From assembly GCF_030013595.1 (NCBI RefSeq), contig NZ_CP122768.1: DNA of 64,000 bases. The stretch is one strand, 5' to 3'. This stretch comes from Escherichia coli (GTDB taxonomy: Bacteria > Pseudomonadota > Gammaproteobacteria > Enterobacterales > Enterobacteriaceae). Positions 1 to 64,000 of the stretch are shown one piece after another. Position 1 is the stretch's first letter. Every line of letters starts with the position of its first letter. The notes under the pieces were generated by a model. It had not been told where the DNA came from. It saw only the letters and a list, made by a program, of their open reading frames with translations, and did not search any database. The translations under genes were made by a program, and so were the position numbers.

Positions 1-15
1 GGGAGTTGTATTCAT
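1..15 (-). CDS. trg: methyl-accepting chemotaxis protein Trg, first 5 codons only (gene runs off the left edge)
   Basis: Minus strand reads ATG AAT ACA ACT CCC = MNTTP at the edge, the Trg N-terminus as I recall it. Distance to hokB fits K-12 synteny. Confidence 0.5.
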
Positions 16-355
16 TACCGTTGTCTCTCGTCCAGGTTTACTCCTGATAGAAAGTCATCGGCACTTGACGGTAATTACTTATGACCAAAAACCTCTTTGC
101 GTCACATTTTTACAACAATTATGGCAGAGAAAATTAATGCTATTGGAATGAAGAGAGTAACGAATGGCTAAACTGGCTAACCCGAATGACGAAAAATTCT
201 GGAAAACAGCACGCAATTTCGTCAGGTGATTATTTTCGTCCCTAAGGAAACCACATAGGATGCTCACGGGTGCCTGAGACTTTCTGTTTTCAGGCTAACC
301 GGGAATCAGAAAGACGAAGGCCCCGACCGATATTTCTATCAACCGAGGCCAACGA

Positions 356-563
<208 letters not shown>

Positions 564-634
564 GGGCAAGCGCGGGGATTTTCCCCGCGCATCTGACTAG
601 CAGATTCATTTTCTCATGGCACCCCTTTTACACT

Positions 635-798
635 TCAGTTAGTGCATGTTTTTTTCGATGCACTAATAGAACCATCATTACAGACAAATTTGCCGCCTGC
701 CGTACAGTGTGAGATCCCCCCTTTCGAACCAGAACAGGGTTTGCGCCCGGCATCGGCAAAAAAGGAAACAAGCGCTCCTATAACCAAGATGTTTTCAT
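635..798 (-). pseudogene. ydcA: ydcA-like small secreted protein, frameshifted in the signal-peptide region
   Basis: The ATG at 798 stops after 6 codons (MKTSWL*). A shifted frame continues [47 protein letters not shown] (stop at 635-637). The ATG-to-stop span is 164 nt, not a multiple of 3. Confidence 0.6.
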
Positions 799-1042
799 AT
801 AACCTCCATGGTTTATCGAATCTTATGTTCGATTTGAACGTTATACGCTGGTTTATTTTGATACCGTTGATGAGATCAAAGATCGGGTGAATTGATTAAA
901 GATAAGCCAGATGGACGTATGGATAAGGATTATGGTTTTATTTGTCATACAAATAAATATAATAGGCGCTTCCGATGTAGACCCGTATTCTTCGCCTGTA
1001 CCACGGGTCGGTTTTAGTACAGGCGTTTTCTTTAAATATCCT

Positions 1043-1573
1043 TCAGGAACGTTTACGCGGCATCATGCGTAGAAGTGTGTTGTCCTTCCAGAAATAGTGG
1101 TGTGCCAGTGCAGCCGCAGCGTGCAACCCGATGACAAAATATCCCAGATTCGCCAGCATTTCATGCCACGACTTTAAGCTATCAACCCGTTCGAAATTGG
1201 CCTCTGATGCATAAGGCATCGTCAAACCAAACGCAAACCACGGGTTGCCTCGGTTATACATCATCACCAAACCAATCACTGGCAGCGCAATAAACAGGAG
1301 ATAAATCACCAAATGTCCCAAATGCGCCAGTCCCGTCATCATCGGTTTTGGCTTAGGTATAATCGGCGGGGTTGGGTATTTCAGCCTTAACAAAAGACGA
1401 ACGACCATCAGCACGAGAATTGATATGCCACAGGAAACATGAATCATGTTGATGAGTGGCCGATCGCTACGTGGGAAGAAACCCCGAAACTCCATTGCGC
1501 AATACGCTGCGATAACCAGCATAAAGACCAGCCAGTGAATGCTGATTTGTAACCTTGAGTATTTATTTCCCAT
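1043..1573 (-). CDS. cybB: cytochrome b561
   Basis: 176 aa from the internal ATG (MGNKYSRLQISIHWLV...). Multi-TM with conserved His. Synteny next to gapC. Confidence 0.9.
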   Translation of the reverse strand: MGNKYSRLQISIHWLVFMLVIAAYCAMEFRGFFPRSDRPLINMIHVSCGISILVLMVVRLLLRLKYPTPPIIPKPKPMMTGLAHLGHLVIYLLFIALPVIGLVMMYNRGNPWFAFGLTMPYASEANFERVDSLKSWHEMLANLGYFVIGLHAAAALAHHYFWKDNTLLRMMPRKRS

Positions 1574-1761
1574 AACATTTCCTGCTTTAACATAATTTTC
1601 CGTTAACATAACGGGCTTTTCTTAAAATTTCATTAAATATTGTTCACCCGTTTTCAGTACGTTACGTTTCACGGCAAGAATGTAGATTGCCCATCCCGCC
1701 ATCCTGGTCTAAGCCTGGAAAGGATCAATTTTCATCCGAACGTTCCTGACAGGAGAAGACC

Positions 1762-2763
1762 ATGAGTAAAGTTGGTATTAACGGTTTTGGTCGTATCGGT
1801 CGACTGGTGTTGCGTCGATTACTTGAAGTCAAAAGCAACATAGACATTGTCGCTATTAATGATCTCACTTCCCCAAAAATTCTCGCCTACCTGCTGAAAC
1901 ATGATTCAAACTACGGACCATTCCCCTGGAGCGTTGATTTTACGGAAGATTCACTTATCGTTGATGGAAAAAGTATCGCGGTTTACGCCGAAAAAGAGGC
2001 TAAAAATATTCCATGGAAAGCGAAAGGCGCAGAAATCATTGTCGAATGTACTGGCTTTTATACCTCCGCCGATAAATCGCAGGCGCACCTTGATGCTGGT
2101 GCGAAGAAGGTGTTGATTTCCGCCCCTGCCGGTGAAATGAAAACCATCGTTTATAACGTCAATGACGACACACTGGATGGCAACGACACCATTGTTTCCG
2201 TGGCGTCATGCACCACTAATTGTCTTGCACCGATGGCCAAAGCCTTGCACGACAGTTTCGGAATAGAAGTCGGCACGATGACGACCATTCATGCCTATAC
2301 CGGCACTCAGTCACTGGTGGATGGCCCGCGTGGTAAAGATTTACGTGCTTCACGCGCAGCGGCAGAAAATATCATTCCCCACACTACGGGGGCGGCAAAA
2401 GCCATTGGTCTGGTGATCCCGGAACTGAGCGGCAAACTGAAAGGTCATGCGCAACGCGTACCCGTGAAAACAGGTTCGGTGACTGAACTGGTGTCTATTC
2501 TTGGAAAAAAAGTGACTGCCGAAGAGGTGAACAACGCGCTTAAAAAGGCGACAAACAATAATGAGTCATTTGGTTATACCGATGAAGAAATAGTCTCTTC
2601 CGATATCATTGGCAGCCATTTCGGTTCGGTGTTTGATGCCACGCAAACGGAAATTACCGCCGTGGGCGATTTACAGCTGGTGAAAACGGTCGCCTGGTAC
2701 GATAACGAATATGGCTTCGTCACACAGCTCATTCGCACCCTCGAAAAATTCGCTAAACTCTGA
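1762..2763 (+). CDS. gapC: glyceraldehyde-3-phosphate dehydrogenase C (uninterrupted here)
   Basis: 333 aa. NAD motif [10 protein letters not shown] and active site [10 protein letters not shown] single open frame. Confidence 0.9.
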
Positions 2764-2770
2764 CGCACAC

Positions 2771-2793
2771 AGGCGGAGGAAAAACCTCCGCCT
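2771..2793. terminator. hairpin between convergent gapC and aldA
   Basis: AGGCGGAGG-aaaaa-CCTCCGCCT, a perfect 9-bp stem. Confidence 0.6.
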
Positions 2794-2803
2794 CTTCCAC
2801 TCA

Positions 2804-4243
2804 TTAAGACTGTAAATAAACCACCTGGGTCTGCAGATATTCATGCAGGCCATGTTTACCATCTGCGCCGCCAATACCGGATTTACGCCATCCGGCGTGG
2901 AAGCCTTGCATAGCTTCGAAGTTTTCACGGTTGATGTAAGTTTCACCAAACTTCAGCCCTTTAATGGCTTTCATCGCGACGTTCAGATTTTGGGTATAGA
3001 TTGATGAGGTCAGGCCGTAATCACTGTCATTCGCCATTGCGATAGCATCTTCCAGCGTGTCAAATGCGACCACCGGCAGAACCGGGCCAAAGGTTTCCTC
3101 ATGCATAATCGACATTTCCTGGCGAACATCCAGCAGCAATGTCGGCGGATAATAATATCCTTTCCCCTCTACCGCTTTGCCACCCAACGCCACTCTCGCC
3201 CCTTCTTCTACTGCGCGCGCCACTTTTTGCTCGACCCTTTCCAGCGCCGCGGCGTTAATCAACGGCCCCATCGCAATGTCGTTGCGTTCTGCGGGGTTAC
3301 CAAATTGAACCGCCTGCAACGCTTCACCCAGCCGATTGACGAACTGATCATAAATGCCTTTCTGTACATAAACACGTTCTGCACAGTTACACACTTGCCC
3401 ACTATTAATGACGCGTGAATCAACGATGGCTTTGACTGCCAGTTCAAGATCGGCATCGTCCATTACGATAGCTGGTGCTTTACCCCCCAATTCCAGGCAC
3501 ACTTTGGTGATGTTTTTCGCCGCAGTCGCCATGATCTTTTCACCTGCAGAGACGCTGCCTGTCATACTGACCATTGCGACCTTTGGGTTACCCGCCAGTT
3601 CTTGCCCAACGGTTTCACCACGCCCCAGAACAAGGTTAAACACGCCGCGCGGAAGGCCTATTTCATCGACGATTTTGGCGAATGCAATCGCATTGTTTGG
3701 CGTAAATTCACTGGGTTTAATGACAATGGTATTACCAGTCAAAAGAGCGGGAGCCATTTTGCGGGCAATGAGGAAGAACGGGAAGTTCCACGGCAGAATG
3801 CCGGTAGTCACACCAAGCGCACGTTTAAACAGAAGAATATTTTCTCCTGGACGATCGCTTTGAATAATCTCGCCCTCGTAACGCCGTGCCCACTCCGCCA
3901 TGTAATCGATATAGTCCGCAGTAAAAGCCACTTCGACTTCAGCCAGCTGCTGGATCTTGCCCCCTTCTTCAACAATCAGCGCACTGATTTCACTGGCGCG
4001 TTCGCGGATCCCGGCGGAGATTTTGCGCAACCAACTGGCGCGTTCAATGGCAGGCAACGCTTCCCATTCTGGTTGTGCACGTTCTGCTGCATCGATTGCC
4101 TTACGGGCATCCTCGGCCTGACCATCGGGAATGCGGGAAATGACAACCTCAGTAGCAGGGTTTACCACATCAATCCATGCGTCTCCACGCCAGGTAACAA
4201 ACTGTCCATCGATATACATAGGATGTTGAACGGGTACTGACAT
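2804..4243 (-). CDS. aldA: lactaldehyde / aldehyde dehydrogenase A
   Basis: 479 aa. ALDH motifs LELGGKAP and catalytic Cys in SGQVCNCAERV. Confidence 0.95.
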   Translation of the reverse strand: MSVPVQHPMYIDGQFVTWRGDAWIDVVNPATEVVISRIPDGQAEDARKAIDAAERAQPEWEALPAIERASWLRKISAGIRERASEISALIVEEGGKIQQLAEVEVAFTADYIDYMAEWARRYEGEIIQSDRPGENILLFKRALGVTTGILPWNFPFFLIARKMAPALLTGNTIVIKPSEFTPNNAIAFAKIVDEIGLPRGVFNLVLGRGETVGQELAGNPKVAMVSMTGSVSAGEKIMATAAKNITKVCLELGGKAPAIVMDDADLELAVKAIVDSRVINSGQVCNCAERVYVQKGIYDQFVNRLGEALQAVQFGNPAERNDIAMGPLINAAALERVEQKVARAVEEGARVALGGKAVEGKGYYYPPTLLLDVRQEMSIMHEETFGPVLPVVAFDTLEDAIAMANDSDYGLTSSIYTQNLNVAMKAIKGLKFGETYINRENFEAMQGFHAGWRKSGIGGADGKHGLHEYLQTQVVYLQS

Positions 4244-4401
4244 GGGCGACTCCTGTGATTTATATGTTTGTTTTCGGTGAATACATTGTTAATTAACATC
4301 AATCATCAAAGAGACGGCATCGTGAAAGGACAATTCTGTGAAGGGCTTCATAAAAACAAGTGTAAAAGGAATAAAAGGCAGAAATAAACGTCAGGAGTCA
4401 T

Positions 4402-4434
4402 GCCCGTTTGCAAACAAGTGGTTCACAAACGGGC
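4402..4434. terminator. hairpin downstream of ydcF
   Basis: GCCCGTTTG-N15-CAAACGGGC, 9-bp stem. The T-run is on the plus side only, so terminator function for ydcF is uncertain. Confidence 0.35.
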
Positions 4435-4439
4435 AATTT

Positions 4440-5240
4440 TTAACGTAACGAGCGACTTTCCATCGCCTCGATGAGCACCGCATCGTGTTTCAGCGTTTGC
4501 CATGCATGGATGACTTCTGCCGGAAAATCAACGTGAACGATAAAATCTCGCCCGCGGGGACCGTAGCCATCGCTATCATCGCGTAAACGCGGCAGCTCGC
4601 CAGTGAGTAGTGAGAGATAACGCTCAACCGGCCATAATCCTTGCAACGGATTAACAAAGATTACACTGTCTGCGTTGTTTCCTAGCTGAGGAACGAATCC
4701 GGGATAACTTAACCAGCGTGGTGCATCGGGATTGTCCCCAGTCATACGGCGGAACGTCGCCATCGTGCGCCGCTGCATGGTGGGGTCCTGAACAACGATA
4801 GCCGTATGAACTCGTTCTACGGCCTGATTCAATAGCGCGATGCTAAAGCGTGCGTTTTCACCGCAGTTTGTTGACTGGTCTTCAATCCAGATTTTTTCAT
4901 GCGGAATGTGCCAGAACTGATGAGCGATATCCGCCAGGATGGTAGCTTCTGCTCTGCCAGTGGTGCGGATAGTGTTGTAGTGCGGATGCTGTGCGATGGC
5001 ACTATACAAAAAAGTTGTCGAGTGACCGATACCACCACTAATCAGTAGAGGAATTTGCTGATCGCGGGCAATCTTGCATGCCGCATCGATAGTTGGCATA
5101 ACCGCATTGCCTGCAAGGATCACGCAATCGGCCTGATACGGCATCTCACCGGAGAAATCATCCTGCGCCAGCCACTGACCGATAACATTTATGGCATCTA
5201 TGGTTGCCGGCGAAAGCGTCGGAAACGGGGTAATGTTCAT
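4440..5240 (-). CDS. ydcF: DUF218 family protein YdcF
   Basis: 266 aa, recognised sequence ([23 protein letters not shown]...). Synteny. Confidence 0.9.
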
Positions 5241-5452
5241 GGTTCCTCCTTATCGTTTCCTTAAGAATACTGCGTGAGATAATAATGAGAAGCGGAGCAC
5301 TCTGAAAGGAGGAAGTCGTATTTCCTTAACCGCTACTCCGCAAGCCTGACATATCTTTTAAGGAAATGCTGTAGATAAACATTATTCATCTTGCAGCAGA
5401 GAATTGTATTTTTCTGAATTCCTGAATTTTTGCCCTTACCGTTTTAGAATTA

Positions 5453-5487
5453 ATAAAAAACCCGGCGCTAAATGCTTACCGGGTTTT
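5453..5487 (-). terminator. rho-independent terminator of hrpA
   Basis: Minus strand: AACCCGGTAAGCATTTAGCGCCGGGTT followed by TTTTTATT, 25 nt after the hrpA stop. Confidence 0.7.
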
Positions 5488-5511
5488 AGATTTATCAGGC
5501 AAATAGCAGTG

Positions 5512-8500
5512 TTAACCGCTAATCTGCTCCATCGCCTGCAAAATACGCTTATCTGAAATCGGATAAGGCGTACCAAGTTGTTGAGCGAAGTAACTAACGC
5601 GCAGCTCTTCTATCATCCAGCGGATCTCTTTCACGTCTTCATCCTCACGACGTGCGGGCGGCAGTTTGTTGATCCATTGCTGCCACGCCTGCTGGACGTT
5701 TTCGACTTTCAGCATCTGAGCACGGTCACGATGCGGATCAACCGCCAGTTTTTCCAGTCGTTTTTCAATCGCCTGCAAATAACGCAGCGTGTCGCCCAGC
5801 CGTTTAAAACCGTTGCCAGTGACAAAACCGCGATACACCAACCCGCCCATCTGCGCTTTGATGTCAGAAAGCCCCAGCGCCATAGTCATATCCACCCGCC
5901 CTTTCAGGCGTTTGTTGATATTGAAGACTGCAGTAAGGATTTGCTCGACCTGCTTCGCAATATCCACCACCGTGTCGTTCAGTTCAGCGCGGACTTTTTC
6001 ATGCAGCGCAGCAAAGCCTTCTTCCGTCCAGACCGGGCCACCATTGGCGTCGATCAGTTGATCCACACCGCAGGAGATACAGTCGTCGATCAGCTCCAGC
6101 ACTTTGCCATACGGGTTAAAGTACAGCCCCAGCTTGGCTTTGTTTGGCAACTTCTCATGCAAATATTTGATTGGCGAGGGAATATTCAGCAGCAGTAGAC
6201 GGCGAAGACCGTTCCACATTGCCTGCTTTTGTTCCAGCGGATTATCAAACAGTTTGATCGCCACGCTGTCGCGTTCATCCACTAGCGCTGGCCACGCCTT
6301 CACTTTATAGTTGCCACGCTTCTGTTCGTAGCTTTCCGGCAGCTGACCAAAACTCCAGATATGTAAGCCGCTCTGCTCGATACCGTCATCCGCCACCGCA
6401 GACAGCGTTTCCTGCACTTTGCCTTTCAGCGCATCTTTCAGATCTTGTAGAGAGCGCCCTTCTTTTAGCTTCTTGTTTTTGTCATCCACCACGCGGAAGG
6501 TGATTTTCAGGTGATCAGGCACCTGATCCCAGTGCCAGTCTTCGCGGTCAACGGTAACGCCGGTCATCCGCCGTAACTCGCGCTCAAGGCTGTCGAGCAA
6601 CGGTAACTCCAGCGGTGTGACGCGGCCTAAAAACGCTTCGGCGTAGTTTGGCGCGGGCACAAAATTACGGCGTACCGGTTTCGGCAACGATTTAATCAAT
6701 GCGATGATCAGTTCACGACGCAGGCCGGGGATTTGCCATTCAAACCCGCTCTCTTCTACCTGATCAAGCAGCGGCAGCGGAATATGCACGGTCACACCGT
6801 CCGCGTCCGCGCCTGGCTCAAACTGATAGCTCAAACGCAGCTTGAGATTGCCCTGATGCCAGAAGTTCGGATAATCCAGCTTGCTGATTTTTTCCGCCCC
6901 TTCTTTGATCAACATGCTCTTTTCAAAGTTGAGCAAATCAGGCGTTTCGCGGCTGACTTTTTTCCACCAGCTGTCGAAGTGACGTGCGGAGATTACATCG
7001 TGGCTGATGCGCTGGTCGTAGAACTCAAACAACGTTTCGTCATCAACCAGAATATCGCGGCGACGTGATTTGTGTTCCAGCTCTTCCACTTCGGCCCGCA
7101 GTTTCAGGTTTTCACGGAAGAATGCGTGACGCGTCTGCCAGTCACCTTCCACCAGCGCGTGGCGAATAAAGAGTTCACGACATAACGCCGGATCGATCTG
7201 GCTGTAGTTGACCTTACGCGCAGCAACAATCGGCAAACCATAAACAGTGACTTTTTCCGTTGCCATCACCGCGCCCTGCGCCCGTTCCCAGTGCGGTTCG
7301 CTGTAGGTGCGTTTAATCAAATGCTGAGCAACGGGTTCTACCCATTCAGGGTCGATACGTGCCGCAATGCGCCCCCACAGGCGGCTGGTTTCTACCAGTT
7401 CCGCCACCATTACCCATTTCGGCGGCTTTTTAAATAAGCCGGAACCGGGGAAAATGGAGAAACGCGCGTTACGTGCGCCGGTATATTCTTGTTTATCGGC
7501 ATCTTTCATGCCGATATGGGAAAGCAAACCGGTCAGTAAGGCGATGTGAATTTCGCGATACTCCGCCGGTTCGCTGTTAACCGGAATGCCAAGTTCTTTC
7601 ACTACCTGACGCAACTGGGTGTAGATATCCTGCCATTCGCGCACGCGCAGATAGTTGAGATAATCGGTACGACACAGGCGACGGAAGGCGTTAGAAGAAA
7701 GCGCCTTTTGCTGCTCGCCGAGATAATTCCACAGATTTACAAACGCGAGGAAGTCGGATTCTTTGTCGTGGAAGCGGCGATGTTTTTCGTCCGATGCCTG
7801 CTGTCTATCCATCGGACGCTCGCGCGGATCCTGAATGGAGAGCGCGGACGTGATAATCATCGCCTCACGCACGCAGCCATGTTTTTGCGCTTCCAGCACC
7901 ATACGCGCCAGACGTGGGTCGACAGGCAACTGCGAGAGCTGGCGACCGAGCGGCGTCAGTTTATAGGCGCTGGCCTGTTCATCCGTGGTGATCGCGCCCA
8001 GTTCTTCGAGCAGACGCACGCCATCCTGGATATTGCGTTTATCCGGTGCTTCTACAAACGGGAATGCGGCGATATCGCCCAACCCCAGCGCGGTCATCTG
8101 TAAAATAACCGAGGCCAGGTTGGTACGCAGAATCTCCGGATCGGTAAACTCCGGGCGCGAGAGGAAATCGTCTTCGGAATAGAGACGAATACAGATCCCT
8201 TCGGACACACGACCACAGCGGCCTTTACGCTGATTGGCAGACGCCTGCGAAATGGGCTCAATCGGCAAACGCTGCACTTTAGTGCGATAGCTGTAGCGGC
8301 TGATACGCGCCGTACCTGGGTCGATAACGTATTTAATCCCCGGTACGGTCAGCGACGTTTCCGCGACGTTGGTCGCCAGCACAATGCGCCGTCCACTGTG
8401 CGACTGGAACACGCGGTTCTGTTCGCTGTTCGAAAGCCGCGCATAAAGCGGCAAGATTTCGGTATGGCGTAAGTTCAGCTTGTTCAGCGCATCGGCGGTA

Positions 8501-9414
8501 TCGCGAATTTCCCGCTCACCACTCATAAAGATCAGAATGTCGCCAGGGCTTTCCTGACTCAGTTCGTCTACGGCGTCAAAAATCGCCTGCAACTGATCGC
8601 GCTCGGTGTCATCGGCTTCTTCAACAATCGGGCGATAGCGCACTTCCACCGGATAGGTCCGACCGGAGACTTCGATAATCGGCGCATTATTAAAGTGGCG
8701 CGAAAAGCGTTCCGGGTCGATAGTCGCGGAAGTGATAATGATTTTTAGGTCAGGACGCCGCGGCAGCAACTCTTTCAAATAGCCGAGCAGAAAATCGATA
8801 TTCAGGCTACGTTCGTGCGCTTCGTCAATAATGATAGTGTCGTACTGCATCAGCAGGCGGTCTTGCTGGATCTCCGCCAGCAGGATACCGTCGGTCATCA
8901 GCTTGACCATCGTGTTATCACTTACGTGATCGCTGAAACGCACTTTGTAACCGATGCAACCGCCCGGCTCCGTTTTCAGCTCTTCCGCAATACGGTTCGC
9001 CACCGTTCGTGCCGCCAGGCGACGCGGTTGGGTATGACCGATCAGCCCTTTAATCCCGCGCCCCAGCTCCATACAGATTTTCGGTAGCTGAGTCGTTTTA
9101 CCGGAACCGGTTTCCCCGGCGACGATCACCACCTGGTGATCACGAATCGCGTCGAGAATGTCCTGCTTTTTCTGACTAACCGGCAAATTGTCGGGATAAG
9201 TGATTTCCGGTCGTGCCGCTTCACGCAGCAGTACTTTCCCTGCCGCCTGGTCAATCTCTTTCGCCATCTCCTGGAAAATGGCCTGTTGTGCATCAGGATT
9301 TTTAACCTTCTTAACACCGTGCAGACGGCGAGAAAAACGCTGTCTGTCGCGCAGCATCAGCGAATCCAGCCGCTGCTGCAAGGCCGTAAAGGTCAATTTT
9401 TGTTGTTCTGTCAT
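5512..9414 (-). CDS. hrpA: ATP-dependent RNA helicase HrpA (DEAH-box)
   Basis: 1300 aa. Walker A GETGSGKT and IIIDEAHERS DEAH motif. Confidence 0.95.
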   Translation of the reverse strand: MTEQQKLTFTALQQRLDSLMLRDRQRFSRRLHGVKKVKNPDAQQAIFQEMAKEIDQAAGKVLLREAARPEITYPDNLPVSQKKQDILDAIRDHQVVIVAGETGSGKTTQLPKICMELGRGIKGLIGHTQPRRLAARTVANRIAEELKTEPGGCIGYKVRFSDHVSDNTMVKLMTDGILLAEIQQDRLLMQYDTIIIDEAHERSLNIDFLLGYLKELLPRRPDLKIIITSATIDPERFSRHFNNAPIIEVSGRTYPVEVRYRPIVEEADDTERDQLQAIFDAVDELSQESPGDILIFMSGEREIRDTADALNKLNLRHTEILPLYARLSNSEQNRVFQSHSGRRIVLATNVAETSLTVPGIKYVIDPGTARISRYSYRTKVQRLPIEPISQASANQRKGRCGRVSEGICIRLYSEDDFLSRPEFTDPEILRTNLASVILQMTALGLGDIAAFPFVEAPDKRNIQDGVRLLEELGAITTDEQASAYKLTPLGRQLSQLPVDPRLARMVLEAQKHGCVREAMIITSALSIQDPRERPMDRQQASDEKHRRFHDKESDFLAFVNLWNYLGEQQKALSSNAFRRLCRTDYLNYLRVREWQDIYTQLRQVVKELGIPVNSEPAEYREIHIALLTGLLSHIGMKDADKQEYTGARNARFSIFPGSGLFKKPPKWVMVAELVETSRLWGRIAARIDPEWVEPVAQHLIKRTYSEPHWERAQGAVMATEKVTVYGLPIVAARKVNYSQIDPALCRELFIRHALVEGDWQTRHAFFRENLKLRAEVEELEHKSRRRDILVDDETLFEFYDQRISHDVISARHFDSWWKKVSRETPDLLNFEKSMLIKEGAEKISKLDYPNFWHQGNLKLRLSYQFEPGADADGVTVHIPLPLLDQVEESGFEWQIPGLRRELIIALIKSLPKPVRRNFVPAPNYAEAFLGRVTPLELPLLDSLERELRRMTGVTVDREDWHWDQVPDHLKITFRVVDDKNKKLKEGRSLQDLKDALKGKVQETLSAVADDGIEQSGLHIWSFGQLPESYEQKRGNYKVKAWPALVDERDSVAIKLFDNPLEQKQAMWNGLRRLLLLNIPSPIKYLHEKLPNKAKLGLYFNPYGKVLELIDDCISCGVDQLIDANGGPVWTEEGFAALHEKVRAELNDTVVDIAKQVEQILTAVFNINKRLKGRVDMTMALGLSDIKAQMGGLVYRGFVTGNGFKRLGDTLRYLQAIEKRLEKLAVDPHRDRAQMLKVENVQQAWQQWINKLPPARREDEDVKEIRWMIEELRVSYFAQQLGTPYPISDKRILQAMEQISG

Positions 9415-9605
9415 AACGTTAGTGGGCAGTAGGCTGCCTGATTAATTTTCTTTTAAATGATAGATATAGAGTACCACATCGCGGCTTTCTATGCGTTGTT
9501 CAATAAATTCGAACATAGGCTTCGATTTATTGCGCTATCTCTGTGGCAGGATTGTGAATAAAGTGTCAGCAAGCAACGGGGCATCGCCCATTCAAACATC
9601 TATAA

Positions 9606-10220
<615 letters not shown>

Positions 10221-10234
10221 CCGGACACGATCTT

Positions 10235-10264
10235 GATGTGGACTGTAGATATTCAGTCCACATC
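10235..10264. terminator. hairpin between convergent azoR and ynbD
   Basis: GATGTGGACTG-N8-CAGTCCACATC, a perfect 11-bp stem. No clear U-tract. Confidence 0.45.
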
Positions 10265-10273
10265 TCAATCCGC

Positions 10274-13280
<3,007 letters not shown>

Positions 13281-13352
13281 CGCTGTATTATCACTGGTGG
13301 TAAAAAAATGTTCCCCAGGGATGCGTGAATTTTACATTTTCTCTATTTTCCT

Positions 13353-14249
13353 TCAGTAACAGCAGTAGCGAATAAAATAAAAAAATACCGGAGCGGTGAA
13401 AATTAATGAGTCAATCCTGTCAAGGAGTCCGCCATGTCCTGGTAATAGTTTTCCACTATCTTTAACACCAATATCTCGTTTGATGGCTGACATCACTACA
13501 TCGCCGCAAAAACCACTAATACCAATTAACAAACCCGCTAATAATGCCTGTAATGTATCTAGCGGTGTCAGCAACGGTCCAATAATCAGTGACGCAATCA
13601 TGGTGGTGATTACGCCGCCCATCAGACCTTCCAATGTTTTTCCCGGGCTGACTTTAGGGACCACTTTTCTTCTGCCGCAGGATTTTCCCCATAAATACTG
13701 TGCAATATCGTTTGACTCGGTTAATGCCAAAAGAAATAACACCAGTAACGCCCCGCCCTGGATATTTGTGGTTGGCAACATTAATAACCAGGCGGCATGA
13801 CTCAAGGCGAAAACGGTCATTATCCAGCCACAAAAAATGGCGCTCACGGTATGCAGAAAACCGGAGGGGTCACCCACTAAAACTCGCCAGGTGGCTAATA
13901 TCAGAAACCCAGCCAAAGGTATAAATAACAGAAACAGCTCAAAGCAATTAAAACCGATAAGCAAATAGTTAAGAGGAATACCCCAATATAACCAACGCGG
14001 AAAATGTACAGATATAAGCGTACAATATTCTTTCAATGCCAGAAAACTTATCAGCGCAAAAAACGTCAACGTCATCCAGCGTGGACCTGAAATCACCATT
14101 GAAAAACAAATGACGATGCCCCACCAGGTACGAATACGTAATGTAACTTCATCCCCTTTTCTCTCCGGTAACCGCCATACCAGAAAACGGTTTATCAGCG
14201 TTGCTAAAATTAACAACGCGAAAAGTGTTGCCAGAGATTTTTCCAGCAT
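13353..14249 (-). CDS. ynbB: phosphatidate cytidylyltransferase (CdsA paralogue)
   Basis: 298 aa, multi-TM. CDS signature SAIKRDIGVKDSGKLLPGHGGLLDRIDS. Confidence 0.9.
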   Translation of the reverse strand: MLEKSLATLFALLILATLINRFLVWRLPERKGDEVTLRIRTWWGIVICFSMVISGPRWMTLTFFALISFLALKEYCTLISVHFPRWLYWGIPLNYLLIGFNCFELFLLFIPLAGFLILATWRVLVGDPSGFLHTVSAIFCGWIMTVFALSHAAWLLMLPTTNIQGGALLVLFLLALTESNDIAQYLWGKSCGRRKVVPKVSPGKTLEGLMGGVITTMIASLIIGPLLTPLDTLQALLAGLLIGISGFCGDVVMSAIKRDIGVKDSGKLLPGHGGLLDRIDSLIFTAPVFFYFIRYCCY

Positions 14250-14854
14250 TATCTTTCAGCGCTCATAAGAAGCACACTCCGACAACGATTAATCGCAGTC
14301 CAGAGAAGCAGAATTGAAGTAATGCTCCATAAAAGATTATTCCATTGCATCCATTGTGGATAAATGGCAATGGCCAGCCCCCACAAACCAAATATTAACG
14401 CGCGATCGCTTTTGCCAAATGGACCGACATAACTACGAATACCGTTAATCGTCTGCGCGAGTAAACCGCAAAACTCGGTCAATATGGTGCAAAATAACAT
14501 GAGTATCACGAGTGATGCATTACTTTCAGGTAAAAATAAAAACGGTAAATAGAGCGCAATATCGGAAATAACATCGCCAGTCTCATTCAAAATCGCCCCA
14601 AGACGTGTTTGCTGATTGCACTCACGCGCCAACATGCCATCCAGCGCATTGAGTGCCATACGAATAAAAAGCACGATGGGCAATAGCAGAAACATGCCAG
14701 GATATGGCACCAACGCCAACAACAAACCGGTGAGAAGAGAAAGTGCCAAAGCGGCAAGTGTGATCTGATTTGCAGACACTTGCAGCTTATGAAGCCAAAA
14801 CATCGTCGGCCTTAACAGCGACTGAAAGAGCGGTTTTATCTGGTAGAGCGTCAT
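14249..14854 (-). CDS. ynbA: CDP-alcohol phosphatidyltransferase family protein
   Basis: 201 aa from MTLYQIK. Motif DGMLARECNQQTRLGAILNETGDVISD. Its stop overlaps the ynbB start. Confidence 0.9.
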   Translation of the reverse strand: MTLYQIKPLFQSLLRPTMFWLHKLQVSANQITLAALALSLLTGLLLALVPYPGMFLLLPIVLFIRMALNALDGMLARECNQQTRLGAILNETGDVISDIALYLPFLFLPESNASLVILMLFCTILTEFCGLLAQTINGIRSYVGPFGKSDRALIFGLWGLAIAIYPQWMQWNNLLWSITSILLLWTAINRCRSVLLMSAER

Positions 14855-15024
14855 TATCAATCCTTGATAATTCTGTTTGCGCTATGGTGCATCAATTCCC
14901 CTGACGGAGATATCGCAACACGCCGCTTCATTAAAAATTCAGAATATATCAAGGTATTGGGGACTCACCGTCAGGAATGATTATCCCCAATAAATCAAGT
15001 GGTTAAAAATTATTACGCTGTTAT

Positions 15025-17331
15025 TCAATACAACTCATCAAGTTTTCTCATCGCTTGTTCCCGTATTGCGCGCGTCTTACCGTTAAGCGCCAGCTGCCGA
15101 ACTAAATCCAGTTCAGGGTTAACAAGCTCTAACGCCAGCAAAGGATCACGTTTCAGCCTCGCCTTTAATACATCAACTGGAAAACGGGGATTATTCATCG
15201 CCACAATCCACCACTCGGGATCAATTTCTGCCGCCAGTACTGCAGGCGGTGTGTGGCGGTTGCTAAGTGCGCCGAACTTGAAAAATGTGAGATTGCTTTT
15301 CGCCAGTGTACTCCACCATATACGATCCGGTTGTTTTGCCAGTACATCCAGTTGTGCTAACGCATCGGGGTCTAGTGCATAATATACACGTAACGCTTCG
15401 TTAACCTGCGCACGGGAACTGTTTTCCTGCCTCAGAAAAAACTTCGCCAAAATATCATTGCGTGGCGTGTTTTGCTGTAATTCCTTGAGAACAACAGCGG
15501 GTAAATTATCCCAACTAATTAATGCACTCTCTAAAAAGTCCCAGCCTTCCGAACGTATCAGAGAGGTGGCATTTAATAGCATCTGGTCATCAACTTCACC
15601 GTGGCTAATCAGCTCAGACAAAATCATATCAGCGCTGGTTTCATATGCTGCAGAATCTGCTTTCGGATTATTTTTTCGATGCGATAAAGCGCGATGCCAA
15701 ATTTTTTGTTTCATCGCCGTACTCAGATACTGATTTTTCGCCAGATTACTCCACCCCGCAGGATCGTTGAAACGTGTCAATAACCGTTGTAAAGCGGCGT
15801 CAGAGTGAATTACCTGCATATCCTGACAGCAAAAATAGGCAGGAAATTTTTTCTCCATCTTTTTAACAAAATTAAACTGTAAGTTATCTGGCAATGCTAA
15901 AAATAACACACGTATTAGATCATCGTCATTCTCGAATTTTTGGTGTAAATATACTGCTATTTTGTCACTCTCTTGTGGCGTCATCCGCAACAATTGACCA
16001 TGGTGTTTCATCTCTGCCAGCTTTGACGCTAAGCTTGTGACAACATCGTTTGATGAATCGTTCGCCAACTGCATTGCCTGATTGTAGGTGAGTTGTCCTC
16101 CAGCACCGACCTGACGAATAGAGAAATCATCACTGCGGATATAGCCATCAATAATGGATTCGGGCAATAACCACGCATCTTTATAAAGCTCCTGAATGAT
16201 CATATCCCAATCTCTTTTCGCCAGAGTCATGACGATATCCAGAGGGAGATTTTCACGTAGCGCAAGATTCAACGGACCGACACCATCAGGTAGATGACTC
16301 ATTCGCGTCATTATTTCGACAGAGAGCGGTTCACGGTCGAGCAACCCCAGAACAACAGGCTGGTAACCCAATTGCTGATCGGTCAACTCCAGAATCTCAT
16401 TGTCAGGCATATATCTCGCCATACTTGCAATCGTTTGTCCATCATTGCTATTAATAAGTTGTTTGCGTAGGTTAGCTGAAATTCCTTTAAGCCTTGGGAG
16501 AGTTCGCATTACGGCAAGATCAAATGTCGCAATGTCTCGTCCTTCAAATGCAGCAACTTTGCCTTCATCCAGCATTTGCAATTCCTGCACTAACTCAGGA
16601 GAAGGCTTAGGGCGAAACAGCGCTTCTTTTTTCATCTGATTACAGACATTCCCTGCCATGCGAATATTGCTTCGCTTAAAAATTTCTTTCAGAGCATCTT
16701 CATCATTTATTAGGCCCCAATAATATGCATCAGGATTTATTATCGCCAGCGCTTTTTTGACATTTTCAGTGTCATTTTTGTCACTCGCACGGACCATGAA
16801 TTCACTATTTGTCGAAGACGCAACAACAGGTGCAATTATGTCATTGATAAATATCCCACGCGCATTAATACTCCCCTTAATCGTAGACGGATTATCGTAA
16901 TATGAGTCGATAAATACCAGTCCACTTGCATTTATCGAACCGGTAATTAACAGTGGTGAATCCGTAACTATATTCGTTGCCGTCACATCACCGAGAATAA
17001 CCCATGGATTAGAAAGAGAGAAAGTGGAAATATTACCTTTGACTGTCAAATTGCCAAGAACAATCAATTTTTGATTACTCTCTATATTACCTTCTACCAC
17101 TAAATCGCCACGATGCACTTTCCAGTCCGATGCAGATAAACCGAAGGGGACAAGATTCACGCTACTGTTGATAGCTTGTTCAACTTGTTGTTTATCTTCA
17201 GCGGTAGCCGCAGAAAAAAATGGTTCAATATCAACTGCATTTGCAACACATCGAAGTTCCGCCTGTACTGGAAGACTCAGCATAAACAGGGGAAGTAAAC
17301 CTATCCAGCTGCAAATCCTGGGCTTAAACAT
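15025..17331 (-). CDS. ydbD: large secreted protein YdbD (beta-helix-like N-terminal region, helical-repeat C-terminal region)
   Basis: 768 aa from MFKPRICSWIGLLPLFMLSLPVQA (signal peptide). Synteny next to ynbA. Confidence 0.85.
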   Translation of the reverse strand: MFKPRICSWIGLLPLFMLSLPVQAELRCVANAVDIEPFFSAATAEDKQQVEQAINSSVNLVPFGLSASDWKVHRGDLVVEGNIESNQKLIVLGNLTVKGNISTFSLSNPWVILGDVTATNIVTDSPLLITGSINASGLVFIDSYYDNPSTIKGSINARGIFINDIIAPVVASSTNSEFMVRASDKNDTENVKKALAIINPDAYYWGLINDEDALKEIFKRSNIRMAGNVCNQMKKEALFRPKPSPELVQELQMLDEGKVAAFEGRDIATFDLAVMRTLPRLKGISANLRKQLINSNDGQTIASMARYMPDNEILELTDQQLGYQPVVLGLLDREPLSVEIMTRMSHLPDGVGPLNLALRENLPLDIVMTLAKRDWDMIIQELYKDAWLLPESIIDGYIRSDDFSIRQVGAGGQLTYNQAMQLANDSSNDVVTSLASKLAEMKHHGQLLRMTPQESDKIAVYLHQKFENDDDLIRVLFLALPDNLQFNFVKKMEKKFPAYFCCQDMQVIHSDAALQRLLTRFNDPAGWSNLAKNQYLSTAMKQKIWHRALSHRKNNPKADSAAYETSADMILSELISHGEVDDQMLLNATSLIRSEGWDFLESALISWDNLPAVVLKELQQNTPRNDILAKFFLRQENSSRAQVNEALRVYYALDPDALAQLDVLAKQPDRIWWSTLAKSNLTFFKFGALSNRHTPPAVLAAEIDPEWWIVAMNNPRFPVDVLKARLKRDPLLALELVNPELDLVRQLALNGKTRAIREQAMRKLDELY

Positions 17332-17354
17332 ATGCACTCCATGCCATTAAAAAA

Positions 17355-18072
17355 GAATAAATATCCTCCGGCATAGCCGGAGGTTTTTCAAATGCGCCTG
17401 TAAGGCTCTGTTACCAGCCGCGCCCTAACAGGCGCATACGATCTGACATTTGCATTCAACTTCGTTACTTACGGCCCGTAAACGGGCTGCCCGGATATGG
17501 AATCGATAACTGCTCCCCCATTTTATCCTCTTCAAGCTGGTGCTTTATGTAGTCCTGTATCTTCGCCGTGTTCTTACCCACCGTATCGACATAGTACCCT
17601 CGGCACCAGAACTCCCTGTTTCTGTATTTGAATTTCAAATCCCCAAACTGCTCGTAAAGCATCAGACTGCTTTTCCCTTTCAGATATCCCATAAAGCCGG
17701 ATACGCTCATTTTGGGTGGGATTTCCACAAGCATATGGATATGATCTGCGCAGCACTCTGCTTCCAGAATCCGTACGCTTTTCCACTCACACAGCTTTCT
17801 CAAAATACTGCCTATCGCCCTACGCTTCTCTCCGTAAAACGCCAGTCTTCGGTATTTCGGCGCAAAAACTATGTGATATTTACAGTTCCAGCGGGTGTGC
17901 GCTAAGCTCTTTTCGTCCCCCATTGGGACCCCCTTTTGATTTCTTGTTTGACACTTGCAGTTGCCAGACCGCAAGGTGTTTTAACAAATCAAAAGGGGTT
18001 TTAATAACTGGCTCAAAGCTGAAAGCTTTCCGGAACCCCCAGCCTAGCTGGGGGTTTTCTGTGCACAAATAA
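17355..18072 (-). mobile_element. IS200 copy (IS200/IS605 family); ends approximate (about +/-20 bp)
   Basis: Contains an IS200 tnpA. Subterminal hairpins AACCCCCAGC-cta-GCTGGGGGTT (18037-18059), ATGCGCCTGT...ACAGGCGCAT (17392-17433) and CCTCCGG-cata-GCCGGAGG (17363-17381). Size about 0.7 kb, as expected for IS200. Confidence 0.8.
17465..17923 (-). CDS. tnpA: IS200 Y1 (HUH) transposase TnpA
   Basis: 152 aa, MGDEKSLAHTRWNCKYHIVFAPKYRR...HIHMLVEIPP...YYVDTVG. HUH motif HIHML and catalytic Tyr region. Near-identical to Salmonella IS200 TnpA as I recall it. Confidence 0.95.
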   Translation of the reverse strand: MGDEKSLAHTRWNCKYHIVFAPKYRRLAFYGEKRRAIGSILRKLCEWKSVRILEAECCADHIHMLVEIPPKMSVSGFMGYLKGKSSLMLYEQFGDLKFKYRNREFWCRGYYVDTVGKNTAKIQDYIKHQLEEDKMGEQLSIPYPGSPFTGRK

Positions 18073-18102
18073 AAAACCGCAACCTGTATCAGCGTTGCGG
18101 TT
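18068..18102 (-). terminator. rho-independent terminator downstream of paaY
   Basis: Minus strand: AACCGCAAC-N10-GTTGCGGTT followed by TTTTATTT. Confidence 0.7.
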
Positions 18103-18145
18103 TGTGTATCACATGCTAAAAATTAGAACGTCCAGCATCAGGACG

Positions 18146-18736
18146 TTACTGTTTCGGTCGCAGATTCTCATCAAATACCAGGCGCTGCCTGCCAGGTTCA
18201 ACTTCCCGCAATGGCTCGACTTGATGTAACGTCTGCTTACAGCGTGTCACCAGCACCTGGTACTCATGCGCACCCTGCTTTTTCCATGCCAACTCCTGCT
18301 CACTGAGTTCACGAATCGCTTTCGCCGGGCTGCCGACAATCAGGTAATTAGCTGGCATTTCTGCTTTGGCTTTCACAAATGCGGATGCGCCAACAATGCT
18401 GTTCTCGCCAATCACCGCACCGTCTATCACTACCGCGTTCATTCCCACTAATGCATTGCGGCGGATAATGCAGCCGTGAAGGATAGCGCTATGACCAATA
18501 TGTCCATCTTCTTCCACGACAGTATCCTGCTCGGGAAAACCGTGCATAACGCAATTATCCTGAATGTTCGCGCCATCTTTCACCACGATACGACCAAAAT
18601 CGCCACGCAGGCTGGCATTTGGCCCAACGTAAACACCCTTGCCGAGAATAACATCGCCGATCAATACCGCTGTCGGATGAACAAAACTCTCTTCTGGCAC
18701 AACCGGAGTCAGACCGTCTATCTGATAAATTGGCAT
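18146..18736 (-). CDS. paaY: hexapeptide-repeat thioesterase/acyltransferase PaaY (orphaned)
   Basis: 196 aa, [29 protein letters not shown]..., left-handed beta-helix repeats. Recognised as PaaY. Confidence 0.9.
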
Positions 18737-18867
18737 AACGCGTCCTGTTCAATATTCAAGCCGCCAAAACGTTGAAAATACAGGCTTCCCGGCGCAGGCA
18801 GTTCACCGACCGAGGTTTCACCTTTTTCACTAACGAACGCTAAAGCAGCAGGCGCTACGCGCTGATA
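18718..18867 (-). pseudogene. paaX: 3' remnant of paaX (last ~49 codons)
   Basis: Minus frame ...[49 protein letters not shown] matches the PaaX C-terminus as I recall it. Upstream residues are unrelated. The stop overlaps the paaY start, as in the paa operon. Confidence 0.7.
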
Positions 18868-18870
18868 AAG

Positions 18871-19077
18871 TTTGCCGATAAAGGTTTGGTGGTCGCGCAA
18901 TATATTCGTAACCGTCGTCTCGATTTTTGTGCTGATGCGATTCGCCATGCCGCAGATGATGAAAAACTGGCAGGTATTGGCTTTCATTGGGGATTTTCCG
19001 ATCAGAGTCATTTTTCAACGGTATTTAAGCAACGCTTTGGGATGACGCCAGGCGAGTATCGACGTAAATTCCGCTAA
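18871..19077 (+). pseudogene. feaR: 3' remnant of feaR (AraC-family HTH, last ~68 codons)
   Basis: Plus frame FADKGLVVAQYIRNRRLDFCADAIRHAADDEKLAGIGFHWGFSDQSHFSTVFKQRFGMTPGEYRRKFR* is an AraC C-terminal HTH signature. It is convergent with ydbL as feaR is in K-12. An in-frame stop lies at 18841. Confidence 0.7.
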
Positions 19078-19248
19078 CTAATTCGCGTTGCATGTACAGC
19101 AACGCGAATTAGTTAAAACAGATATTTGACTATGCATTTTTCAGGGCGAAAGGCAATTTGACAGGAATTTTTGAATATTCACCTTGTTTCCGGAAAATAG
19201 AATAATCGCCTTCTCCTGTAGCGTTATCCCGATATTGCGGTTTTGCTA

Positions 19249-19575
19249 TTAAAATTTTCGCACCCATTTACCGTTTATCCCTTGTACATATTCCCCCGGT
19301 TTAGCCCGAGCTACGAGCTTTTGCCCGGCGAGTTTCGCGATATCATCTACCGAGACATTATTTTGCTTTGCCAGTTGTTGGTAACTCGCTTTACGTTCGG
19401 CATTAATGTCGTTTACTAATTTCTCTGTTTCAGCATCTGTTTTCAGCGCAACCAGATAACCATAAAATGTTTCCCCTACCCGCCCCTGAGTTCTGGCTTC
19501 ATCCAGAGTCAATGCCATTACATTGCTGCTTACAAGCCCAACAAGAAACGCACAAAGAAGTAATGTTTTCTTCAT
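19249..19575 (-). CDS. ydbL: periplasmic DUF1318 protein YdbL
   Basis: 108 aa from MKKTLLLCAFLVGLVSSNVMA (signal peptide). Operon with ydbH-ynbE. Confidence 0.9.
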   Translation of the reverse strand: MKKTLLLCAFLVGLVSSNVMALTLDEARTQGRVGETFYGYLVALKTDAETEKLVNDINAERKASYQQLAKQNNVSVDDIAKLAGQKLVARAKPGEYVQGINGKWVRKF

Positions 19576-19582
19576 CATCGCC

Positions 19583-19768
19583 TCAGAAAAGATCGCTACG
19601 AGTCTCAAGCAGCTCTTCGACATCTTTGTCTGCCTTGATGATGATCTCATGCTCAATTTTAACGTTCATATTGATAGTGATCGGTTCCTTAGGTGCAGCG
19701 ACTTCAATGCGAGGCGTACAGCCAACCAGCATAAAAGATGACGTCAACGCAGCCAGTAAAATTTTCAT
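19583..19768 (-). CDS. ynbE: small lipoprotein YnbE
   Basis: 61 aa, lipobox MLVGC. Its ATG overlaps the ydbH stop. Confidence 0.9.
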   Translation of the reverse strand: MKILLAALTSSFMLVGCTPRIEVAAPKEPITINMNVKIEHEIIIKADKDVEELLETRSDLF

Positions 19769-22404
19769 TGTTTTTCCTCACACTCTTTTCCTTGCGGACA
19801 GTCATTTCCCGGCAGACGTGCGTTCTGCTCCAACCATGCCTGGAGATTATCGCCAAAGCGTAAACTGCGCCACAGCGTAAAAATATTCTCTTCATGATGG
19901 TAATTAAGGTTTACCGTACCGCTTTTACCATCAACGCGACTGGTACCTGTAATGTTGGCCTGCATGGTTAATAAACCGAGATTATCTAAGTTAATTTTTG
20001 TCGATGAACGGCTAATTTCCATATAGCGCAACCAGTTAATTGCTGAACCCGCAGTCATATTATCTTTTACCACCGCATCAGCAGTGTCTTTATCCAGCCG
20101 CAAGGTCATTGGCCCACTATTTGCCAGCCAGCCATCTTTCACTATCCATTTTTCATTGTTTAGCCATAACGGCAATGCACCACTAAATGCCCCGGACATG
20201 GCGAATTGTTTCGGATTGACGGCGCTAACCAGTTCGCTGGATGAGAGATTATTCAGCCGCAACAGCGCCGGGTCATGTTGCGGCATGCGTAATTGTTTCA
20301 TCAGCACGTTACCGCCTAACACATCGACGCTAACATCAGTCAACAGCAATGGTTCTTCTTCTGTCCACGGATAGCGCCCTTGCAAATCAGCCGTAATATT
20401 TTTCGCTGTCACCAGATTAATCACTTCGGCAATTCGCAACGTAACGGGGCCGCGAGTCCCCAGATGCCAGGCTCCATCGGCAAAACGGAAAGGCAGGACA
20501 AAATCGACACCGTTAACCTGATTATCTGGCATCCAGGCACTACCGCCTTTCAACACGCCGTGCCCTCCCGCGCGGAATCCTTGTTCAGGCGCAGCAGAAA
20601 ATGCAACCTGAGCATACAGTTCACCATCGCGTAAGTTCATCTTCCAGTCGGGTGGCACCAGCGGCTGGAATACAGTCAGTGATTGTTTAGGCCACCAGGC
20701 GTTACCGCGCAGACGAATACCGTCCCAGCGACCATTTACCCGAACCGGGCCAATCTCACCAGCATGTAAATCGCCTTTAAAGAGGAAATACGTCGGATCG
20801 CGTCCATCGACGCTAAATTTTAAGGTTGATGGCGGTAACACACTGCCGCCAGTGAACAGCGTTTGCCCGGCGTCCAGTGACAGCGCGCCGCTAAAGGAGG
20901 GATGCTGTGCGTCACGTACCCAGACGACGGGCTTGTCGAGAATTAGTCGCGGCTTTTCTACCGTCATCGTACCGTATTGTAACTGGTCGAAACCGGTGGA
21001 GAGATCGGTCAGCGTAATCGTGCTGTCATGCCACTCACCCTTTCCTGCGACATCCCAGGTGGCATTCATCGGTGTAAAACTGCCTTTTCCCCAGTAGCGC
21101 CACTGCCAGCGGCCAGCGTCAGGGAGAAAATCATTCGCCAGTCCATCCATATGCAGCACGAAATCGCCCAGTTCATTTTCATGCGCCTGCAAAATGGCCT
21201 GCAAACGTCCGTCAACACCACGTTGGGTGACTTTTACACCCGCTAAAGGCCAGCGGATTTCATCGATGTCCAGCGAATCAATGACTCTTCCCTTTGAACG
21301 AAGTAACGCGCCAGGCTCAAAGGCCAGCGTTGGGTCAGTCAGACTTCCGCTTAGCTTCGCAGGTAAACGGGCATATAAAATGAGGTCCGCCTGTTTCGCT
21401 TCACCGGTCAGCTGCAGAGGCAGCTGGCTGTTATCCATGCTTAATTTTCCTGGGCCAAAATTAAGCACCGCGTTGCCTTTACCCGCTTGCCCCTGGGTCA
21501 GCACACTCAGTCGTCCGCTGACCAGAGCGTTCTCGAGCCCTGCCTGCCAGTTGTCGACTTTGACACCCAGTCTGCCACTCAAAGGAAAACCTGCATACGG
21601 CCAGCTCCAGCGACCATCGCTTACAGTCAATTGTTGGCGAGTAATTTGCCACGGCAAATCGAGCAACGGATCGCCATTATCCCGTGCCAGCACAATCAAT
21701 TGCCCGCTATTTTCCTGCCAGTCCAGCTCGGCATCCACCAGTGAAGGCTCCTGCGGCAAGTTTAACGTCGCAGTAGCATGACCACTTACCGGAAGTCCAT
21801 CCGGCACGAGCGGCATAGTAAATTCCCCCACCAGTTTTATCGGTGGCTGATTTTCAAACGCGGCGACATTCAGTTCGCTGACTGTAAGTTGTTGCCCTTT
21901 AAGCTGGCCTTGAAATTTAACTTTTTCGCCCTGATAACGCAGTTGCTGGATATCAGAGGTTAACGCGAGAGAGAGTTTTCCCTGCCACTCCTGCCAGGGA
22001 GAAAAAATCAGTTTATCGATATTGATCCAGGTGTTAGGCAACATGGCCTGCCACTGCGCGAGGGTTTTTGGAGCGGCAGGCGATTGCTCCGTCTGCGGCA
22101 ATTTCGCCAGACAAGCAGAATCAAGTTCTACCGTGCCGACGTTCAATAACCAGCGGCTCGGATGTGAAAGGCTGGCGTTGGTGATATGCGCAAGCTGACA
22201 ATCTCCCACCAGATAACGGAGATCGGGAATGATTAAACCTTTACGCGTAATGCGTGGGCTTTCATCTAATGCAATACGTGTCCCGAGCGGTAGCCAGATG
22301 CCCGCCAGCGTGGGAACCCACAAGCCGAGCGTCATCAGCAGCGTCAACGGCACAAGAATAATCAGTAATAACAGCGCGAGAACGGCTTTATATTTACCCA
22401 GCAT
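19765..22404 (-). CDS. ydbH: AsmA-like envelope protein YdbH
   Basis: 879 aa, N-terminal TM anchor (AVLALLLLIILVPLTLLMTLGLWV). Recognised sequence. Confidence 0.9.
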   Translation of the reverse strand: MLGKYKAVLALLLLIILVPLTLLMTLGLWVPTLAGIWLPLGTRIALDESPRITRKGLIIPDLRYLVGDCQLAHITNASLSHPSRWLLNVGTVELDSACLAKLPQTEQSPAAPKTLAQWQAMLPNTWINIDKLIFSPWQEWQGKLSLALTSDIQQLRYQGEKVKFQGQLKGQQLTVSELNVAAFENQPPIKLVGEFTMPLVPDGLPVSGHATATLNLPQEPSLVDAELDWQENSGQLIVLARDNGDPLLDLPWQITRQQLTVSDGRWSWPYAGFPLSGRLGVKVDNWQAGLENALVSGRLSVLTQGQAGKGNAVLNFGPGKLSMDNSQLPLQLTGEAKQADLILYARLPAKLSGSLTDPTLAFEPGALLRSKGRVIDSLDIDEIRWPLAGVKVTQRGVDGRLQAILQAHENELGDFVLHMDGLANDFLPDAGRWQWRYWGKGSFTPMNATWDVAGKGEWHDSTITLTDLSTGFDQLQYGTMTVEKPRLILDKPVVWVRDAQHPSFSGALSLDAGQTLFTGGSVLPPSTLKFSVDGRDPTYFLFKGDLHAGEIGPVRVNGRWDGIRLRGNAWWPKQSLTVFQPLVPPDWKMNLRDGELYAQVAFSAAPEQGFRAGGHGVLKGGSAWMPDNQVNGVDFVLPFRFADGAWHLGTRGPVTLRIAEVINLVTAKNITADLQGRYPWTEEEPLLLTDVSVDVLGGNVLMKQLRMPQHDPALLRLNNLSSSELVSAVNPKQFAMSGAFSGALPLWLNNEKWIVKDGWLANSGPMTLRLDKDTADAVVKDNMTAGSAINWLRYMEISRSSTKINLDNLGLLTMQANITGTSRVDGKSGTVNLNYHHEENIFTLWRSLRFGDNLQAWLEQNARLPGNDCPQGKECEEKQ

Positions 22405-22611
22405 GGGTAGTTAATATCCTGATTTAGCGAAAAATTAAGCATTCAATACGGGTATTGTGGCATGTTTAACCGTTCAGTTGAAGGTTGCGCCTACACTAAG
22501 CATAGTTGTTGATGAATTTTTCAATATCGCCATAGCTTTCAATTATATTTGAAATTTTGTAAAATATTTTTAGTAGCTTAAATGTGATTCAACATCACTG
22601 GAGAAAGTCTT

Positions 22612-23601
22612 ATGAAACTCGCCGTTTATAGCACAAAACAGTACGACAAGAAGTACCTGCAACAGGTGAACGAGTCCTTTGGCTTTGAGCTGGAATTTTT
22701 TGACTTTCTGCTGACGGAAAAAACCGCTAAAACTGCCAATGGCTGCGAAGCGGTATGTATTTTCGTAAACGATGACGGCAGCCGCCCGGTGCTGGAAGAG
22801 CTGAAAAAGCACGGCGTTAAATATATCGCCCTGCGCTGTGCCGGTTTCAATAACGTCGACCTTGACGCGGCAAAAGAACTGGGGCTGAAAGTAGTCCGTG
22901 TTCCAGCCTATGATCCAGAAGCCGTTGCTGAACACGCCATCGGTATGATGATGACGCTGAACCGCCGTATTCATCGCGCGTATCAGCGTACTCGTGACGC
23001 CAACTTCTCTCTGGAAGGTCTGACCGGCTTTACTATGTATGGCAAAACGGCAGGCGTTATCGGTACCGGTAAAATCGGTGTGGCGATGCTGCGCATTCTG
23101 AAAGGTTTTGGTATGCGTCTGCTGGCGTTCGATCCGTATCCAAGTGCGGCGGCACTGGAACTCGGTGTGGAGTATGTCGATCTGCCAACCCTGTTCTCTG
23201 AATCAGACGTTATCTCTCTGCACTGCCCGCTGACACCGGAAAACTACCATCTGTTGAACGAAGCCGCCTTCGATCAGATGAAAAATGGCGTGATGATCGT
23301 CAATACCAGTCGCGGTGCATTGATTGATTCTCAGGCGGCAATTGAAGCGCTGAAAAATCAGAAAATTGGTTCGTTGGGTATGGACGTGTATGAGAACGAA
23401 CGCGATCTGTTCTTTGAAGACAAATCCAACGACGTGATCCAGGATGACGTGTTCCGTCGTCTGTCTGCCTGCCACAACGTGCTGTTTACCGGGCACCAGG
23501 CATTCCTGACAGCAGAAGCACTGACCAGTATTTCTCAGACTACGCTGCAAAACTTAAGCAATCTGGAAAAAGGCGAAACCTGCCCGAACGAACTGGTTTA
23601 A
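22612..23601 (+). CDS. ldhA: fermentative D-lactate dehydrogenase
   Basis: 329 aa. NAD-binding GVIGTGKIG. D-2-hydroxyacid dehydrogenase family. Confidence 0.95.
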   Translation: MKLAVYSTKQYDKKYLQQVNESFGFELEFFDFLLTEKTAKTANGCEAVCIFVNDDGSRPVLEELKKHGVKYIALRCAGFNNVDLDAAKELGLKVVRVPAYDPEAVAEHAIGMMMTLNRRIHRAYQRTRDANFSLEGLTGFTMYGKTAGVIGTGKIGVAMLRILKGFGMRLLAFDPYPSAAALELGVEYVDLPTLFSESDVISLHCPLTPENYHLLNEAAFDQMKNGVMIVNTSRGALIDSQAAIEALKNQKIGSLGMDVYENERDLFFEDKSNDVIQDDVFRRLSACHNVLFTGHQAFLTAEALTSISQTTLQNLSNLEKGETCPNELV

Positions 23602-23711
23602 TCTTGCCGCTCCCCTGCATTCCAGGGGAGCTGATTCAGATAATCCCCAATGACCTTTCATCCTCTATTCTTAAAATAGTCCTGAGTCAGAAACTGTAAT
23701 TGAGAACCACA

Positions 23712-24134
23712 ATGAAGAAAGTAGCCGCGTTTGTTGCGCTAAGCCTGCTGATAGCGGGATGTGTAAGTAATGACAAAATTGCTGTAACCCCAGAACAGCT
23801 ACAGCATCATCGCTTTGTGCTGGAAAGCGTAAACGGTAAGCCCGTGACCAGCGATAAAAATCCGCCAGAAATCAGCTTTGGTGAAAAGATGATGATTTCC
23901 GGCAGCATGTGTAACCGCTTTAGCGGTGAAGGCAAACTGTCTAATGGTGAACTGACAGCCAAAGGGCTGGCAATGACCCGTATGATGTGCGCTAACCCGC
24001 AGCTTAATGAACTCGATAACACCATTAGCGAAATGCTGAAAGAAGGTGCACAAGTGGATCTGACCGCGAACCAGTTAACGCTGGCGACCGCGAAACAGAC
24101 ATTAACTTATAAGCTGGCGGATTTAATGAATTAA
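23712..24134 (+). CDS. hslJ: heat-inducible lipoprotein HslJ (META domain)
   Basis: 140 aa from MKKVAAFVALSLLIAGC (lipobox). Confidence 0.9.
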   Translation: MKKVAAFVALSLLIAGCVSNDKIAVTPEQLQHHRFVLESVNGKPVTSDKNPPEISFGEKMMISGSMCNRFSGEGKLSNGELTAKGLAMTRMMCANPQLNELDNTISEMLKEGAQVDLTANQLTLATAKQTLTYKLADLMN

Positions 24135-24397
24135 TAGCTGCCACAGCTCCCGGCGGCAAGTGACTGTTCGCTACAGCGTTTGCCGTTGGGTAATGCACAC
24201 ATCCCAATCGCCGTACCATCCAGTTGACGGGCAACAGAAAGCGAACCGCCGATCATTGCACAACTTGCTTCTCCACTACTGGACATCGACGCTTTTAAAC
24301 CTGGCGCTACGTGCGCCGCAGTCGCCTGCTGAACAGGTTCACTACTACACGCCGACAATAATAAAGCGGCACACCCTACCCAAAACGCTGCTCGCAT
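24131..24397 (-). CDS. ydbJ: DUF333 lipoprotein YdbJ
   Basis: 88 aa, lipobox LLSAC. Convergent overlap with the hslJ stop. Confidence 0.85.
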   Translation of the reverse strand: MRAAFWVGCAALLLSACSSEPVQQATAAHVAPGLKASMSSSGEASCAMIGGSLSVARQLDGTAIGMCALPNGKRCSEQSLAAGSCGSY

Positions 24398-24670
24398 CTT
24401 TTCTTCCTCTGATCTTCAAGCCAAACGACACCGCCATAAATAATAGGCAGCACAGAGGGCGACGTCGAGAGCTGTCCTGCGCGTTGCCCCGCATTTTTAC
24501 TTTTTTATGGCTATTTTTTTGCCCTCTGTTTGATCAAAACATTCATTACGCTGATGTGGGGGACACAAAAGCGAAAATGCAGAAGAAAGCCATTTGCTAA
24601 AATTGAAGGATTACTACTGGGCGCGCAGCAATTTCGTGCGCCCCTCATTTGCGCAATGTAAGGGTGTCAT

Positions 24671-27600
24671 ATGATTACTATTGACGGTAATGGCGCGGTT
24701 GCTTCGGTGGCGTTTCGCACCAGTGAAGTTATCGCCATCTACCCTATTACCCCCAGTTCCACAATGGCAGAACAGGCTGATGCCTGGGCCGGAAACGGCT
24801 TGAAGAACGTTTGGGGAGACACACCACGCGTGGTTGAAATGCAGTCGGAAGCGGGTGCTATCGCTACCGTGCATGGCGCTTTGCAGACGGGTGCCCTTTC
24901 AACATCGTTTACGTCATCGCAGGGTTTGCTGCTGATGATCCCGACGCTGTACAAACTGGCAGGCGAACTGACGCCATTTGTCCTGCATGTAGCGGCACGT
25001 ACCGTTGCCACACATGCACTCTCTATTTTTGGCGATCATTCCGACGTTATGGCGGTGCGCCAGACGGGTTGCGCGATGTTGTGTGCGGCTAACGTCCAGG
25101 AAGCGCAAGACTTTGCTCTCATTTCGCACATCGCAACGCTGAAGAGCCGCGTGCCATTTATTCATTTCTTTGATGGTTTCCGCACGTCCCACGAAATCAA
25201 TAAAATTGTCCCGCTGGCCGATGACACTATTCTTGATCTCATGCCGCAGGCCGAAATTGATGCTCATCGCGCCCGGGCGCTCAACCCGGAACATCCGGTG
25301 ATCCGCGGTACGTCCGCCAATCCTGACACTTATTTCCAGTCTCGCGAAGCCACCAACCCGTGGTACAACGCAGTTTACGACCATGTTGAACAGGCGATGA
25401 ATGATTTCGCTGCCGCGACAGGTCGTCAGTATCAGCCGTTTGAGTATTACGGGCATCCGCAAGCGGAACGGGTGATTATCCTGATGGACTCTGCCATTGG
25501 CACCTGTGAAGAAGTCGTTGATGAATTGCTAACCCGTGGCGAAAAAGTCGGCGTGCTGAAAGTTCGCCTGTACCGTCCCTTCTCCGCCAAACACTTGCTA
25601 CAAGCTCTGCCGGGATCCGTACGCAGCGTGGCGGTACTGGACAGAACCAAAGAACCCGGTGCCCAGGCTGAACCGCTCTATCTGGATGTGATGACCGCAC
25701 TGGCAGAAGCCTTTAATAATGGCGAGCGCGAAACCCTGCCCCGTGTCATTGGTGGGCGCTATGGTCTTTCATCCAAAGAATTTGGCCCGGACTGTGTACT
25801 GGCGGTATTTGCCGAGCTCAACGCGGCTAAACCGAAAGCGCGCTTTACGGTTGGTATTTACGATGATGTGACCAATCTGTCACTGCCGTTGCCGGAAAAC
25901 ACCCTGCCAAACTCGGCGAAACTTGAAGCCTTGTTTTATGGCCTTGGTAGTGATGGCAGCGTTTCCGCGACCAAAAACAATATCAAGATTATCGGTAATT
26001 CCACGCCGTGGTACGCACAGGGCTATTTTGTTTACGACTCCAAAAAGGCGGGCGGCCTGACGGTTTCTCACCTTCGCGTGAGCGAGCAGCCGATTCGTTC
26101 CGCTTATCTGATTTCCCAGGCTGATTTTGTTGGCTGCCACCAGTTGCAGTTTATTGATAAATATCAGATGGCTGAACGTTTAAAACCTGGCGGCATTTTC
26201 CTGCTCAACACACCGTACAGCGCAGATGAAGTATGGTCGCGCTTGCCGCAGGAAGTTCAGGCCGTGTTAAACCAGAAAAAGGCGCGCTTCTATGTGATTA
26301 ACGCGGCGAAAATCGCCCGCGAATGTGGCCTGGCGGCCCGTATTAATACCGTCATGCAGATGGCTTTTTTCCATCTGACGCAAATTCTGCCTGGCGATAG
26401 CGCCCTCGCAGAATTGCAGGGTGCGATTGCCAAAAGTTACAGTAGCAAAGGTCAGGATCTGGTGGAGCGCAACTGGCAGGCTCTGGCGCTGGCGCGTGAA
26501 TCCGTAGAAGAAGTTCCGTTGCAGCCGGTTAATCCGCACAGCGCCAATCGACCGCCTGTGGTTTCCGATGCCGCTCCTGATTTCGTGAAAACCGTTACCG
26601 CGGCGATGCTCGCCGGGCTTGGTGATGCCCTCCCCGTTTCGGCGCTGCCGCCAGACGGCACCTGGCCGATGGGCACCACGCGCTGGGAAAAACGCAATAT
26701 CGCCGAAGAGATCCCCATCTGGAAAGAGGAACTCTGTACCCAATGTAACCACTGCGTCGCCGCTTGCCCACACTCAGCTATTCGCGCAAAAGTGGTACCG
26801 CCTGAAGCGATGGAAAACGCCCCTGCCAGCCTGCATTCGCTGGATGTGAAATCGCGTGATATGCGCGGGCAGAAATATGTCTTGCAGGTGGCACCGGAAG
26901 ATTGCACCGGTTGTAACCTGTGCGTCGAAGTTTGCCCGGCGAAAGACCGTCAGAATCCAGAGATTAAAGCCATCAATATGATGTCGCGGCTGGAACATGT
27001 CGAAGAAGAGAAAATCAATTACGATTTCTTCCTCAACCTGCCAGAAATCGACCGTAGCAAACTGGAACGTATTGATATTCGTACATCGCAGCTGATTACA
27101 CCGCTGTTTGAATATTCCGGTGCTTGCTCCGGTTGTGGCGAGACGCCGTATATTAAATTGCTGACTCAGCTCTATGGCGACCGGATGTTGATCGCTAACG
27201 CCACCGGCTGTTCTTCAATTTATGGCGGTAACCTGCCCTCTACACCGTATACCACCGATACCAACGGTCGTGGACCGGCATGGGCGAACTCGCTGTTTGA
27301 AGATAACGCCGAATTTGGCCTTGGTTTCCGCCTGACGGTCGATCAACACCGTGTCCGCGTGCTGCGTCTGCTGGATCAATTTGCCGATAAAATCCCGGCG
27401 GAATTACTAACTGCGTTGAAATCAGACGCCAAGCCAGAGGTTCGTCGTGAACAGGTTGCAGCTTTACGCCAGCAACTCAACGATGTTGCCGAAGCACATG
27501 AACTGCTACGTGACGCAGATGCACTGGTAGAAAAATCAATCTGGCTGATTGGTGGCGACGGCTGGGCTTACGATATCGGCTTTGGCGGTCTGGATCATGT

Positions 27601-28195
27601 ATTGAGTTTGACCGAAAACGTCAACATTCTGGTGCTGGATACGCAATGCTATTCCAATACCGGTGGTCAGGCGTCGAAAGCGACACCGCTGGGTGCAGTA
27701 ACTAAGTTTGGCGAGCATGGCAAACGTAAAGCGCGTAAAGATCTTGGCGTCAGTATGATGATGTACGGTCATGTTTATGTGGCGCAGATTTCTCTCGGCG
27801 CGCAGCTCAACCAGACGGTGAAAGCGATTCAGGAAGCGGAAGCGTATCCGGGGCCATCGCTGATCATCGCTTATAGCCCGTGTGAAGAGCATGGTTACGA
27901 TCTGGCACTCAGCCACGATCAGATGCGCCAACTCACTGCCACCGGCTTCTGGCCGCTATATCGCTTCGATCCACGTCGAGCCGATGAAGGCAAACTGCCG
28001 CTGGCACTGGATTCACGCCCGCCGTCAGAAGCACTGGAAGAAACGTTACTTCATGAGCAACGTTTCCGTCGTCTGAATTCGCAGCAGCCAGAAGTGGCAG
28101 AACAGTTATGGAAAGATGCTGCAGCTGATTTGCAAAAACGCTATGACTTCCTGGCACAAATGGCCGGAAAAGCGGAAAAAAGCAACACCGATTAA
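24671..28195 (+). CDS. ydbK: pyruvate:flavodoxin/ferredoxin oxidoreductase
   Basis: 1174 aa. Two 4Fe-4S motifs, CTQCNHCVAACP and CTGCNLCVEVCP. TPP site GGDGWAYDIGFGG. Confidence 0.95.
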   Translation: MITIDGNGAVASVAFRTSEVIAIYPITPSSTMAEQADAWAGNGLKNVWGDTPRVVEMQSEAGAIATVHGALQTGALSTSFTSSQGLLLMIPTLYKLAGELTPFVLHVAARTVATHALSIFGDHSDVMAVRQTGCAMLCAANVQEAQDFALISHIATLKSRVPFIHFFDGFRTSHEINKIVPLADDTILDLMPQAEIDAHRARALNPEHPVIRGTSANPDTYFQSREATNPWYNAVYDHVEQAMNDFAAATGRQYQPFEYYGHPQAERVIILMDSAIGTCEEVVDELLTRGEKVGVLKVRLYRPFSAKHLLQALPGSVRSVAVLDRTKEPGAQAEPLYLDVMTALAEAFNNGERETLPRVIGGRYGLSSKEFGPDCVLAVFAELNAAKPKARFTVGIYDDVTNLSLPLPENTLPNSAKLEALFYGLGSDGSVSATKNNIKIIGNSTPWYAQGYFVYDSKKAGGLTVSHLRVSEQPIRSAYLISQADFVGCHQLQFIDKYQMAERLKPGGIFLLNTPYSADEVWSRLPQEVQAVLNQKKARFYVINAAKIARECGLAARINTVMQMAFFHLTQILPGDSALAELQGAIAKSYSSKGQDLVERNWQALALARESVEEVPLQPVNPHSANRPPVVSDAAPDFVKTVTAAMLAGLGDALPVSALPPDGTWPMGTTRWEKRNIAEEIPIWKEELCTQCNHCVAACPHSAIRAKVVPPEAMENAPASLHSLDVKSRDMRGQKYVLQVAPEDCTGCNLCVEVCPAKDRQNPEIKAINMMSRLEHVEEEKINYDFFLNLPEIDRSKLERIDIRTSQLITPLFEYSGACSGCGETPYIKLLTQLYGDRMLIANATGCSSIYGGNLPSTPYTTDTNGRGPAWANSLFEDNAEFGLGFRLTVDQHRVRVLRLLDQFADKIPAELLTALKSDAKPEVRREQVAALRQQLNDVAEAHELLRDADALVEKSIWLIGGDGWAYDIGFGGLDHVLSLTENVNILVLDTQCYSNTGGQASKATPLGAVTKFGEHGKRKARKDLGVSMMMYGHVYVAQISLGAQLNQTVKAIQEAEAYPGPSLIIAYSPCEEHGYDLALSHDQMRQLTATGFWPLYRFDPRRADEGKLPLALDSRPPSEALEETLLHEQRFRRLNSQQPEVAEQLWKDAAADLQKRYDFLAQMAGKAEKSNTD

Positions 28196-28223
28196 ATGCT
28201 CTGGATAAGAATTATCCAATTCT

Positions 28224-28328
28224 AAAAAAAAGCCCGAACGACTGTTCGGGCTTGTCTCATTATTTGTTGGATAAACAGTAACAAGGGTCCAACAGAAAAT
28301 AATCTTTGTGACAATAAAGGCATATAAC
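28224..28328 (-). ncRNA. micC: MicC sRNA (Hfq-dependent repressor of ompC)
   Basis: The minus strand starts GTTATATGCCTTTATTGTCACA (the MicC 5' seed as I recall it) and ends in AAGCCCGAACAGTCGTTCGGGCTTTTTTTT. It lies between ydbK and ompN, divergent from ompN, as in K-12. Confidence 0.85.
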
Positions 28329-28555
28329 CCGCGAAGAATAACGTATAGCAAATTAAAAGTATAATTTTTATTTTGTATGTATTATCTTCGATACATTCAC
28401 CAGACTTATTATCATTTCAGAAGAATTATTTGATTAAGGTTTTACTTAAGGCGTAACAAATGATATTTATCGGCTAACTGAACTTCTCCTTTAGGATGTT
28501 TTCACTCCCCGAAATGGGGATAAAAGGCAAATAAAATAACTAAAGGATTTATTCA

Positions 28556-29689
28556 ATGAAAAGCAAAGTACTGGCACTTTTAATTCCTGCCCTGCTCGCC
28601 GCAGGTGCTGCACATGCAGCCGAAGTTTATAATAAAGACGGCAACAAATTAGATCTGTATGGCAAAGTTGATGGCCTGCATTATTTTTCTGATAATTCAG
28701 CGAAAGATGGTGACCAGAGCTATGCGCGTCTGGGTTTTAAAGGCGAAACCCAAATTAACGATCAACTCACTGGCTACGGTCAATGGGAATACAATATTCA
28801 GGCAAACAACACTGAATCCTCAAAAAACCAGTCATGGACCCGTCTGGCATTTGCCGGATTGAAATTTGCAGATTACGGTTCTTTCGATTACGGACGTAAT
28901 TATGGCGTAATGTACGACATCGAAGGCTGGACCGATATGCTGCCTGAATTTGGCGGTGACTCTTATACCAATGCAGACAACTTTATGACTGGTCGTGCCA
29001 ATGGCGTCGCGACTTATCGTAATACTGATTTCTTCGGTCTGGTAAATGGTCTGAACTTCGCGGTGCAGTATCAAGGTAACAACGAAGGTGCCAGTAATGG
29101 TCAGGAAGGCACCAACAACGGACGTGATGTTCGCCATGAAAACGGTGACGGCTGGGGTCTTTCCACAACATATGATTTAGGCATGGGCTTTAGCGCTGGT
29201 GCGGCATACACCTCTTCTGACCGCACCAATGACCAGGTTAACCATACTGCGGCGGGTGGTGATAAAGCAGACGCGTGGACTGCTGGGCTAAAATACGATG
29301 CTAACAATATTTACCTGGCAACCATGTATTCAGAAACGCGTAATATGACCCCGTTTGGCGACAGCGATTATGCTGTTGCTAACAAAACCCAGAACTTTGA
29401 AGTTACTGCACAGTACCAGTTTGATTTTGGTCTGCGTCCGGCAGTCTCTTTCCTGATGTCTAAAGGCCGTGACCTGCACGCTGCCGGTGGTGCAGACAAC
29501 CCGGCAGGTGTTGATGATAAAGATCTGGTTAAATACGCCGATGTTGGCGCGACTTACTATTTCAACAAAAATATGTCCACCTACGTTGACTATAAAATCA
29601 ACCTGTTGGATGAAGATGACAGCTTCTACGCTGCCAACGGCATCTCTACCGATGATATTGTCGCTTTAGGTCTGGTTTATCAGTTCTAA
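28556..29689 (+). CDS. ompN: outer-membrane porin OmpN
   Basis: 377 aa. Signal peptide [21 protein letters not shown]. General-porin sequence ending GLVYQF. Confidence 0.95.
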
Positions 29690-29697
29690 ATCCTCCT

Positions 29698-29722
29698 GCC
29701 CGCTGTTATGGCGGGCTTTTTC
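29698..29722 (+). terminator. ompN terminator
   Basis: GCCCGC-tgttatg-GCGGGC followed by TTTTTC. Confidence 0.8.
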
Positions 29723-29748
29723 TGCTTATTCTTCCTCCTTTGATCTAA

Positions 29749-30264
<516 letters not shown>

Positions 30265-30271
30265 CACTAAC

Positions 30272-30296
30272 GCCCGCACATTGCTGCGGGCTTTTT
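30272..30296 (+). terminator. uspF terminator
   Basis: GCCCGCA-cattgc-TGCGGGC followed by TTTTT. Confidence 0.8.
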
Positions 30297-30439
30297 GATT
30301 CATTTCGCAAATGTGCTGACATTTTCCCCTCTAATCCGTACCATACACGCCACAGTTTTTATATCAGATTTCTTATGCTGGGCGTTCCGGCATGACGCAT
30401 ACTCTTCTGATGCCATATAACGAATTGAGTCGCTTTTAA

Positions 30440-30493
30440 ATGTCGCAAAATCAAGAAATTAGTAAGAAAGAACAATACAACCTGAACAAGTAA
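30440..30493 (+). pseudogene. ttcC: displaced 5' end of ttcA (ttcC-type remnant) marking the prophage junction
   Basis: ATG TCG CAA AAT ... = MSQNQEISKKEQYNLNK*. This resembles the TtcA N-terminus (..KKEQYNLNKLQKRL.. from memory) and is truncated at codon 17. Same position (next to uspF) as the Rac attR in K-12. Confidence 0.7.
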
Positions 30494-30590
30494 GGGCAAA
30501 AATCACAACTATCTGACGCATAATAATTTTATTTATTTTTCAATACGTTAAGCAACATCAACAACTACAATAAGCTACGATAACCCACTC

Positions 30591-30643
30591 TTTTTTTGCC
30601 CCATTTTTGCCCCTTTTGCGGCTTTTTGCCCCATTTTTGCCAC
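30591..30643. repeat. five tandem ~10-11 bp T-tract repeats, consensus TTTTTGCCCC(A)
   Basis: TTTTTTTGCCCCA TTTTTGCCCC TTTTGCGGC TTTTTGCCCCA TTTTTGCCAC, followed by an A7 tract (30645-30651). The G of each GCC recurs every 9-11 bp. Confidence 0.85.
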
Positions 30644-30803
30644 TAAAAAAATCCTAAAACACCCAATCCGTGAACTGCAATTGGCACCCATGAATACTTT
30701 CCAATAGAATCTGTATCGGCTGGAAATCATTCAATACTCGCACTATCGAAAGTTATCCAGCCAGCCGCGGTACGTTCTTGCATACGACGTGCCGCGGCTT
30801 CTG

Positions 30804-31370
30804 TTATTCCACTACAAAATTCCTAACCGACCTCAAATCCTCCAGACTGCTCAGTTCCTCTTTCATCTCCCGCTGACGCCGATAAATCTCATCGTTGCGA
30901 TCGACCTGTGCCTGCACCATTGCAGTAAGCAGCTCATCCAGTTTCTGCATCGACAGTTTCACCTGTTGATTATCGGCATCACCCCACGCAAGGGTGGTTC
31001 GTGCCGTATCGGATTTCGCCGCCATTACTACCGGATAAAGACGGGCCATTGAGTCGGGGCCAGCATTCCAGGTACGACCGTTCCATTCGAACGTGAACGG
31101 CTGCGCTTCCTGTTCTGCACGCCAGGCGTTGATTTCCTGGCGTTTAGCGGCTTTTGCCGCTGCGATAAGTTCCGGCGTGACGGTGAACGGGGCGATTTCG
31201 CCCCATTTGCCGCTTTGTAACTCTTCCCAGATACGCTGACCTGTTGTTGCCGTGTCTTCTGGTGTGGCGGTGTACGGAACGGGGGCTTCCATACCCTCAA
31301 ACAGAACATCGCAGTCAATCGCACCGGATTCGGTATAACGGGGACTGGTAATCTCTTTTATCTGCATCAT
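30804..31370 (-). CDS. tail fibre assembly chaperone (Tfa-like) for the Stf-like fibre
   Basis: 188 aa immediately downstream of and overlapping the fibre gene. Tfa-like sequence and position. Confidence 0.75.
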   Translation of the reverse strand: MMQIKEITSPRYTESGAIDCDVLFEGMEAPVPYTATPEDTATTGQRIWEELQSGKWGEIAPFTVTPELIAAAKAAKRQEINAWRAEQEAQPFTFEWNGRTWNAGPDSMARLYPVVMAAKSDTARTTLAWGDADNQQVKLSMQKLDELLTAMVQAQVDRNDEIYRRQREMKEELSSLEDLRSVRNFVVE

Positions 31371-33370
31371 GCAATCCTCACAAACAAAGAAACTAAGCCC
31401 CGGTTATAAAACTTAACATCCGGGCCGCCAGATAAAGCGACATATGTACCAGGCAGGGTACCCCCGTAGACAAATGACCTCGCAGCAGCACTAAATCCTG
31501 ACGTGCGATACTCCGCTTCAAAGACCACCTGCCGGAGTCTTGAGCCTGACACGCCTTGTGCACGAAGTAACGTAACCTCACTGCTGCCATCGTCCGGTAG
31601 GTATGCAGCAAGAACCAGGCCTCCGGGGAACGGAGGACGCTTTGATGTATTTTCTGTTGCATACAACAGTTGCATCAGGCTATTACGTGACCAGAACAAC
31701 CGCGACCATGCTTTTGGTAGGTCTGGCGGACGCATGGATTTTTTAACCAGTACCTGATATTTCGCAGGACCTTCACCGAATCCCCCATCGTATTCTGCAT
31801 CACCATGAAACGTTATCCACCGACGCGCTTCTGCTTCAATACCGGCAGAGTCAATTCCGTATCGTATGTCTATATCCACAAGTCCACGGAAATAAGGTTG
31901 CCCCATGTCATACGCAATGATGGGGTTATACGAAGTGTTAGTCCCTCCATATTGTGTTACCGCGTAACGCCCGGGGGTGACTTCGAACACCCATTTCAGA
32001 AATTCGGCAGGGCCATTTTGGGCGCTGAAATACACCACTTCCGACGAAGAGAACACATGCCCGTATCCGAACGCCCCCGGCAGAGCAAGACATCCTGCGG
32101 TTCTGTCATAAATATCGCTCTGAGCCTCCATTGTTGCGGCTGCTTTCAGTTCAAGCTCTGTGCGCATGGCTTCAGGCGTGTCCAGTACCAGTAATGCGCG
32201 GGCTTTTTCTGACAACGGAGACAGTGAAGCATTTCCGTCCTGATTAAAGTACAGAAGATTATCTGCCCGTTGCGTCAGTTCACTGAGTTCACTGATTGCT
32301 GTCAGCACATCGTTTAACGGTTGTTTACCTGCCAGCGCGTTAATGACCGTCGTTGAAAAGTTCGGGTCATTCCCCAGCGCCGCTGCCAGCTCGTTCAGTG
32401 TGTCCAGGGCTTCCGGTGACGAGTCAACCAGTGCGGCGAGAAGTTTGCGGACAAACGCCGCGTTCGCTGTTTCCAGACCGACTGCATCGTCCGGTGGGGT
32501 TGGTGTGGTTGGCGTACCCGTGAACGCCGGGCTGTCCAGTGGCGCTTTTGTTTTCGTCTCGTCCATGACGGTTTTGACAGCCTTTGGTGTGGCTGCCAGC
32601 TCTTCGCTGTCGTTGTCCGTATCACTACAGAGTTGCACCAGGCCTTTTTCTGTCGTGGAAGCATTGCTTCCCTTCAGGTCATCAACTATCCGTTGCGCCT
32701 CGTCCTTATGCTGTTTCGCGTTCTGCTCGCTTTTTGCTGCCGCTTCGGCGCTGGCTTTTGCCTCGCCGGTCAGCGTTGCAGCTTCACCGAGTTTATCGAC
32801 CGCTTTCTTGACTATCGTGTCGGCATCCTTGACGGCCTGCTCTGCGCGGGCGGCATCCTGTGTGGCAGATGATGCCAGCTGTGCCACCTGCTTTTTATCT
32901 TTGGCAACGGCTTCTGCATTCTGCTGTACGTTATCCGCCAGCGTCTCGCAGTCGCTCTTAATTTGTTGCGCATCAGCGACGTGTTGCCCGGCCTGTTGTT
33001 CGCTTTCCGCTGCCGCTTCCGCGCTCTGCTGCGCCTGCGCCACCATTTCCTCAAAGCGTTTCACCACGTCGGGTTTGAGGTCGCCTTCATCAAGGGCAGT
33101 CAGAAAGTCGTTCAGCGTACCGGGCCTGGAGTCGTCGTATACAGCAATGTCGCCAACACAGTACTCGTCGCGCCAGTCCTGCTTCAGATATACGCAATAT
33201 TTTCCGGTTTGCGCCTTAAAACAGTACTCGCCACAGTTTCCTGTCACCACGTCGGCAACTGTGCGCATCACCACTTCTGAGGTGTTTACCCGGGATTTCA
33301 GAATTATGTGGCATCCGGACATGGGGATGCCTGCGCCATCTATCAGCGCACCTGATATCACTACAGACAT
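31367..33370 (-). CDS. side tail fibre (lambda Stf / StfR-like)
   Basis: 667 aa. N-terminal prophage-fibre domain (MSVVISGALIDGAGIPMSGCHIILKSR..TLNDFL). Ala/Gln/Lys coiled coil. Conserved collar TTEKGLVQL..ELAATPKAVKTVMDET..APLDSPAFTGTPT and ALDTLNELAAALGNDPNF. Ends ..FVRIA like Stf. Confidence 0.85.
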   Translation of the reverse strand: MSVVISGALIDGAGIPMSGCHIILKSRVNTSEVVMRTVADVVTGNCGEYCFKAQTGKYCVYLKQDWRDEYCVGDIAVYDDSRPGTLNDFLTALDEGDLKPDVVKRFEEMVAQAQQSAEAAAESEQQAGQHVADAQQIKSDCETLADNVQQNAEAVAKDKKQVAQLASSATQDAARAEQAVKDADTIVKKAVDKLGEAATLTGEAKASAEAAAKSEQNAKQHKDEAQRIVDDLKGSNASTTEKGLVQLCSDTDNDSEELAATPKAVKTVMDETKTKAPLDSPAFTGTPTTPTPPDDAVGLETANAAFVRKLLAALVDSSPEALDTLNELAAALGNDPNFSTTVINALAGKQPLNDVLTAISELSELTQRADNLLYFNQDGNASLSPLSEKARALLVLDTPEAMRTELELKAAATMEAQSDIYDRTAGCLALPGAFGYGHVFSSSEVVYFSAQNGPAEFLKWVFEVTPGRYAVTQYGGTNTSYNPIIAYDMGQPYFRGLVDIDIRYGIDSAGIEAEARRWITFHGDAEYDGGFGEGPAKYQVLVKKSMRPPDLPKAWSRLFWSRNSLMQLLYATENTSKRPPFPGGLVLAAYLPDDGSSEVTLLRAQGVSGSRLRQVVFEAEYRTSGFSAAARSFVYGGTLPGTYVALSGGPDVKFYNRGLVSLFVRIA

Positions 33371-33393
33371 AGTTTTTCTCGCGATAAATTAAA

Positions 33394-33942
33394 TCAGGAA
33401 GAGGCTTCCGGAGAGACGGGCCATTCAATGGCGTTATATGAGGTTTTATCAGTGATAATGTTGAAATCCATCGCCTGCAGCGATTTCGCGTAAATGCGGT
33501 ACGCTTTCAGTTTCTCCCTGTCTTCGTCACTGATTAATCCCAGCAGCAGGTCTTTTTCCCATTCGCTGGTCATGATGCTGGCCTGTTTTAACAGTGCATC
33601 ACGCTCATCTTCCGCTTTAAGTTTGTAGTCAAAAACAAATTCATCATTGCGGTAGAACCAGTATCCCGACGCCTCAATGCGACGATTAGCGGTAATATCC
33701 GGCAACTCAATCACACTTTTATTTTCCGGGCAGATTGAGGTGATGTCTTTTCCGACCCAGACCACTTCGCCAGTTTCAACATAAATAACTTTCAGAGTGT
33801 CTGGCTGAAATTTTTCCTGGGCTTCGTGCCATTCCTGACCATCATCGGAGAACAGCCACAATAAAAATTTATGCTGTCGTGCCAGCTGGTATTGCTCAAT
33901 TGTTTTAGGGTTTTGTGCCGTAAGATTTTTTAAGTGCATCAT
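33394..33942 (-). CDS. tail fibre assembly chaperone (second copy, different family member)
   Basis: 182 aa directly after the first fibre gene. Its C-terminal region (..REKLKAYRIYAKSLQAMD...IEWPVSPE) is typical of caudoviral Tfa proteins. Confidence 0.7.
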   Translation of the reverse strand: MMHLKNLTAQNPKTIEQYQLARQHKFLLWLFSDDGQEWHEAQEKFQPDTLKVIYVETGEVVWVGKDITSICPENKSVIELPDITANRRIEASGYWFYRNDEFVFDYKLKAEDERDALLKQASIMTSEWEKDLLLGLISDEDREKLKAYRIYAKSLQAMDFNIITDKTSYNAIEWPVSPEASS

Positions 33943-33944
33943 GA

Positions 33945-35420
33945 TTACAAACTCGCTACATTTCGCCAGACACCATTAATCAGAACCTGCACCGGGCGTG
34001 CATTGGCCCAGTCCACACTTTCACCGCCATCAACACCACTCAGTAAATGACCTGATGGCGCATTTCCTCCGCGTCCAATACCAATGGCACCTCCCAGACG
34101 CACATCCTGCACACCACCTGTTCTGGTCTGGTAACGGGCATCAAAATTTCCGTAGTTTGATGGAACCATCTGCCCGTTTACGGCAAACGTTATGCTGTTA
34201 TCCGTATTCCTCTGACTGTAAAAATGCCAGCCAGAATCATCACCAAGCTCTGCAACAACAGGCCTTGAGGAATTTCCCCATAGACTAAATCTTGCACTCT
34301 TCGTGGAAGAACTGTCACACGACAGCGTGAACTTTCTTAAATTGCCGGTCGAGAGATTTTCTAATGCCAGCACACCGTTTTTTGTAAAACGAAAGGCGTT
34401 GTGTCCCTCTGCAAACACATTAATAACACCGCGTCCGCCCCACTTAAAACCGGTATTGCTATCACAGAGCGTGAGTGATTTTTCACCCAGATTGTTCTCA
34501 TTACCGATGCCAATCCTGTCACCAATAACCACATCGCCCTGGCGCAGGTTAATGGAAATGGGCCGCAGTGGGCCAATATCGCCATTCTCGCCCTGACCTT
34601 CACTGGTAGGGATAAGGTGCAGGCACTCTTCCGAGCGACGAAAAATCAGGCCAAAAGCTTCGTTGAAAATCCTCAGTGCATTAACACCACGGATTTTTAG
34701 TTCTCCGGTCATCAAATCACCAGATTTTTTTACATATCGCAGATCAAAATCTGAATAGATATTGCCAGGGTTTATCACGCTGAAATAGCTTTTCTCGCTA
34801 TCAAGAAGACAAATTAAGGGAATGCCTTTAATGATATCGTTCGCTACCAGCTCGGACTTGTTCCCCTTATAAAGCGGGAACGTACCAAGAACCTTTCCGC
34901 CCAGTGTTAATTGAAGTGTCGCGGCATTGGTATTGTTCTGAACGGGGAAAACGATAATCGGGGTTCGTAGCGTCCAGTCTGTACCTCCATTAACAAAAAA
35001 CGTCGCGGGAAGCTCCAGAGTCAGCGCGTTTGCAGTGCCGCCAGCAACTCCCGCAATATAATGACCACTCTGAAGCTGCGCTATCTGTACGAAATGGTTT
35101 TCCGAACCACGCGTGGCAAAGTTAGCCACAACGTCATTAAGGGACCAACCTTTCGCGGTCGTTCCTTCCTGCCCACGAATGACTTTCAACACATCACCGC
35201 TTACCGATACCAGGTGACAAATCTCAAATGCAGACTCTTTATTATCGGTAAGCGTAATTTTTGCATAGACGCGTTGCCCGTTCGATTTATTTTCAAAATC
35301 GGCAGAAAGCAATTTTGCAAATTTAGCTCCCGTGCCCGGCATCACCGGAATATCAGTCTGAATCGTCGTGATATCGCCAGCCAGTGCTGAAACAACGTTA
35401 TTGCCAAATCCAAGAATCAT
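33945..35420 (-). CDS. tail fibre / receptor-binding protein (baseplate-attached)
   Basis: 491 aa following the baseplate J and I-like genes. Gly-rich, beta-rich sequence. Position equivalent to P2 gpH. Confidence 0.7.
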   Translation of the reverse strand: MILGFGNNVVSALAGDITTIQTDIPVMPGTGAKFAKLLSADFENKSNGQRVYAKITLTDNKESAFEICHLVSVSGDVLKVIRGQEGTTAKGWSLNDVVANFATRGSENHFVQIAQLQSGHYIAGVAGGTANALTLELPATFFVNGGTDWTLRTPIIVFPVQNNTNAATLQLTLGGKVLGTFPLYKGNKSELVANDIIKGIPLICLLDSEKSYFSVINPGNIYSDFDLRYVKKSGDLMTGELKIRGVNALRIFNEAFGLIFRRSEECLHLIPTSEGQGENGDIGPLRPISINLRQGDVVIGDRIGIGNENNLGEKSLTLCDSNTGFKWGGRGVINVFAEGHNAFRFTKNGVLALENLSTGNLRKFTLSCDSSSTKSARFSLWGNSSRPVVAELGDDSGWHFYSQRNTDNSITFAVNGQMVPSNYGNFDARYQTRTGGVQDVRLGGAIGIGRGGNAPSGHLLSGVDGGESVDWANARPVQVLINGVWRNVASL

Positions 35421-36043
35421 TTTTGAATCACCGTTGTTGCACAGGAATAAATAAAAGGGAGTTTTACATATTTCTGGTCAATGGCATCTTTCAGAAAATA
35501 GCCTATGCCATCACCATACTCTGGTATCTGAATAGAAAAAACGCTGTCCGATACTGTCACACTCACATCAAAAGTGTGCTGCAACGGCGGGTCTATTCCG
35601 TTTTTTCCATGAATGAACCGCGCCACACGTCGCTTTAACCAGTCAATGCAGAAATGCGAACCGTCAGCCTTATAAAAATTCCACGTTAATATTCGTTTGA
35701 AATAATCATCAGGTACATACGATGCCTGCCCCGGAACGTAATTCCGCATTGCGGCATACGGGATCGTATTGTATTCAATGGTATCGTATGCGCCGCGTGC
35801 AATAGCCTCCTCGGAAACCTGTAGTAAAGGCCTTTCAACGCCATAAATCCCGAGTGCAATCCAGTCCAGCAATTGCCCGGTTATTGATTCCGATGTCCAG
35901 CATGGCAATGCCAGATTGTTGAGTGAATCGAGGTATTCCTGAGCAATTTCATTGTATGCATCAAAGAACGCAACAACATTCGGATCATCTCTGTACTGCA
36001 CAAATGGATAAGCAGGGAGAATTTTCTCAGTCAGATATTGCAT
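35417..36043 (-). CDS. baseplate/tail-fibre adaptor (gpI-position, DUF2612-like)
   Basis: 208 aa from MQYLTEKILPAYPF. This ATG overlaps the end of the J-like gene. The longer 244-aa reading is rejected. Confidence 0.6.
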   Translation of the reverse strand: MQYLTEKILPAYPFVQYRDDPNVVAFFDAYNEIAQEYLDSLNNLALPCWTSESITGQLLDWIALGIYGVERPLLQVSEEAIARGAYDTIEYNTIPYAAMRNYVPGQASYVPDDYFKRILTWNFYKADGSHFCIDWLKRRVARFIHGKNGIDPPLQHTFDVSVTVSDSVFSIQIPEYGDGIGYFLKDAIDQKYVKLPFIYSCATTVIQK

Positions 36044-37253
36044 ACTTGTTGACCTGAACCTGTGATGCCACCGTTGAAAAATAGGAATAGGTATCGCCAT
36101 AAACCAGGCTTGTGTCTTTTGCCGGAGGAACGATATGGCCGTTAATGCCAATGCTCACACTGATTGTTGAGATCAATGTTGCATCAACCAGCAATCTGAC
36201 GGAGCTGGTAAAAATATCCTGGATTCGCAGCAAATTTATCGGGTGACCGACTTCAATAGAATTGATGTAATCAGCAACGTTTTGTTGCACTGCCATAGCA
36301 ATACCCGCCGGATCAACATAATCATCAGACACCGTGTTCCAGGTGATTAGCACCATGACGTTTTGTGATGACGGGATAACGAACGGTACCTGATAAACGT
36401 CCGGCGAAACAGTTATTGAAACCGTGCGTTTTTCCACTGCCGCACCGGATGGATTGCTAACATCGTTGGTCAGTTTCGAAATATCCGGTACAGATTTGTA
36501 AATCGCATAAGCCACATCATACGGATCACCGCCACCAACAACCGCAACCCATTTCCCCAGCGACGACTGCCGGAAAGAAATCAGGTTTTCTCGCACACCG
36601 CTTACTGATTTGAGCATCGCTTTAAAGCAATCCGGTGTTCCCTGCACACCAAACATGCCGGACTCCATGACTTCGGCGCGGTAAGATGCCCACGTCTGCG
36701 CCTCCTGGCCGGGCATTCCTGCGGTAAGGTTCGTGCATTTTACAGGCTGGTCTTTGGGTACTGATGTGATGACCTGCGTCACGGTCCCTTCCGGTACAGC
36801 CCATGAGCCTGACGTAGTGGCCACACAGTAGACTGGCTCAGTCTGCCCGCTTTCCGGTACCACAGTATCGCGGGAAACCGCATACTGGTAGTTGCCGTCA
36901 CCGACAACAAATCCTTTAGGGATACCAAACCCCGGCAACGCCTCAAACACCACGTATACCGCCGTATTTGTACTTAATCCCTTCTGTGCTCCATAAATGT
37001 TTCCGAGTTGCATCAGTAACGGAATATTTGCGCCGTATGGGCTTACGGAGTTAATAAGGTCCACCCGCGCCTGGTCTATTAATGCCAGCGCCCCGACTGC
37101 CGTGCTGGCAAGGTCAGTAATAAGTCCCGCAGGAAGGTTGGCTGTATATCCAGGTACTTTTTCAGCAACTCTGGTGATAAGATTCGCAAGTAAGTCATTG
37201 GGTGGCGTAGGCTGCGCACCCGCACTGGTCATAGTAATTGGTATTTCTGACAT
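36027..37253 (-). CDS. baseplate wedge protein (gpJ-like)
   Basis: About 408 aa from MSEIPITM. Size and position are typical of baseplate J. Confidence 0.65.
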   Translation of the reverse strand: MSEIPITMTSAGAQPTPPNDLLANLITRVAEKVPGYTANLPAGLITDLASTAVGALALIDQARVDLINSVSPYGANIPLLMQLGNIYGAQKGLSTNTAVYVVFEALPGFGIPKGFVVGDGNYQYAVSRDTVVPESGQTEPVYCVATTSGSWAVPEGTVTQVITSVPKDQPVKCTNLTAGMPGQEAQTWASYRAEVMESGMFGVQGTPDCFKAMLKSVSGVRENLISFRQSSLGKWVAVVGGGDPYDVAYAIYKSVPDISKLTNDVSNPSGAAVEKRTVSITVSPDVYQVPFVIPSSQNVMVLITWNTVSDDYVDPAGIAMAVQQNVADYINSIEVGHPINLLRIQDIFTSSVRLLVDATLISTISVSIGINGHIVPPAKDTSLVYGDTYSYFSTVASQVQVNKYAISD

Positions 37254-37274
37254 AATTAATCTCAAGAGGATTTT

Positions 37275-37823
37275 ATGAAATTTAACTCATTAGGGATTTT
37301 GATTAGCTCACTGCTATTTTCTGGTGTTTCTCATGCAATTGATGCCACAGAGAGAATGAATGACATTCAACAGTTCGGTAAATGGTATTATGCTGAATTT
37401 ACCATGCCTACCACTATGGCTTATCGTATTGGTGTTGAATCCAAATTGCCGCAGGATAAATCAACTTTATTTATTGATATATCACCATTAACTCAATGTG
37501 AGCCCGGTGATGTAACTATCAATCATTTTATTGGATATAAACAAATGGATTTACCACCGTTCCTTCCTGTAAGTTATAAAATCAGCGGACAACAAAAGCA
37601 GGACTCTATAACAACCCCATCTATCAATGAGGGTTACTTGTTCAGTCCTATTAGCTCATTAAAGATTAGTGATTTGTTAAAAGCTAAAGGAAAAGGTAGT
37701 TTTTCTTTTTGGTACACTCCGCCAGCTGAAAGCAAAGAAAAACCACAAAAACTATTCTTCCCATTAGATGGCCTCCCGGAAGCATATAAAGCTGCAATCA
37801 ATTCCTGTAAAGAAAACATGTAA
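37275..37823 (+). CDS. secreted protein of unknown function (moron gene 1)
   Basis: 182 aa. SD AAGAGGA. Signal peptide MKFNSLGILISSLLFSGVSHA|ID. Two Cys. AT-rich by eye. Opposite strand to all flanking structural genes. Confidence 0.75.
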   Translation: MKFNSLGILISSLLFSGVSHAIDATERMNDIQQFGKWYYAEFTMPTTMAYRIGVESKLPQDKSTLFIDISPLTQCEPGDVTINHFIGYKQMDLPPFLPVSYKISGQQKQDSITTPSINEGYLFSPISSLKISDLLKAKGKGSFSFWYTPPAESKEKPQKLFFPLDGLPEAYKAAINSCKENM

Positions 37824-37841
37824 AATCAGGCGGTGATATTT

Positions 37842-38306
37842 ATGAAATTGAAATTTTTATCCCTACTTCTTTTTGTGAGCTTTTCTTCACACTCATCTAA
37901 CATATCAAGAATAATATGTAAGCCATCTAATAGCAACGACACCGCAACCTCCGCAATCTGGCCCCAACCTTACCTTTTAAATGATAAATTATGCTTTAAT
38001 ATTAGAATTGACTCTGGAAATGCATGTGTTGCCGATGGTAAAAAAACAACGTGGTTTACTGAATCAGTAATTATAATGCAAAACAACGAATCATTAGGCC
38101 GTGATGATACTTGGTTTAGAGTCAATCGCCCAACAATTAATGACCTACGTATAGAATATACTGTCGAGGCATCTAGGGATAAAGTTAATTGGATTCCTCA
38201 ATCTCACGTAACTATTAATCGGATTTCTGGAGAAGCTATTGATTGGGCGATTTATGAACACGGCGGAACGTCTTACCAGTGCCATCTTGAGGGCAAAAAG
38301 ATATGA
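37842..38306 (+). CDS. secreted Cys-containing protein of unknown function (moron gene 2)
   Basis: 154 aa from the ATG at 37842 (the ORF track starts at GTG 37833). Signal peptide MKLKFLSLLLFVSFSSHS|SN. Starts 18 nt after gene 1. AT-rich. Confidence 0.7.
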   Translation: MKLKFLSLLLFVSFSSHSSNISRIICKPSNSNDTATSAIWPQPYLLNDKLCFNIRIDSGNACVADGKKTTWFTESVIIMQNNESLGRDDTWFRVNRPTINDLRIEYTVEASRDKVNWIPQSHVTINRISGEAIDWAIYEHGGTSYQCHLEGKKI

Positions 38307-38432
38307 TGCACTATCATTAAATTGACTACGGCATCCAACTCTGGCTACAATCCGAACTGAGGCGTCGAAACCTCTTACAAGCGGTACGCAACCAACCCCG
38401 TCAGTGTTGGATTTTTTATGCCTATTTTTTCA

Positions 38433-38455
38433 GTGGTTGCATCATGTGCAACCAC
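38433..38455. promoter_or_regulatory. perfect 9-bp inverted repeat (candidate operator) upstream of the AntA-like gene
   Basis: GTGGTTGCA-tcatg-TGCAACCAC, 130 nt upstream of the ATG at 38586. Confidence 0.5.
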
Positions 38456-38585
38456 ATCCCCGATCAATGTCGGGAGGGCGACGAATACAACACCCGAAAG
38501 GGGAATAAGTCCGCGGTACTTGTAGCCGTTTCGAACCTCCCGACGCCACTTTGGTTCTTCTTCGAAAAAGATACAAGAGGTCATC

Positions 38586-39149
38586 ATGACAACCCAACTG
38601 ATCCCCGTTTTCAACGGAACTATCTCAAACGAAACCATCCTTCTATGCAACGCTCGCGATCTGCATGCCTTTCTCGAAGTAGGTAAGCGCTTTGCCACTT
38701 GGATCACCGAGCGACTTAGCGAGTATGAATTCGTAGAAAATCAGGACTATGTGATTGCTTCCCAAATTCGGGAAGCAAAAGGCCGGGGAGGCCACAACCG
38801 CAAGGACTACCACCTCACCCTAGATACCGCCAAAGAGCTGGCAATGGTTGAGCGCAACGAAAAAGGCCGCCAGATCCGCCGATACTTCATCGAGTGCGAG
38901 AAGAAGCTGCGCGAAGATACCACCAGCACACAATCCCCTCTGAATGTTGACATCATCATGCGCGTCAGAAACGGCTCAGTTACCCACATTGAGCACCACA
39001 AATCAGGCTCAGTTATCACCACAGAATGGGCAATTCACTTACTACGCAAAAGTGGATGGATTGTCATGCCACGCGATGAACTTCTTAACACGCCACTGGC
39101 CCAACTGATGCCCGAAAGCTTGCCTCAAACCGGAACCTGCGTCCGGTAA
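38586..39149 (+). CDS. AntA/AntB-type phage antirepressor-like protein
   Basis: 187 aa. N-terminal AntA-type sequence ARDLHAFLEVGKRFATWITERLSEYEFVENQDY ... DYHLTLDTAKELAMVERNEKGRQIRRYFIECEKKL. Confidence 0.8.
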   Translation: MTTQLIPVFNGTISNETILLCNARDLHAFLEVGKRFATWITERLSEYEFVENQDYVIASQIREAKGRGGHNRKDYHLTLDTAKELAMVERNEKGRQIRRYFIECEKKLREDTTSTQSPLNVDIIMRVRNGSVTHIEHHKSGSVITTEWAIHLLRKSGWIVMPRDELLNTPLAQLMPESLPQTGTCVR

Positions 39150-39472
39150 CTGGTCCCATTAAAAAACACAACATCGATGTTATAGGTGGGGTTCTCTGCC
39201 CCATCTACCTTTGAAATTGCCAGCGATGCAAAATACCCGGCAAACTGTTGCTGAACCATGTTCACATAGTAGTCCGGGTAAATCTGCTGCACGATGCACT
39301 GCTGCGCTGGAATGCCGTAATTCGCGTAAAACGGCGACTCCCCCAACCCCAGCTTTAACGTCTGAATGAGCGTCGTCAGCCAGCCGTAGGAGAAATCACC
39401 GTTGGCGTCAGATTCTACAGCAACCCATTTTTTGTTGCCGTTCGCGTCGGTGACGCGGCCCCATGTTCTCAT
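39125..39472 (-). CDS. small baseplate protein (gpW position)
   Basis: 115 aa in the position preceding J in the operon order. Its 3' end overlaps the convergent AntA-like gene by 25 nt. Confidence 0.55.
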   Translation of the reverse strand: MRTWGRVTDANGNKKWVAVESDANGDFSYGWLTTLIQTLKLGLGESPFYANYGIPAQQCIVQQIYPDYYVNMVQQQFAGYFASLAISKVDGAENPTYNIDVVFFNGTSYRTQVPV

Positions 39473-39475
39473 GCG

Positions 39476-39640
39476 TCAACCTTTCAAGTAAATTAGGGTA
39501 CCGGTAGCCAGAGCGGTACAAATGATCCACGCTACTGGAGTCAGAATATGCCGAATACCCTGACATACTGCGATTATTCTCGCAGCCTTATCAGCTCCTT
39601 GTGGGGTTGTCTCAGCCTTAAGAATCAGTTCGCTATCCAT
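39476..39640 (-). CDS. 54-aa membrane ORF (small ORF B)
   Basis: MDSELILKAETTPQGADKAARIIAVCQGIRHILTPVAWIICTALATGTLIYLKG. C-terminal TM. Its ATG overlaps the stop of ORF A, and its stop lies 3 nt before the next gene. Too short for the ORF track. Confidence 0.5.
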   Translation of the reverse strand: MDSELILKAETTPQGADKAARIIAVCQGIRHILTPVAWIICTALATGTLIYLKG

Positions 39641-39800
39641 TTAGAACCTTTATGATCTCTGCGATTCCCGGAAGCGATTTAGCAACTGCAAACCCTCCGA
39701 TAACTATAAGAACTGCATAAAACATTCTTCTCAGAACCGGACTTCTTTCGAGCAATTTTAGAGCTTCCACAATCCAGTCTCCTCCGCTAAAATTAATCAC
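39633..39800 (-). CDS. 55-aa membrane ORF (small ORF A)
   Basis: GTG start 6 nt after GGAGG. (M)INFSGGDWIVEALKLLERSPVLRRMFYAVLIVIGGFAVAKSLPGIAEIIKVLNG, one TM. Confidence 0.5.
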   Translation of the reverse strand: MINFSGGDWIVEALKLLERSPVLRRMFYAVLIVIGGFAVAKSLPGIAEIIKVLNG

Positions 39801-39855
39801 GGAAGACCTCCAAACATACGTAATTATCCCTTGCCTTATTCAAGGTCAGAAACAG

Positions 39856-39887
39856 AAAGCCCCGACTGTTTGCCCAGTCGGGGCTTT
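39856..39887 (-). terminator. intrinsic terminator inside the tail operon (after the spike gene)
   Basis: GCCCCGACTG-N6-CAGTCGGGGC, 10-bp stem flanked by AAA/TTT. The minus strand continues TTTCTGTTTCTG. Confidence 0.7.
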
Positions 39888-39925
39888 CGCTTTATGGATA
39901 GAATTTAAAGTGAAATGAACCGGTA

Positions 39926-40639
39926 TTAACCCGGATTTGGTTTCTTTGACGTGATCGTGCTGTTGCCGCTTTGAACCCCAGTCACATCGTGGCTGTGACC
40001 GCTGGCGCTGACACCTTTTATCATCGCGTCGTTTTGCACAGTAAGCGGGCCAATCAGCGAAGCGGTTGTATCCTTCATCTGGGCTTTGTCCTGGACGATC
40101 GGTCCGTTGAGGTGAATTTTCCCGTTCAGGAAAATATCTTCGGCCTCGAGGTAAACAGCTTTCGACTTTTGCCTGATTTCTTCCGGTGCCACCGTTACCG
40201 AGCTACTGCCGTCCTCTGTTTTGAGGATCGCGCCATCCGGACCGTACAAAACGATCTTTTGCGGATCTTCGTCGGACCAGTCCTTGTTTGCCAGTGGCAC
40301 GAAAAACAGTGGAGTGAGCGACATCGAGTAAGAGAGCGTCGCCATACCGGTTCCCAATCCGGACACACCGCGCAGGGATACATCAGCGGCAATTGTTACT
40401 CCTCGATCGCCCGGCTGTATCGGGTAACGAATATACGGGAATGTGGCGACAGGGATTGTTATCTGCGGAAAGTTGATCCCCTCCGGCAGCATATCAAACT
40501 GAACTGTCACTATCTGCCCGCTGACACCGACAACATGGCAGGGCAATTCACGACCTTTAAGCTCGGCTTGCTGGTTACCAGAACTGGTCATCATCTCCGA
40601 CAGCGTTCGGAGAAACGGTAATTTTTGAGCGTTTGACAT
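39926..40639 (-). CDS. baseplate central spike (gpV / Gp138-N-like)
   Basis: 237 aa. OB-fold-like N-terminal part and a C-terminal beta-helix/apex with an HSHD motif. Position after the hub. Confidence 0.65.
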   Translation of the reverse strand: MSNAQKLPFLRTLSEMMTSSGNQQAELKGRELPCHVVGVSGQIVTVQFDMLPEGINFPQITIPVATFPYIRYPIQPGDRGVTIAADVSLRGVSGLGTGMATLSYSMSLTPLFFVPLANKDWSDEDPQKIVLYGPDGAILKTEDGSSSVTVAPEEIRQKSKAVYLEAEDIFLNGKIHLNGPIVQDKAQMKDTTASLIGPLTVQNDAMIKGVSASGHSHDVTGVQSGNSTITSKKPNPG

Positions 40640-41646
40640 TACACCCTCGCCCAGTTCTCAGCATATGCCTCAAATACCGTCACCCAGGCATCGCCATCGG
40701 CTGTCAGATACGAACCAATGTGTCTGACCGATTTCACAAGAAATTTCCCGGTGAACGTGGTCGAATTTTTTGCGATAACGCTGGGTGCCGTTGTATTAGC
40801 CATCACAATCGACGCAGCACCTGAATATAGCCCCTCCGGCAGTTTAACCACATCACCACATCTGATATCGCCCCTCATAGGGCATTTGAAGCTGACGGTA
40901 AACGGCGCTATCCATGTCGGCTGCCCGACCAGTTCATGGGCATGAATTGTTTTTGGCTCACCCCACTTTGCCGATGCGTTATCGTAGATTCGTATTCTGT
41001 CGGAAAGAATACTGATGGCGATTCCGCTGTATTTCTCATCGCGCATCATTGCAATTGAAGCACTACGGAGGACCATAGCCAGCGAACCAATATCTTCGTA
41101 GGTTCCATTCCACGGTTCCGGCAAAACGAGGCTGTCGCTGACAGTACAATCGATCAACTTATTCGGAAATGCCTTTTGCAACGCACGGGAGATTACATCA
41201 CCAACCTTTTCCCCTTTAAGCCCCTCCCCCTCGATAGAGAACGGTTTACCATCATCTGTTTTGCGTACGGTTGGATTTATTACCAGGTTTAAGGTCTGGT
41301 TCGTGCCGATCCAGTTGGCATAGGCTAGATAAATTTCGCCATAAATAACCTCACCCTGTTGCTGTGGATTTGCCAAAGGCAATCCCTCAACAAAGCCCGC
41401 TTTCATACGGACCAGACACCCCTGCAAACTCACGCTTTGCTTCAGCATGTCGATAGGCAAACCGTATATTGTGAGCATCGTTCCTGAATTCACTACATCA
41501 AGACCCGCTACCTCCACATCAAATTCAACATGTAGCCCACACCCGGGGGTTTTACTGGTATCAAAAGGCCCGATAGGTTTACCGTTGCAATCCACTGGCG
41601 GCTTGCCTGTTTTAGGATTGATGATTTCCAGTCGGTAATAGCGCAT
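40639..41646 (-). CDS. baseplate hub / tail protein (gpD position)
   Basis: 335 aa between the tape-measure-proximal genes and the spike. ATG/stop overlaps on both sides. Confidence 0.55.
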   Translation of the reverse strand: MRYYRLEIINPKTGKPPVDCNGKPIGPFDTSKTPGCGLHVEFDVEVAGLDVVNSGTMLTIYGLPIDMLKQSVSLQGCLVRMKAGFVEGLPLANPQQQGEVIYGEIYLAYANWIGTNQTLNLVINPTVRKTDDGKPFSIEGEGLKGEKVGDVISRALQKAFPNKLIDCTVSDSLVLPEPWNGTYEDIGSLAMVLRSASIAMMRDEKYSGIAISILSDRIRIYDNASAKWGEPKTIHAHELVGQPTWIAPFTVSFKCPMRGDIRCGDVVKLPEGLYSGAASIVMANTTAPSVIAKNSTTFTGKFLVKSVRHIGSYLTADGDAWVTVFEAYAENWARV

Positions 41647-41912
41647 TACGAAACCTCAAACTGATTAGAACTTTCACGAAAAATGAGTTTCCCCGGCGAG
41701 CAAGGCAGCGCCAGATTGATGTCGTAATTGTCAGGTGACGCGATCAACGGTGTGTACACAATCACGTCGCCAGAACTGTCTTTCAGTTCCAGGTAGTAAC
41801 GATTTGCATACAGATTAAACGGAACGCGGGCGAATGTTTCATATTTTCCGATTCTGGCCGTGAACTGAAACGGACCTCGCCCGTCCGGTTTGAAAGGAAT
41901 TAACGTTGTCAT
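41646..41912 (-). CDS. small tail/baseplate protein
   Basis: 88 aa, translationally coupled on both sides. Confidence 0.5.
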   Translation of the reverse strand: MTTLIPFKPDGRGPFQFTARIGKYETFARVPFNLYANRYYLELKDSSGDVIVYTPLIASPDNYDINLALPCSPGKLIFRESSNQFEVS

Positions 41913-42577
41913 AAGCCAATACCAAACTCCTGCACGACCTGGTTCTTAATACCTGACCACGATAGCGGACCGTCTGACGGCATCCCTTTATCAAATTTAT
42001 CCAGAACGCTCGCCAGCGTCTTTACTGTTTGTTCGACAGATGACAATGGTTGCTCAAATTCAATCTGCCAGGTGTGCTGCACTTGCTTGTTCTGCTCAGA
42101 GAAACCGGATGTATCGATAAACGACCGCATCAGGCAACGCGTATAGATAAACGACGGAGTCAGAACGGTGTAACAACCGCCATACTGGTTATGCATATCA
42201 AGCGCCATTTTCAGCGCCGTGAACGTCATTCCCTTCGTGGTGTAGCCACCGTCCTCCGTTGATGCCGGACGGATCATCTGCATGACTACCCGGTTAGGCT
42301 TCCTGACGGTCGCATTCGCTGCCGTTACCTGGTTATAGAAATTCAGGTTGCAGATATCCTGCTGGACCAGCGTTGTCCCGGCCATTGGCGTGAATGCCGC
42401 CATCGAGCGTGTACGAATCTCTCCATGCAGCAGACCGTTCGCGATGCTTAGTCCTTCGGTCAGAACAGCAATCGGCATCACCCCGCCAGGAATTTTCGAC
42501 GCTATGCCATCAACTAAAAGAATGGGCGATACTTCAAACGCCAGTTTGAAAGCTTGTCCAAAGTAATTAAGTGACAT
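41909..42577 (-). CDS. tail protein downstream of the tape measure
   Basis: 222 aa. Operon position only. Confidence 0.5.
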   Translation of the reverse strand: MSLNYFGQAFKLAFEVSPILLVDGIASKIPGGVMPIAVLTEGLSIANGLLHGEIRTRSMAAFTPMAGTTLVQQDICNLNFYNQVTAANATVRKPNRVVMQMIRPASTEDGGYTTKGMTFTALKMALDMHNQYGGCYTVLTPSFIYTRCLMRSFIDTSGFSEQNKQVQHTWQIEFEQPLSSVEQTVKTLASVLDKFDKGMPSDGPLSWSGIKNQVVQEFGIGL

Positions 42578-42580
42578 GGT

Positions 42581-44662
42581 TTACCCCGGTATTTGTTGCA
42601 TCCCAGCCAGTTGAGCCGAAATATCCGAACCTGGTTTTTGAAGAACCTCAAGCTGAATAAGGGCTCTCCCGCCTGGATTGCTGGCAAGTACCTGCTGAGC
42701 ATTTCGTAATTTACCTTCAAGCATCGGCCTCTGCTCTCTCATAGCTGGTATCTGTGCCATGAGCTTAAGGAGATAGTCCACTGTTTCACTTTTGAGTCTC
42801 AGGGTATTATCTTTCCCTACAGCAACATTGCCTCCATTATACTGGGCCAGAACTTTTGCTATATCACCACCATAACGCTTCATGCTATCAGTAAGATATC
42901 TGGCAGCGGCATGCGTTGACTTAATTGGGTCAAAAACGTCATTTCCCTCTAATCCATAAGCTTTTGCTGTTTCTGGAATAAATTGAAATAAACCTTTCGC
43001 ACCAGCTTTGCTGATTGCATTTGGATTCCATCCTGATTCTTTTTCGGCAATTGCCGCCATCATATTCTCAGGTAATAATGATTCCCGGTTTATCTTTCTT
43101 ACGTAATCCTGCAACCCGTTTACTGTCGCCACTCCCGGAATGTCCATAGCGATTTCAGGCGTTCCCTGAACGGTATTTTTGCGCCCCAGATCGGTATCAA
43201 TACCTATCCAGCGAAGCGCATCACCAACATTTCTCTTGGTGTAGTCCCATGATGAATTTGCCGAAGCAATGATATTTTCGTGATCCTTATACGCATAAGC
43301 ACCATAAGCCATTGCCGCAGAGATCAACGGATGCCTCATCATCGCAGTTACAACTGCACTCGCAACCCCGGTGAATGCCCCACTTCCTCCGGCAATAACT
43401 GCGGCCCCAAAAAGCCAGGGATGCTCCGCCGCAAAACCTACAAATCCGCCTAGAGCCTTGGTAACCTTTGCAACGTTTCCGGCAAAGTTATTCAGGTCGT
43501 TATAAAAATCCGGGCCATTAACGTACTTACCAAGCTTATCCAGCCCCGTTTCAACATCAGTCAGAATTCTTTTAAAGTTCTCACCGTTCATGAAATTCAG
43601 GGCAGCATTCGTGACGCCATTAGAAATTCTGATTAAGGGGTATGCATTCCCGGCCAGCGCTCCCTGAAATCCGCTGGTAAGTCGGTCCCAGTTATTTTCT
43701 AAGTTACTGGTAAGATTCTGATACTGACTTGTATGTCCAGATGTGAGCAACGAGTCATTCTGAGAAGCCCGCAATAAAAACTCTTTGTTGAGTCCAGGTA
43801 TTTTGTCCTGATATTTGACTAACTGGTTAGTAAGACCAAAATTTACCCATCCAAGCCCCATTCCTCTGAAATTGCTCTGGGTAAGACCAGTTCCCTGATA
43901 TTCCTTTGCCAGCGCTGCAACCTTTTTCAGGAATACAGGCAGGTTTTCAGTCGCGTTTTTATCAGGATTTAGCCCCAGATTAAGCAGGCCGACGCGGGCA
44001 GGATGCGATATATCATTTTGTGCTGCTGCCAGTGTATTGAGCACATTGCCAACACCGGAAAAATAAGGCGAATAAGTGCTTTCTGCCGCCTTTAACTCTC
44101 CTGGCGTTGCCTGCAATTCATCAGCATTTTTCTGTTTCTCTACAACACTACGGGACATCATGCCAAAGCCGAACGGCCCGGCAACGCCCATAACCGCAAG
44201 TTTTGTCCCCCACGATACGGTGGTTTTAAACAGGTTGTTTAATCTCGAAGTGGTCGTCCGTAGCGTAGAATTGATCTGCTTGTAAGTTTTCAGCGTCTGT
44301 TTGGCGTTTTTACCCAGACTACTGAGATACTTATCAAACATCGTTTCGCCGCGACCTTTATAGTTGCTCACCAGCGAATCAGGTGTTTTTCCGCTACCGA
44401 CAAAGCGCCCTTTTTCATCCCTTAAACGTCCATCGGTGGGCGCAGGTGAAGATGGTTTCCTGGGAGCCTGATTGGCTTCTCCGCCTGTGGTTGTCTGCCG
44501 GGCGCCACCTCCCTGACCTGTATTTGAAGGCATTTTAAGCGGTGTCCCGGCAGGGCCAATCATCAGTCCGTTGCGATACTTTTCAAATATCGCCTCAAGC
44601 CGCTTGAGGTGTTCTTCATTAACGTCCAGCGTCAGAACTGGCATCTGGTTACCAGCCATCAC
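42581..44662 (-). CDS. tape measure protein with C-terminal lytic transglycosylase (SLT) domain
   Basis: 693 aa after the chaperone pair. SLT motif AIAEKESGWNPNAISKAGAKGLFQFIPETAKAYG...AQYNGG. Confidence 0.8.
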   Translation of the reverse strand: MMAGNQMPVLTLDVNEEHLKRLEAIFEKYRNGLMIGPAGTPLKMPSNTGQGGGARQTTTGGEANQAPRKPSSPAPTDGRLRDEKGRFVGSGKTPDSLVSNYKGRGETMFDKYLSSLGKNAKQTLKTYKQINSTLRTTTSRLNNLFKTTVSWGTKLAVMGVAGPFGFGMMSRSVVEKQKNADELQATPGELKAAESTYSPYFSGVGNVLNTLAAAQNDISHPARVGLLNLGLNPDKNATENLPVFLKKVAALAKEYQGTGLTQSNFRGMGLGWVNFGLTNQLVKYQDKIPGLNKEFLLRASQNDSLLTSGHTSQYQNLTSNLENNWDRLTSGFQGALAGNAYPLIRISNGVTNAALNFMNGENFKRILTDVETGLDKLGKYVNGPDFYNDLNNFAGNVAKVTKALGGFVGFAAEHPWLFGAAVIAGGSGAFTGVASAVVTAMMRHPLISAAMAYGAYAYKDHENIIASANSSWDYTKRNVGDALRWIGIDTDLGRKNTVQGTPEIAMDIPGVATVNGLQDYVRKINRESLLPENMMAAIAEKESGWNPNAISKAGAKGLFQFIPETAKAYGLEGNDVFDPIKSTHAAARYLTDSMKRYGGDIAKVLAQYNGGNVAVGKDNTLRLKSETVDYLLKLMAQIPAMREQRPMLEGKLRNAQQVLASNPGGRALIQLEVLQKPGSDISAQLAGMQQIPG

Positions 44663-44962
44663 AATACTCCTGCGGGATTTTTGAGTTTGAGCAGCTCACG
44701 AAACTGAGCTGCTGTTTTTACATTCAAACCGGAATCTGCACAGATGTCTCTGAATCCGGCTCCGGCTGAGTAGTCGAGGATGTCGCTGATGATGTGTTCA
44801 CCGTCGCGCCAGAACTGGCGGCAGACTTCAATGTCGGCAAGGAAGCAATCCAGTCCGTAAGATTCAAGGATGAGTATTGAGTGCTCCAGATTCCATTGAC
44901 CACATCCAGAGTCCCTTTCGCCTGCTCCGGCGAATTTATTGACGAGACGCATGTAAAAAAAA
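44659..44962 (-). CDS. -1 frame extension of the tail chaperone (gpT-like part of a G-T fusion)
   Basis: The -1 frame is open across the T8 run (44955-44962) and runs to a stop overlapping the tape-measure ATG (..YMRLVNKFAGAGERD...NPAGVL*). Confidence 0.6.
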
Positions 44963-45341
44963 CGAGTTCACCCGCAACATCATCCAGCTCAACGATTTCA
45001 CGCTCCAGCGCCATATCAAGAGGGATTGTGTCGTAACCTTTGCCCTCCACCGGATAAACAAGGTTTGCCAGGCGAATTATTTCGTTCACCAGCGTATTAC
45101 GAACTCCCTTATCATCGTCCCAGATACCGGAATCACGCGAGATCCGCTCCAGCATCAGAAAAGCAACGCGCGGCCCGGCAACGACGCCAAGACCTTCGGA
45201 GAAAATGGCAGAAAAAGTTTTACTCAGAATGAAGAAATGCTCTTTAAACACCTCTTTGCTGATCGGCGTGGCGTGAATCCAGGCTTTACCTTTCTCGGTC
45301 TGGACAGGAATAATCAGGTTTAAATTTCGCGCGATTTTCAT
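44724..45341 (-). CDS. tail assembly chaperone, zero frame (gpG-like)
   Basis: 205 aa from the ATG overlapping the tube stop (GTATGA). Contains the slippery run GTT TTT TTT ACA. The zero-frame tail after the run is Ser/Thr-rich and low in complexity. Confidence 0.65.
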   Translation of the reverse strand: MKIARNLNLIIPVQTEKGKAWIHATPISKEVFKEHFFILSKTFSAIFSEGLGVVAGPRVAFLMLERISRDSGIWDDDKGVRNTLVNEIIRLANLVYPVEGKGYDTIPLDMALEREIVELDDVAGELVFFTCVSSINSPEQAKGTLDVVNGIWSTQYSSLNLTDWIASLPTLKSAASSGATVNTSSATSSTTQPEPDSETSVQIPV

Positions 45342-45781
45342 ACCAAATCCCACATTTCAGAGTTGATGTAATACGTACCGGTAATGGTGATGGCCACACC
45401 CGGCTCGCCCCCGGCGAAGGTCATATCCTGCACGTTGGTGATCGCCGTGTTATAGATATCGAAGTCACCGAACACCGTGCTGTCGCTATACACTTTTGCG
45501 TCGCCGATCGTGGCGTTTTTTTCCCATTGCGCCTTGAATTGTTTTCCCAGCGCCTGGCTACGCAGCAGATGAACACGCGCCTGTAAAATCATGTATGGCT
45601 GCGGCGACTGCACGGCTCCCGTCATAGCGGGTAAAAACTCCGTGATATTGCCCTGAAAGGACAATTCGACGCCTTCTTTTGCCAGAAATGAGGCGGACAC
45701 ATTCAGTTCGGAATGAGAGGTGAATTTAACGCTGGCGCGAACCCGGTTAAGGGTGCCAACGGGGATCATTGGATTAGGCAC
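45338..45781 (-). CDS. tail tube protein
   Basis: 147 aa immediately after the sheath gene. Confidence 0.7.
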   Translation of the reverse strand: MPNPMIPVGTLNRVRASVKFTSHSELNVSASFLAKEGVELSFQGNITEFLPAMTGAVQSPQPYMILQARVHLLRSQALGKQFKAQWEKNATIGDAKVYSDSTVFGDFDIYNTAITNVQDMTFAGGEPGVAITITGTYYINSEMWDLV

Positions 45782-45792
45782 GGTTCAGTCCC

Positions 45793-47130
45793 TCACGAAA
45801 GCTGCATTGTCACATTGATGTTAAAAATGATTTCGACAAATCCGCGCATCGGCGTATAGGAGGCCGAAAGGCCCGCATAACGCCCGATACCGTAATCATT
45901 CGGATTAGTGTTGATATACTGGCGGAAAGGCACTGCATCGACGACAGGCTGACCGTTGACCAGGCCGTAAGATACGCCCGTATTGAACACCGCCTGTGCG
46001 ACCTGCTGTAGACGGTCGATCCCGTCCTGGTTGTAGTAAAGCGGGTTAATTGGGTTATTGCTGCCGTTGATCACCGTGTTGGCGAGCTGCATATCGACAT
46101 TAATCTGCACCCAGTCCACGGAATACCAGTACGTCATATCGTTACCGTCACTGGTAACGCCTTTCACCAGGATCGTGTTGGAGATTCCGCCCTCAGCCCC
46201 CGTTTCGACGTAGTTAATATTCTGCTTCGTCATCGTGGCCAGAATGGAATTTTTGCCCTTGTGGGCGTTTACCGCCTGCAGATAGCGAAATGCCATCGGC
46301 GGCACCTTGTTGATTTCTGAAGGTGATGCGGAAACATAGTTCCACATTACGGCTGCTGCCGCGTTTGTCGCCGGGTACGTATCATCCGCCGTTGCAATAA
46401 CCGACTTAATACCGGCATAAGGCGAAACGTAATTCGTGTCATCCGGCGTTTTCGTCAGCACGAAGAAATACTGCATCGCTTCGTTGGCGGTGTGGAGTTT
46501 TGCCAGACAGATAAACTCCGCATCACCATCCCACGTCTGCGGTACCAGATAAGCGTAAAAACGCTGGAGCGGATCTTCCATATAAGATTTCAGCGCAGCG
46601 ATTTCCTTACTGACTCCGCCTTTCTGTACTCCCAGCTCCAGCAGGTAAATCCCCACTGAATTTCCCTGGGCAAAAAACGTGTTTACTGCCGTCACCAGAT
46701 TTTCACTGCCAGCAATGGAAAACTGCCCCAGCGTCACTGGAGAACCGGAAAGCTGAGAACCAGTAATAGTCCAGGTCAGTGTTTTTTCATCCGTGACGGT
46801 AGCAGTATATTCGCCATTCCACGCGTCGGGCGAACACCCGGAAACAACAATTTTCACCTCAGAACTGTTTTCGCGTCGGATGTTGCTCCCTTCCGGAAGC
46901 GCCATCGTAACGGTGACGTTTGCCGCAGCTCTTCCTGCGGCAGCTGCCGACAAGGCAGCAATCGGATTTTTAACCAGTTCGTTAATGTCCTGATTACGGG
47001 TGAGTAATACGGGTTTTCCCGGTTCATGAGTCGTGGAACCAAACGAGAGAATCGCAGCCATCTGTTGCAGATTCGAGGGTATGGCCCCGATGGTCTGGGA
47101 CACATTCACCGTGACGATATTAAATCCCAT
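45793..47130 (-). CDS. contractile tail sheath protein
   Basis: 445 aa. The order sheath-tube-chaperone-tape measure is canonical for myovirus tails. Confidence 0.75.
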   Translation of the reverse strand: MGFNIVTVNVSQTIGAIPSNLQQMAAILSFGSTTHEPGKPVLLTRNQDINELVKNPIAALSAAAAGRAAANVTVTMALPEGSNIRRENSSEVKIVVSGCSPDAWNGEYTATVTDEKTLTWTITGSQLSGSPVTLGQFSIAGSENLVTAVNTFFAQGNSVGIYLLELGVQKGGVSKEIAALKSYMEDPLQRFYAYLVPQTWDGDAEFICLAKLHTANEAMQYFFVLTKTPDDTNYVSPYAGIKSVIATADDTYPATNAAAAVMWNYVSASPSEINKVPPMAFRYLQAVNAHKGKNSILATMTKQNINYVETGAEGGISNTILVKGVTSDGNDMTYWYSVDWVQINVDMQLANTVINGSNNPINPLYYNQDGIDRLQQVAQAVFNTGVSYGLVNGQPVVDAVPFRQYINTNPNDYGIGRYAGLSASYTPMRGFVEIIFNINVTMQLS

Positions 47131-48074
47131 TATTTAACCTCATATTTACAAATAACTTTTTCAATCAACTGCCGGGATATTTCCCGGGCGGTGCTCTGGT
47201 AGTAATTCACGTCAAAATCGACAATTTTTTTCTTCGCCAGAGCGTTGATTTCAACCTGTCCCGACTTTGCGTCCTGAACCACCGGAATATTGGTTACACC
47301 AAACTTTTCCTCCTCCAGCGCCCTGTTCACCACCGAGTCGATAAGATCCAGCGCCATTTTGTTGCTGAATCCGTAAAGCGTCAGGCGAACCGAATCCTGG
47401 ACGAGCTGGAATCGCTCACCACCGAAAACAACGGGAGCCACCTGCAAAGGAATACTGTTGCGAACATCCACCGCGATATACGGAGGGCGAAGGTTCTGCG
47501 GTACCAGGTAAGACGGATACACGGTCGCGGCATCTTTCATTTGCAGCCAGATCGGGATGCTGTTGGATATGATCTGCTCGTCGCTGATATCCTCCTCGCA
47601 GTCGATAATCTGGGAACGCATGGTTGGCAAAATCGCCATGCCGCGATAATGAAAAATACCCGACTGCTGATAGCGGCTCTCCATTCGAGAAAAAGCGAAC
47701 TGGACGCCGCCGTACTCACCGAGATAGATCGCGTCGGGATTTTCCACATTAAAATCATCAACCTGCTGAACAGGCGTGAAAATAATGTTGTTCACATCCT
47801 TCGAGACAGACTCGTCCTGAATCGCAATAACCTGACGATGCAGGCTGCCTTTGATTTTCAGACGAGTTGGTGACTCAATATTCAGGCGACACAGTTCATC
47901 GCAACTGATGATTTCCGCATTAACCCAATAGACAAAGCCATCCAGCGGCAGAACCTGCCGGACATAGAGCCTGAACGTGATTTCCTGGTCTGACGAGATA
48001 GTTTCCACTGCGGATTTAAGAACGGACGAGAGCTGCGAACTGTGCTGTTCAGCTAATTCCTCAAGACTCGGCAT
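47130..48074 (-). CDS. head-tail joining / tail completion protein
   Basis: 314 aa, coupled ORF between the head and tail modules. Confidence 0.5.
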   Translation of the reverse strand: MPSLEELAEQHSSQLSSVLKSAVETISSDQEITFRLYVRQVLPLDGFVYWVNAEIISCDELCRLNIESPTRLKIKGSLHRQVIAIQDESVSKDVNNIIFTPVQQVDDFNVENPDAIYLGEYGGVQFAFSRMESRYQQSGIFHYRGMAILPTMRSQIIDCEEDISDEQIISNSIPIWLQMKDAATVYPSYLVPQNLRPPYIAVDVRNSIPLQVAPVVFGGERFQLVQDSVRLTLYGFSNKMALDLIDSVVNRALEEEKFGVTNIPVVQDAKSGQVEINALAKKKIVDFDVNYYQSTAREISRQLIEKVICKYEVK

Positions 48075-48516
48075 TGTTATCTATCCACGCTATAAAGCTG
48101 CCCTTAAACAGGCCGCCATCTATGAATGACGGGCGCCGCTCCCCGGTATATTTGTCCTTAAGCCTTGAGTTAACACCCAGTAACGCAGCCTGGGTTGGGA
48201 CCTGATTTCCGTTGATCGTCATTCCGGCCATTTCTTCGGTTTCAAGAAATATATGGAAAATCTTCCCGGTCCCTTCCAGAAAATGCTCGCCAGGTAGCGG
48301 AGCCTTATACTTGAAGTGATTGACCAACTGGTACGCCAGTTCAGTACCTGCCTCCTGGATAATCTCGTCCTTATGCATTTCCCAGAAGTGCGTAAAAATT
48401 TCGTATCGTTCCTCGAGGTCACAGGCCACGTCAAACGTGGTTTTTCCCGGTTCGTCGCCGTAGTCATACGGCTGGTCGATAACCCCAAAACAAAATTTCA
48501 TGGCGTGTAACCCCAT
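48061..48516 (-). CDS. head-tail connector protein
   Basis: 151 aa. Operon position. Confidence 0.5.
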   Translation of the reverse strand: MGLHAMKFCFGVIDQPYDYGDEPGKTTFDVACDLEERYEIFTHFWEMHKDEIIQEAGTELAYQLVNHFKYKAPLPGEHFLEGTGKIFHIFLETEEMAGMTINGNQVPTQAALLGVNSRLKDKYTGERRPSFIDGGLFKGSFIAWIDNNAES

Positions 48517-48938
48517 ACCGTGCCCATCTGCATCAGCACCGCAACAACCTGTCGTCCATACGGATCCTGTAACATCTGCAAATCCAGCAAAGACAGATTA
48601 CTCAGCGCATCGCTGATGGTGATCGAACCCGATGTCCCCTGGTCTGCTGCCGCACTGACAAGCCCGGTAGCCAGTTTCCCAAGGTTGAGTTTTTTTCTCA
48701 GGTCGGCAAACCACGAGCCGGGAGCGAAATTCAGGAGAAATGAGGCGGCAGCGTTATAAACCGTTCGCACATAGATGATGGGTAAACGCTCCAGCCCCTG
48801 ATCATGAGGGATTAGCTCCATCGCAGACTGAAAGCAACATTCCAGCGTCGGCTCATCGTCAGCAATAGCATGAACCGGTACTTTCATGTCGTCACGAACA
48901 AAGCGAATAAATCCCTCCAGTGACGGACGCAAGGTCAT
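48498..48938 (-). CDS. head-tail connector protein
   Basis: 146 aa. Operon position. Confidence 0.5.
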   Translation of the reverse strand: MTLRPSLEGFIRFVRDDMKVPVHAIADDEPTLECCFQSAMELIPHDQGLERLPIIYVRTVYNAAASFLLNFAPGSWFADLRKKLNLGKLATGLVSAAADQGTSGSITISDALSNLSLLDLQMLQDPYGRQVVAVLMQMGTVWGYTP

Positions 48939-49408
48939 TATTTTTTAACCTTAATATTTCGCTTTGTGCTGGGCGGATTTTCCTGTTCAGTGTTAATCGC
49001 TTCCCCGGTGATTTCCATTTCAATGCCACCCGGTTGAGGTTTTTCGCCACTCTGAATCACTGCCTGATCCACTGCGTTATTCAGCGATACGGCGCTGGCT
49101 GCGAGAATTTCTTCTGACAGGGATTCCAGATTTTCCGTTTTCTGCTCCGCGCAATCCTCAATGCGACCGACGCTCACAGGTTTATCGATGGAATAGCAGA
49201 TACCGGAAAAATTCTTGTCCACCTTGTCACAACGCTGGAATCCGTAAGGCTCATGCTGTCGGATGATGTGGTCGATAATATCGGACTGATTTTCGATCAT
49301 ATGCTGACGTCCGGACGGAATTGTCACACCGAACGACTGCGTTTTTTCGGGGAGTTTGTAGTTGAACGTGTGCGGCTGACGTGAGCAGTTAGCGATGTAG
49401 AGCTTCAT
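48938..49408 (-). CDS. head completion / unknown structural protein
   Basis: 156 aa from MKLYIANCSRQ (ATG 13 nt after the terminator T-run). Confidence 0.5.
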   Translation of the reverse strand: MKLYIANCSRQPHTFNYKLPEKTQSFGVTIPSGRQHMIENQSDIIDHIIRQHEPYGFQRCDKVDKNFSGICYSIDKPVSVGRIEDCAEQKTENLESLSEEILAASAVSLNNAVDQAVIQSGEKPQPGGIEMEITGEAINTEQENPPSTKRNIKVKK

Positions 49409-49420
49409 AAATTTTTCCCA

Positions 49421-49446
49421 CAAAAAAGGGGAGCATTTAGCTCCCC
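49421..49446 (-). terminator. intrinsic terminator directly after the major capsid gene
   Basis: Minus strand: GGGGAGC-taaat-GCTCCCC followed by TTTTTTG, 20 nt after the capsid stop. Confidence 0.8.
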
Positions 49447-49465
49447 GCATTATCAGATTGAACGT

Positions 49466-50494
49466 TTATGCGTATTTGGCAGACAACAGGGTGATCCCCT
49501 CAGGGCGGAAGTTCCAGCCCGGCGTCGCGCGCATGGTATACAACGTGGTCAGGCCGCCATCCGGCATAGGGGACGGGATTTCCGTCGGCGCTGCCATATC
49601 ACAGAACATCACGTTGACGGCCTGCTGGTTAGGTACCAGCGTGGAGAAAATATTGGTGTTAATGGTGTGACGCGCTTCCGGAACCTCAATCGTCGGGTTC
49701 GTAACGATGATCAGGTCATTACCACCAGCGCCTTTACCGATCAGCGTGTCGTCCTGGCAGAAAATGATGTCGTCGCCTGTCGCCTTATCGGCGACATCTT
49801 TAACCATCGTTCCCACCGTTCCGGTACCACCACCAGGACGCTGATAACTGGTCAGCTCAACAATTCCTGTCCACTCCAGAGCCTTCATGAATCGCTGTGG
49901 GCTCAGAATAACAGTCGTTAATGGCTGCCCCAGCAGCAACATGCGGGTTTTCTGGTCAGCAATCAGGCCAAGCATAAATTTAGCCATCTCGCCGGAATCC
50001 CAGGTGGTGTACGAATCGTTACCTTTGCTGTCGTTGCCCAGATTCAGCGTCACTGCGTTCGGTGAGTTGGTGATCCCCTCGTTATTAGCTGCATTCACGC
50101 CATACAGCAGCATATTACGCAACATTTGAGCGTGTCCCTGACGGTTAGCCAGGCGCAGGCCTTCAATCAGAGAATAGCCCCAGCGATCTGCTGCATCAGT
50201 ATCGAGATAGCTGTATTGCGAGCGGGAAGAAATTCGGTAAGTCATCATTCCGTCATAGCCGCCAGAGATACTGGAAGACGGTAACTGACCCGGCAGAGAC
50301 TGGCTGACCTGCGCCTGCGAGGTCATGCGCAGATATTTCTGATAGACCATCAAATCACTGGAACTGATTTTTACCGCTGGAGCACCACCAGCCAGGACTT
50401 CAAACGCCCCGGAAGCCATGCTCTGTTGCACGATCATTTCCGGCAGCACCATTGACGGCGACACAATAGTAGTCGCAGGAGTAAATGCGCTCAT
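49466..50494 (-). CDS. major capsid protein
   Basis: 342 aa. Follows the protease/scaffold and a 205-aa gene and is followed by a strong terminator. Typical size for an HK97-fold coat protein. Confidence 0.7.
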   Translation of the reverse strand: MSAFTPATTIVSPSMVLPEMIVQQSMASGAFEVLAGGAPAVKISSSDLMVYQKYLRMTSQAQVSQSLPGQLPSSSISGGYDGMMTYRISSRSQYSYLDTDAADRWGYSLIEGLRLANRQGHAQMLRNMLLYGVNAANNEGITNSPNAVTLNLGNDSKGNDSYTTWDSGEMAKFMLGLIADQKTRMLLLGQPLTTVILSPQRFMKALEWTGIVELTSYQRPGGGTGTVGTMVKDVADKATGDDIIFCQDDTLIGKGAGGNDLIIVTNPTIEVPEARHTINTNIFSTLVPNQQAVNVMFCDMAAPTEIPSPMPDGGLTTLYTMRATPGWNFRPEGITLLSAKYA

Positions 50495-50508
50495 TAATTA
50501 ATATCCCC

Positions 50509-51126
50509 TTAAATTAAAAACAGGCCGCACGGTTTGCCGATTTCCCAGACAACGTTACCGCCATCCTCTTTTTTCACCGTCAGGTTTCCGTCAACTGAAA
50601 TCATCAGCAGCTTAATATCCACTTTCGGATTAGCGCCGGGTGATCCCGAATAAACATCAACCATGTTTTTCGTCAGATCCCACACAAAACCACTGGCAGC
50701 AACGGTGTTATTTCCATCAGCCAGCGCAACAACTTCTGCACTGACAGGGAGAGGAATGCGGGCACCTGAGCCAACGCGGTAATAGTGAACAAAGCCACCC
50801 GCGAGATATAACGGCACCGGATTATCCGGCGTGGTAATGCCATGAAATGCCTGATTAAAGACAGTAAAGGCGTTACAGGCGTCCTTCGTGGCTTGTTTAA
50901 TTACCGCGCCGTTAACGCTGTCTTTCGCGGGAGCAATGCACTCCATAACTCCAACGCCACCCCATACCGGTTCAGTGATTTTGCTGTCCAGTCGACCGGA
51001 GCAAAGTTGCAGACGAATTGCCGGATCATCCTGCGCATCCCCCTGCATCAGCCCACGGGATTCGACGTTAAAAAGGCCACCAAATGCTCCACGGTTTTTA
51101 AACGGATGAAAGTTAATATCAGCCAT
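50509..51126 (-). CDS. head structural/decoration-like protein
   Basis: 205 aa between the scaffold/protease and the capsid gene. Confidence 0.5.
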   Translation of the reverse strand: MADINFHPFKNRGAFGGLFNVESRGLMQGDAQDDPAIRLQLCSGRLDSKITEPVWGGVGVMECIAPAKDSVNGAVIKQATKDACNAFTVFNQAFHGITTPDNPVPLYLAGGFVHYYRVGSGARIPLPVSAEVVALADGNNTVAASGFVWDLTKNMVDVYSGSPGANPKVDIKLLMISVDGNLTVKKEDGGNVVWEIGKPCGLFLI

Positions 51127-52366
51127 TGTTCAGGCTCCCTTGAGTGTTAATTTTTGCCAGACGACGCCCCGGAATTTTGAAGGCACTCAGCCAGACGTTC
51201 GGATCGCCCTGATATTCAGTAATGCGACGCCCGGCTTCATCGTTGCGGATACGTTTATGCAGTTGCCCCTGCGTACTCATCATTTCTTTTTCGATGGACT
51301 GACGGGCGGCACTGAAAATTGCGTCCTCAAGCACAGCCAGCGTTGCAGAATCCGCAATCGCGCGAATATTGACGTCCTTGTGTGCTGGAGAGTGTTTCTG
51401 CATAGCGATTAGCGCACGCTTGCGGTAGTCCAGCGCATTTTCACCAGAAAACGGTGCTGGCGCGTTTTTACCGCAGGCACTGAATGCGGAGTCGGCTTTT
51501 GCCTGCGCTTCTGCCAGGGCAGAATCATTGCGTTCTTTTTCTGCCTCGTCAGCTTTGGCTTTTTCTTCCGCCTCCTTTGCTGCAGCTTCATCAGCTTTAC
51601 GCTGTTCCTCTGCGGCTTCATCGGCTTTGGCCTTTTCTTCGGCCTCTTTTTTCGCCTGCTCTTCGGCATCCGCCCGCGCTTTGTCCCGCTGTTCCAGTGA
51701 GTCCATGCGCGTGACTACTCCATCGATTTTCTGATTAATGCCGCTCAGGGCATCGTTCACCACCCCCTGTAACAGGGCCTGGAGTTCTTCTTTTTCCATC
51801 TCGATTTCACCTGTGTTTGTCACTTCAACCCCTGCGGGGATCCGGTCTTTATCCCACACGCCCAGCGAGCCGTGGGCTTTCGTCACCAGGGCGATGTGAT
51901 CAACCAGGAAAGGAACGCCTTCGATTAAAAAATTGGTGTCACCTTCCTGTACTTCCACATTTCCTGATGTGCTGTTGAACACCACCGACGGGCTTGTCGA
52001 AACATCCCCCTCAGTGATTTCTTCAACAATGCTCTGGAGGTAAACGCGGCACACCGCCCATACCTCATCACCCCGGATATACGGCAGCATGACGCTACCG
52101 ACGATCCGCGATTTAAAGTCCTCCTCCGTCAGAACTGCGTCGTCAGGATGGTTTGCGATAACCGGAAGGCCATTGCATCGCCTTAAAAACTCCTCGTTCA
52201 GATAGAGCTTTGGATCACGCCAGACGTGCTCTTTCAGCCCGGCGCGATAGGCAAGCCCGGTTCCGGTTATGCGCAAATTCACCAGCCACATGTTGGAGAA
52301 TTTCACCGGAGACGGTACGGTTCCGTCCCTGATGCGTTCTGCCACTTCAAGCTCGGTTAAACTCAC
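51119..52366 (-). CDS. prohead protease/scaffold fusion (DUF2213-like)
   Basis: 415 aa. A globular N-terminal part, then a Lys/Ala/Glu-rich coiled coil (EEKAKADEA repeats). Position after the head-morphogenesis gene. Confidence 0.6.
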   Translation of the reverse strand: MSLTELEVAERIRDGTVPSPVKFSNMWLVNLRITGTGLAYRAGLKEHVWRDPKLYLNEEFLRRCNGLPVIANHPDDAVLTEEDFKSRIVGSVMLPYIRGDEVWAVCRVYLQSIVEEITEGDVSTSPSVVFNSTSGNVEVQEGDTNFLIEGVPFLVDHIALVTKAHGSLGVWDKDRIPAGVEVTNTGEIEMEKEELQALLQGVVNDALSGINQKIDGVVTRMDSLEQRDKARADAEEQAKKEAEEKAKADEAAEEQRKADEAAAKEAEEKAKADEAEKERNDSALAEAQAKADSAFSACGKNAPAPFSGENALDYRKRALIAMQKHSPAHKDVNIRAIADSATLAVLEDAIFSAARQSIEKEMMSTQGQLHKRIRNDEAGRRITEYQGDPNVWLSAFKIPGRRLAKINTQGSLNNG

Positions 52367-53180
52367 GTTTGCCCTTCTCCGTTAAAAATTCGTCGGGTAG
52401 TTTCTGAGGGGCGTAGATCGGCAGAGCATCGCAACTGCAATAAACCTCCTCCCCGGCAGCAGTGATTTCGTCATAAAAACCATATACGGGCTTAATAAGC
52501 CCCTGCTCCAGCGCCCACGAATCGCGGAGGAGATAAATTTTCTCGTCGCGCTCTTTGTGGTCCTGTCGGTATTTGTAGCCCGGACGCCGCCAGTTCGAAT
52601 GCCAGCGCAGAGCAATCGCACCACTCTGAACAGCCAGCAGATATTTAACGTTGCTCGCCAGCTTATGTCCCTGGTCAATAGCCACCCGGCGACTGATAAA
52701 ATCCATATCCTTCACGGACTTCTGAAAACCGGACTTCACTTCCCGGCGATCTATTTCGCTCACCCCGTCAGGTGGAATGGACGTAACCCACCCCTGAAAA
52801 CGCTGTATGGTTTTCTCGATGGCCTGTTCGCGGTTGAGTTTTATCAGGTTGGCACTGGCGAAAATTCGCCTGTCGAGTTCCTTGCGAAACTCAGGTTTCA
52901 GTTTTTCAACAGTGATTTTTTTAGGGCCGTCAGGAGGCTGATCCCGTAATGCCCCGCCGTCGATGACAAGACGGCTGTAGATAGCGGTGAGATGTTTTCT
53001 GGCTACGGTATCATCTGGGGTTTCTCGCTGAGCGGCTACACGGAGTTTCCGGCACCATTCGAGCAATGATTTTTCGCTATCCCACCCGTGATTTACGTAG
53101 TAGTTAACGGCATCCGTCAGAACCTCATACAGCGTCCTGATCCGTTTCTTCTTCCTCCCCGCCCGGCTGGAAATTGCCAT
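52347..53180 (-). CDS. head morphogenesis / minor head protein
   Basis: About 277 aa from MAISSRAGRKKKRI. The longer reading overlaps the portal gene by about 190 nt and is rejected. Confidence 0.55.
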   Translation of the reverse strand: MAISSRAGRKKKRIRTLYEVLTDAVNYYVNHGWDSEKSLLEWCRKLRVAAQRETPDDTVARKHLTAIYSRLVIDGGALRDQPPDGPKKITVEKLKPEFRKELDRRIFASANLIKLNREQAIEKTIQRFQGWVTSIPPDGVSEIDRREVKSGFQKSVKDMDFISRRVAIDQGHKLASNVKYLLAVQSGAIALRWHSNWRRPGYKYRQDHKERDEKIYLLRDSWALEQGLIKPVYGFYDEITAAGEEVYCSCDALPIYAPQKLPDEFLTEKGKREFNRA

Positions 53181-54564
53181 CAGGCGTCTCCTGCTTCGGT
53201 GGTTCATAATTCGCCAGCGCGTCCACATCAATGATGAGTGGAGCTTCGCCATAGGTTTGCGTGGCATTAACAAGGCTTGCCAGCCATTCAGTGACGGCGG
53301 CACGGTTTTCAGGATCAACCTGTGGCGACACGGCAGAAAAAAGTGCTATCGCCTGTTGAATCACTTTACTGTCGCTTTCCCGGCGTTTGTCCGGCGACTC
53401 CTCCACCAGCTCCTGCCACGTCGCGGTAAACTCGCGCCGCCACTGGTAAAACGTGGTTTTATAGTCCTCGGTTATGATGTCCGGGTAATCATTTTTCAGC
53501 GACTGATAAAATTCCTCGTTCCAGGCGATGTACTGCACCAGGCGTTCGAAATAATCCATCACAGGTTCAATCTGCTGGCGTACACCATCGATATACTGGC
53601 TGATGGCTTTCGAGTCCTCCTTACCTTCACCGAATCCGTTACTGAATGCTTCTTCCTTGATAATAATGGCCGGAACGTCACTCCCGGCGGCAATATCAGC
53701 AATGATATTGTCGCGGGCAGTATTCAGCGCCCCGTCGATGTTTTGCAGGTTCAGTGAACTTACGTCTTCGTCTTTTCCAATACTCAACACGCCTTTATTT
53801 TTGGCGGCTTTCACGTTTTCCCTTTTACGCCCCGTGGCAGCAGCCATGATCCCGTCCATTTTCGAACCGTTCTGCACAACTTTAGCTACCAGTACGCCCG
53901 CTTTCTGACTAACGAGATCATTCGCCTCCATCGTGTTGATATAGGATTTCAGGGAATAAAGAACGCGCTGAAACACACTTCGTCCGGTGAATCCGAACGA
54001 TGAACTCTGAAACTCCAGATAAATCGGTGTGCCGTTGAAGATTTTCAGTGTGCGTGACGGATGCCAGTCTTTTCCGCCAATCTTCAGCCTTTTGTTGGCT
54101 TCCTGGAAAAACGGACTGTTTGGGTTCTGGTCAGTCACCATCGAACCGGAAGCGTTCAACGGATCCCACGCGTTGATATACACATCCTCTTCTGTCAGCC
54201 CGAATGTCGGAAGCGGCTCACGACATGAAACACTGTCGGTGCCCACGCCGATCGCTGCAGCACCGTAGCAACGAGACAGAAAAAACAGATTTTTTATCTT
54301 CTCGTTGACCCTCATACGTTCCCATACCTCCTGGAAACGCCGTACAACCCTCTCGTCAGGATCTGTCTCCACGTTATACTGTCGCGGCTTACACATCGCC
54401 ATCAGTATGGGTTTTTCGACAAGTTTTCCGCCCAGAGGATGGAATTGCCACAGCAGCTTACACAATTCATAGCCAATATCGGTTCCCGGCTGAATTTCTT
54501 CAGCCTCAAGAATACGCATCAGTGCTGAACCGAGGCCGCCAGTAATCTCGATCTCTGCCATCAA
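53125..54564 (-). CDS. portal protein
   Basis: 479 aa immediately after TerL. Acidic C-terminus. Typical size. Confidence 0.75.
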   Translation of the reverse strand: MMAEIEITGGLGSALMRILEAEEIQPGTDIGYELCKLLWQFHPLGGKLVEKPILMAMCKPRQYNVETDPDERVVRRFQEVWERMRVNEKIKNLFFLSRCYGAAAIGVGTDSVSCREPLPTFGLTEEDVYINAWDPLNASGSMVTDQNPNSPFFQEANKRLKIGGKDWHPSRTLKIFNGTPIYLEFQSSSFGFTGRSVFQRVLYSLKSYINTMEANDLVSQKAGVLVAKVVQNGSKMDGIMAAATGRKRENVKAAKNKGVLSIGKDEDVSSLNLQNIDGALNTARDNIIADIAAGSDVPAIIIKEEAFSNGFGEGKEDSKAISQYIDGVRQQIEPVMDYFERLVQYIAWNEEFYQSLKNDYPDIITEDYKTTFYQWRREFTATWQELVEESPDKRRESDSKVIQQAIALFSAVSPQVDPENRAAVTEWLASLVNATQTYGEAPLIIDVDALANYEPPKQETPDGNFQPGGEEEETDQDAV

Positions 54565-54579
54565 AAATATCCTGATTTT

Positions 54580-55908
54580 TTACAACGCCGCGTAATTACC
54601 GTGCGCGATGATCAACCCATAGGTGTAACAATCGAAAAGGTCATCAGCACGTTTATGCGCGTCTTTATCCGCCAGGTGGAATCCGGCGATTTGTTTTATG
54701 AGGTGGTTTGCGGTGGTGCGCTTGAATGAAACGGTCTTGTCGTAAGCCTCCCGGACGATTTTGCACACCCCCTGATAGTGGTAGCTGGATGCCATCACCG
54801 CCCGTTCATCTTTGCCCTTGCTGGTTAGTGCCGATTTAATCGGCGTCATATCCCAGCCTTCGGTTTCCGCCTTCTGGTTGAGGATTGCCCCCATCGCGGC
54901 GTCTTCCATAAAAATTCCCTGGCTGCCCAGACGCGGACGGCATAATTTCGCGAGGCGCTCAAGGTTGTCATAAACGCCGGGGATATATTCAGGAAGCAAT
55001 GACGCTTTAATTTGCGTCACATCCCAGTCAATAATCGTCAGTTTTGGCTCGTCCGAATACGTTGACTCATAAGCGAAATACACCACGCCAGTACCATCAT
55101 TTTCGGTCCCGCCTTTCAGCGCCGTATCCATCACTGCGAAAATCATGTCGCAGTACGGCGGCATCTCAATCGGCTGACCGTCCACCAGCAGCTTATCGAC
55201 ATCGAGTAACGCGTCTTTGGACCAGTCCACGAACTCTGCAAGATATTCCTGCTGCCAGACGCGCGGATCGGATTTCTTTTCCGTTTCCTCCAGTTCTTCT
55301 TTCGGAATAAACGGATTCGATGAAGTTGGCGCATGGTGCATGATAAATCCCAGGGATTCATCGTGGCATATCGCGTAGAAAAAATTGCTCTCGTCGATAC
55401 CGTTTGGTGTGGAAAAAACCCACGCACAGCCACGGTAATCGACAAGCGTCGGGCGTATAGCACGGGGCCAGATTTCCTCGAGCATTTCCGGCGATTTAGT
55501 GAATGCAGCCTCATCAATCAGCACAGCGTGATATTTACGCCCACGCCCGGCCAGTTTGTTATTGTCCGTTACCCAAAAGTCGATGCGCCCCCCATTACGG
55601 AGAATGATGCGCTTTTCATTTTTTGACTGGCTGAGGATCAGCGGTTGCAGAACGGCGCTAATTTCATCCCAGATTTCCTGGTACTGGCGGTATTGTGCGG
55701 TAAAAATCCCCACCCTACCCGCGATAAGTTGCCCGGTGGTAGGAACGGCAAATTTCCGCGTAGCGAAACTGGTAGCGATGTTCACCAGCATCACCGTTTT
55801 ACCCCAGCGACGACCACAGCATACCGCGTGGAAGCGTTCCTCTATTGCCGCCGTCCATGCAGCTATTTGCCCCTCATGAGGTTTTGGGAGGTAGATTTCA
55901 ATCGACAT
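54580..55908 (-). CDS. terminase large subunit
   Basis: 442 aa. Walker A CCGRRWGKT and Walker B HAVLIDEAAF. C-terminal nuclease-like half. Confidence 0.85.
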   Translation of the reverse strand: MSIEIYLPKPHEGQIAAWTAAIEERFHAVCCGRRWGKTVMLVNIATSFATRKFAVPTTGQLIAGRVGIFTAQYRQYQEIWDEISAVLQPLILSQSKNEKRIILRNGGRIDFWVTDNNKLAGRGRKYHAVLIDEAAFTKSPEMLEEIWPRAIRPTLVDYRGCAWVFSTPNGIDESNFFYAICHDESLGFIMHHAPTSSNPFIPKEELEETEKKSDPRVWQQEYLAEFVDWSKDALLDVDKLLVDGQPIEMPPYCDMIFAVMDTALKGGTENDGTGVVYFAYESTYSDEPKLTIIDWDVTQIKASLLPEYIPGVYDNLERLAKLCRPRLGSQGIFMEDAAMGAILNQKAETEGWDMTPIKSALTSKGKDERAVMASSYHYQGVCKIVREAYDKTVSFKRTTANHLIKQIAGFHLADKDAHKRADDLFDCYTYGLIIAHGNYAAL

Positions 55909-56989
55909 TATCCACTCCCGGCATCGGCAGAGAGTTGTGGATAATTATTTCGTTATTCTCACCACCCACGCCTTTTTTGAGGTTTTCAATCTCAGTGCGC
56001 AGCTTTTCGTTGCGAAGCCTCAGTCCTTCAAGCTCCAGATCATTGCGACTGTCAGTTGCACCACCAGCAGAACTTCCTTTCGTCGCCGTTATCAGCTTGA
56101 TAAGTTCGCGCCGGGCGGCAGCCTTATCCTCCAGCAGGATCTCAACGCCGAATTTTCCGAGCTTTGCCCCTGCATATAATTGCCGCGCATCCCCATCAAG
56201 TAGAGTGGTATCAGCCATATAAAGCTGTCCCGTTCCCTCACCGCAGCACTTCGGGCAGTCCGGATTGGGTATGGCGTTATCAACAAAGCCGAGGCCTCCA
56301 TATTCTGGTTCAGGCTTACCGTCTTTAGATGCCTGCGCTGCTGCCCTGTCAAATTCTGCTATATCTCGCCACTGGTAGAGGTGATTCTCCCCCCAGCAAT
56401 AACGGCAGTTAACACGGCGAAATTGTGAAATCTGATTGGGATCAGCCTGGACAATGGCCATCAACTGGCTCACCAGTAAATCCAGGTCTGCGGTATAGCG
56501 TTTCTGGTACTGATTGCGGAACCATGAGATAGCCCGATAAACCTTAACATTTCTTAACAGACGTGAGGCTGCGGCACTTGCTACGTTTCCCGTTCCCTCG
56601 TAACCCGCTAGGCGGTATGCCTCGATGAGGTTTTTACCCTGCGCAACCAGCATGGCGAATTTTGCCTGCTGGTCAGAAATGCCGAATTCATCGGGACAGA
56701 ATGAAAATTCCTCCGCGTCGCCCTCATTCAGACACGCATCGGATACTGGCTTTTTTTTCTGAGATTTTCCGTTCCGCTTTTGCGCAGTCTGCGCAGATTT
56801 TTTCTGCGCACTTTGTTGCGCAGTTTTGCACATTTCTGTCTGCGCATTTTTCGGAGGTTTTTTGATGTAACGACGGGCTGTTGCGTAATTCAGTCCCCTT
56901 GCCTCACACCATGCCACCGGAGATACACCGGAGCGGGTGTATTCAGCAATATATTCCTGCTGCAACGCCCCCCAGTCCGGTCTGCTCAT
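55898..56989 (-). CDS. terminase small subunit-like DNA-binding protein
   Basis: 363 aa upstream of and overlapping TerL. N-terminal HTH (VSPVAWCEARGLNYATARRYI), basic AQ-repeat linker, CxxC..CxxC (CRYCW ... CPKCCGEG) and a C-terminal coiled coil. Confidence 0.65.
   Translation of the reverse strand: MSRPDWGALQQEYIAEYTRSGVSPVAWCEARGLNYATARRYIKKPPKNAQTEMCKTAQQSAQKKSAQTAQKRNGKSQKKKPVSDACLNEGDAEEFSFCPDEFGISDQQAKFAMLVAQGKNLIEAYRLAGYEGTGNVASAAASRLLRNVKVYRAISWFRNQYQKRYTADLDLLVSQLMAIVQADPNQISQFRRVNCRYCWGENHLYQWRDIAEFDRAAAQASKDGKPEPEYGGLGFVDNAIPNPDCPKCCGEGTGQLYMADTTLLDGDARQLYAGAKLGKFGVEILLEDKAAARRELIKLITATKGSSAGGATDSRNDLELEGLRLRNEKLRTEIENLKKGVGGENNEIIIHNSLPMPGVDNVD
56781..56846. repeat. cluster of five TGCGCA palindromic hexamers inside terS
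   Basis: TGCGCA at 56781, 56790, 56805, 56817 and 56841, plus the variant TGCACA at 56827. Confidence 0.9.
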
Positions 56990-56992
56990 CAG

Positions 56993-57244
56993 TTAATCCT
57001 GATTTTTATCCACCCTGAGTAGTTCGCGCAGGGCAAAGGCATCCCCTTTTCTGGCAAGCTTAAACAATGCCGCCCGTAGCTCGGCTTCACCTTTCGCTCT
57101 GCCCTTACGGATGGACGCATAAAAATTTGTCATTGCTTCCCGATTTTCTTTCAGTCGGTTCAGATCAACATCCAGAAAGTTAGCGATTTGTTGTGCAGTC
57201 ATCCGGCACGCTGCCAGAGACTCGACTTTCGAATACGGAATCAT
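56993..57244 (-). CDS. small HTH-like protein upstream of terS
   Basis: 83 aa (..MTAQQIANFLDVDLNRLKENRE..). Its stop lies 3 nt before the terS ATG. Confidence 0.55.
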   Translation of the reverse strand: MIPYSKVESLAACRMTAQQIANFLDVDLNRLKENREAMTNFYASIRKGRAKGEAELRAALFKLARKGDAFALRELLRVDKNQD

Positions 57245-57247
57245 TTG

Positions 57248-57364
57248 TCACCCCCATTGATATGCAGGGTGTCTTCTTCCTGTATTTTTCATGAAGGAAT
57301 TTACTGCAGAGTTACTCCATGCCAGTCTTGTTGAATGGCTCCAAAAAATAAGAGAATAATTCAT
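57248..57364 (-). CDS. 38-aa ORF (uncertain)
   Basis: MNYSLIFWSHSTRLAWSNSAVNSFMKNTGRRHPAYQWG. ATGA overlap with the upstream 35-aa ORF. Its stop lies 3 nt before the 83-aa gene. AT-rich. Confidence 0.3.
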   Translation of the reverse strand: MNYSLIFWSHSTRLAWSNSAVNSFMKNTGRRHPAYQWG

Positions 57365-57468
57365 AACATATATTGTAATTCAGGCTCGGTTATTTCGAAT
57401 TGAATACTTGCATTAAAATCTGATAAAAAATTCGTCATAACAACAACATTCTCTTCTGCATGTGCCAT
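57361..57468 (-). CDS. 35-aa acidic ORF (uncertain)
   Basis: MAHAEENVVVMTNFLSDFNASIQFEITEPELQYML. Its start abuts a hairpin. Confidence 0.3.
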   Translation of the reverse strand: MAHAEENVVVMTNFLSDFNASIQFEITEPELQYML

Positions 57469-57471
57469 AAC

Positions 57472-57499
57472 CTGCCGTAACAACCCGGCAGTTTTTTTT
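57472..57499 (+). terminator. plus-strand intrinsic terminator with no plus-strand gene upstream
   Basis: CTGCCG-taacaacc-CGGCAG followed by T8 on the plus strand. On the minus strand the hairpin is followed by GTTATGG (no U-tract). Confidence 0.55.
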
Positions 57500-57699
57500 A
57501 TTGAATAAATTTCCGGTTTCTTCCACCATCGCACCGGCCAGGCGACTATGAGGGGACAACGCCGCGCTCCGTTAACGCAGTAAACCCCGGTGTGTATCGT
57601 TTTTGATTATTCCCGCACACTCGCGCAGAGGAGTCTCCCCGTAGGGCTGCGGTCTCTGTTAATGCGGAAATACGGCGACGATACAACGCATTGAAAAAA

Positions 57700-58158
57700 C
57701 TATTTCAGGCACTGAGTACGGATATATTCCTGAAGCGTTCTCAATGCTGCCTGGTCGCTGATGATTCCGTCTCTGATACCGAGAACGTTTCGTCCAGCAA
57801 CTGGAGAGAGTTCGACGCTGGCATCATTGCCCACGCGGGCGGTGGCGGTGGCTTCACGCACGGAGCCTGGACAGGTGGCGTTGATCCGCAGGCGCTTACG
57901 ACCAGCGGTAACATCAGCACGCAGAGTTTCATTTTCAGCTCTCGCATCGGCTAATTCCCTCGAGTATTTTGCATCGAGCGCAGCAACATCGTGCTGGCGC
58001 TGCTGCATATCAGTAATGGTGGCGTTCGCCAGCTTCAGCTCACTGACTTTTTTATCGCGCTGCGCTTTGTAAGTGATGGCGTTATCGCGGTAATGATTCA
58101 GCCCCAGACTAAGCACACCACAGACCACCAGCAGAATAACGGTAAACGCGGAAAGCAT
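57700..58158 (-). CDS. rz: i-spanin Rz
   Basis: 152 aa from [20 protein letters not shown] (N-terminal TM), then a coiled coil resembling lambda Rz. The longer 223-aa reading is rejected. Confidence 0.85.
57741..57932 (-). CDS. rz1: o-spanin Rz1 (embedded in rz, +1 frame)
   Basis: 63 aa, [15 protein letters not shown] lipobox, Pro-rich mature part ([16 protein letters not shown]). Confidence 0.85.
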
Positions 58159-58169
58159 TCGGTTTATGC

Positions 58170-58304
58170 TCACCCCAGCATCCCCGACGAAGACAACATC
58201 ATCCAGCCCAGGGAAAGAAAAAGAGCAACCAGCATTAGTGAAAATGAAATGCCGACAATTACACAGAGGATCTTCGCCAGAGTTATGAGTTTGTCTGATA
58301 TCAT
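58170..58304 (-). CDS. 44-aa hydrophobic ORF between the Ant-like gene and rz
   Basis: [48 protein letters not shown] about 11 nt upstream. Too short for the ORF track. Confidence 0.45.
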
Positions 58305-58318
58305 TGGTCACCACTCCA

Positions 58319-58888
58319 TCAATCCGTCTTTGTGATTTTTCCTTTGCCTGTATCAGCCAGGACAAAATCAATCAGCAGATTCGCTTCATTTATCAACGTG
58401 CGAATTTTTGATACATGTGCAGCTTTAACCGACTTCCACTCACTCAGCCCGGTACCAAACAAACTGGCGATGTTTTTATCCCGTTTCATGTCAGCGCATA
58501 CCTGATTGAGTTCTTCCATCACGCTCATTCGACGGGGATTAACGACAAAACCCTTCGTCCAGTATTCATAGAGAACATCGTCGCACTCTTCCTGATACTG
58601 AATGACCCTGTCGCGGATTTCAGGTTTAACTTTGTTGGGATTGATGGTTTGTAACCAGCCCGCAAGTTTTCGAAGTGGCAGGGATACCATATTGCGTCGT
58701 TTCCCATCCTCAGCAACCATAACGATTTCCGTTATAGTTGACGCAAAACGCTGTCTTAACTTAGCCAACTGTGATTGCCAGGCTAGCCCCATCCCCGCAA
58801 CAACAGGCTTCATGTGAACGTATGGCTCGCCATTATGGTTAACCACATAAAGAGAGTTGCCGTGAAACGGCACGGTCATCATATTCAT
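58319..58888 (-). CDS. P22 Ant N-terminal-domain (P22_AR_N) antirepressor-like protein
   Basis: 189 aa. [34 protein letters not shown]...[37 protein letters not shown] resembles the P22 Ant N-terminal domain. SD AAGGA. Confidence 0.8.
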
Positions 58889-58997
58889 CGGTTATTTCCT
58901 TTTAGTGATGAACCTTGTCTCACAGGAATCCGGCCCACAGAAAAGCACCGATAGCCAAACCGGTATCCTCAAGGGTCATCCTGAAAGGTTCTGTGTT

Positions 58998-59019
58998 GTG
59001 AGATGCGCGTGAGATGCGC
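58998..59019. repeat. perfect tandem 11-mer (GTGAGATGCGC x2)
   Basis: Direct duplication between the endolysin terminator and the Ant-like gene. Confidence 0.9.
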
Positions 59020-59035
59020 AGAAATATTCAGATAT

Positions 59036-59061
59036 GAAAAAGCCCACGCCTTTACGTGGGC
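59036..59061 (-). terminator. intrinsic terminator after the endolysin gene, inside the lysis cassette
   Basis: Minus strand: GCCCACG-taaagg-CGTGGGC followed by TTTTTC. Confidence 0.75.
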
Positions 59062-59099
59062 CAGAAGGCCACTCGTTGCAGCCTTGTGTTTTGTTTTTT

Positions 59100-59477
59100 T
59101 TATCGTTTCAACTGAAAGTGAGGCCCGTCCTTCAACGTTTTCCAGTCCCCGCCCCATTCGATGGCGATTCCCAGCTCTGTGGCGGCCTGCTTAAATGCCT
59201 GCGCGATTTTCTCGTACAGAGGCCAGTTCCATGACACCTGGCTGCCAATGTAAGCAACAACATCCACCGCATCACCTGTCAGGTGGCGGCTGTTCATGGT
59301 CTGGCTCTTGCCTTCTGCAACCAGTTGTTTCTGGCGCTCTTTCGTGCGCAGACCTTCCGTAATACCGAAATCAACCTCCGTCAGCTCCAGCGCACGGCGA
59401 ACGACAGCAACCAGCTGTGGTTTTACGCCCTCCAGATTTTTCTCGCTCCGACGGCTGAATCTGAATTTACCCGACAT
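59100..59477 (-). CDS. endolysin, peptidase M15 (L-alanyl-D-glutamate / VanY-like) family
   Basis: 125 aa from the ATG at 59477 (SD GGAGGTG). Zn-ligand pattern SRHLTGDAVDV ... DGPHFQL. Confidence 0.8.
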   Translation of the reverse strand: MSGKFRFSRRSEKNLEGVKPQLVAVVRRALELTEVDFGITEGLRTKERQKQLVAEGKSQTMNSRHLTGDAVDVVAYIGSQVSWNWPLYEKIAQAFKQAATELGIAIEWGGDWKTLKDGPHFQLKR

Positions 59478-59479
59478 AC

Positions 59480-59755
59480 TCACCTCCGTAATGAAAGGAT
59501 TTTTGAAACGTTCCCACGAGCACGAATCACCAGCACGCAGAACAGCAGATTAAGCCCCACCGCCAGCCAGTTCGCCGCTAACGGACGACCACACAGATAG
59601 CTGAGTGGCGCAAAGGCATAAAGCAGCATCAGCAGCCAGGCCAGCCATGACATCAGCGGTTTATGTCTGGAATCACAGCGACGATAAAAAAAGAGCGTCA
59701 GCACGATAACCGTGCATAACGCCACATTCAGCAATCCGGGAAGGTTACTTAACAT
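59480..59755 (-). CDS. holin/antiholin-like membrane protein
   Basis: 91 aa from MLSNLPGLLNV, 3 TM. Its stop overlaps the endolysin SD. Confidence 0.65.
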   Translation of the reverse strand: MLSNLPGLLNVALCTVIVLTLFFYRRCDSRHKPLMSWLAWLLMLLYAFAPLSYLCGRPLAANWLAVGLNLLFCVLVIRARGNVSKILSLRR

Positions 59756-60137
59756 TGCCGCCTCCTCCACCCCGCAGGCGGGAGAACAAGCCGGACACCA
59801 GTGATGCGATATCCTGCTGGTGGATGAACGACAGAATCTTCACCGACACCACGGATACCAGCACCGCACACAGCGCATCTGCCGATGTGCCGTCATAACC
59901 TGTTTTTGCCGCTATCCAGGCAGACAGCACACGCGCTCCCAGCACGCCGACAATGAACGACACCAGAAAATGCGCCGCCACCCGCCAGGCTGAAAGCGCC
60001 TGCGGCATCGTTGCCACAAATAACGCCCCGGCGAACGCACCAAACACAATCCCGAAATCCGTTCCGGTAAACAGCCCGAATACCGTCGCCCCGCCGAGCG
60101 CCGCTGCCGTACCGGAACCGGATAAGGGTTCAGACAT
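59745..60137 (-). CDS. holin-like membrane protein
   Basis: 130 aa, Gly/Ala-rich TMs, charged C-terminus (RLRGGGGGNVK). First gene of the lysis cassette. Confidence 0.65.
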   Translation of the reverse strand: MSEPLSGSGTAAALGGATVFGLFTGTDFGIVFGAFAGALFVATMPQALSAWRVAAHFLVSFIVGVLGARVLSAWIAAKTGYDGTSADALCAVLVSVVSVKILSFIHQQDIASLVSGLFSRLRGGGGGNVK

Positions 60138-60194
60138 AAATACCTCTCAAAATCAGCGTGATGGGAGTTTATACCAAGTTATAAAATTATGTGA

Positions 60195-60620
60195 TTAAGT
60201 ATCTTTTTGTGGTCCCATACAATAATCAGATGAACTACATGTGCTTAAAGAAATTAGTTCGTTAGTAGAGAAGGCCTTTTTAAACTCGGAATCACTCCAC
60301 ACATTCTCCTTATAATAGACCCTTATACTTTCACCAGTAGCATAATAATACTTAGCCATTTCCATCATGGCATCGAAACCTTGTTTATGAGATCCAAAGA
60401 CATCCACCTTACACATATTGTGAATGGGAAGAGTCACATTATCACGCTTTATACCAATACAAAAAAACTGACTTTCCTTACCCCCGGATGTGTAAACTCC
60501 ATATGATAAATTATTTATCTGAACATTACTAAAGTACTTATCATAATCACTCATCACTGCATGACTTGTACCAGATAACAATGAAAGAGCAATTAAGGAA
60601 TATTTTATTTTCCGTTTCAT
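60195..60620 (-). CDS. pltB: AB5 toxin binding (B) subunit, PltB/ArtB/SubB-like
   Basis: 141 aa from [21 protein letters not shown] (signal peptide; SD AAGAGG). ..FFCIGIK...[17 protein letters not shown]...[21 protein letters not shown] parallels PltB/SubB (YFYSTGQSVRIHV..NIW...LSSCS..C.GP) from memory. Confidence 0.8.
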
Positions 60621-60687
60621 AAAACCTCTTATATACGCTAACAAGTTAATCAACAAATCAAATAATAAACACATCATTTCAATAGCA

Positions 60688-61413
60688 TCATTTTATTATT
60701 TCTTTTAACACACCTCTTGCATCATAAAATTCGGGTTCATAATAAGTGGCTCTTTTATTTAAACCATCTCTTCTGACTCCCTTCAGAGCAAAACAGGCAC
60801 TGATCAGACTTCCAAATGCATTGATTCTTTCTCTAACTGACACAGTTGGTACAACTAATTGAGGTATAACACCTGGATTTACAAATGTGGATCCAGGAAC
60901 ATACCTGGCATTGGTGGTTCCGGGTCCATCAGATACTTGACTGTTGAATCTGTCATAAGTCAACTCCACTGCCTCAACAATATTCTCACTAGGGATATGT
61001 TCAACTGCGACAATTTCGTTCTGCTCTCGCATCATTATCCGCTCAAATCCAGAAAAGGTTACACCGCGCTGGGTTAGATAATTGACTGACGGTTGAATAG
61101 GATAAAAAATATTATTTGCCCTGATACGGTAACGATATAATCTACCATGAAATCCAGAACTTGAATAATATTGCCTGGCTATGTTATATGTTTCAATTAA
61201 ACTGGTTGTGGTCGCAATAAATGCACTATCCCTACTTCCTGCCGCACATGAGTCTCCTCTTAAATGTTGCTGTAAATTTCTGTTAAAACCATGAGATCTA
61301 AATCCATCACGAAATATTTCCTCTGGAGGGCGAGAATCCACTCTATAAACAAAATCCGTAGCATTCGCATACCATGAGAAAGAAATGAGAAACAATATAA
61401 ATATTTTCAACAC
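60688..61413 (-). CDS. pltA: ADP-ribosyltransferase (A) subunit, pertussis toxin S1 / ArtA / PltA-like
   Basis: 241 aa, GTG start 7 nt after AAGAGGTG. Signal peptide ..[11 protein letters not shown]-site motif [22 protein letters not shown]-like FIATTTS. Catalytic Glu region MMREQNEIV. Cys pair. Confidence 0.85.
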
Positions 61414-61689
61414 AATATTTCACCTCTTACTTAAAAATAATAGCAACGCCTCCATCAAAATAAATCTAAGAAATAATTAAAAGTCAATCAGAGAGTTGCT
61501 GTCCTCCATGGTTAGCTGACATCTATTTACTCATTTAATTAACCAGAAACATACCACCATCACATCCCGCGCTAATTAAATAAGAAACACCATGTATTCA
61601 ACAAAATATTAAAATTAATACAATCTTTATTTAACAGGAACAGTCAGAATGTGAAAATATAATCAGAAGTGTATACTACGGACGTATGA

Positions 61690-61718
61690 ATAAAACAAAA
61701 CCCGCTCGAAGGCGGGTT
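61690..61718 (-). terminator. tR'-like terminator downstream of Q
   Basis: Minus strand: AACCCGC-cttcga-GCGGGTT followed by TTGTTTTATT, about 85 nt after the Q stop. Confidence 0.75.

Positions 61719-64000: not shown

Follow-up and report, generated by a model that had tools for sequence, protein, structure and literature searches.

The stretch of Escherichia coli DNA analysed here (64,000 nucleotides, hereafter the window) carries a simple chromosomal deletion, in which flanks collinear with an intact reference abut at 18869|18870 without filler. Compared with K-12 MG1655, both by blastn and base by base, the strain lacks 17,752 bp (K-12 1446586-1464337), and a 3′ fragment of feaR is joined to a 3′ fragment of paaX in their place. 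It is in our view very probable that this is a fixed chromosomal deletion allele, produced by one illegitimate recombination event that joined a point internal to paaX to a point internal to feaR. The deletion polymorphism is ordinary rather than new, being already annotated and already described at the level of gene content. Our analysis confirms to the nucleotide level what a first-pass annotation of the sequence had observed and supports its interpretation.

The missing block, its remnants and the joint

Two blastn matches to K-12 delimit the deletion. Positions 18145-18869 of the window, which cover paaY and the 3′ end of paaX, correspond to K-12 1465062-1464338 with 98.2% identity, and positions 18870-24000, which cover the 3′ end of feaR followed by ydbL, ynbE, ydbH and ldhA, correspond to K-12 1446585-1441455 with 98.0% identity. 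The two matches are collinear and meet at 18869|18870, and with about 98% identity across hundreds to thousands of bases both are far above chance. This alignment, which the first-pass annotation had proposed, fixes the breakpoints and establishes the flanks as true feaR and paaX 3′ fragments. In K-12 the absent interval comprises feaB, tynA, paaZ and paaABCDEFGHIJK in full, together with 698 nt from the 5′ end of feaR and, with the region upstream of it, 799 nt from the 5′ end of paaX; a loss of about 17 kb had been estimated beforehand for this same segment, in good agreement with the measured length. None of the 17.75-kb block was found elsewhere within the 64-kb window. On the minus strand the window reads ydbH, ynbE, ydbL, a gap and paaY, with two short frames lying within the ydbL-paaY gap (Table 1).

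Table 1. Features at and around the deletion joint (window coordinates)
Feature	Position	Strand	Basis
paaY, intact, 196 aa	18146-18736	-	ORF list; 98.2% nucleotide identity to K-12 paaY
paaX 3′ stub, 152 of 951 nt kept	18718-18869	-	blastn; RefSeq partial pseudogene "missing N-terminus"
Chimeric 97-codon ORF made by the deletion	18718-19011	-	ORF list
Deletion joint GATAAA|GTTTGCC, break between 18869 and 18870	18864-18876		base-by-base comparison
feaR 3′ stub, 208 of 906 nt kept	18870-19077	+	blastn; RefSeq partial pseudogene "missing N-terminus"
Perfect inverted repeat (17-bp arms, 7-nt loop) between the 3′ ends of ydbL and feaR, which converge here	19075-19115		repeat search
ydbL, intact core gene, feaR-side boundary of the deletion	19249-19575	-	ORF list and RefSeq annotation
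ynbE	19583-19768	-	ORF list
ydbH	19765-22404	-	ORF list

The feaR remnant, from the gene of an AraC/XylS-type activator of tynA and feaB, consists of 68 complete codons and a stop (18871-19077), and its translation is identical at 68 of 68 residues to K-12 FeaR 234-301, the C-terminal AraC-type helix-turn-helix part only. The N-terminal part and the start codon are missing, and the sequence upstream of the stub is paaX antisense. The feaR piece lies where feaR converges on ydbL in K-12 and is a 3′ gene fragment rather than a short paralogue. On the opposite strand, the remnant of paaX, which encodes the repressor of the paa operons, retains 49 complete paaX-derived codons and a stop (18718-18867); the codon at 18868-18870 is a hybrid made by the junction, with Leu replacing Ile, and there is one internal E to D change, 48 of 50 residues being identical to the K-12 C-terminus when the hybrid first codon is counted. 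The last 19 nt of this stub overlap the start of paaY, and the native paaXY operon has the same overlap. The lengths given by the first-pass annotation, about 68 residues of feaR from 18871 and about 49 of PaaX running into an intact paaY, are thus exact, paaY being full length. RefSeq marks partial pseudogenes with the exact limits 18718-18870 and 18871-19077 in a strain that matches the window completely over the 1,450 bp surrounding the junction and differs from it by one indel in the IS200 region; both stubs are already annotated in this way in carriers such as 042 and ST648. Each stub keeps the reading frame of the 3′ part of a gene found at full length in other genomes, and the two can only be remnants.

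The deletion also made a chimeric reading frame, in which 47 codons antisense to the feaR stub are fused in frame to the PaaX C-terminus. This frame is open in six of six carriers; however, all five substitutions in its new part alter the amino acid, so that there is no sign of constraint, and no promoter is predicted for it. We considered it as a new gene and, on these grounds, treat it as a by-product.

At the joint itself, the parental sequences are GATAAATGTTGA (paaX) and CCGAATGTTTGCC (feaR). The paaX-derived sequence stops at 18869 (...CGCTGATAAA) and the feaR-derived sequence begins at 18870 (GTTTGCCGATAAAGG...), a direct join of stubs that had been described as abutting within about 3 nt. 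The hexamer AATGTT is present at both parental breakpoints: the paaX side reads GATAAATGTTGATAC, the feaR side reads CCGAATGTTTGCCG, and the junction reads GATAAAGTTTGCCG, that is, AA-GTT, the hexamer with one T fewer. Given K-12-like parents the exact overlap at the break is 0 nt, although the deletion still falls within a 6-nt identity. AATGTT was seen at every breakpoint retained by the strains examined, on both sides in K-12 and MB10, and on the feaR side in strain 131, two GTDB 'E. coli' representatives and a Shigella (one further GTDB 'E. coli' representative lay outside the match window of this feaR-side comparison). K-12, MB10, strain 131 and several further strains that keep the locus wholly or in part were compared, a sample set against more than 3,000 intact genomes, and none had a parental SNP that would give perfect microhomology. 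The search for microhomology recommended by the first-pass annotation therefore has a divided outcome, since a hexamer is shared by both breakpoints but the retained copy is one T short. In the same way, the description of a single clean deletion stands as regards filler and insertion sequences, of which there are none, but the joint is not perfectly clean, AATGTT having become AAGTT.

Base inspection, a repeat search and the RefSeq annotation revealed no IS end, target duplication, filler DNA or significant repeat at the joint, in agreement with what had been noted from the letters alone. The nearest insertion sequence is an IS200 at 17358-18067, beyond paaY and about 800 bp away, and an Rfam scan of 17000-20000 returned nothing at the joint, its sole match being the IS200-associated STnc490 RNA. 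Two candidates were rejected. An exact 3-nt microhomology suggested by blastn (window 18145-18872 aligned to K-12 1465062-1464334) is a product of gapped alignment, the real case being AATGTT minus a T. A 16-nt imperfect inverted repeat, whose arms at 18079-18094 and 18860-18875 take in the joint and the paaY terminator, was judged to be chance, because K-12 paaX already matches at 13 of 16 positions there and the region is rich in such short pairs.

Distribution of the allele and other losses at the locus

The identical junction is present in 258 of 5,426 complete E. coli genomes, a carrier being any genome with at least 80% of a 901-nt junction query covered. The carriers include several ST648 strains, which we take to be phylogroup F, and EAEC 042. 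The latter is assigned to phylogroup D in its genome paper, where paa, tynA and feaR are not mentioned (PMC2808357). The first-pass annotation had proposed such a survey and had written that "this strain" has lost the pathways, which understates the scale of an allele common to 258 complete genomes. The 45-mer that spans the joint in the window recurs unchanged in every one of five further carriers (HCP5S3_I2, 042, an ST648 strain, JNE120442 and 31B22CPO057). E. coli 042 (NC_017626.1, EC042_RS27765 and EC042_RS08085) and ST648 strains have the same junction, the same stub lengths and an intact paaY as in the window. Over 1,450 bp, identity to the window is 99.5% for 042 and 98.3% for ST648; in both of them paaY is followed by pdxI, whereas in the window IS200 replaces that gene.

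At this locus at least four deletion alleles have arisen independently, the window allele among them. The genes paaABC are present in 3,147 of the 5,426 genomes and missing in 2,279 (42%). A paaY′|feaR′ junction, with strain 131 as its type (L002 7633-8211), occurs in 822 complete genomes, and a ydbA|ydbL junction, with ATCC 11775 as its type (L018 6689-7065), in 1,036; in the fourth allele an IS1 lies beside ydbL and the deletion reaches into ynbC (L019 6247-6978). The strain 131 type is an independent deletion of the same cluster at the same locus, with a joint that is IS-free as annotated and with breakpoints that differ from those of the window; since its feaR stub is longer (252 nt) and its paaY is truncated, neither allele can be derived from the other. 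In the ATCC 11775 type, also IS-free as annotated, the same cluster was lost independently and feaR and paaY are wholly removed. Taken together the three main junctions account for 2,116 genomes against the 2,279 without paaABC, or about 93% if every carrier is paaABC-negative, a status that was checked in 60 carriers of the window allele. Set against the paaABC-negative total, these junctions show that a costly accessory pathway has been lost at one locus repeatedly and independently.

The heterogeneity of this region is known from gene-carriage studies. Goldstone et al. (2016, PMC4951805) described feaRB-tynA-paaZABCDEFGHIJKXY as a "region of genomic heterogeneity" flanked by ydbH-ynbE-ydbL and ynbC-ynbD-azoR, in which several deletions arose independently, and Leimbach et al. 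(2017, PMC5422975) found the paa locus missing in the B2 and E representatives that they studied. Both deal with gene carriage, mainly in phylogroup A and bovine strains, and do not give the nucleotide-level junction of the window. Elovaara et al. (2015, PMC4640556) reported tynA in 0 of 28 O157:H7, 3 of 45 UPEC and 0 of 11 NBM isolates, with no O157:H7 or NMEC isolate carrying the gene and most UPEC isolates lacking it. CFT073, which lacks a 33-kb area at tynA (PMC4640556), has lost tynA and its neighbours as in the window, but with a larger gap and different breakpoints.

The surroundings of the locus are themselves variable. The IS200/IS605 element at 17358-18067 (tnpA 17466-17924, minus strand) sits exactly where 042, ST648 and MB10 have pdxI (ydbC) and its flanks, about 1,050 bp, so pdxI has also been lost in this strain. 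This is a much rarer event, separate from that of the feaR/paaX joint, and both IS200 junctions are common to only two complete genomes. An IS200 in the same orientation lies between pdxI and paaY in KE55 and between ydbD and pdxI in strain 405, and recombination between two such copies would leave the structure seen in the window. The STnc490 Hfq-binding sRNA (Rfam, 146 bits) maps to 17933-18056 on the minus strand, at the 5′ end of IS200. The ydbA autotransporter gene, which is 8.6 kb long in K-12 and split there by IS2 and IS30, is absent (18068-18145); about 13 nt after paaY come the last 9 nt of ydbA and then its downstream region, an arrangement also found in 042, ST648 and the paa-positive MB10. 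In ST131-like and ATCC 11775 strains, ydbA is long and divergent. The stretch 14500-17357, with ydbD (15025-17337), is 95.9% identical to 042 as against 99.6% for the adjacent paaY-ydbL stretch, a contrast that suggests a mosaic, recombined neighbourhood. Further away, nifJ/ydbK (pyruvate:flavodoxin oxidoreductase, 24671-29533) is split by an IS4-like ISVsa5 (transposase 26846-28054) and the gene of a DHA2-family MFS efflux permease (38001-39456, minus strand) is frameshifted, both according to the annotation of HCP5S3_I2. Among the GTDB 'E. coli' and Shigella representatives, L008, L014 and L016 show patchy and low protein identity across a locus that is conserved otherwise (for example 41-74% for tynA and 39-64% for paaZ), which looks like the result of error-rich assemblies rather than real divergence.

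Origin of the joint

The most likely course of events is that, in an ancestor, homology-independent recombination removed 17,752 bp (K-12 numbering) by slipped mispairing or end joining at the very short imperfect homology AATGTT, with one base lost. The N-terminal two thirds of feaR, feaB, tynA, paaZ, paaABCDEFGHIJK and 799 nt of paaX with its promoter would have been lost in this step, and no transposable element would have taken part. The joint could also be blunt and the hexamer coincidental, given that one of its T residues is missing and that K-12-like parents leave no exact overlap at the break.

We consider it improbable that the joint was reached in several steps or with the help of an IS, whether through an adjacent deletion by an IS followed by its precise loss or through a series of nested deletions. 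Such a history would be expected to reach the same end state, and the locus offers some precedents, since IS-mediated deletion is known there (GmM062, with IS1 abutting ydbL), smaller internal paa deletions are on record (PMC4951805), an IS200 stands in place of pdxI some 800 bp from the joint of the window, and the missing T could be a secondary change. However, the joint bears no IS end, target duplication or filler, the carriers sampled all have the identical joint with no intermediates seen, and the IS200 event is found in 2 genomes as opposed to 258 for the junction, which makes it the later of the two. A single illegitimate recombination event thus remains the preferred explanation.

It is very unlikely that this exact junction, with its odd missing base, would arise twice, so that one deletion event is the simplest reading for all carriers. 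The carriers nevertheless diverge by up to 2.6% over 901 bp at the locus. JNE120442 (L006 3747-4337) has the same joint, yet its paaY stands at a pS of 0.10-0.12 from that of other carriers and has an altered N-terminus (..GLTQF), and its flank looks like a recombinant from a distant lineage; its ydbD is a frameshifted pseudogene. Between the window and 042 the feaR stub differs at six positions, five of which are synonymous in the feaR frame. For this divergence to fit a single origin, homologous recombination must have acted on the flanks after the deletion, and it may have carried the allele from one lineage to another as well. The presence of the allele in phylogroup D (042) and in ST648 strains points to sufficient age or to sufficient recombination.

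That the short form is ancestral, the fea-tynA-paa block having been inserted in K-12-type strains so that the "stubs" would not be remnants, is very unlikely. Goldstone et al. did describe the paa region as seemingly "inserted between core genes" (PMC4951805), and the block is absent from 42% of the complete genomes. Yet an insertion cannot supply matching gene halves, which here are identical to K-12 at 68 of 68 and 48 of 50 residues, and judged from the sequence the truncated reading frames already refute it. In Pseudocitrobacter the order ldhA-ydbH-ynbE-ydbL-feaR-feaB-tynA-paaZ-paaA is kept, and in Pluralibacter the same order is kept from ydbH to paaZ, as far as the fetched contig extends; the gene order that these genera share beside ydbL indicates that the long form is ancestral at the site. 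At least four different junctions are, moreover, explained by independent losses and not by a single gain.

Hardly more credible is a translocated cluster, working from another place in the genome, with the junction as its excision site. Nothing speaks positively for it, but the 64-kb window alone would be insufficient against it, and the first-pass annotation had named such a relocation as a finding that would overturn its reading. We therefore used a chimeric query made of 1,450 nt across the junction and four 150-nt markers (feaB, tynA, paaA and paaK) in alternating orientation. The 60 best junction carriers include HCP5S3_I2 and LCP30S3_I5, two UK pig isolates whose identity to the window is 100% along the 1,450 nt of junction sequence in the query. 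In each of the 60 there was one matching place per chromosome, the four markers being absent elsewhere on the chromosome in 60 of 60, and only 3 of the 3,151 places matching paaABC in the whole collection are on plasmids. By the chromosomes of these 60 carriers and the paaABC matches of the collection, the block has been lost and not moved. An artefact of assembly or sequencing, such as a collapsed or mis-joined contig, has nothing in its favour and is exceedingly improbable, since 258 complete genomes, sequenced independently by many laboratories and from many hosts, have an identical junction, and the finished reference sequence of 042 is one of them.

The orphan paaY and consequences for carriers

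PaaY is a hexapeptide-repeat thioesterase. The gene is annotated as paaY in a strain identical at the locus, and the protein of the window is identical to that of E. coli 042. In the intact cluster paaXY form one autoregulated operon (PMC4640556). The region upstream of paaX that holds the promoter falls inside the missing interval, which leaves paaY without its operon promoter, as had been proposed. The sole transcription in the same direction upstream of paaY is that of ydbH-ynbE-ydbL, and promoter prediction gave no sigma-70-like site for the minus strand of the ydbL-paaY interval. The inverted repeat between the convergent ydbL and feaR ends, which is native to the site, folds with -31.7 kcal/mol (z = -6.6); it has no U-tract and is not called a terminator by a consensus scan, and on its predicted fold it is likely a barrier to read-through from ydbH-ynbE-ydbL into paaX′-paaY. 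We infer that paaY is probably silent or weakly read through, and it is probably on its way to decay.

It is in our opinion improbable that the orphan paaY is kept for a use outside the paa pathway, being read through from ydbH-ynbE-ydbL with its translation coupled to the chimeric ORF. The gene is indeed intact in all six carriers sequenced through the locus, bears its gene name in the annotation of all 60 carriers checked (the best 60 of 258), and has a pairwise pN/pS of 0.15-0.37 among carriers, but these ratios come from tiny counts that include pre-deletion branches. The flanks recombine with paa-positive strains, and in our selection analysis of paaY the substitutions were too few and the history was confounded by recombination. 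Furthermore, no promoter is predicted, a strong hairpin intervenes, and the alleles that truncate or remove paaY do so without apparent cost in 822 and 1,036 genomes. Because the counts are very small and include pre-deletion history, and because the two other common alleles truncate or remove the gene, we regard paaY as a leftover rather than a retained function.

Judging by gene content, carriers should be unable to use 2-phenylethylamine, tyramine or phenylacetate. The loss of the amine oxidase, of the phenylacetaldehyde dehydrogenase and of the activator would abolish the use of 2-phenylethylamine and tyramine, in line with the finding that tynA is required for, and enables, growth on phenylethylamine (PMC4640556), and without the paa pathway the use of phenylacetate would be lost as well. 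The scar thus accounts for the expected non-growth of the lineage on phenylethylamine, tyramine and phenylacetate, and its exact junction is a convenient lineage marker for the 258 complete genomes that carry it, including EAEC 042 and ST648. The pattern of repeated loss to which it belongs is in keeping with existing pan-genome studies of the region.

Follow-up and report, generated by a model that had tools for sequence, protein, structure and literature searches.

Two genes for predicted exported proteins at a highly variable junction in the baseplate operon of an Escherichia coli lambdoid prophage

Introduction

Lambdoid phages carry accessory genes known as morons or lysogenic-conversion genes, such as bor and lom of lambda and cor of phi80, N15 and T1-like phages. 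In P22, the sieA-immI region (mnt-arc-ant) is embedded in the late operon and SieA is an inner-membrane protein. Temperate phages and satellites also have defence or cargo hotspots, e.g., those of P2/P4, and nuclease-like genes and toxin-antitoxin modules are the kind of cargo usually associated with phage defence. Other phage-encoded proteins are exported past the cytoplasmic membrane, where they block a wall-degrading enzyme, a receptor or the delivery of a genome. For example, Spackle of T4 inhibits the tail lysozyme gp5 (PMC7677548), FhuA is blocked by Llp of T5 (PMC9586334), and Ltp, from a Streptococcus phage, is a lipoprotein of the cell surface (PMC3952083).

The locus considered here belongs to a lambdoid prophage of E. 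coli with a contractile-tail module, which adjoins uspF/ompN. It is part of a window of 64,000 nucleotides, i.e., the whole stretch of DNA that was analysed. An earlier note on this window had described two plus-strand ORFs, ORF1 (182 aa) and ORF2 (154 aa), located between the minus-strand J gene and the minus-strand gene in the W position, and had treated them as one cassette of secreted proteins. A literature search found no paper dealing with either protein or with the corresponding junction of the Escherichia phage Rac-SA53.

Like bor, lom and cor, ORF1 and ORF2 are inserted between conserved late genes, are variably present, are AT-rich and have envelope-type products; like cor, they stand beside tail and receptor-binding genes. 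However, Cor, Llp and Bor belong to the lipoproteins and Lom forms a barrel in the outer membrane; the products of ORF1 and ORF2, in contrast, have no lipobox and look like soluble periplasmic proteins. Neither has a sequence or fold relation to the products of bor, lom or cor, and ORF1 is an old resident of its site, not a recent arrival. Furthermore, where morons have their own promoter and terminator, the candidates seen here are at the level of sequence patterns (positions 37248-37256 for the promoter, the hairpin followed by T6 at 38392-38417 for the terminator). The two genes are best described as uncharacterised prophage cargo of the already known moron or lysogenic-conversion kind.

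The W-J Junction and Its Genes

The late operon of the prophage lies on the minus strand. It runs from a tape measure gene with an SLT domain through four small baseplate genes to a spike-like gene (39926-40639), followed by a 115-aa gene in the W position, J, an I-like gene and two fibre/chaperone sets. The plus strand of the W-J junction holds ORF1, ORF2, a leader of 280 nt and a gene for an antirepressor of the AntA family (Table 1). The W-position protein is 74-92% conserved in all relatives. A 3.5-kb query covering positions 36000-39500 is 100% identical to the chromosome of the pig ETEC strain ETEC1732, for which RefSeq lists the two hypothetical proteins of Table 1, and has 96% identity with phage Rac-SA53. 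Neither tRNA nor attachment-site remnants were found in the W-J junction.

Table 1. Features of the W-J junction and its two flanking genes (positions in the window)
Feature	Position	Strand	Remarks
Baseplate J/gp47-like gene	36027..37253	-	Left boundary of the probable hotspot; Pfam Baseplate_J 8e-08; RefSeq annotation
Candidate extended -10 promoter TGaCATAAT for ORF1	37248..37256	+	Pattern match only; 18 nt before ATG
ORF1 Shine-Dalgarno AAGAGG	37264..37269	+	5 nt before ATG
ORF1, 182 aa	37275..37823	+	RefSeq hypothetical protein WP_001421089.1; phrog_31333, a PHROG without assigned function
ORF2 Shine-Dalgarno GGCGGTGAT	37829..37837	+	
ORF2, 154 aa	37842..38306	+	RefSeq hypothetical protein WP_157914702.1; phrog_26680, a PHROG without assigned function
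Promoter-like site TTGACT-18-TACAAT	38322..38351	+	Just upstream of the conserved ant leader block
Hairpin CCAAC/GTTGG followed by T6, terminator- or attenuator-like	38392..38417	+	Invariant in a 4-locus alignment
sRNA-Xcc1-family structured RNA in the ant leader	38469..38552	+	Rfam RF02221, 78 bits vs gathering score of 53
AntA/AntB-family antirepressor gene (ant)	38586..39149	+	Pfam PF08346 8e-27, 94 bits vs 27; PHROG anti-repressor
115-aa W-position gene of the baseplate operon	39125..39472	-	Right boundary of the probable hotspot

The arrangement of the two ORFs was confirmed from the sequence: both have the coordinates first given for them and a strong Shine-Dalgarno sequence, 18 nt (37824-37841) lie between them, and the ATG of ORF1 is 21 nt from that of J (37253). 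Their AT-richness, previously judged by eye, was borne out by computation. GC is 0.359 for ORF1 and 0.370 for ORF2, against 0.499 for J, 0.517 for the W-position gene and 0.489 for the whole window, and GC3 is 0.30 and 0.31, against 0.50-0.65 in the neighbouring phage genes. When the segment was shuffled, the longest ORF starting with ATG had a mean length of 55 aa and a 99th percentile of 104 aa. The idea of an interrupted operon stands as far as the two antisense ORFs are concerned, but it had left out the sRNA-Xcc1-family RNA and the AntA gene, which are part of the same interruption.

A Polymorphic Junction within the Baseplate Operon

The content of the junction was examined in the 88 complete E. 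coli genomes that have this J gene (at least 95% identity). ORF1 is present in 18 of them and ORF2 in nine. One and the same J protein (WP_001421090.1) is found in five strains carrying four different junction contents. In 25 genomes, an unrelated exported protein of 179 aa with its own signal peptide occupies the same slot as ORF1 and has the same leader, AATTAATCTCAAG. A 386-aa HSDR_N nuclease-like gene, on the minus strand, is found in 25 genomes with an identity of at least 99% and in three more at about 78%. Other occupants are exported proteins annotated by RefSeq as members of the LprI family (two full-length and six partial matches, one of which was checked and adjoins J). Across the loci inspected, YafO toxin modules were also seen at this junction.

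The unbiased sample of other genera consists of five relatives obtained by alignment of J against one genome per species. ORF1, ORF2 and ant are absent from all five, the contig of Serratia sp. H1w ending 36 nt upstream of J. In Yersinia similis, the W-position gene and J are 67 nt apart and the junction is empty, while that of Winslowiella consists of 254 nt devoid of any convincing ORF. The junction of Erwinia encodes a lipoprotein-like protein of 247 aa, divergent from J and 21 nt from its ATG, and that of Serratia oryzae holds a YafO toxin module. The proposal that ORF1 and ORF2 are non-universal accessory genes agrees with these counts, in E. coli as well as in the other genera.

Comparison by hhalign of ORF1 with the 179-aa protein, the Erwinia lipoprotein and ORF2 aligned only the signal peptides, and a common origin of the exported cargos was rejected on this basis. 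Since the exported occupants are not homologous to one another, three unrelated exported proteins have come to stand in the same divergent slot at the start of J. The precision of this slot and its repeated reuse for exported proteins are worth noting in themselves.

The minus-strand cargo of the junction has its own terminator directly before J, which suggests that late transcription reads through terminators. Such read-through is expected of the antiterminated late operon of a lambdoid phage.

As in the P2/P4 hotspots, the flanks are fixed and the content is highly variable, including a nuclease-like gene and toxin-antitoxin modules. In contrast to these hotspots, the W-J site is located inside a baseplate operon, no system recognised by PADLOC was found in it, and many of its occupants are exported proteins encoded in divergent orientation, at 21 nt from the start codon of J. 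The W-J junction is very probably a polymorphic cargo hotspot, in which ORF1 and ORF2 are exported accessory cargo. A link that had been drawn between two fibre sets and two secreted proteins does not hold: E. coli W and C7 both have the same two fibre sets, but the former carries one unrelated exported protein and the latter a cytoplasmic HSDR_N protein.

Two Genes with Different Histories

Among 5.8 billion proteins, the homologues of ORF1 fall into 17 clusters, with lengths of 175-183 aa and identities of 48-98%. The deeper search reached no annotated family, every one of the 17 clusters having at least 48% identity. Seven genomic contexts were looked up, from five genera (E. coli, Citrobacter, Salmonella, Buttiauxella and two further assemblies). 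In all seven, the gene is oriented divergently to J, at a distance of 21-30 nt from the start of the latter, and precedes the W-position gene; it is the sole insert in three. In distant phages, the identity is 48-60% for ORF1, 56-57% for J and 47-52% for the hub protein. This divergence in step with J and the hub protein fits a function that would be tied to the tail module. The dN/dS ratio of ORF1 is 0.12-0.15.

The GC content of ORF1 is 0.34-0.38 in every lineage, including those at 48-60% identity, which indicates an old resident whose low GC has been maintained. The low GC was therefore rejected as a mark of recent acquisition. In close relatives, ORF1 is 93% and 67% identical while the neighbouring baseplate proteins are 99-100% and 90-95% identical; because ORF1 differs more than its flanks, its alleles have evidently been exchanged. 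No co-variation of the ORF1 allele with a proximal tail protein was visible.

The history of ORF2 is different. In a set of 1.84 billion representatives, its homologues group into 36 clusters at 50% identity, again without reaching any annotated family, and its dN/dS is about 0.3. The E. coli and Citrobacter copies have 95% identity and a dS of 0.07, against a dS of 1.19 for the adjacent J genes. Judging from these sequences, ORF2 is a recent arrival that moves freely. Settings in which it stands without ORF1 are ParB/KorB/RepL phage-plasmids, a Klebsiella IncFIB plasmid, a Raoultella myovirus, whose head and tail genes flank it, and the chromosomes of Pantoea and Pectobacterium, where it lies in islets. 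On the phage-plasmids, the neighbours of its homologues include a protein with an LprI domain and further small exported proteins, and in Pectobacterium Hcp and GAPS4 genes are found close to one homologue. The Shine-Dalgarno spacer of ORF2 is still present in relatives without the gene, suggesting that it was deleted there.

The reading of the two ORFs as one two-gene cassette had to be abandoned: ORF1 is old and locked to J, while ORF2 is recent and also occurs without ORF1 on other elements. As their histories differ, the “cassette” consists of two independent cargo genes. An obligate pair was likewise rejected, the genomic contexts showing each gene without the other.

Predicted Export, Family Searches and Fold

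The Sec-type signal peptides, the absence of a lipobox and the presence of cysteines pointed out by the earlier note were recovered in both proteins, and the signals and cysteines are conserved across the two families. In both, N-terminal K/R residues precede a hydrophobic core of 10 residues with a Kyte-Doolittle value above 2.3, and positions -3 and -1 are occupied by small residues. The predicted Sec signal peptide of ORF1 covers aa 1-21, with cleavage between SHA and ID (between ANA and VD in most relatives), and leaves a mature protein of 161 aa. For ORF2, a signal peptide of approximately aa 1-18 and a mature protein of about 136 aa are predicted. Cys75 and Cys178 of ORF1, as well as C26, C51, C62 and C147 of ORF2, are invariant among close homologues, as would be expected of disulfide-bonded periplasmic proteins. 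No lipobox was found in ORF1 or in any of its relatives. It is also absent from the ORF2 of the window, and the pattern (LIAC) is matched by two of 15 members of the ORF2 family; since the residue preceding Cys26 is highly variable across the family, this family is not lipoprotein-like.

Searches of Pfam, NCBIfam and PADLOC gave no match for ORF1 or ORF2, PHROGs gave only the two families of unassigned function, and neither single-sequence nor profile searches of PDB sequences found anything for either protein, in agreement with the initial statement that no family could be recognised. No match to the defence models of PADLOC-DB 2.0 was obtained for ORF1, ORF2 or the alternative cargo proteins. 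In the same way, ORF1 and ORF2 have no profile or fold match to the lysozyme inhibitors Ivy, MliC/PliC, PliG, PliI and LprI, no PHROG or Pfam relation to exclusion lipoproteins of the Cor/Llp/Ltp type and no homology to virion structural families in Pfam and PHROGs. More generally, the searches revealed no resemblance of ORF1 or ORF2 to exclusion proteins, lysozyme inhibitors or defence proteins already known.

The AlphaFold models are of moderate confidence, with a pLDDT of 70 for ORF1 and 72 for ORF2 and a pTM of 0.67; for each protein, only one of the five models was good. The predicted fold of ORF1 is an all-beta sandwich with a C-terminal helix, resembling IalB (solved member 3dtd). ORF1 also shares with IalB an N-terminal signal peptide followed by a domain of about 150 aa. 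However, there is no detectable sequence relationship with IalB (PF06776, PDB 3dtd): the Pfam model PF06776 matches neither ORF1 nor 13 members of its family even at E-values up to 5, and the search of PDB sequences with an ORF1 profile did not find 3dtd. Furthermore, IalB proteins are chromosomal in Alphaproteobacteria, whereas ORF1 occurs only with one phage tail module, in Enterobacterales. For ORF2, the model shows a small all-beta barrel, for which no structural neighbour could be named with confidence.

Candidate Promoters, Leader RNA and Antirepressor Gene

A default promoter scan returned nothing upstream of ORF1. The candidate extended -10 site listed in Table 1 overlaps the start codon and first codons of J. 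It recurs in the loci of E. coli and Citrobacter and in the type carrying the 179-aa protein, and is not clearly conserved in distant loci; three loci (L016, L004 and L018) have the variant CATAGT, with a score of 9 against 10. Downstream of ORF2, the second promoter-like site is aligned in L004 and L003 with TTTACA-16-TATGAT. From about position 38359 to the start codon of ant, the sequence is conserved across cargo types and includes a palindrome. The terminator- or attenuator-like hairpin, which lies downstream of ORF2 and within the ant leader, is present in the minimum-free-energy fold and was not called by a terminator scan.

The sRNA-Xcc1 match in the leader is full-length. The same element precedes Ant or Bro-N genes in four other junction variants; loci with it upstream of such a gene are L003, L004, L016, L014 and L015. 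In APSE phages, the RNA is found upstream of a gene with an ORF6N domain. In EHEC strain EDL933, a locus of the sRNA-Xcc1 family is abundant and poorly covered by ribosomes (PMC5331693). The 3' end of ant overlaps that of the W-position gene by 25 nt. The RNA and the antirepressor gene form a module that is a unit separate from ORF1 and ORF2. Its presence does show, as far as sequence can tell, that plus-strand transcription inside the operon would be normal for such prophages.

By analogy, this arrangement may be likened to the sieA-immI region of P22, since an antirepressor gene with putative RNA-level control lies in the middle of a virion operon, beside an envelope-type accessory gene. It differs from that region in that no Mnt or Arc homologues were seen, the RNA belongs to the sRNA-Xcc1 family and is not sar, and the genes on either side encode baseplate proteins of a contractile tail. 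The long residence of ORF1, IalB-like by prediction, in the J-start slot with the sRNA-Xcc1/antirepressor module alongside is another noteworthy trait of this junction.

Putative Functions of ORF1 and ORF2

It is proposed that ORF1 and ORF2 are unrelated accessory (“moron”) genes that would have been acquired separately, ORF1 being the older of the two and linked to the tail module, and ORF2 a recent and freely moving addition. The promoter of both would lie within the first codons of J, and their transcription would run antisense to the late operon. This location and orientation of the promoter suggest that the proteins are made mainly in the lysogen; during lytic growth, head-on late transcription would oppose their expression. 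Each protein would be exported by Sec, lose its signal peptide and be stabilised by disulfides in the periplasm, from where it would act on the envelope of the lysogen. Their role could be to block incoming phages at the stage of the envelope or of genome delivery (superinfection exclusion), a role that is possible but rather uncertain. Against it speak the lack of similarity to known exclusion, lysozyme-inhibitor and defence proteins, the variation of the ORF1 allele beside more constant baseplate proteins, fibre sets that do not follow the cargo type, a candidate promoter that is a pattern match and not conserved in distant loci, and the moderate confidence of the structure models. The statement taken as a whole, i.e., two separately acquired morons of the W-J hotspot that are made in the lysogen and block incoming phage, is likewise tentative.

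The action of Spackle, Llp and Ltp may serve as a working model for ORF1, by analogy and not by homology, neither ORF1 nor ORF2 being homologous to them. Spackle is helical, whereas the models predicted for ORF1 and ORF2 are all-beta, and Llp and Ltp are lipoproteins, whereas ORF1 and ORF2 have no lipobox.

The exported proteins could also alter the lysogen envelope to the benefit of the bacterium in an animal or environmental niche, for example in adhesion, invasion, stress resistance or serum resistance. The parallel with Bor and Lom of lambda, as well as the claims made for IalB of Bartonella, would fit such a conversion to host fitness or virulence. However, the molecular function of IalB itself is not established. 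In addition, proteins with an IalB domain are also involved in cell-envelope growth in free-living Rhizobiales (PMC7327166), so that an IalB fold does not imply invasion. Relatives of ORF1 occur in Buttiauxella and in metagenome contigs, and the gene is strictly tied to one tail module, not to pathotypes. Such a conversion is unlikely, although it deserves to be kept in mind.

A bolder form of the exclusion proposal would make ORF1 a new periplasmic family with the IalB fold that blocks DNA delivery by contractile-tailed phages, and the W-J junction an “envelope defence” slot. The target of ORF1 would be, for example, the tip of the incoming tail or the tape-measure SLT domain, and ORF1, the 179-aa protein, the LprI-annotated proteins, the Erwinia lipoprotein and ORF2 would be swapped under one promoter at the J start. 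This joint claim is unlikely as it stands.

ORF1 and ORF2 could instead be periplasmic inhibitors or immunity proteins directed against lysozymes, lytic transglycosylases, T6SS effectors or bacteriocins of competitors. Small size, disulfide bonds and a periplasmic location, the last two by prediction, are common to both proteins and usual for such inhibitors, and the tape measure of the phage itself has an SLT domain. Moreover, the same slot in some E. coli strains holds proteins named “lysozyme inhibitor LprI family” by RefSeq, and the neighbourhood of ORF2 homologues includes the LprI-domain protein of the phage-plasmids and, in one case, the Hcp and GAPS4 genes of Pectobacterium. The LprI link was set aside as weak: the LprI-annotated protein of E. 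coli falls below the Pfam model and is unrelated to the plasmid LprI protein found near ORF2 homologues. Such inhibitors are considered improbable.

A role in the lytic cycle, either as a periplasmic modulator of lysis or as a factor preventing re-adsorption to debris, would require expression during infection. The retention of ORF1 with this tail module over a long divergence is compatible with it, and Llp of T5 has such a dual role (PMC9586334). However, the genes face the late operon head-on, about 80% of the E. coli relatives that have a near-identical J either lack ORF1 or carry other cargo in its place, and the gene is missing from all five relatives of other genera, which makes this role very doubtful.

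Finally, the view that the ORFs are spurious or encode baseplate or other virion components is scarcely credible, as their location inside the baseplate operon is all that speaks for a virion component, whereas the opposite strand, the signal peptides, the lack of structural homology, the absence from most relatives and the contiguity of W and J in Y. similis uphold the first opinion that they are not baseplate components, and purifying selection and the homologues, read from sequence comparison, exclude spurious ORFs. Superinfection exclusion by two independent morons remains the explanation proposed here.

Conclusions

Few phage-encoded proteins with a periplasmic action are understood, and defence at the entry stage is the least charted layer of phage resistance. 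The W-J junction provides a natural comparison set, in which identical flanks enclose at least three unrelated exported proteins in one slot, and which also spans a nuclease-like gene, toxin-antitoxin modules and the empty state. If no phenotype appears, ORF1 and ORF2 stay ordinary prophage cargo. Otherwise, this slot could reveal a dedication to exclusion at the envelope, as well as a first molecular function for an IalB-like fold.

Cargo Genes around the Tail Module

In the baseplate operon, the space separating the spike-like from the W-position gene is occupied by two overlapping ORFs of 54 and 55 aa. Each product has a single hydrophobic helix, and neither matches anything in Pfam or PHROG. 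Since relatives differ in the length of this space, with values of 0 to about 700 nt, it constitutes a second variable spot in the operon. Relatives carry other cargo around the same tail module, for example a hok/sok module in Salmonella or, in a Buttiauxella prophage, an Hcp-Tlde1-domain pair together with what may be an immunity gene (see table).

Homologues of ORF2, the second of the two exported-protein genes located between the J-like and W-position genes, are followed in two contexts (Raoultella and a Klebsiella plasmid) by a gene whose cytoplasmic product, about 380 aa long, is the same in both. This protein gives a weak CARF/HEPN-like match in PADLOC (E 0.003), and the two genes may form a separate two-gene module.

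Features of the window and of loci from relatives (L numbers; coordinates are those of each locus)
Feature	Coordinates	Strand	Context or source
Antirepressor gene leader	38359-38585	+	contains sRNA-Xcc1-family RNA
Palindrome	38433-38455		leader, upstream of the RNA
sRNA-Xcc1-family RNA	38469-38552	+	full-length, Rfam RF02221
Overlapping 54-aa and 55-aa ORFs	39476-39800	-	no RefSeq annotation
Anti-CBASS Acb1-family head-region gene; frameshifted small terminase subunit gene	53217-54653 and 55990-57080	-	annotation
Scabin-related ADP-ribosyltransferase and subtilase-family AB5 toxin binding subunit	60286-61504	-	RefSeq annotation
Hcp-Tlde1-domain pair, possible immunity gene	L006 820-2182		Buttiauxella prophage, beyond fibre genes
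ORF2 homologue, then ~380-aa protein gene	L012 6001-7675		Raoultella
ORF2 homologue, then ~380-aa protein gene	L024 5893-7573		Klebsiella plasmid pKP187
hok/sok module	L014 9828-10154; L015 6710-7036		Salmonella, between baseplate genes

Toxin-Like Genes and State of the Prophage

The ADP-ribosyltransferase and binding subunit genes, which have the late-regulator region on one side and the lysis genes on the other, look like an ArtAB-type toxin pair; Shiga toxin genes hold the same position in Stx phages. A head-region gene is annotated as encoding an anti-CBASS Acb1-family protein. Because the annotation marks a frameshift in the gene for the small terminase subunit, the prophage copy in the window may be defective. 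In the ETEC1732 and ETEC1734 genomes, two matching sites exist for each of J, ORF1 (the first exported-protein gene) and ORF2. The strain seems to harbour either another related prophage or an additional copy of this module. The GenBank record PP818812.1, named Actinobacillus phage vB_Apl-pPE4, shares about 96% identity with the E. coli prophage region, and its assignment to an Actinobacillus host looks doubtful.

A Putative Regulatory Leader of Antirepressor Genes

An invariant hairpin carrying a T6 run lies upstream of the sRNA-Xcc1-family RNA in the leader of the antirepressor gene (Ant), which itself lies downstream of ORF2. Relatives in E. coli, Citrobacter and Salmonella have the same RNA ahead of Ant or Bro-N genes, which suggests that it serves antirepressor genes as a regulatory leader and is not an integron-specific sRNA.

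Follow-up and report, generated by a model that had tools for sequence, protein, structure and literature searches.

A candidate C4-like immunity module built on an sRNA-Xcc1-type RNA in the leader of an Escherichia coli antA-like antirepressor gene

Introduction

In the GenBank annotation of phage P1, a promoter is followed by the elements a1 and b1, the C4 RNA, the elements a2 and b2 and the icd-ant genes, and the a2/b2 pair is labelled 'repression of icd ant translation'. C4 folds into a three-way junction with a 3' ACC tail; its P3 loop is the partner of b2, which overlaps the Shine-Dalgarno (SD) sequence, and the strand leading from P3 to P1 (J3/1) is the partner of a2. The excision of C4 by RNase P and the repression of ant in trans are cited in PMC3378863 and PMC8546580. 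The Rfam C4 model scores 68.8 bits on phage P1, and the terminator-like element of this phage is matched by the Rfam isrK model, which spans a1b1 and the terminator. A further case of antirepressor control by RNA is that of Gifsy-1, in which the read-through antirepressor mRNA is activated by a short 5' RNA that ends at a terminator (PMC4825925).

The sRNA-Xcc1 family is known from other contexts. It is an integron-cassette family of Xanthomonas campestris; in integrons of Xanthomonas it has been seen to precede symE (bioRxiv 2025.06.18.660453), and Northern blot and RACE defined a discrete 88-nt RNA in X. campestris (PMC2996969). In APSE phages the RNA precedes an ORF6N gene (bioRxiv 2020.03.17.996009), and a copy in E. 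coli EDL933 is abundant, with a ribosome coverage of 0.02 (PMC5331693); the coordinate given for that copy falls in the hok/sok locus of the RefSeq record, a different assembly having probably been used, and the report is taken here for abundance only and not for genomic context. Automated Rfam-based annotation (e.g., Bakta) finds the family. A role in virulence, and even delivery to plants as cargo, has been discussed for it, with none of its targets validated. In the searchable literature we found no mention, for sRNA-Xcc1, of complementarity to an adjacent ribosome-binding site (RBS), of an upstream copy of such a target or of a parallel with C4. Nor did we find a C4-like role assigned to the family in those papers.

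Results

An antA-like gene and its leader

The gene at 38586-39149 on the plus strand of the 64-kb stretch of E. coli DNA analysed here (the window) encodes a product of 187 aa, residues 22-91 of which match the Pfam AntA/AntB domain (PF08346) with an E-value of 8e-27 (94.1 bits, against a cut-off of 27). The product also matches PHROG anti-repressor families (5e-74), and the RefSeq annotation at this position reads 'antA/AntB antirepressor family protein'. By family-level annotation, the protein is predicted to inactivate a phage repressor. The initial annotation, made from the sequence, had recognized a gene of the AntA/AntB type behind a 279-nt leader, and both statements are borne out, the intergenic leader running from 38307 to 38585. 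It had also proposed that the leader holds dedicated control elements, which we judge to be right.

The 3' end of antA overlaps by 25 nt a convergent open reading frame of 115 aa in the baseplate cluster (39125-39472, minus strand, from the list of open reading frames). The overlap is as originally described, but the label 'W-position' given to the convergent frame reflects its place in the gene order and its size of 115 aa only: the frame has no Pfam match, and PHROG 7986, to which it corresponds, has no assigned function. This frame is context and lies outside the control module.

Upstream elements of the leader

A sigma-70-like promoter (TTGACT, 18 nt, TACAAT) lies at 38322-38351 on the plus strand, scoring 10 of 12 in a consensus scan and predicting a transcript start near 38358. 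Both hexamers are kept in phage TL-2011c, as TTGACG/TATACT, and, by inspection, a -35 element of the TTGAC type lies at the same relative position in several homologous loci and in Vibrio phage VaK. From these sequences we infer that the promoter is active.

The features that follow are all on the plus strand. Hairpin H1 (38359-38374; GAGG / CCTC), which is 96.7% paired across 15 homologs, shows in its loop the segment GUCGAAAC (site 1a, 38364-38371). Within site 1a, UCGAAAC (38365-38371) complements GUUUCGA (38528-38534) in the J3/1 region of the downstream RNA described below, over 7 nt. Site 1b (UACAAG, 38376-38381) complements the CUUGUA of the P3 loop of the same RNA and is followed by a conserved CGG. 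Next comes a terminator-like hairpin with a U-run (CCAAC-cccgucagu-GUUGG + U6, 38392-38417); stem and T-run are present in nearly all loci compared and are almost invariant in the E. coli subfamily, where only position 45/60 varies, from A-U to G-U. This hairpin is weak, with a stem of 5 bp, and it fails a simple terminator scan because of its 9-nt loop. Termination at this point would yield a 5' RNA of about 60 nt carrying site 1.

An sRNA-Xcc1 RNA in the leader

Positions 38469-38552 (84 nt, plus strand) match the Rfam sRNA-Xcc1 covariance model (RF02221) from end to end (model positions 1-87 of 87) with 78.0 bits, against a gathering score of 53, and an E-value of 6e-14, which places the element in this family; a covariance-model scan of the whole window recovered the same element. 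The consensus structure is a three-way junction. Helix P1 pairs GTCGGGAGG (38469-38477) with CCTCCCGAC (38536-38544) and encloses 76 nt; helix P2 carries a conserved AAUACAA internal loop and a GAAA tetraloop; the P3 loop reads ACUUGUA (38518-38524), and J3/1 reads UUUCGAA (38529-38535). Helix P1 is followed by a 3' GCCA tail in the window and by NCC in most loci compared, and the GCCA tail is only suggestive of excision by RNase P. ARAGORN, run on account of the GCCA after helix P1, detected no tRNA or tmRNA-like element in the window.

The two 9-mers of helix P1 had been reported before, near 38469 and 38537, as the closing strands of a stem-loop. Both are present (the second at 38536-38544) and they do pair, not as a simple stem-loop but as the closing helix of the sRNA-Xcc1 junction. 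A long-range pair of this kind arose in 88 of 2000 shuffles of the leader. The leader-folding check suggested with the original description was carried out on the single sequence; it recovered helix P1 and the hairpin of the palindrome discussed below, the consensus helices P2 and P3 were absent, and the long-range pairings of the whole leader were unstable. This fold is therefore not used as evidence for the three-way junction. It is because of the match to the Rfam covariance model and the conservation in homologous loci that we do not attribute the leader features to chance.

A search of 37000-39600 with the Rfam models for C4 (RF01695), c4-a1b1 (RF03163) and isrK (RF01394) gave no match at E <= 10. 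What the locus shares with the immI region of phage P1 is thus an architecture only. Across 15 homologous loci, the c4-a1b1 and isrK models match only beside C4 copies and never upstream of Xcc1 copies, and single elements can carry isrK-C4 and Xcc1 modules in tandem on one strand.

Complementary sites at the antA ribosome-binding site

Downstream of the Xcc1 RNA and also on the plus strand, site 2a (UUCGAAA, 38561-38567) complements J3/1 over 7 nt, and site 2b (UACAAG, 38572-38577) complements the P3 loop and overlaps the SD sequence of antA (AGAGG, 38576-38580). Site 2 lies 9-33 nt after the RNA. The duplexes are short, 6 bp for the P3 loop and 7 bp for J3/1. The arrangement typical of C4 is therefore present in the window: two single-stranded segments of the RNA complement two sites of the transcript, of which the more 3' overlaps with the RBS of the first open reading frame downstream, and an a1b1-like copy of both sites lies upstream of the RNA.

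Covariation of the RNA with its sites

The pairing was examined in 63 IMG/VR and phage loci with 58 different loops, with replication in 56 further, independent loci from bacterial genomes. Because the register of loop and target differs between loci, column-based covariation was replaced by permutation tests in which the longest Watson-Crick run was compared between cognate and non-cognate combinations, with the RBS region defined as -34..-1 relative to the start codon. In the 63 loci, the P3 loop matched its own RBS region over a longest run of 6.13 nt, versus 3.62 nt for the regions of other loci (z = 22, 0/10,000 permutations), and J3/1 gave z = 12. For the upstream region the corresponding values were z = 17.6 (P3 loop) and z = 6.3 (J3/1). 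Replication in the 56 genome loci gave z = 9.6 and 5.5 at the RBS and z = 21.2 and 11.5 upstream, for the P3 loop and J3/1, respectively.

A Watson-Crick complement of the loop of at least 6 nt is found at the RBS in 45 of the 63 loci, ending at a median of -10 from the start codon; in the other 18 it is shorter than 6 nt. The J3/1 target ends at a median of -21 and lies 5' of the loop target in every locus that has both (35/35). Upstream, 49 of the 63 loci have a complement to the loop of 6 nt or more, about 90 nt before helix P1, and CGG or CGT follows it in 44 of these 49. In phage TL-2011c, for example, the loop segment UCUUUUGG complements CCAAAGGA at the SD sequence with one G-U pair, and CUUUUGGG, taken one nucleotide further 3', complements CCCAAAAG upstream. 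In Vibrio phage VaK, GCUUAUG of the loop complements the upstream CAUAAGC, and CUUAUG complements CAUAAG at the SD sequence.

The genes downstream of the Xcc1 RNAs are almost all of the antirepressor type, their domains in the 63 loci including KilA-N (17), P22_AR_C (12), Rha (9), Bro-N (9), AntA (7), P22_AR_N (6) and ORF6N (6). A Xanthomonadales subgroup has the upstream site only; a search of both strands over several kb, the RBS included, found no further complement there. By taxon (Xanthomonas spp.), this subgroup should include the founding type of the family. As the RBS site is missing from these loci, not every member of the family can act by occluding an RBS, and the primary partner may be site 1.

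The palindrome upstream of the Xcc1 RNA

Between the terminator-like hairpin and the Xcc1 RNA lies a palindrome (38433-38455, plus strand), GTGGTTGCA-tcatg-TGCAACCAC as DNA and GUGGUUGCA-ucaug-UGCAACCAC as RNA. It had been described as a perfect 9-bp inverted repeat with a 5-nt spacer and was found exactly so. Perfect 9-bp inverted repeats with spacers of 3-10 nt arose in 14 of 2000 dinucleotide shuffles of the leader, and there are 24 of them in the window; taken alone, the palindrome is only mildly unusual in terms of chance. Folded as RNA, it forms a hairpin with a free energy of -15.3 kcal/mol (z = -5.3).

In the 15 homologs the sequence of the palindrome varies, with 87.9% of cells paired and three of the nine pairs changed on both sides. 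About seven U-G wobbles can be read off the alignment, with no A-C mismatch, an asymmetry that follows the transcribed strand. The central pair is usually mismatched, and the outer GTG/CAC and inner GC/GC are symmetrically conserved. Other subfamilies and phage P1 have unrelated hairpins at this position, and a search of the 64-kb window found no second copy of the palindrome and no half-sites beyond chance. The predicted transcript start is about 75-97 nt upstream of the palindrome, with the terminator-like element in between. Given that the sequence shifts with pairing kept, that unrelated hairpins stand in its place elsewhere and that there is no second copy, a transcribed RNA hairpin appears to be a better fit than a protein operator. 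The operator-like character assigned in the initial annotation agrees less well with the compensatory and G-U changes in homologs and with the single copy in the window. Conservation in homologous prophages, which that annotation had named as decisive, holds for the pairing of the hairpin and not for the palindrome sequence itself, which varies.

Discussion

Proposed mechanism

We consider it likely, by analogy, that the antA leader forms an immunity module based on RNA and organized as in the immI region of phage P1, but with C4 replaced by an RNA of the sRNA-Xcc1 type, and from its sequence the Xcc1 RNA probably works like the C4 antisense repressor of that phage. The constitutive-looking promoter at 38322-38351 would drive a transcript from about 38358, the first ~60 nt of which carry site 1, with the GUCGAAAC half in a hairpin loop and then the UACAAG half, before the weak terminator-like hairpin and U6 end the segment. 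Read-through RNA would comprise the palindrome as a spacer hairpin, the 84-nt three-way-junction RNA and site 2 (UUCGAAA, 4 nt, UACAAG) on the antA SD sequence. The P3 loop and J3/1 would then pair with site 2, either in trans, as an excised RNA of about 80-90 nt, or in cis, and the paired site 2 would occlude the RBS, so that no Ant would be made in the lysogen. Site 1 would most likely be a competitor, either a short decoy RNA in the manner of IsrK or a pairing partner within the same molecule, or else it may serve as a termination-control site; either role would set the level of free antisense RNA. As each element has its own loop and target sequence, repression would be private to the element, as is the immunity of phage P1 versus P7. 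The initial annotation had seen no cognate small repressor nearby, but the likely cognate repressor is the Xcc1 RNA itself, which covaries with the antA RBS.

Alternative explanations

A mechanism that is chiefly P4-like, in which the Xcc1 RNA pairs with nascent site 1 and alters termination at the U-run, with RBS pairing secondary, has in our view a small though appreciable chance of being correct. Site 1 is the more universal partner, with the strongest covariation in the genome set (z = 21.2), and is the only site in the Xanthomonadales loci; site 1b stands directly next to the conserved CGG and the terminator-like hairpin; and P4 CI/seqA/seqC has been described as a structural homolog of the IsrK system (PMC4825925). 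However, the second site sits exactly on the SD sequence, in the window and in 45 of the 63 viral loci (median end -10), a placement that a translational block needs and that would be superfluous for termination control, and a2/b2 of phage P1 are annotated as translational targets. Termination control and RBS occlusion are not mutually exclusive. We also regard as improbable a leader that works in cis only, with the P3 loop forming an intramolecular pseudoknot with the SD sequence 45 nt downstream and no trans-acting RNA being excised. The proximity of site 2, just 9-33 nt beyond the RNA, favours it, and the complementarity and covariation fit cis and trans action alike. Yet sRNA-Xcc1 was mapped as a discrete RNA of 88 nt in X. 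campestris (PMC2996969), C4 is trans-acting according to PMC8546580, and RCC(A) comes directly after helix P1, as it does in C4, an RNase P substrate. Moreover, a high-GC subfamily has promoter-like sequence between the RNA and the complementary site, so that trans action would be required there.

It is very improbable that the palindrome at 38433-38455 is the operator of a dedicated protein repressor of antA transcription, be it Mnt/Arc-like or the repressor of the prophage: it is not at the promoter but well past the predicted start and the terminator-like element, its pattern of U-G pairs without A-C mismatches follows the transcribed strand, its central pair is usually mismatched, unrelated hairpins replace it in other subfamilies and in phage P1, and neither a second copy in the 64 kb nor an adjacent small RHH/HTH gene was found. 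These points outweigh the rarity of a perfect 9-bp repeat in shuffles (14/2000) and the symmetric conservation, although symmetric changes would also fit a co-evolving operator. Finally, the published label of sRNA-Xcc1, trans-acting and virulence-associated with many predicted targets (PMC2996969, PMC12189769), would suit an sRNA for mRNAs of the host, or of the plant host, that neighbours antA by accident. We give this explanation the least credence, and next to none: the published targets are computational predictions, the 58 loop variants in 63 loci track the adjacent sites of each locus, which is unexpected for a conserved host target, and the neighbouring genes are consistently of the antirepressor type.

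Implications

The immunity-module interpretation offers sRNA-Xcc1 a concrete local target, namely the RBS of the antirepressor-type gene next to it, along with the matching site upstream, and makes its function testable by compensatory mutations. If it is true, the C4 scheme extends from a few plasmid-prophages to lambdoid Stx phages, the baseplate-bearing prophage type studied here, Vibrio siphophages and many other bacterial lineages, and exists on at least two RNA scaffolds that occur side by side. In Stx phages, antirepressor control bears on prophage induction and thereby on toxin release. The private codes of loop and target would also constitute natural orthogonal pairs of RNA repressor and target, a possible toolkit. 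A bolder generalization, which we put forward as speculation with only a slim prospect of holding in full, is that sRNA-Xcc1 represents another class of C4-like immunity RNAs, different in structure and much more widespread, combining an antisense RNA, a decoy 5' RNA and an RBS target with private codes. In phages, integron cassettes and islands of many lineages, such RNAs would control toxic DNA-binding proteins (Ant, KilA-N, Bro-N, ORF6N, SymE), and the strongly conserved P2 internal loop, absent from C4, might be a sensor of a protein or small molecule for release of the antisense RNA.

Comparison with known systems

The immI region of phage P22 (Mnt, Arc and sar RNA), to which the locus was initially likened, resembles it in having dedicated control of ant, partly by an RNA complementary to the ant RBS. 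In P22, however, sar is transcribed from the opposite strand and is a true cis-antisense RNA, and control is mainly by two RHH repressors with operators at promoters; here, no small RHH repressor ORF flanks antA and no operator was found on the ant promoter. The suggestion that an RNA takes part is the element of the analogy that stands, and the closest model would be P1/P7 immI with C4 rather than Mnt/Arc.

The CI RNA of P4 with seqA/seqC is likewise a processed small RNA between two complementary copies that controls downstream prophage genes (PMC4825925). It differs in working by premature transcription termination, not RBS occlusion, and in its RNA structure. The CB RNA of N15 belongs to a P4 CI-type system, being a small RNA between copies of complementary sequence. 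The IsrK/STnc1160/orf45-anrP region of Salmonella Gifsy-1 has in common with the window a leaky terminator in an antirepressor leader, a silent read-through mRNA, a stable processed RNA downstream and a short RNA that acts in trans on the long one (PMC4825925), but the Gifsy-1 mRNA is documented to switch between alternative structures, and its translational coupling requires an upstream ORF. The local role proposed here also differs from the literature on sRNA-Xcc1, in which the RNA is treated as trans-acting and virulence-linked, with no known target.

Compared with C4, whose helix P1 has 17 bp, the window RNA has a helix P1 of 9-10 bp, and its P2 contains the conserved internal loop AAUACAA...GAAUA. 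The two downstream sites are 22 nt apart in phage P1 and 4 nt apart here, the icd-like ORF between RNA and ant is absent here, and no C1-type operator is evident at the promoter. Otherwise, the parts come in the same order as in P1/P7 immI (RF01695, RF03163, clan CL00128): promoter, target pair, terminator-like hairpin, small hairpin, an RNA of about 80 nt, a target pair at the RBS and the antirepressor operon. As in phage P1, the upstream pair consists of a site displayed by a hairpin and a second site with CGG, followed by a stem and U-run, and the cassette lies on the opposite strand inside a tail/baseplate cluster. The RNA itself has the topology of C4, with a closing helix P1, a tetraloop on P2, a P3 loop directed to the SD site, J3/1 directed to the 5' site and a 3' ACC-type tail.

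An sRNA-Xcc1 element in the antA leader

The plus-strand ORF at 38586-39149 encodes an AntA/AntB-type protein (Pfam, 8e-27; PHROG anti-repressor, 5e-74). It is preceded by a 279-nt intergenic leader (38307-38585) and its 3' end overlaps a convergent 115-aa ORF by 25 nt, all in agreement with the initial annotation. An Rfam scan of the leader matched sRNA-Xcc1 (RF02221) full length at 38469-38552 (78 bits; gathering score, 53); RefSeq annotates no RNA in this interval. Two 9-mers, GTCGGGAGG (38469-77) and CCTCCCGAC (38536-44), had been proposed to close a long-range stem-loop. Both are present and the pair is real, but by the Rfam match it forms helix P1 of a three-way junction rather than a plain stem-loop. 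Such a pair occurs in 88 of 2000 shuffled leaders and is thus less unusual than the palindrome in the same leader. Helix P2 has a conserved internal loop and a GAAA tetraloop, and P3 is a short hairpin with the loop ACUUGUA (38518-24). J3/1, the single-stranded UUUCGAA at 38529-35, joins P3 to the 3' arm of P1, which is followed by a GCCA tail.

The RNA family is already known, and the window copy is a clear member. It has been reported upstream of symE in Xanthomonas integron cassettes (bioRxiv 2025.06.18.660453) and of an ORF6N gene in APSE phages (bioRxiv 2020.03.17.996009). In the searchable literature on sRNA-Xcc1, which does not include Chen et al. 2011, no mention was found of complementarity to the adjacent ribosome-binding site (RBS), of an upstream copy of the target, or of a parallel with C4 RNA.

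Complementary sites at the RBS and upstream

The P3 loop has its complement in UACAAG at 38572-77 (site 2b), which overlaps the Shine-Dalgarno (SD) sequence AGAGG, 9 nt before the ATG, and J3/1 is complementary to UUCGAAA at 38561-67 (site 2a); the duplexes are 6 and 7 bp long. Both sites are duplicated near the 5' end of the predicted transcript, site 1a (GUCGAAAC, 38364-71) within a small hairpin loop and site 1b (UACAAG) at 38376-81. A sigma-70-like promoter (TTGACT-18-TACAAT, 38322-51) lies directly upstream of site 1 and a terminator-like hairpin with U6 (38392-38417) downstream.

The loop of this terminator-like hairpin (38397-38405) contains a conserved motif, (A)CCCGUCAG or CCCGAUAG, at the same place in most homologous loci, and CGG nearly always stands directly 3' of site 1b. 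This CGG could pair with CCG of the hairpin loop to form a pseudoknot; both are near-invariant, so covariation is uninformative on this point.

Covariation across homologous loci

Homologs were retrieved by an exact match to a pattern in the conserved P2 region; IMG/VR was searched first, followed by one genome per GTDB species. Because this selects for P2, its conservation carries no weight as evidence, but the loop and target tests do not depend on the choice of pattern. The viral set comprised 63 loci with distinct loop and J3/1 combinations, with 58 different loops. The longest Watson-Crick match between a loop and its own -34 to -1 region averages 6.13 nt, versus 3.62 nt when the region is taken from another locus (z = 22; 0 of 10,000 permutations reach this value). 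For J3/1 and its own -34 to -1 region z is 12, and for the upstream region z is 17.6 for the loop and 6.3 for J3/1. All four tests replicated in a genome set of 56 further loci (z = 9.6, 5.5, 21.2 and 11.5). A loop complement of at least 6 nt is present at the RBS in 45 of the 63 viral loci, where the loop target has a median end of -10 relative to the start codon. For the J3/1 target the end is at about -21, and in 35 of 35 cases it precedes the loop target (5' to 3'), the order demanded by antiparallel pairing.

Individual cases are legible by eye. In Stx phage TL-2011c, CCAAAGGA at the SD is the partner of loop UCUUUUGG (one G-U allowed), the upstream pairing is between loop CUUUUGGG and CCCAAAAG, and J3/1 UUUCGAG pairs with CUCGAAA at both places. 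Vibrio phage VaK has CAUAAGC as the upstream partner of loop GCUUAUG, and CAUAAG at the SD as the partner of CUUAUG.

Downstream genes, distribution and prophage setting

KilA-N, P22_AR, Rha, Bro-N, AntA and ORF6N domains are interchangeable N-terminal modules of phage antirepressor-type proteins. The first ORF after the RNA in the 63 loci carries KilA-N (17), P22_AR_C (12), Rha (9), Bro-N (9), AntA (7), P22_AR_N (6) or ORF6N (6). Of 5,426 complete E. coli genomes, at least 159 have the antA leader itself, and many of these are Stx-phage carriers. Among one genome per GTDB species, the core motif was found in Gamma-, Beta- and Alphaproteobacteria and Desulfovibrionaceae, and also in MAGs assigned to Acidobacteriota, Bacteroidota, Planctomycetota and Verrucomicrobiota.

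The window region matches several porcine ETEC strains and the chromosome of E. coli O141:H4 strain P13-6 at 100% identity, and Escherichia phage Rac-SA53 at 96%. Three plus-strand genes, antA among them, are inserted in a minus-strand tail/baseplate cluster that includes baseplate J (36027-37265) and the hub (40639-41646). The other two (37275-37823 and 37833-38306) have hydrophobic, signal-peptide-like N-termini, and their sole matches are PHROGs 31333 and 26680, both of unknown function. Related prophages retain the antA module but have other genes here, e.g., an LprI-family lysozyme inhibitor, or IS elements that interrupt the two ORFs; the two look like exchangeable moron cargo. The same prophage carries an "anti-CBASS protein Acb1 family protein" (RefSeq; 53127-54563, minus strand) beside terminase/portal-region genes. 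Four further Rfam matches exceed the gathering score (sok antitoxin, RydC, STnc490 and MicC, within 268-419, 969-1032, 17933-18056 and 28216-28331). MicC and ompN/uspF mark the chromosomal flank, and the prophage begins directly after uspF.

A second antirepressor gene of this prophage (58320-58889, minus strand; RefSeq "phage antirepressor N-terminal domain-containing protein") lies among lysis genes. Its leader of about 210 nt contains a hairpin, a strong terminator-like hairpin with a U-run, CAUAUCU, which some Xcc1-type leaders share at this position, and another hairpin; a long helix (z = -3.2) sequesters the SD. With no Rfam match at 58320-59100, it could represent a third kind of ant leader under RNA control.

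Mechanism and alternatives

Most likely, the sRNA-Xcc1-type RNA would block the antA RBS, as C4 does for icd/ant, acting either as an excised RNA or in cis. Several observations count for the excised form: an RNA of 88 nt has been mapped in X. campestris (PMC2996969); the RCCA that follows P1 recalls RNase P substrates such as C4 (PMC3378863); and EDL933 has an abundant copy that is not ribosome-bound (PMC5331693). The coordinate published for that copy, 1392052, lies in a hok/sok locus in RefSeq NZ_CP008957, where 1390300-1393300 contains no Xcc1 match; the publication was probably based on another assembly. Site 1, bearing the same sequences, would act as a competitor for the RNA, either inside the transcript or in the form of a short, terminated RNA; IsrK of Gifsy-1, which activates the antirepressor mRNA made by read-through, is comparable and works in trans (PMC4825925). 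From the wide variety of loops, repression would be element-specific, as in P1/P7 heteroimmunity.

As an alternative or in addition, a P4-CI-like action at the attenuator deserves serious consideration. It is favored by ten Xanthomonadales loci (Xanthomonas, Rhodanobacter, Dyella and relatives; L128, L133, L142, L155, L181, L190, L193, L201, L202 and L232), in which an 8-nt perfect complement of the P3 loop occurs only upstream, at about -80; neither the downstream RBS nor the surrounding several kb contains one. RBS occlusion is thus not universal in the family, and in this subgroup the RNA must differ in role or act through the upstream site only. The downstream leader of these loci has a conserved hairpin and GGAAUGAGGAGG. 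In a high-GC subfamily (L005, L008, L027, L123 and similar IMG/VR loci), the RNA has a promoter-like TTGACG... on its 3' side. About 6-10 nt ahead of the ATG of an ORF of about 85 aa, which lacks an obvious SD, three of four loci examined carry CCGCAU(G), the complement of the loop CAUGCGG; in L005 the match is reduced to CCGCA. With a promoter-like sequence between them, RNA and target may be on separate transcripts, which would imply action in trans.

The leader also contains the palindrome GTGGTTGCA-5-TGCAACCAC at 38433-38455, present as the initial annotation described and there called operator-like. By itself it is only moderately unusual (14 of 2000 shuffled leaders; 24 comparable repeats across the 64 kb). 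Conservation in 15 E. coli-type homologs holds for the pairing and not for the central sequence: the outer GUG/CAC and inner GC/GC pairs are retained, and the center varies by G-C to A-U exchanges and several U-G pairs. By eye, the alignment has no A-C mismatch; 87.9% of cells are paired, with changes on both sides in 3 of 9 pairs. Other subfamilies and P1 have unrelated hairpins at this position, and the window has no second copy. Together these features do not favor a protein operator, and we read the palindrome as an RNA hairpin of the precursor, perhaps serving folding insulation or processing.

Comparison with P1 C4/immI

The P1 GenBank record lists promoter P1c4, a1, b1, the 77-nt C4 RNA, a2, b2 and icd-ant, with a2 and b2 as the sites of C4 repression of icd-ant translation. 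Read from the sequence, b2 (GUUAGUGA, overlapping the SD) is partnered by the C4 P3 loop and a2 (UUGACAG) by J3/1 of C4, as sites 2b and 2a are in the window. Like sRNA-Xcc1, C4 is a three-way junction with a tetraloop on P2, and its 3' tail is ACC. Upstream of C4, where P1 matches the Rfam c4-a1b1 and isrK models, a1 lies in a hairpin loop and b1 is followed by CGG, a stem and a U-run; the window is arranged alike. The C4, c4-a1b1 and isrK models have no match in the window even at E <= 10, so the likeness is one of architecture and logic, with homology not demonstrated.

The two module types share one niche: several elements, among them Stx phage GER2 (L002, 1909-2693), carry isrK-C4 and Xcc1 modules in tandem on one strand, and TL-2011c (L001, 3608-4232) carries two Xcc1 modules, each with its own loop/target code. 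With further tandem loci (L034, 2422-3753; L050, 2362-3141; L068, 843-1672), these look like arrays of RNA-controlled antirepressor-type genes. A cassette of RNA and antirepressor gene on the opposite strand within tail/baseplate genes occurs in three unrelated phage types: this prophage (37275-39149), Vibrio anguillarum siphophages (L003/L004, 2400-3650) and P1 (L125, 6100-9600). On sequence grounds, we classify the antA leader as a putative case of C4/immI-type antisense control on a different RNA scaffold.

Follow-up and report, generated by a model that had tools for sequence, protein, structure and literature searches.

What function, if any, do five copies of the palindrome TGCGCA serve within 66 bp of a prophage small terminase gene? 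The gene lies in a 64 kb stretch of Escherichia coli DNA, which we analyzed as a whole and refer to as the window. An earlier note on this DNA had listed five TGCGCA copies and a near copy, TGCACA, at 56827, and had read the perfect copies as codons for N, T or S followed by A-Q. Both descriptions agree with the sequence. The perfect copies start at 56781, 56790, 56805, 56817 and 56841, and on the coding strand they read AAT, ACT, AGT, TCT and ACT, each followed by GCG CAR (N/T/S/S/T-A-Q). The near copy occupies a reading frame different from that of the five perfect copies (aTG TGC Aaa). The elements concerned are as follows.

56781-56846, no strand assigned: candidate TerS recognition element of pac, with five perfect TGCGCA and one decayed copy, based on the sequence, shuffles and cross-species conservation
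56781-86, 56790-95, 56805-10, 56817-22 and 56841-46: the perfect hexamers, from the sequence
56827-56832, no strand assigned: decayed sixth hexamer, reading TGCACA on the plus strand and TGTGCA (M-C-K) in the coding orientation, and intact as TGCGCA in most close relatives
56640-56645, no strand assigned: isolated TGCGCA, encoding V-A-Q in the Terminase_2 domain, a chance copy that serves as an internal control

We compared the cluster with 200 dinucleotide-preserving shuffles of the window, excluding periodic hexamers. The largest number of copies of any non-periodic hexamer within 66 bp was three in 192 shuffles and four in the other 8, and no shuffle reached five. The TGCGCA cluster at 56781-56846 is thus not a product of chance. 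The hexamer is not enriched across the window, where 26 copies compare with 31.7 expected from the shuffles, and its clustering is confined to the terS array. The copy at 56640 was considered as a further member of the array and rejected; its alanine codon drifts freely in relatives (GCT 58, GCA 10, GCC 9, GCG 5).

The array sits among the packaging genes of a prophage.

55898-56989, minus strand: terS, small terminase subunit, 363 aa, identified as an ORF with Pfam Terminase_2 and phrog_51 matches
56858-56989, minus strand: N-terminal HTH-like domain of TerS (residues 1-44), predicted from structure models and kept in 80 species
56696-56857, minus strand: disordered basic linker of TerS (about residues 45-98), which carries the array and an A8 run
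54580-55908, minus strand: terL, large terminase subunit, overlapping the 3' end of terS, with matches to Terminase_6N (E 2.3e-5) and phrog_2 (E 7.4e-36)
53125-54564: portal gene, downstream of terL in the packaging gene order
56993-57244, minus strand: 83-aa ORF directly upstream of terS, with a phrog_309 match and annotated as hypothetical in RefSeq

The host element is a lambdoid, Rac-like prophage. Its tail-fibre genes end beside uspF/ompN at ~30.7 kb, and in a related phage record trkG adjoins the packaging genes. Over the terS stretch the window matches E. coli strain cq9 exactly, and a 401-bp terS segment is present in 884 of 5426 complete E. coli genomes. Repeats of TTTTTGCCCC at 30.6 kb were considered as a second array and set aside; they lie at the prophage end beside uspF/ompN and more probably have to do with the attachment site.

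From the N terminus, TerS comprises a domain of three helices, a linker that is basic and disordered, and a Terminase_2 domain carrying a Cys-rich insertion. Residues 107-310 match Pfam Terminase_2 (PF03592; E 7.2e-9, 36.8 bits against a cut-off of 26.1), and the protein matches phrog_51 with an E-value of 8.6e-69. An AlphaFold model is confident for the Terminase_2 domain, places N-terminal helices at residues 6-20, 24-31 and 35-38 (pLDDT 77-88), and gives pLDDT values below 50 to residues 57-93, the stretch encoded by the hexamer array. The A8 run of the linker corresponds to T8 on the plus strand (56752-56759). A second model of the N-terminal domain, built from a 7-sequence alignment, has pLDDT values of 81-90 over residues 1-40. 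Profile searches of this domain against PDB and Pfam returned no significant match, and the top matches of a Foldseek fold search were all HTH proteins, each with a non-significant E-value above 1. The models, which are of moderate confidence, suggest an HTH-like fold, in which Y35-K44 (YATARRYIKK) would be the putative recognition helix.

Within terminase, recognition of phage DNA falls to TerS, and terS is a common location for pac sites. Recognition of pac is therefore the most economical reading of the array. The array lies inside terS (55898-56989), in keeping with the usual location of a pac site in or beside the small terminase gene, and it consists of clustered hexanucleotide repeats of the P1 pac kind – five perfect copies and one decayed copy in 66 bp. 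We propose, with a probability of roughly three in four, that the hexamers are protein-binding sites which together make up the recognition portion of pac in this Rac-like prophage; the earlier note had likewise suggested a pac or terminase recognition site.

A different explanation begins from the linker peptide. The array could be a side effect of a repeated peptide ([ST]AQ[KT]) within a basic linker, generated and maintained by replication slippage or unit duplication, with a DNA sequence that has no function. Tandem Repeats Finder (TRF) reports a 36-bp × 2 repeat with 80% matches over 56780-56850, as this explanation would have it. So do some features of close relatives, for which we collected 80 viral contigs whose terS encodes a protein 80-100% identical to this TerS. 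These contigs keep 4-6 hexamers, and copy number varies among them through insertions and deletions of whole units. Single copies have decayed in some lineages, sometimes by silent substitution (GCG to GCA in one large subgroup and CGC to CGT in another). Across 32 collinear close sequences, variable columns account for 5 of 36 hexamer positions and 6 of 30 inter-hexamer positions, so the hexamers are not clearly more conserved than their neighbours in this set. The loss of single copies and the failure of hexamer columns to stand apart mean that individual hexamers are dispensable.

Codon choice in the same close relatives carries a different signal. The residue preceding A-Q varies (N, T, S, F, P, G, D), but the third base of its codon is always T. 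Linker A-Q pairs in 45 distinct close-relative genes are encoded by T+GCG in 202 of 220 cases (92%), against 5 of 130 (4%) elsewhere in terS; A-Q outside the linker of the very same genes uses other codons, which a repeat of purely peptide origin does not explain. The copy at 56827, decayed in the window, is a perfect TGCGCA in most close relatives, where it is read in the frame A/G/C/TTG CGC AAA and encodes M/V/L-R-K.

To look beyond close relatives, we turned to more diverged TerS proteins. A full-library protein search showed that proteins only 37-52% identical keep xAQ-rich linkers behind the same N-terminal domain. A deep scan of one genome per species, using peptide patterns of the N-terminal domain alone as the query, identified 80 loci spanning Escherichia, Serratia, Pantoea, Providencia, Proteus, Xenorhabdus, Morganella, Erwinia, Tatumella, Vibrio, Aeromonas and others. 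A second scan of viral contigs, with an alignment of the N-terminal domain as query, again returned mostly close relatives. Among the 80 deep-scan loci, 69 from Enterobacterales, Vibrio and Aeromonas species have the helix ..AR[R][YH]IK; we refer to these as R-type.

The R-type loci contain 355 TGCGCA copies in the 186 nt that follow the domain, or 1 per 36 bp, compared with 1 per 1738 bp in their remaining 337 kb. At least three copies are present in 67 of the 69 loci. In an unbiased ranking of hexamers TGCGCA came first, being 49-fold enriched and present in 69/69 loci. The copies are read in all three frames: 259 in frame 2 (xxT GCG CAx, giving xAQ/xAH), 75 in frame 1 (xTG CGC Axx, giving [LMV]R[TKNS]) and 21 in frame 0 (TGC GCA, giving C-A). 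The same hexamer therefore encodes unrelated peptides, contrary to what a peptide repeat would produce. Only the six core bases are fixed, with flanks that are just A-rich on the coding strand. Spacings range from 7 to 16 bp and above and are mostly 7, 9, 12, 14 or 16 bp, and the first copy begins 8 nt after the ..YIK codon in 55 of 68 distinct linkers. In database variants with frameshifted linkers (P0121, L134, L115 and L159), the DNA motifs are kept and the peptide is changed.

Resampling of synonymous codons with the peptides held fixed yields about one tenth of the observed count across the 69 loci (36.5 TGCGCA expected, 348 observed), and 67 of 69 loci exceed all 1000 of their resamples. 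The pair A[QH] is encoded as NNT-GCG in 90% of cases in the 69 linkers and in 7% in other ORFs of the same loci. Recent common descent does not account for this conservation, because the adjacent domain codons are synonymously scrambled: pairwise identity at four-fold sites there is 0.48, and an invariant alanine of the domain uses all four codons (GCC 33, GCT 10, GCG 15, GCA 11). The hexamer is kept across genera next to these scrambled sites, and it gives way to TGCGAA where the helix has K for R (described below); neither is expected of a peptide repeat.

These comparisons indicate that the TGCGCA array is selected as DNA, beyond coding needs, across genera. The signal comes from the deep comparisons and from codon choice, as opposed to substitution density in close relatives. 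The DNA-level constraint proposed in the earlier note is upheld by the use of three frames, the excess over resampled sequences and the NNT-GCG bias, and the check that it suggested – whether hexamers persist at synonymous sites in terS relatives – came out in favour of retention at both depths (90% against 7%, and 92% against 4%). Its alternative of unit duplication probably holds in part. Duplication probably explains the origin of the array and its variation in copy number, as the TRF repeat and the whole-unit indels suggest, but not its maintenance. With its irregular spacing, variable flanks, three frames and cross-genus retention the array does not resemble a simple slippage repeat, although the 36-bp × 2 duplication is detectable. 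We regard a functionless by-product of the peptide repeat as very improbable.

Selection on the nucleic acid could in principle act on the transcript. TGCGCA is self-complementary, and copies might pair in the mRNA to form hairpins that control terS/terL translation or mRNA stability. A 111-nt segment does fold at -35.8 kcal/mol, with a z-score of -5.85 relative to shuffles, but such a z-score is an automatic result of repeated palindromes. Pairing is also at odds with the pattern of variation: there is no covariation, every taxon building its stems from one invariant hexamer, and no compensating change accompanies a decayed copy. Copy numbers are often odd, and at the common spacings of 7-9 nt adjacent copies lie too close together to pair. 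Single TGCGAA copies in the arrays of loci with K in the helix share one orientation, and dependence of the motif on a protein residue would be unexpected for an RNA structure. A role in mRNA folding is thus highly unlikely, and recognition of the array as DNA remains our preferred reading.

We tabulated helix type and motif in genomic loci and phage records. Loci with an RR[YH] helix (72) hold 374 TGCGCA and 3 TGCGAA, while those with a KRY helix (14) hold 3 TGCGCA and 52 TGCGAA. The single locus with an RTRIK helix, that of the Stx phage VT2-Sakai, holds 1 TGCGCA and 0 TGCGAA. Among genomic K-type loci (..AKRYIK), 10 of 11 lack TGCGCA in the linker and have TGCGAA(TTCGCA) instead. K-type arrays comprise 37 TGCGAA and 18 TTCGCA, and 17 of the latter fall within a 12-bp palindrome, TGCGAATTCGCA, that occurs 17 times in K-type loci and is confined to their linkers. 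Stx phages with the ..ARTRIK helix carry GATCATGA, and in VT2-Sakai a run of four GATCAT units spaced 12 bp apart contains CGATCATGA three times. Sepvirinae relatives with the same protein backbone as VT2-Sakai but an RRYIK helix have 5-7 TGCGCA.

R- and K-type helices both occur on TerS proteins of the Terminase_2, 'ILKPQHE' and 'ETKxIRGSR' body types, which implies that the motif goes with the N-terminal domain, whatever body is attached. Over residues 1-43, the R and K types are consistently distinguished by residue 39 (R/K) alone, and their motifs differ at one base (TGCGCA and TGCGAA). A motif that changes with one residue of the N-terminal helix ties the array to TerS, and the R/K case may represent a near one-residue, one-base-pair code.

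We also identified a second N-terminal HTH class of TerS, which has the same layout with other motifs, often in two opposed clusters. Its motif sets include the following.

TCCGTCC twice, then GGACGG four times
GGGGCA three times, then TGCCCC three times
GTTCGCA twice, then TGCGAACC (GTTCGCA/TGCGAAC type) three times

One TerS of this class, P0156, is accompanied by five copies of CTGCGCAA. As P0156 combines the hexamer of the RRYIK type with the other HTH class, the link between RRYIK and TGCGCA is not exclusive; this case counts against both the assignment of the reader domain and the one-residue code, neither of which is airtight. A scan of viral contigs with P0156 returned one locus, which lacks the N-terminal module and was uninformative.

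P0156 also bears on a further alternative, in which the array does bind protein but performs another job – as a late-gene operator bound by TerS or by the 83-aa protein, or as the target of another reader domain. P0156 pairs a different HTH class with the same hexamer, as another reader would predict, and the gene just upstream of terS has a product with a PHROG match related to TerS: the 83-aa ORF matches phrog_309 ('terminase small subunit') with an E-value of 7.1e-22 over profile positions 145-218 of 319. No Pfam family was found for this ORF, and its product is a possible accessory DNA-binding protein. The gene upstream is not constant between loci, however, whereas the array is tied to terS in every locus and follows the type of N-terminal helix over at least three TerS body types. 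Moreover, the known role of TerS DNA-binding domains is the recognition of pac or cos. We therefore judge an operator or another reader to be unlikely, though less so than the peptide and mRNA explanations.

Under the preferred reading, the array would act as the pac recognition element in the following way. Each subunit of the TerS oligomer would bear an extra N-terminal HTH domain on a flexible linker of ~50 residues, and several of these domains would engage the 5-6-copy array on concatemeric phage DNA, one hexamer per domain. The bound TerS would mark the DNA for TerL, which would cut nearby and start headful packaging, probably in the direction of terL. Flexible tethers would confer tolerance of irregular spacing and of the loss of single copies. 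From the sequence comparisons we infer a reader role for the N-terminal domain, TerS binding at the array, a packaging start there and a headful mode of packaging.

The choice of headful over cos packaging is suggested by the weak match of TerL to Pfam Terminase_6N (E 2.3e-5). The TerL adjacent to the TerS of PhiR12_3, a member of the Sepvirinae that shares only the N-terminal TerS module, is annotated 'T4-like headful'. Searches of TerL and TerS against PDB found no close solved relative informative for cos versus pac. A protein search of phage records found this terS only in records of induced prophages and temperate phages, none of them with mapped ends; the record of the Stx phage phi296 simply starts at terL. 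Our search of the literature on terminase, pac, Stx phages and lateral transduction in E. coli found no description of a TGCGCA site and no experimentally characterized phage that carries this terS. Both a pac within terS, in P22, and the hexamer repeats of P1 have been described (PMC11260489). One E. coli prophage, LF82 Gally, has a pac mapped in terS (PMC9928086). We considered Gally as a studied counterpart of the present system and rejected it; its 140-aa, P22-like TerS is unrelated to this TerS.

Viewed as an analogy, the array design is closest to P1 pac and is also close to the cosB-Nu1 specificity pairs of lambda and phage 21, though motif, protein family and placement differ in both. 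The P1 pac site lies inside the gene for the DNA-recognition subunit of the terminase (pacA). Its motif, TGATCA/G, contains Dam sites and is arranged in two clusters around the cut. As in the array described here, a cluster of short hexanucleotide repeats is the recognition signal of the terminase; the P1 repeats number seven, as cited in PMC11260489. Unlike P1, the array studied here uses TGCGCA, has no GATC and forms a single cluster of ~60 bp, and its proteins are a Terminase_2 TerS and a Terminase_6N TerL, with no other family found, in place of PacA/PacB. The Stx-phage relatives with GATC-containing GATCATGA repeats are closer to P1 than the TGCGCA array is, and GATC repeats occur only there.

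In lambda and phage 21, the repeated R elements of cosB are read by the N-terminal winged HTH of gpNu1/gp1, and packaging specificity differs between the two phages through changes in the recognition helix and in the site. These specificity pairs parallel the covariation of R/K helices with TGCGCA/TGCGAA. Lambda is a cos phage, and its R elements are ~16 bp long, non-coding, located between cosN and Nu1 and dependent on bending by IHF; in contrast, the sites described here span 6 bp and fall within the terS reading frame, and the Pfam search gave no family of the Nu1 type. A further likeness is to the iterons of the lambda origin, which are sites for the N-terminal domain of a protein within its own coding sequence (gene O), so that protein specificity and target travel together. 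The iterons are ~19 bp long and serve replication initiation, not packaging.

The G1P proteins of SPP1 and SF6 belong to the same Pfam family (Terminase_2) as the present TerS. PMC4737164 describes G1P as a ring-shaped oligomer that presents its HTH motifs and targets pac, with recognition by multiple sequence-independent HTH contacts. Unlike G1P, the system described here has a strictly conserved hexamer and an extra N-terminal domain before the canonical Terminase_2 HTH. In P22, too, pac lies inside terS (gene 3), and mutations at wobble positions attenuate it with TerS unchanged (PMC11260489). The P22 signal is a single, asymmetric site with a 17-nt consensus in place of a hexamer array, and the P22 TerS is unrelated.

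To our knowledge, genome selection by ring-shaped small terminases is poorly understood, and pac sites are known for few phages. The family described here offers a simple, strictly conserved 6-bp site in 3-10 copies, and its natural variants, which differ by one residue and one base pair, would make recognition directly testable. The family is also common, given its presence in 884 of 5426 complete E. coli genomes and the related cassettes in Stx phages. More tentatively – and here we stop a little short of even confidence – the TerS N-terminal domain and its own array, 60-180 bp directly downstream, could constitute a portable packaging-specificity cassette that recombines onto different terminase bodies and is reset by tiny changes, with R39 reading TGCGCA, K39 reading TGCGAA and the RTR helix reading GATCATGA. 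If this is true, packaging specificity would be reprogrammable, and the pac sites of very many uncharacterized prophages, including Stx and Rac-like prophages, could be read directly from terS. Once known, a pac site would supply a small cis element for packageable plasmids and, together with its orientation, would predict which neighbouring chromosomal genes are mobilized by lateral transduction.

The linker of TerS, the small terminase whose coding DNA carries the TGCGCA array, is A-rich, and it is frameshifted in some database relatives (the TerS protein P0121 and the terS loci L134, L115 and L159), all of which keep the DNA motifs. Either sequencing errors or true slippage may account for these frameshifts. 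The linker in the window includes a homopolymer:

56752-56759: A8 run (T8 on the plus strand), within the terS linker

Further along TerS (window 55898-56989), the Terminase_2 domain contains an insertion at about residues 195-250 with two Cys pairs (CRYC ... CPKCC). The insertion looks like a zinc ribbon, and it is kept in distant relatives.

Outside terS, two further genes and a toxin gene pair can be placed as follows:

53125-54564, minus strand: portal protein gene (Pfam Phage_portal_3, PHROG phrog_146)
56993-57244, minus strand: 83-aa ORF, directly upstream of terS
about 60195-61413, minus strand: scabin-related ADP-ribosyltransferase gene and subtilase-family AB5 toxin B-subunit gene, as annotated in the identical strain cq9

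The 83-aa ORF matches the middle of phrog_309, a PHROG annotated as small terminase (E 7.1e-22), and no Pfam family was found for it. Pfam and PHROG identify the 53125-54564 gene as portal; its RefSeq name in cq9 is 'anti-CBASS protein Acb1 family protein'. The toxin genes, by annotation an ArtAB / pertussis-like pair, have the late-regulator region on one side and the lysis genes on the other – the position that stx occupies in Stx phages.

Motif arrays in linker-coding DNA are also found in terS genes whose products (P0156, P0140, P0128 and P0153; loci L254, L255, L256 and L257) have an N-terminal HTH of a different class from that of the window TerS. In several of these loci the motifs form two opposed clusters.

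Linker motifs of TerS proteins with the second class of HTH
TCCGTCC x2, then GGACGG x4
GGGGCA x3, then TGCCCC x3
GTTCGCA x2, then TGCGAACC x3
CTGCGCAA x5

Repeats were also observed at the prophage end:

30590-30645: TTTTTGCCCC(A) repeated five times (about 10-11 bp each), then an A7 run

These repeats lie in intergenic DNA, with uspF/ompN-like host genes on one side and the tail-fibre assembly gene of the prophage on the other, and may represent integrase or excisionase arm-type sites. Their core, TGCCCC, happens to equal the linker-array motif of a distant TerS (L255).

Finally, the same N-terminal module as in the window TerS, here with the helix ..ARTRIKMG, is present in Stx-phage TerS proteins, namely VT2-Sakai orf49 (L163) and L162. 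Their linker DNA (2620-2690 in L163) carries the GATC-containing repeat (C/T)GATCAT(G/A)A four times, spaced 12 bp apart; the repeats encode the peptide IDHEIDHKTDHEIDH and recall the hexamers of P1 pac. This repeat set is a candidate Stx-phage pac element.

Follow-up and report, generated by a model that had tools for sequence, protein, structure and literature searches.

A terminator, a small hairpin and a pseudoknotted leader RNA precede an Ant-like late gene in an Escherichia coli prophage and recur before Rha-, KilA-N-, Bro-N- and HNH-type prophage genes

The window, by which we mean the whole 64,000-nucleotide stretch of DNA that was analysed, contains within a porcine E. coli prophage a lysis region with the minus-strand gene order two holins, M15 endolysin, intrinsic terminator, two copies of an 11-mer, a 189-amino acid P22_AR_N protein, a 44-amino acid membrane ORF, and Rz/Rz1 (Table 1). 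The features listed in an earlier note on this DNA (terminator, 11-mer, 189- and 44-amino acid ORFs, endolysin, and Rz/Rz1) are all present on the minus strand, and its description of the lysis cassette as interrupted holds, in that the R-Rz interval contains extra cargo and a near-identical prophage has other cargo there. That prophage, in E. coli 06-00048, shares its holins, M15 endolysin, and Rz with the window, and its R-Rz slot is filled by a different 93-amino acid gene and another small membrane ORF; in the comparator prophage an unrelated 45-amino acid membrane ORF (phrog_6632) adjoins Rz. The prophage in the window carries a pertussis-like AB5 toxin, not Stx. The second antirepressor-like gene reported elsewhere in the window is real (38586-39149), but belongs to another family containing the AntA domain (PF08346).

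Table 1. Positions of genes and of DNA and predicted RNA elements in the lysis region of the window
Feature	Position	Strand	Basis or partner
Holin (Phage_holin_8)	59745..60137	-	Pfam 4e-23; phrog_198
Second holin or antiholin (Phage_holin_3_7)	59480..59770	-	Pfam 5.5e-21; phrog_217
M15 family endolysin	59100..59483	-	Peptidase_M15_4 (PF13539) 9e-13; phrog_465 endolysin 5e-76
Intrinsic terminator, stem-loop 59062-59041 plus T-rich tail; first element of the cassette 5' module	59031..59062	-	
Hairpin P0 (UGCGC-AUCUCAC-GCGCA)	59004..59020	-	Both arms within tandem 11-mer 58998-59019
Structured leader RNA, long hairpin P1-P3 with apical P4	58886..59005	-	Covariance-model match
Pseudoknot 5' strand ACAGAA	58989..58994	-	Partner UUCUGU at 58942-58937
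Pseudoknot 3' strand UUCUGU, in apical loop	58937..58942	-	Partner ACAGAA
Predicted anti-Shine-Dalgarno CCUUU, 5' base of P1	58984..58988	-	Partner AAAGG 58902-58898; minimum-free-energy fold and model alignment
Shine-Dalgarno region AAAGG of the Ant-like gene, predicted to be sequestered in P1	58898..58902	-	Predicted fold
189-aa Ant-like protein (P22_AR_N + ORF11CD3), ant/d_ant of Stx phages	58319..58888	-	
44-aa single-pass membrane ORF	58170..58304	-	phrog_4906, 3.7e-23
Rz i-spanin	57700..58158	-	Phage_lysis 1e-38
Rz1 o-spanin, embedded in Rz	57741..57947	-	Rz1 3e-21

Judged by sequence, the Ant-like gene and the 44-amino acid ORF together constitute the ant/d_ant block already known from Stx phages, placed by recombination behind a different endolysin. 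The Ant-like protein exhibits 92-95% amino acid identity to Stx-phage Ant over 189 amino acids (more than 250 phage records), and the nucleotide identity to Stx phages is 86% from window position 59025 to 57600. The blocks of VT2-Sakai, phi24B, BP-4795, and others have the same order of endolysin, hairpin, leader, ant, 44-amino acid ORF, and Rz/Rz1, and the same leader, which is 97% identical in one variant, but those phages encode S and the R lysozyme where the window has two different holins and an M15 peptidase, they carry Stx, and their terminator hairpin sequence also differs. The impression that Ant-like genes recur between R and Rz is borne out by VT2-Sakai, BP-4795, phi24B, Stx2 converting phage I, O104:H4 P13374, and others, and the gene order is not new, ant between R and Rz being already annotated in the retrieved Stx phage records. 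Mosaic junctions are sharp at the cassette edges, with one near 59025. Even where identity to Ant falls to 58-60%, as in Providencia-type and other phages, the homologue sits immediately between an endolysin (M15, GH108, or other) and Rz/Rz1. Purifying selection on ant is clear (pN/pS 0.11-0.16), and its position is conserved across genera.

The 44-amino acid ORF, earlier described as absent from the ORF track, is annotated in RefSeq as the hypothetical protein WP_000622439.1. It is always 44 amino acids long (10 protein variants, 81 loci) and always lies between an E. coli-type ant and Rz; all 81 loci also contain ant, and 79 show an Rz homologue, the other two being short or incomplete loci with no Rz match. 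A GGAG motif is found 9 nt upstream of the ORF, its 3' end contains the Rz ribosome-binding site, and the terminator scan reported no site between its stop codon and the Rz start. It is not present in more distant ant loci, and a pN/pS of 0.5-1.3, obtained from too few sites in a mosaic region to serve as proof of coding, suggests little constraint on residue identity. We propose that it is a co-travelling small membrane protein that would be translationally linked to Rz.

The Ant-like ORF (58888-58319) matches P22_AR_N (PF10547, 9e-45) and ORF11CD3 (5e-07) in Pfam, and phrog_524, "anti-repressor Ant" (1.7e-108). Its 48% identity to P22 Ant is confined to residues 1-126, the tblastn alignment with P22 ant ending at residue 126; ORF11CD3 forms its C terminus, in place of the C-terminal half found in P22 Ant. 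P22 Ant, the immI antirepressor, shares the P22_AR_N N-terminal domain with the Ant-like protein, but it is 300 amino acids long with a different C-terminal half, and its gene lies in immI, is annotated as being under Arc, Mnt, and the sar antisense RNA, and has no pseudoknotted leader, whereas the Ant-like gene is in the late operon, encodes an ORF11CD3 C terminus, and has such a leader. Another comparator is Rha of P22 and phi80, a product of the late operon that prevents phage growth when the host is deficient in IHF. P22 Rha resembles the Ant-like protein in having the same leader RNA (116 bits with our leader model R1), ORF11CD3, an Rz/Rz1 neighbourhood, and a similar size; it differs in having Phage_pRha rather than P22_AR_N at the N terminus, and in that rha follows Rz1 while ant precedes Rz. 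The pairwise BLASTP match between the two proteins is weak (E 0.002). The "Ant" label fits the N-terminal domain only, the ORF11CD3 half, leader, and locus resembling those of P22 Rha and not P22 Ant. The N-terminal domain has a DNA-binding-type fold; a PDB sequence search found no relative, Foldseek against the PDB gave nothing significant, and the PADLOC defence-system models matched neither the Ant-like protein, the 44-amino acid ORF, nor P22 Rha.

The statement that Ant-like genes between R and Rz have no established function agrees with the literature on phi24B, where the gene is named d_ant and its antirepressor role, CI antagonism, is a hypothesis only (PMC4426718). The ant that Fogg et al. 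knocked out is another gene, located in the early region (PMC3064807), and later literature on 24B_1 turned to another target, sdhB. Antirepressor activity of the Ant-like protein is unsupported, and we regard the protein as a putative member of the Rha/KilA-N modular class, small and with a DNA-binding fold, and not as a demonstrated antirepressor.

Upstream of the gene, the intrinsic terminator reported after the M15 endolysin at 59036-59061 is real, with the stem-loop now placed at 59062-59041, and it consists of a 9-pair stem with 6 GC pairs followed by TTTTTCATATC (TTTTT). Among the 9 terminator-like sites in 57400-60400, where 2.4 were expected, this one ranks highest. The same terminator hairpin sequence precedes leader copies L133, L156, and L080, and a terminator-like hairpin lies no more than 110 nt upstream in 79 of 86 distinct leader copies, compared with 68 of 600 random segments (11%). 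The perfect tandem 11-mer, GTGAGATGCGC twice at 58998-59019, was also found as described (TRF score 44, 100% match), and its chance expectation in 64 kb is estimated at about 0.02. The two GCGC arms of hairpin P0 sit one in each repeat unit, and 98.6% of 70 distinct upstream segments contain P0 compared with 37% of shuffles, many of the stems being compensated. The 11-mer did not stand as a conserved repeat or operator. It is missing from the variant-2, Salmonella, and distant leaders, in which only the hairpin is kept, and an ant 94-95% identical also lies behind a repeat-less leader variant (GCGCTTCGCACAAGCG...). The earlier note had named beforehand absence or variability of the repeat in close relatives, with no difference in expression, as an observation that would count against it, and the 11-mer is missing from such relatives. 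The tandem repeat is best read as a hairpin, not as an operator.

The leader RNA that follows is about 120 nt long and is predicted to form a long interrupted hairpin with a conserved asymmetric bulge, base pairs with the Shine-Dalgarno sequence, and a pseudoknot of 6-7 bp that joins the 5' flank of the leader to the apical loop. Model R1 matches the window at 83 bits (E 3e-19), this being the sole copy in the window, and the opposite strand scores 11.9 bits; an 18-bit match at 19053-19134, considered as a second copy, is a plain hairpin. The window leader alone folds only modestly better than shuffles (z = -1.6), and all 14 of the leader variants folded individually adopt the same hairpin (-38 to -56 kcal/mol). 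The Shine-Dalgarno sequence lies in or beside the basal helix in the minimum-free-energy fold and the model alignment, and in 80 of 83 distinct leaders an ATG follows GGUUCAU at a distance of 17-24 nt, mostly 19-22. A 19-codon mini-ORF within the leader (ATG 58979) was rejected as a conserved feature, as it stops after 5 codons in a second variant and other variants have no ATG.

Covariation support for the predicted fold is strong. Among 74 distinct leader sequences, collected by pattern- and homology-seeded searches with sampling biased toward Enterobacterales, 92.8% of cells are paired compared with 85.4% in shuffles, and 0 of 500 shuffles reach the observed value. Changes on both sides are seen at 24 pairs, compensatory changes fall in four helices, and slid controls reach at most 51%. 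The alignment behind most of these counts was fitted to the model, but the pseudoknot columns lie outside the covariance model, and pairing in them reaches 97.3% (pair types AU40/GC27, UA42/CG26, and CG60/AU10), 4 of the 6 pairs showing compensatory types. The structure is strand-specific: because 188 G-U cells turn into C-A mismatches when the opposite strand is read, pairing is 92.8% on the sense strand and 86.1% on the antisense strand. Helix 2 of the alignment is invariant or shows weak covariation, and no covariation is obtainable for the Shine-Dalgarno pairing because the Shine-Dalgarno sequence is itself constrained. The stem sequences are unusually conserved, with P2 nearly invariant, which hints at sequence-specific recognition. 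The leader is 97.4% identical to that of VT2-Sakai, while the synonymous divergence of the adjacent ant is 0.23.

The module is found before Ant-, Rha-, KilA-N-, Bro-N-, and HNH-type genes in more than 100 prophage contigs, including P22 rha, and the leader is present in 879 of 5,426 complete E. coli genomes, with up to 10 copies per genome. The Pfam architectures of the leader-linked genes include KilA-N with ORF11CD3, Rha with ORF11CD3, KilA-N with P63C, Bro-N, and HNH_3 with or without AP2. The leader precedes all full-length Ant homologues, in E. coli, Salmonella, Providencia, Symbiopectobacterium, and Serratia symbiotica, whereas relatives sharing only the P22_AR_N domain are without it, and scanning P22 with R1 found no copy at ant. 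Cassettes with the leader also lie after Rz/Rz1 (P22 rha, L086, L089, L119, and others) or after late-region tRNA genes (L004), and they occur in tandem in L086 and in L007/L014. The covarying leader, pseudoknot, P0, and terminator shared by this gene, P22 rha, and more than 100 other prophage genes appear to be new. Rfam 15 gave no match at E<=1 over 6 kb, chance-level values (E 0.87-5.8) over 271 nt at E<=10, and none on six other leader-bearing loci; no RNA annotation for the leader was found in RefSeq, a full-text literature search for its conserved sequence strings returned no match, and a search for literature on Rha, KilA, and an RNA motif found nothing relevant. The EHEC anti-sRNAs were rejected as a match, Tree et al. 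2014 having mapped them downstream of stx.

The earlier suggestion of regulation separate from lysis stands in part: the terminator belongs to the control of the cargo, but control by a promoter or operator is unsupported, as a simple promoter scan found no sigma-70-like promoter on the minus strand near 58890-59100, and no LexA box was found near or upstream of ant. Weak -10-like A/T-rich boxes can be picked out by eye upstream of ant and are inconsistent. Control of the Arc/Mnt/sar type was not found at the Ant-like gene, its upstream neighbour being the endolysin. The best matches to the IHF consensus WATCARNNNNTTR between the terminator and P0 are no better than those in shuffles.

Drawing on the observed anatomy, conservation, covariation, and gene associations, we favor, at a probability of roughly 0.6, the interpretation that 59062-58170 is a late-operon accessory cassette, the Stx ant/d_ant block, in which a three-part control module governs a protein of the Rha/KilA-N class. 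The block would have recombined near 59025 behind a different set of holins and M15 endolysin in this lambdoid prophage of a porcine E. coli. Its 5' module would consist of the terminator, hairpin P0, and the ~120-nt leader, with the terminator stopping every polymerase except one modified by Q, and the leader blocking ribosome access on read-through transcripts through pairing of CCUUU with the Shine-Dalgarno sequence. From that pairing alone we infer that the leader represses translation. Expression of the Ant-like gene would be late only, when the leader fold has been opened or has not yet formed, and opening could depend on co-transcriptional kinetics, RNase III cleavage, or some factor or ligand. 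Against translational repression, a transcription start inside the leader, by analogy with T4 homing-endonuclease genes, may free the Shine-Dalgarno sequence. The module most likely serves to hold back a DNA-binding accessory protein of the late operon, which may be harmful, until conditions permit its expression. A more far-reaching reading, which we hold only as a tentative possibility, is that the leader, terminator, and P0 constitute a new class of sensing riboregulator, responding to a ligand, a protein, or a folding-kinetics cue, that gates Ant-like, Rha, KilA-N, Bro-N, and HNH prophage genes across the Enterobacterales to a specific cell or infection state.

Several other interpretations were weighed against the accessory cassette. 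Genes for the IS200 transposase and for T4 and Aeh1 endonucleases combine a terminator with a hairpin that sequesters the ribosome-binding site, and by that logic the terminator, P0, leader, and gene could be a selfish shuffled unit like free-standing homing-endonuclease genes, with the leader mainly damping harm to the carrier phage and the protein serving the spread or retention of the unit. The HNH_3/AP2 endonuclease-type genes with the same leader, the sharp mosaic edges, the tandem copies, and the copy number of up to 10 per E. coli genome all fit such a unit, but most of the linked proteins (Ant, Rha, KilA-N, and Bro-N) have no recognisable nuclease domain, and the low pN/pS of ant and its conserved position across genera fit a benefit to the phage. 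We consider it rather unlikely as the principal explanation, although it is compatible with the accessory-cassette interpretation and does not exclude it. It is unlikely that the Ant-like protein, the 44-amino acid ORF, or both are lysis accessories that tune the function or timing of holin, endolysin, or spanin. Small membrane proteins with roles in lysis are known in other phages, such as the Mu releasin, and the endolysin-Rz/Rz1 position kept by Ant homologues of 58-60% identity, the Rz ribosome-binding site within the adjoining 44-amino acid ORF, and the unrelated phrog_6632 ORF beside Rz in the comparator prophage are in keeping with this idea. Cassettes with the same leader nevertheless occur after Rz/Rz1 or late-region tRNA genes, the Ant-like protein has a DNA-binding fold and no membrane or peptidoglycan-related domain, and the 44-amino acid ORF is missing from distant ant loci and shows the pN/pS noted above.

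We regard it as decidedly unlikely that the 189-amino acid protein acts as a genuine antirepressor in the manner of P22 Ant or of the Gifsy antirepressors under LexA control, inactivating a resident or co-resident repressor and promoting induction or cross-induction when the upstream elements time its release. The P22_AR_N match and the identity to P22 Ant over residues 1-126, the "Ant" annotation in many records, and the hypothesised antagonism of CI by d_ant of phi24B (PMC4426718) led in that direction, but ORF11CD3 stands in place of the C-terminal half of P22 Ant, and the product of a gene in the endolysin-Rz slot of a Q-dependent late operon would appear only once lysis had been decided on. 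Neither a promoter, a LexA box, nor control of the Arc/Mnt/sar type was found there, the N-terminal domain has a DNA-binding-type fold, the 24B_1 studies moved on to sdhB, and the same leader and C-terminal domain also accompany Rha and KilA-N N termini as well as HNH nucleases. Very improbable is the proposal that the conserved inverted repeats act as DNA, either as recombination linkers or as a palindromic protein site such as one for IHF, and not as RNA structure. The strong conservation of the stems and the mosaic junction at the element edge would be accommodated by it, and IHF is genetically linked to Rha, the phenotypes of which are IHF-dependent according to a work cited in a passage of PMC4936722. 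Against it are the compensatory changes in four helices and the pseudoknot, the G-U cells that become C-A mismatches on the other strand, the strand asymmetry of the model score, the fixed spacing to the Shine-Dalgarno sequence and ATG, and the lack of enrichment of the IHF consensus over shuffles.

The leader of the accessory cassette invites comparison with other RNAs that act at the start of a gene. The leaders of IS200 tnpA, T4 I-TevI, Aeh1 mobE, and the MS2 maturation gene are similar in having structure that pairs with the Shine-Dalgarno sequence, and leaders of this kind on selfish or toxic genes share the upstream terminator (IS200 tnpA) and the link to HNH endonuclease-type genes. The leader described here is far larger (~120 nt), contains a pseudoknot with covariation as well as a conserved asymmetric bulge, and is common to unrelated gene families across genera; it also differs from the T4-type genes in that the simple promoter scan detected no internal late promoter. 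The preQ1-type riboswitches are likewise tertiary-structured RNAs immediately 5' of the start codon with the Shine-Dalgarno sequence in the closing helix, but the phage DNA-binding and HNH genes linked to the present leader suggest no metabolite, and it has no Rfam 15 match. In the case of morons, as defined by Juhala et al. 2000, an extra non-core gene similarly lies between essential late genes, with variable cargo at the slot, but the cassette has no detected promoter of its own, its terminator is upstream and not downstream, and its expression is expected from the late transcript.

Phages with this leader are among the most studied. If the leader does control translation, it would mark out mobile DNA-binding and HNH genes as a regulon-like set that spans the prophages of E. 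coli, Salmonella, and relatives, Stx phages included, and it would provide a mutable handle on the function of "antirepressor-like" late genes as well as a candidate reason why Rha-type proteins turn harmful under some host conditions. The sensing-riboregulator reading, if true, would explain the IHF-dependent Rha phenotype and the purpose of antirepressor-like genes in Stx late operons. In the case of P22 rha, the annotated start codon probably lies inside the leader.

A structured RNA leader of about 120 nt precedes the Ant-like gene (ant) in the window, and this shared pseudoknotted leader, together with a terminator and a small hairpin between the two (P0), appears to be undescribed so far. 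Rfam 15 has no family matching the window leader or six other copies, none of the papers searched in full text has its conserved strings, and RefSeq carries no RNA feature at any of the 2,971 places where the element lies in 879 of 5,426 complete E. coli genomes. The gene arrangement itself is already known, since ant is annotated within the lysis cassette in the Stx phage records compared. The terminator, 11-mer, 189-aa and 44-aa ORFs, and Rz/Rz1 order that an earlier note had read from the sequence are all present.

Features of the lysis cassette and its inserted module in the window
Feature	Coordinates	Strand	Remarks
Holin	60137-59745	minus	
Second holin	59770-59480	minus	
M15 endolysin	59483-59100	minus	
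Strong terminator-like hairpin and T tail	59062-59041	minus	
Perfect tandem 11-mer	59019-58998	minus	
P0 hairpin	59020-59004	minus	UGCGC-AUCUCAC-GCGCA
Leader	59005-58886	minus	single copy in window; covariance-model search
189-aa ORF (ant)	58888-58319	minus	P22_AR_N (9e-45) and ORF11CD3
44-aa hydrophobic ORF	58304-58170	minus	phrog_4906; RefSeq hypothetical protein
Rz	58158-57700	minus	
Rz1, embedded in Rz	57947-57741	minus	

A 2.6-kb region is 100% identical in prophages of porcine E. coli (cq9, UMNF18, O139:H1), and window 59025-57600 matches Stx-converting phages at about 86% identity. There this leader, ant, the 44-aa ORF and Rz come after S and the R lysozyme, and more than 250 phage records have an Ant protein 92-95% identical to that of the window. 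The phi24B gene goes by the name d_ant and was only proposed to act as an antirepressor and to be a possible target of the small RNA 24B_1 (PMC4426718), though later work indicated sdhB as the 24B_1 target instead (PMC10732415); the ant knocked out by Fogg et al. is a different one, located before qut (PMC3064807). The comparator prophage of E. coli 06-00048 shares its toxin, holins, M15 endolysin and Rz with the window, but its R-Rz slot holds a different 93-aa gene (phrog_33497) and a small membrane ORF (phrog_6632) abutting Rz, which argues that this interval is a variable cargo site. The earlier note was partly right: extra cargo interrupts the lysis cassette and an Ant-like gene recurs between R and Rz in Stx phages, the same order being found in their records, but the note misjudged the repeat and over-read the Ant label. 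Directly upstream of the holin is a pertussis/ArtAB-like AB5 toxin pair (61413-60688 and 60677-60195, minus strand), at the site held by Stx in Stx phages; the A subunit has Pertussis_S1 (4e-15) and Scabin-like matches and the B subunit a weak Pertussis_S2S3 match, while RefSeq names them a scabin-related ADP-ribosyltransferase and a subtilase-family AB5 binding subunit. The toxin-bearing prophage is from porcine ETEC/EDEC strains. In another fetched locus, L002, a 478-aa protein beside the large terminase subunit (11640-13076), corresponding to the morphogenesis region that follows terminase in the window, is labeled "anti-CBASS protein Acb1 family" in RefSeq, and because it sits where the portal protein usually lies, the label may deserve a check.

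Over the 117 nt 5' of the ant ATG, the window and VT2-Sakai share 97.4% identity, and the synonymous divergence of the adjacent ant is 0.23. Individual folding of each of 14 variants gave the same long interrupted hairpin. Covariation was assessed twice, with 33 representatives aligned by MAFFT and with 112 hits (74 distinct) aligned to the model. The proposed structure is 89-93% paired, compared with 82-85% in shuffles (reached by 0 of 500), with both-side changes in 18-24 pairs; sliding the partners by one to three columns lowered pairing to at most 51%. The main new feature is a pseudoknot from the 5' flank to the apical loop, which is ACAGAA/UUCUGU in the window and CAAAGA/UCUUUG, CAGAGA/UCUCUG, CCCCGAG/CUCGGGG, CAUCGAA/UUCGAUG, CGUCGA/UCGACG or CACCGA/UCGGUG in other variants, and which is 97.3% paired although it was left out of the covariance model (pair counts AU40/GC27, UA42/CG26 and CG60/AU10). 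The signal is strand-specific, with the model scoring 83 bits sense versus 11.9 bits antisense, and 188 G-U cells would be mismatches if read on the other strand. Elsewhere in the window, a perfect long hairpin at 19053-19134 matches the model at chance level (18 bits) and has none of the leader's inner elements.

The leader module includes the terminator as well as the "tandem repeat". Of 86 distinct leader copies, 79 have a terminator-like hairpin and T tail at most 110 nt upstream (median 33 nt), compared with 11% of random segments, and further leader copies are preceded by the same terminator sequence as in the window. Past the M15 stop codon there is a degenerate remnant of the comparator prophage's terminator and then the window's own hairpin, suggesting that the latter came with the cassette. 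The P0 hairpin is found in 98.6% of distinct copies versus 37% of shuffles, and its stems are compensated (GCGC/GCGC, GUGCA/UGCAC, GCGU/ACGC, GCAC/GUGC, GCGCC/GGCGC and others). In the window, each unit of the 11-mer contributes one GCGC arm, whereas in leader variants whose ant genes are 94-95% identical the hairpin is present without the repeat; the repeat as such, which had been taken as meaningful, is therefore incidental.

In the fetched loci, nhmmer recovered a second version of the leader sequence ahead of further Stx-phage ant genes, a copy in Salmonella, second copies downstream of Rz ahead of Rha-type genes, and copies that have diverged in Symbiopectobacterium, Providencia and Serratia symbiotica. 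At least 120 contigs were added by a pattern scan of IMG/VR; in 80 of 83 distinct leaders the ATG of an ORF of at least 30 aa lies 17-24 nt (mostly 19-22) past a conserved GGUUCAU, and most complete ORFs are 160-210 aa. The downstream ORFs carry the Pfam combinations KilA-N+ORF11CD3, Phage_pRha+ORF11CD3, KilA-N, KilA-N+P63C, Bro-N, and HNH_3 with or without AP2. The cassette lies between endolysin and Rz in the window, Stx phages and loci L087, L197, L154 and L085, and after Rz/Rz1 in P22, L086 (two in tandem), L089 and many IMG/VR contigs. In L004, from a lambdoid prophage, a diverged leader (252-367, 55 bits) precedes a TerB-family gene that comes right behind the late-region tRNA genes, so the module extends beyond the lysis region and beyond genes for DNA-binding proteins. 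In P22 (BK000583.1) the element is at 39520-39646 before rha, whose product has Phage_pRha+ORF11CD3. The annotated CDS (39575-40180) starts inside the leader's apical loop; the element's geometry places the ATG at 39644, in frame, 23 codons downstream and preceded by a Shine-Dalgarno sequence (SD), and Rha, annotated as 201 aa, is thus probably 178 aa.

The leader precedes all full-length relatives of the window protein and is absent before proteins that share only P22_AR_N and before P22 ant. Since the C-terminal domain is ORF11CD3, as in P22 Rha, the name "Ant" claims too much. Proteins of this P22_AR_N+ORF11CD3 family measure about 187-190 aa; at E<=1e-5 there are 2,310 relatives, spread over Enterobacterales with insect symbionts among them, and ant is under purifying selection (pN/pS 0.11-0.16). 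In an AlphaFold model (mean pLDDT 70, N-terminal domain 80-90), the predicted N-terminal domain resembles winged-helix/APSES-type DNA-binding folds (Dachshund 8.0, DdrC 7.2, Ski DHD 7.0, Mbp1 APSES 5.7); neither Foldseek nor a sequence search found a significant match in the PDB, and PADLOC gave no hit. The second "antirepressor" of the window (38586-39149, plus strand; 187 aa, AntA/AntB domain PF08346, 8e-27) is unrelated and has no leader copy. In three porcine strains (ETEC6333/6334, P15-25) the match to the window ends within ant, near 58781-58784, so the gene is dispensable in at least some lysogens. An ant gene in L004 (GB089, 3637-4207) is frameshifted, with a leader 100% identical to that of the window. 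The 44-aa ORF has exactly that length in all 10 variants at 81 loci, always between E. coli-type ant and Rz, with GGAG 9 nt upstream and the Rz ribosome-binding site within its 3' end; it was not found in more distant ant loci, and its pN/pS is 0.5-1.3 (few sites, mosaic region). Salmonella-type loci L080 (3564-3746) and L085 (3558-3740) have a 60-aa predicted lipoprotein after ant (phrog_7528; lipobox LLAGC or LLVGC), and neither the 44-aa ORF nor a recognizable Rz.

We infer a mechanism of read-through and translational repression. No promoter or LexA box of its own was detected for ant, which as part of the late operon would most likely be transcribed by Q-modified polymerase passing the terminator, with any other polymerase stopped there. 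On leader-containing transcripts the hairpin base would pair the SD with an upstream anti-SD: in the window AAAGG (58902-58898) pairs with CCUUU (58988-58984), and in the main leader class GG pairs with CC beside the pseudoknot strand, so translational repression is predicted. The pseudoknot might lock a compact closed fold, which would need the RNA to bend sharply at the conserved bulge of 6-7 nt, or it might belong to an alternative or early conformer in which the SD is free for a time. The fold might be opened by co-transcriptional kinetics, by RNase III, by Hfq together with a small RNA, or by a ligand or protein; IHF, which is genetically linked to Rha, was unsupported in a crude test. 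Similar double-lock logic has been described for IS200 transposase and phage homing-endonuclease genes, which the putative combination of terminator and SD-sequestering leader would resemble, and such control fits a product that is harmful when mis-expressed. The single-stranded linker between P0 and the pseudoknot (58991-59003, minus strand) is rich in C and A in nearly all copies. Its window sequence, CUCACAACACAG, contains CACAACA, which Tree et al. 2014 (PMC4104026) quote as the GcvB R1 target consensus, and this motif match makes an Hfq/GcvB link possible.
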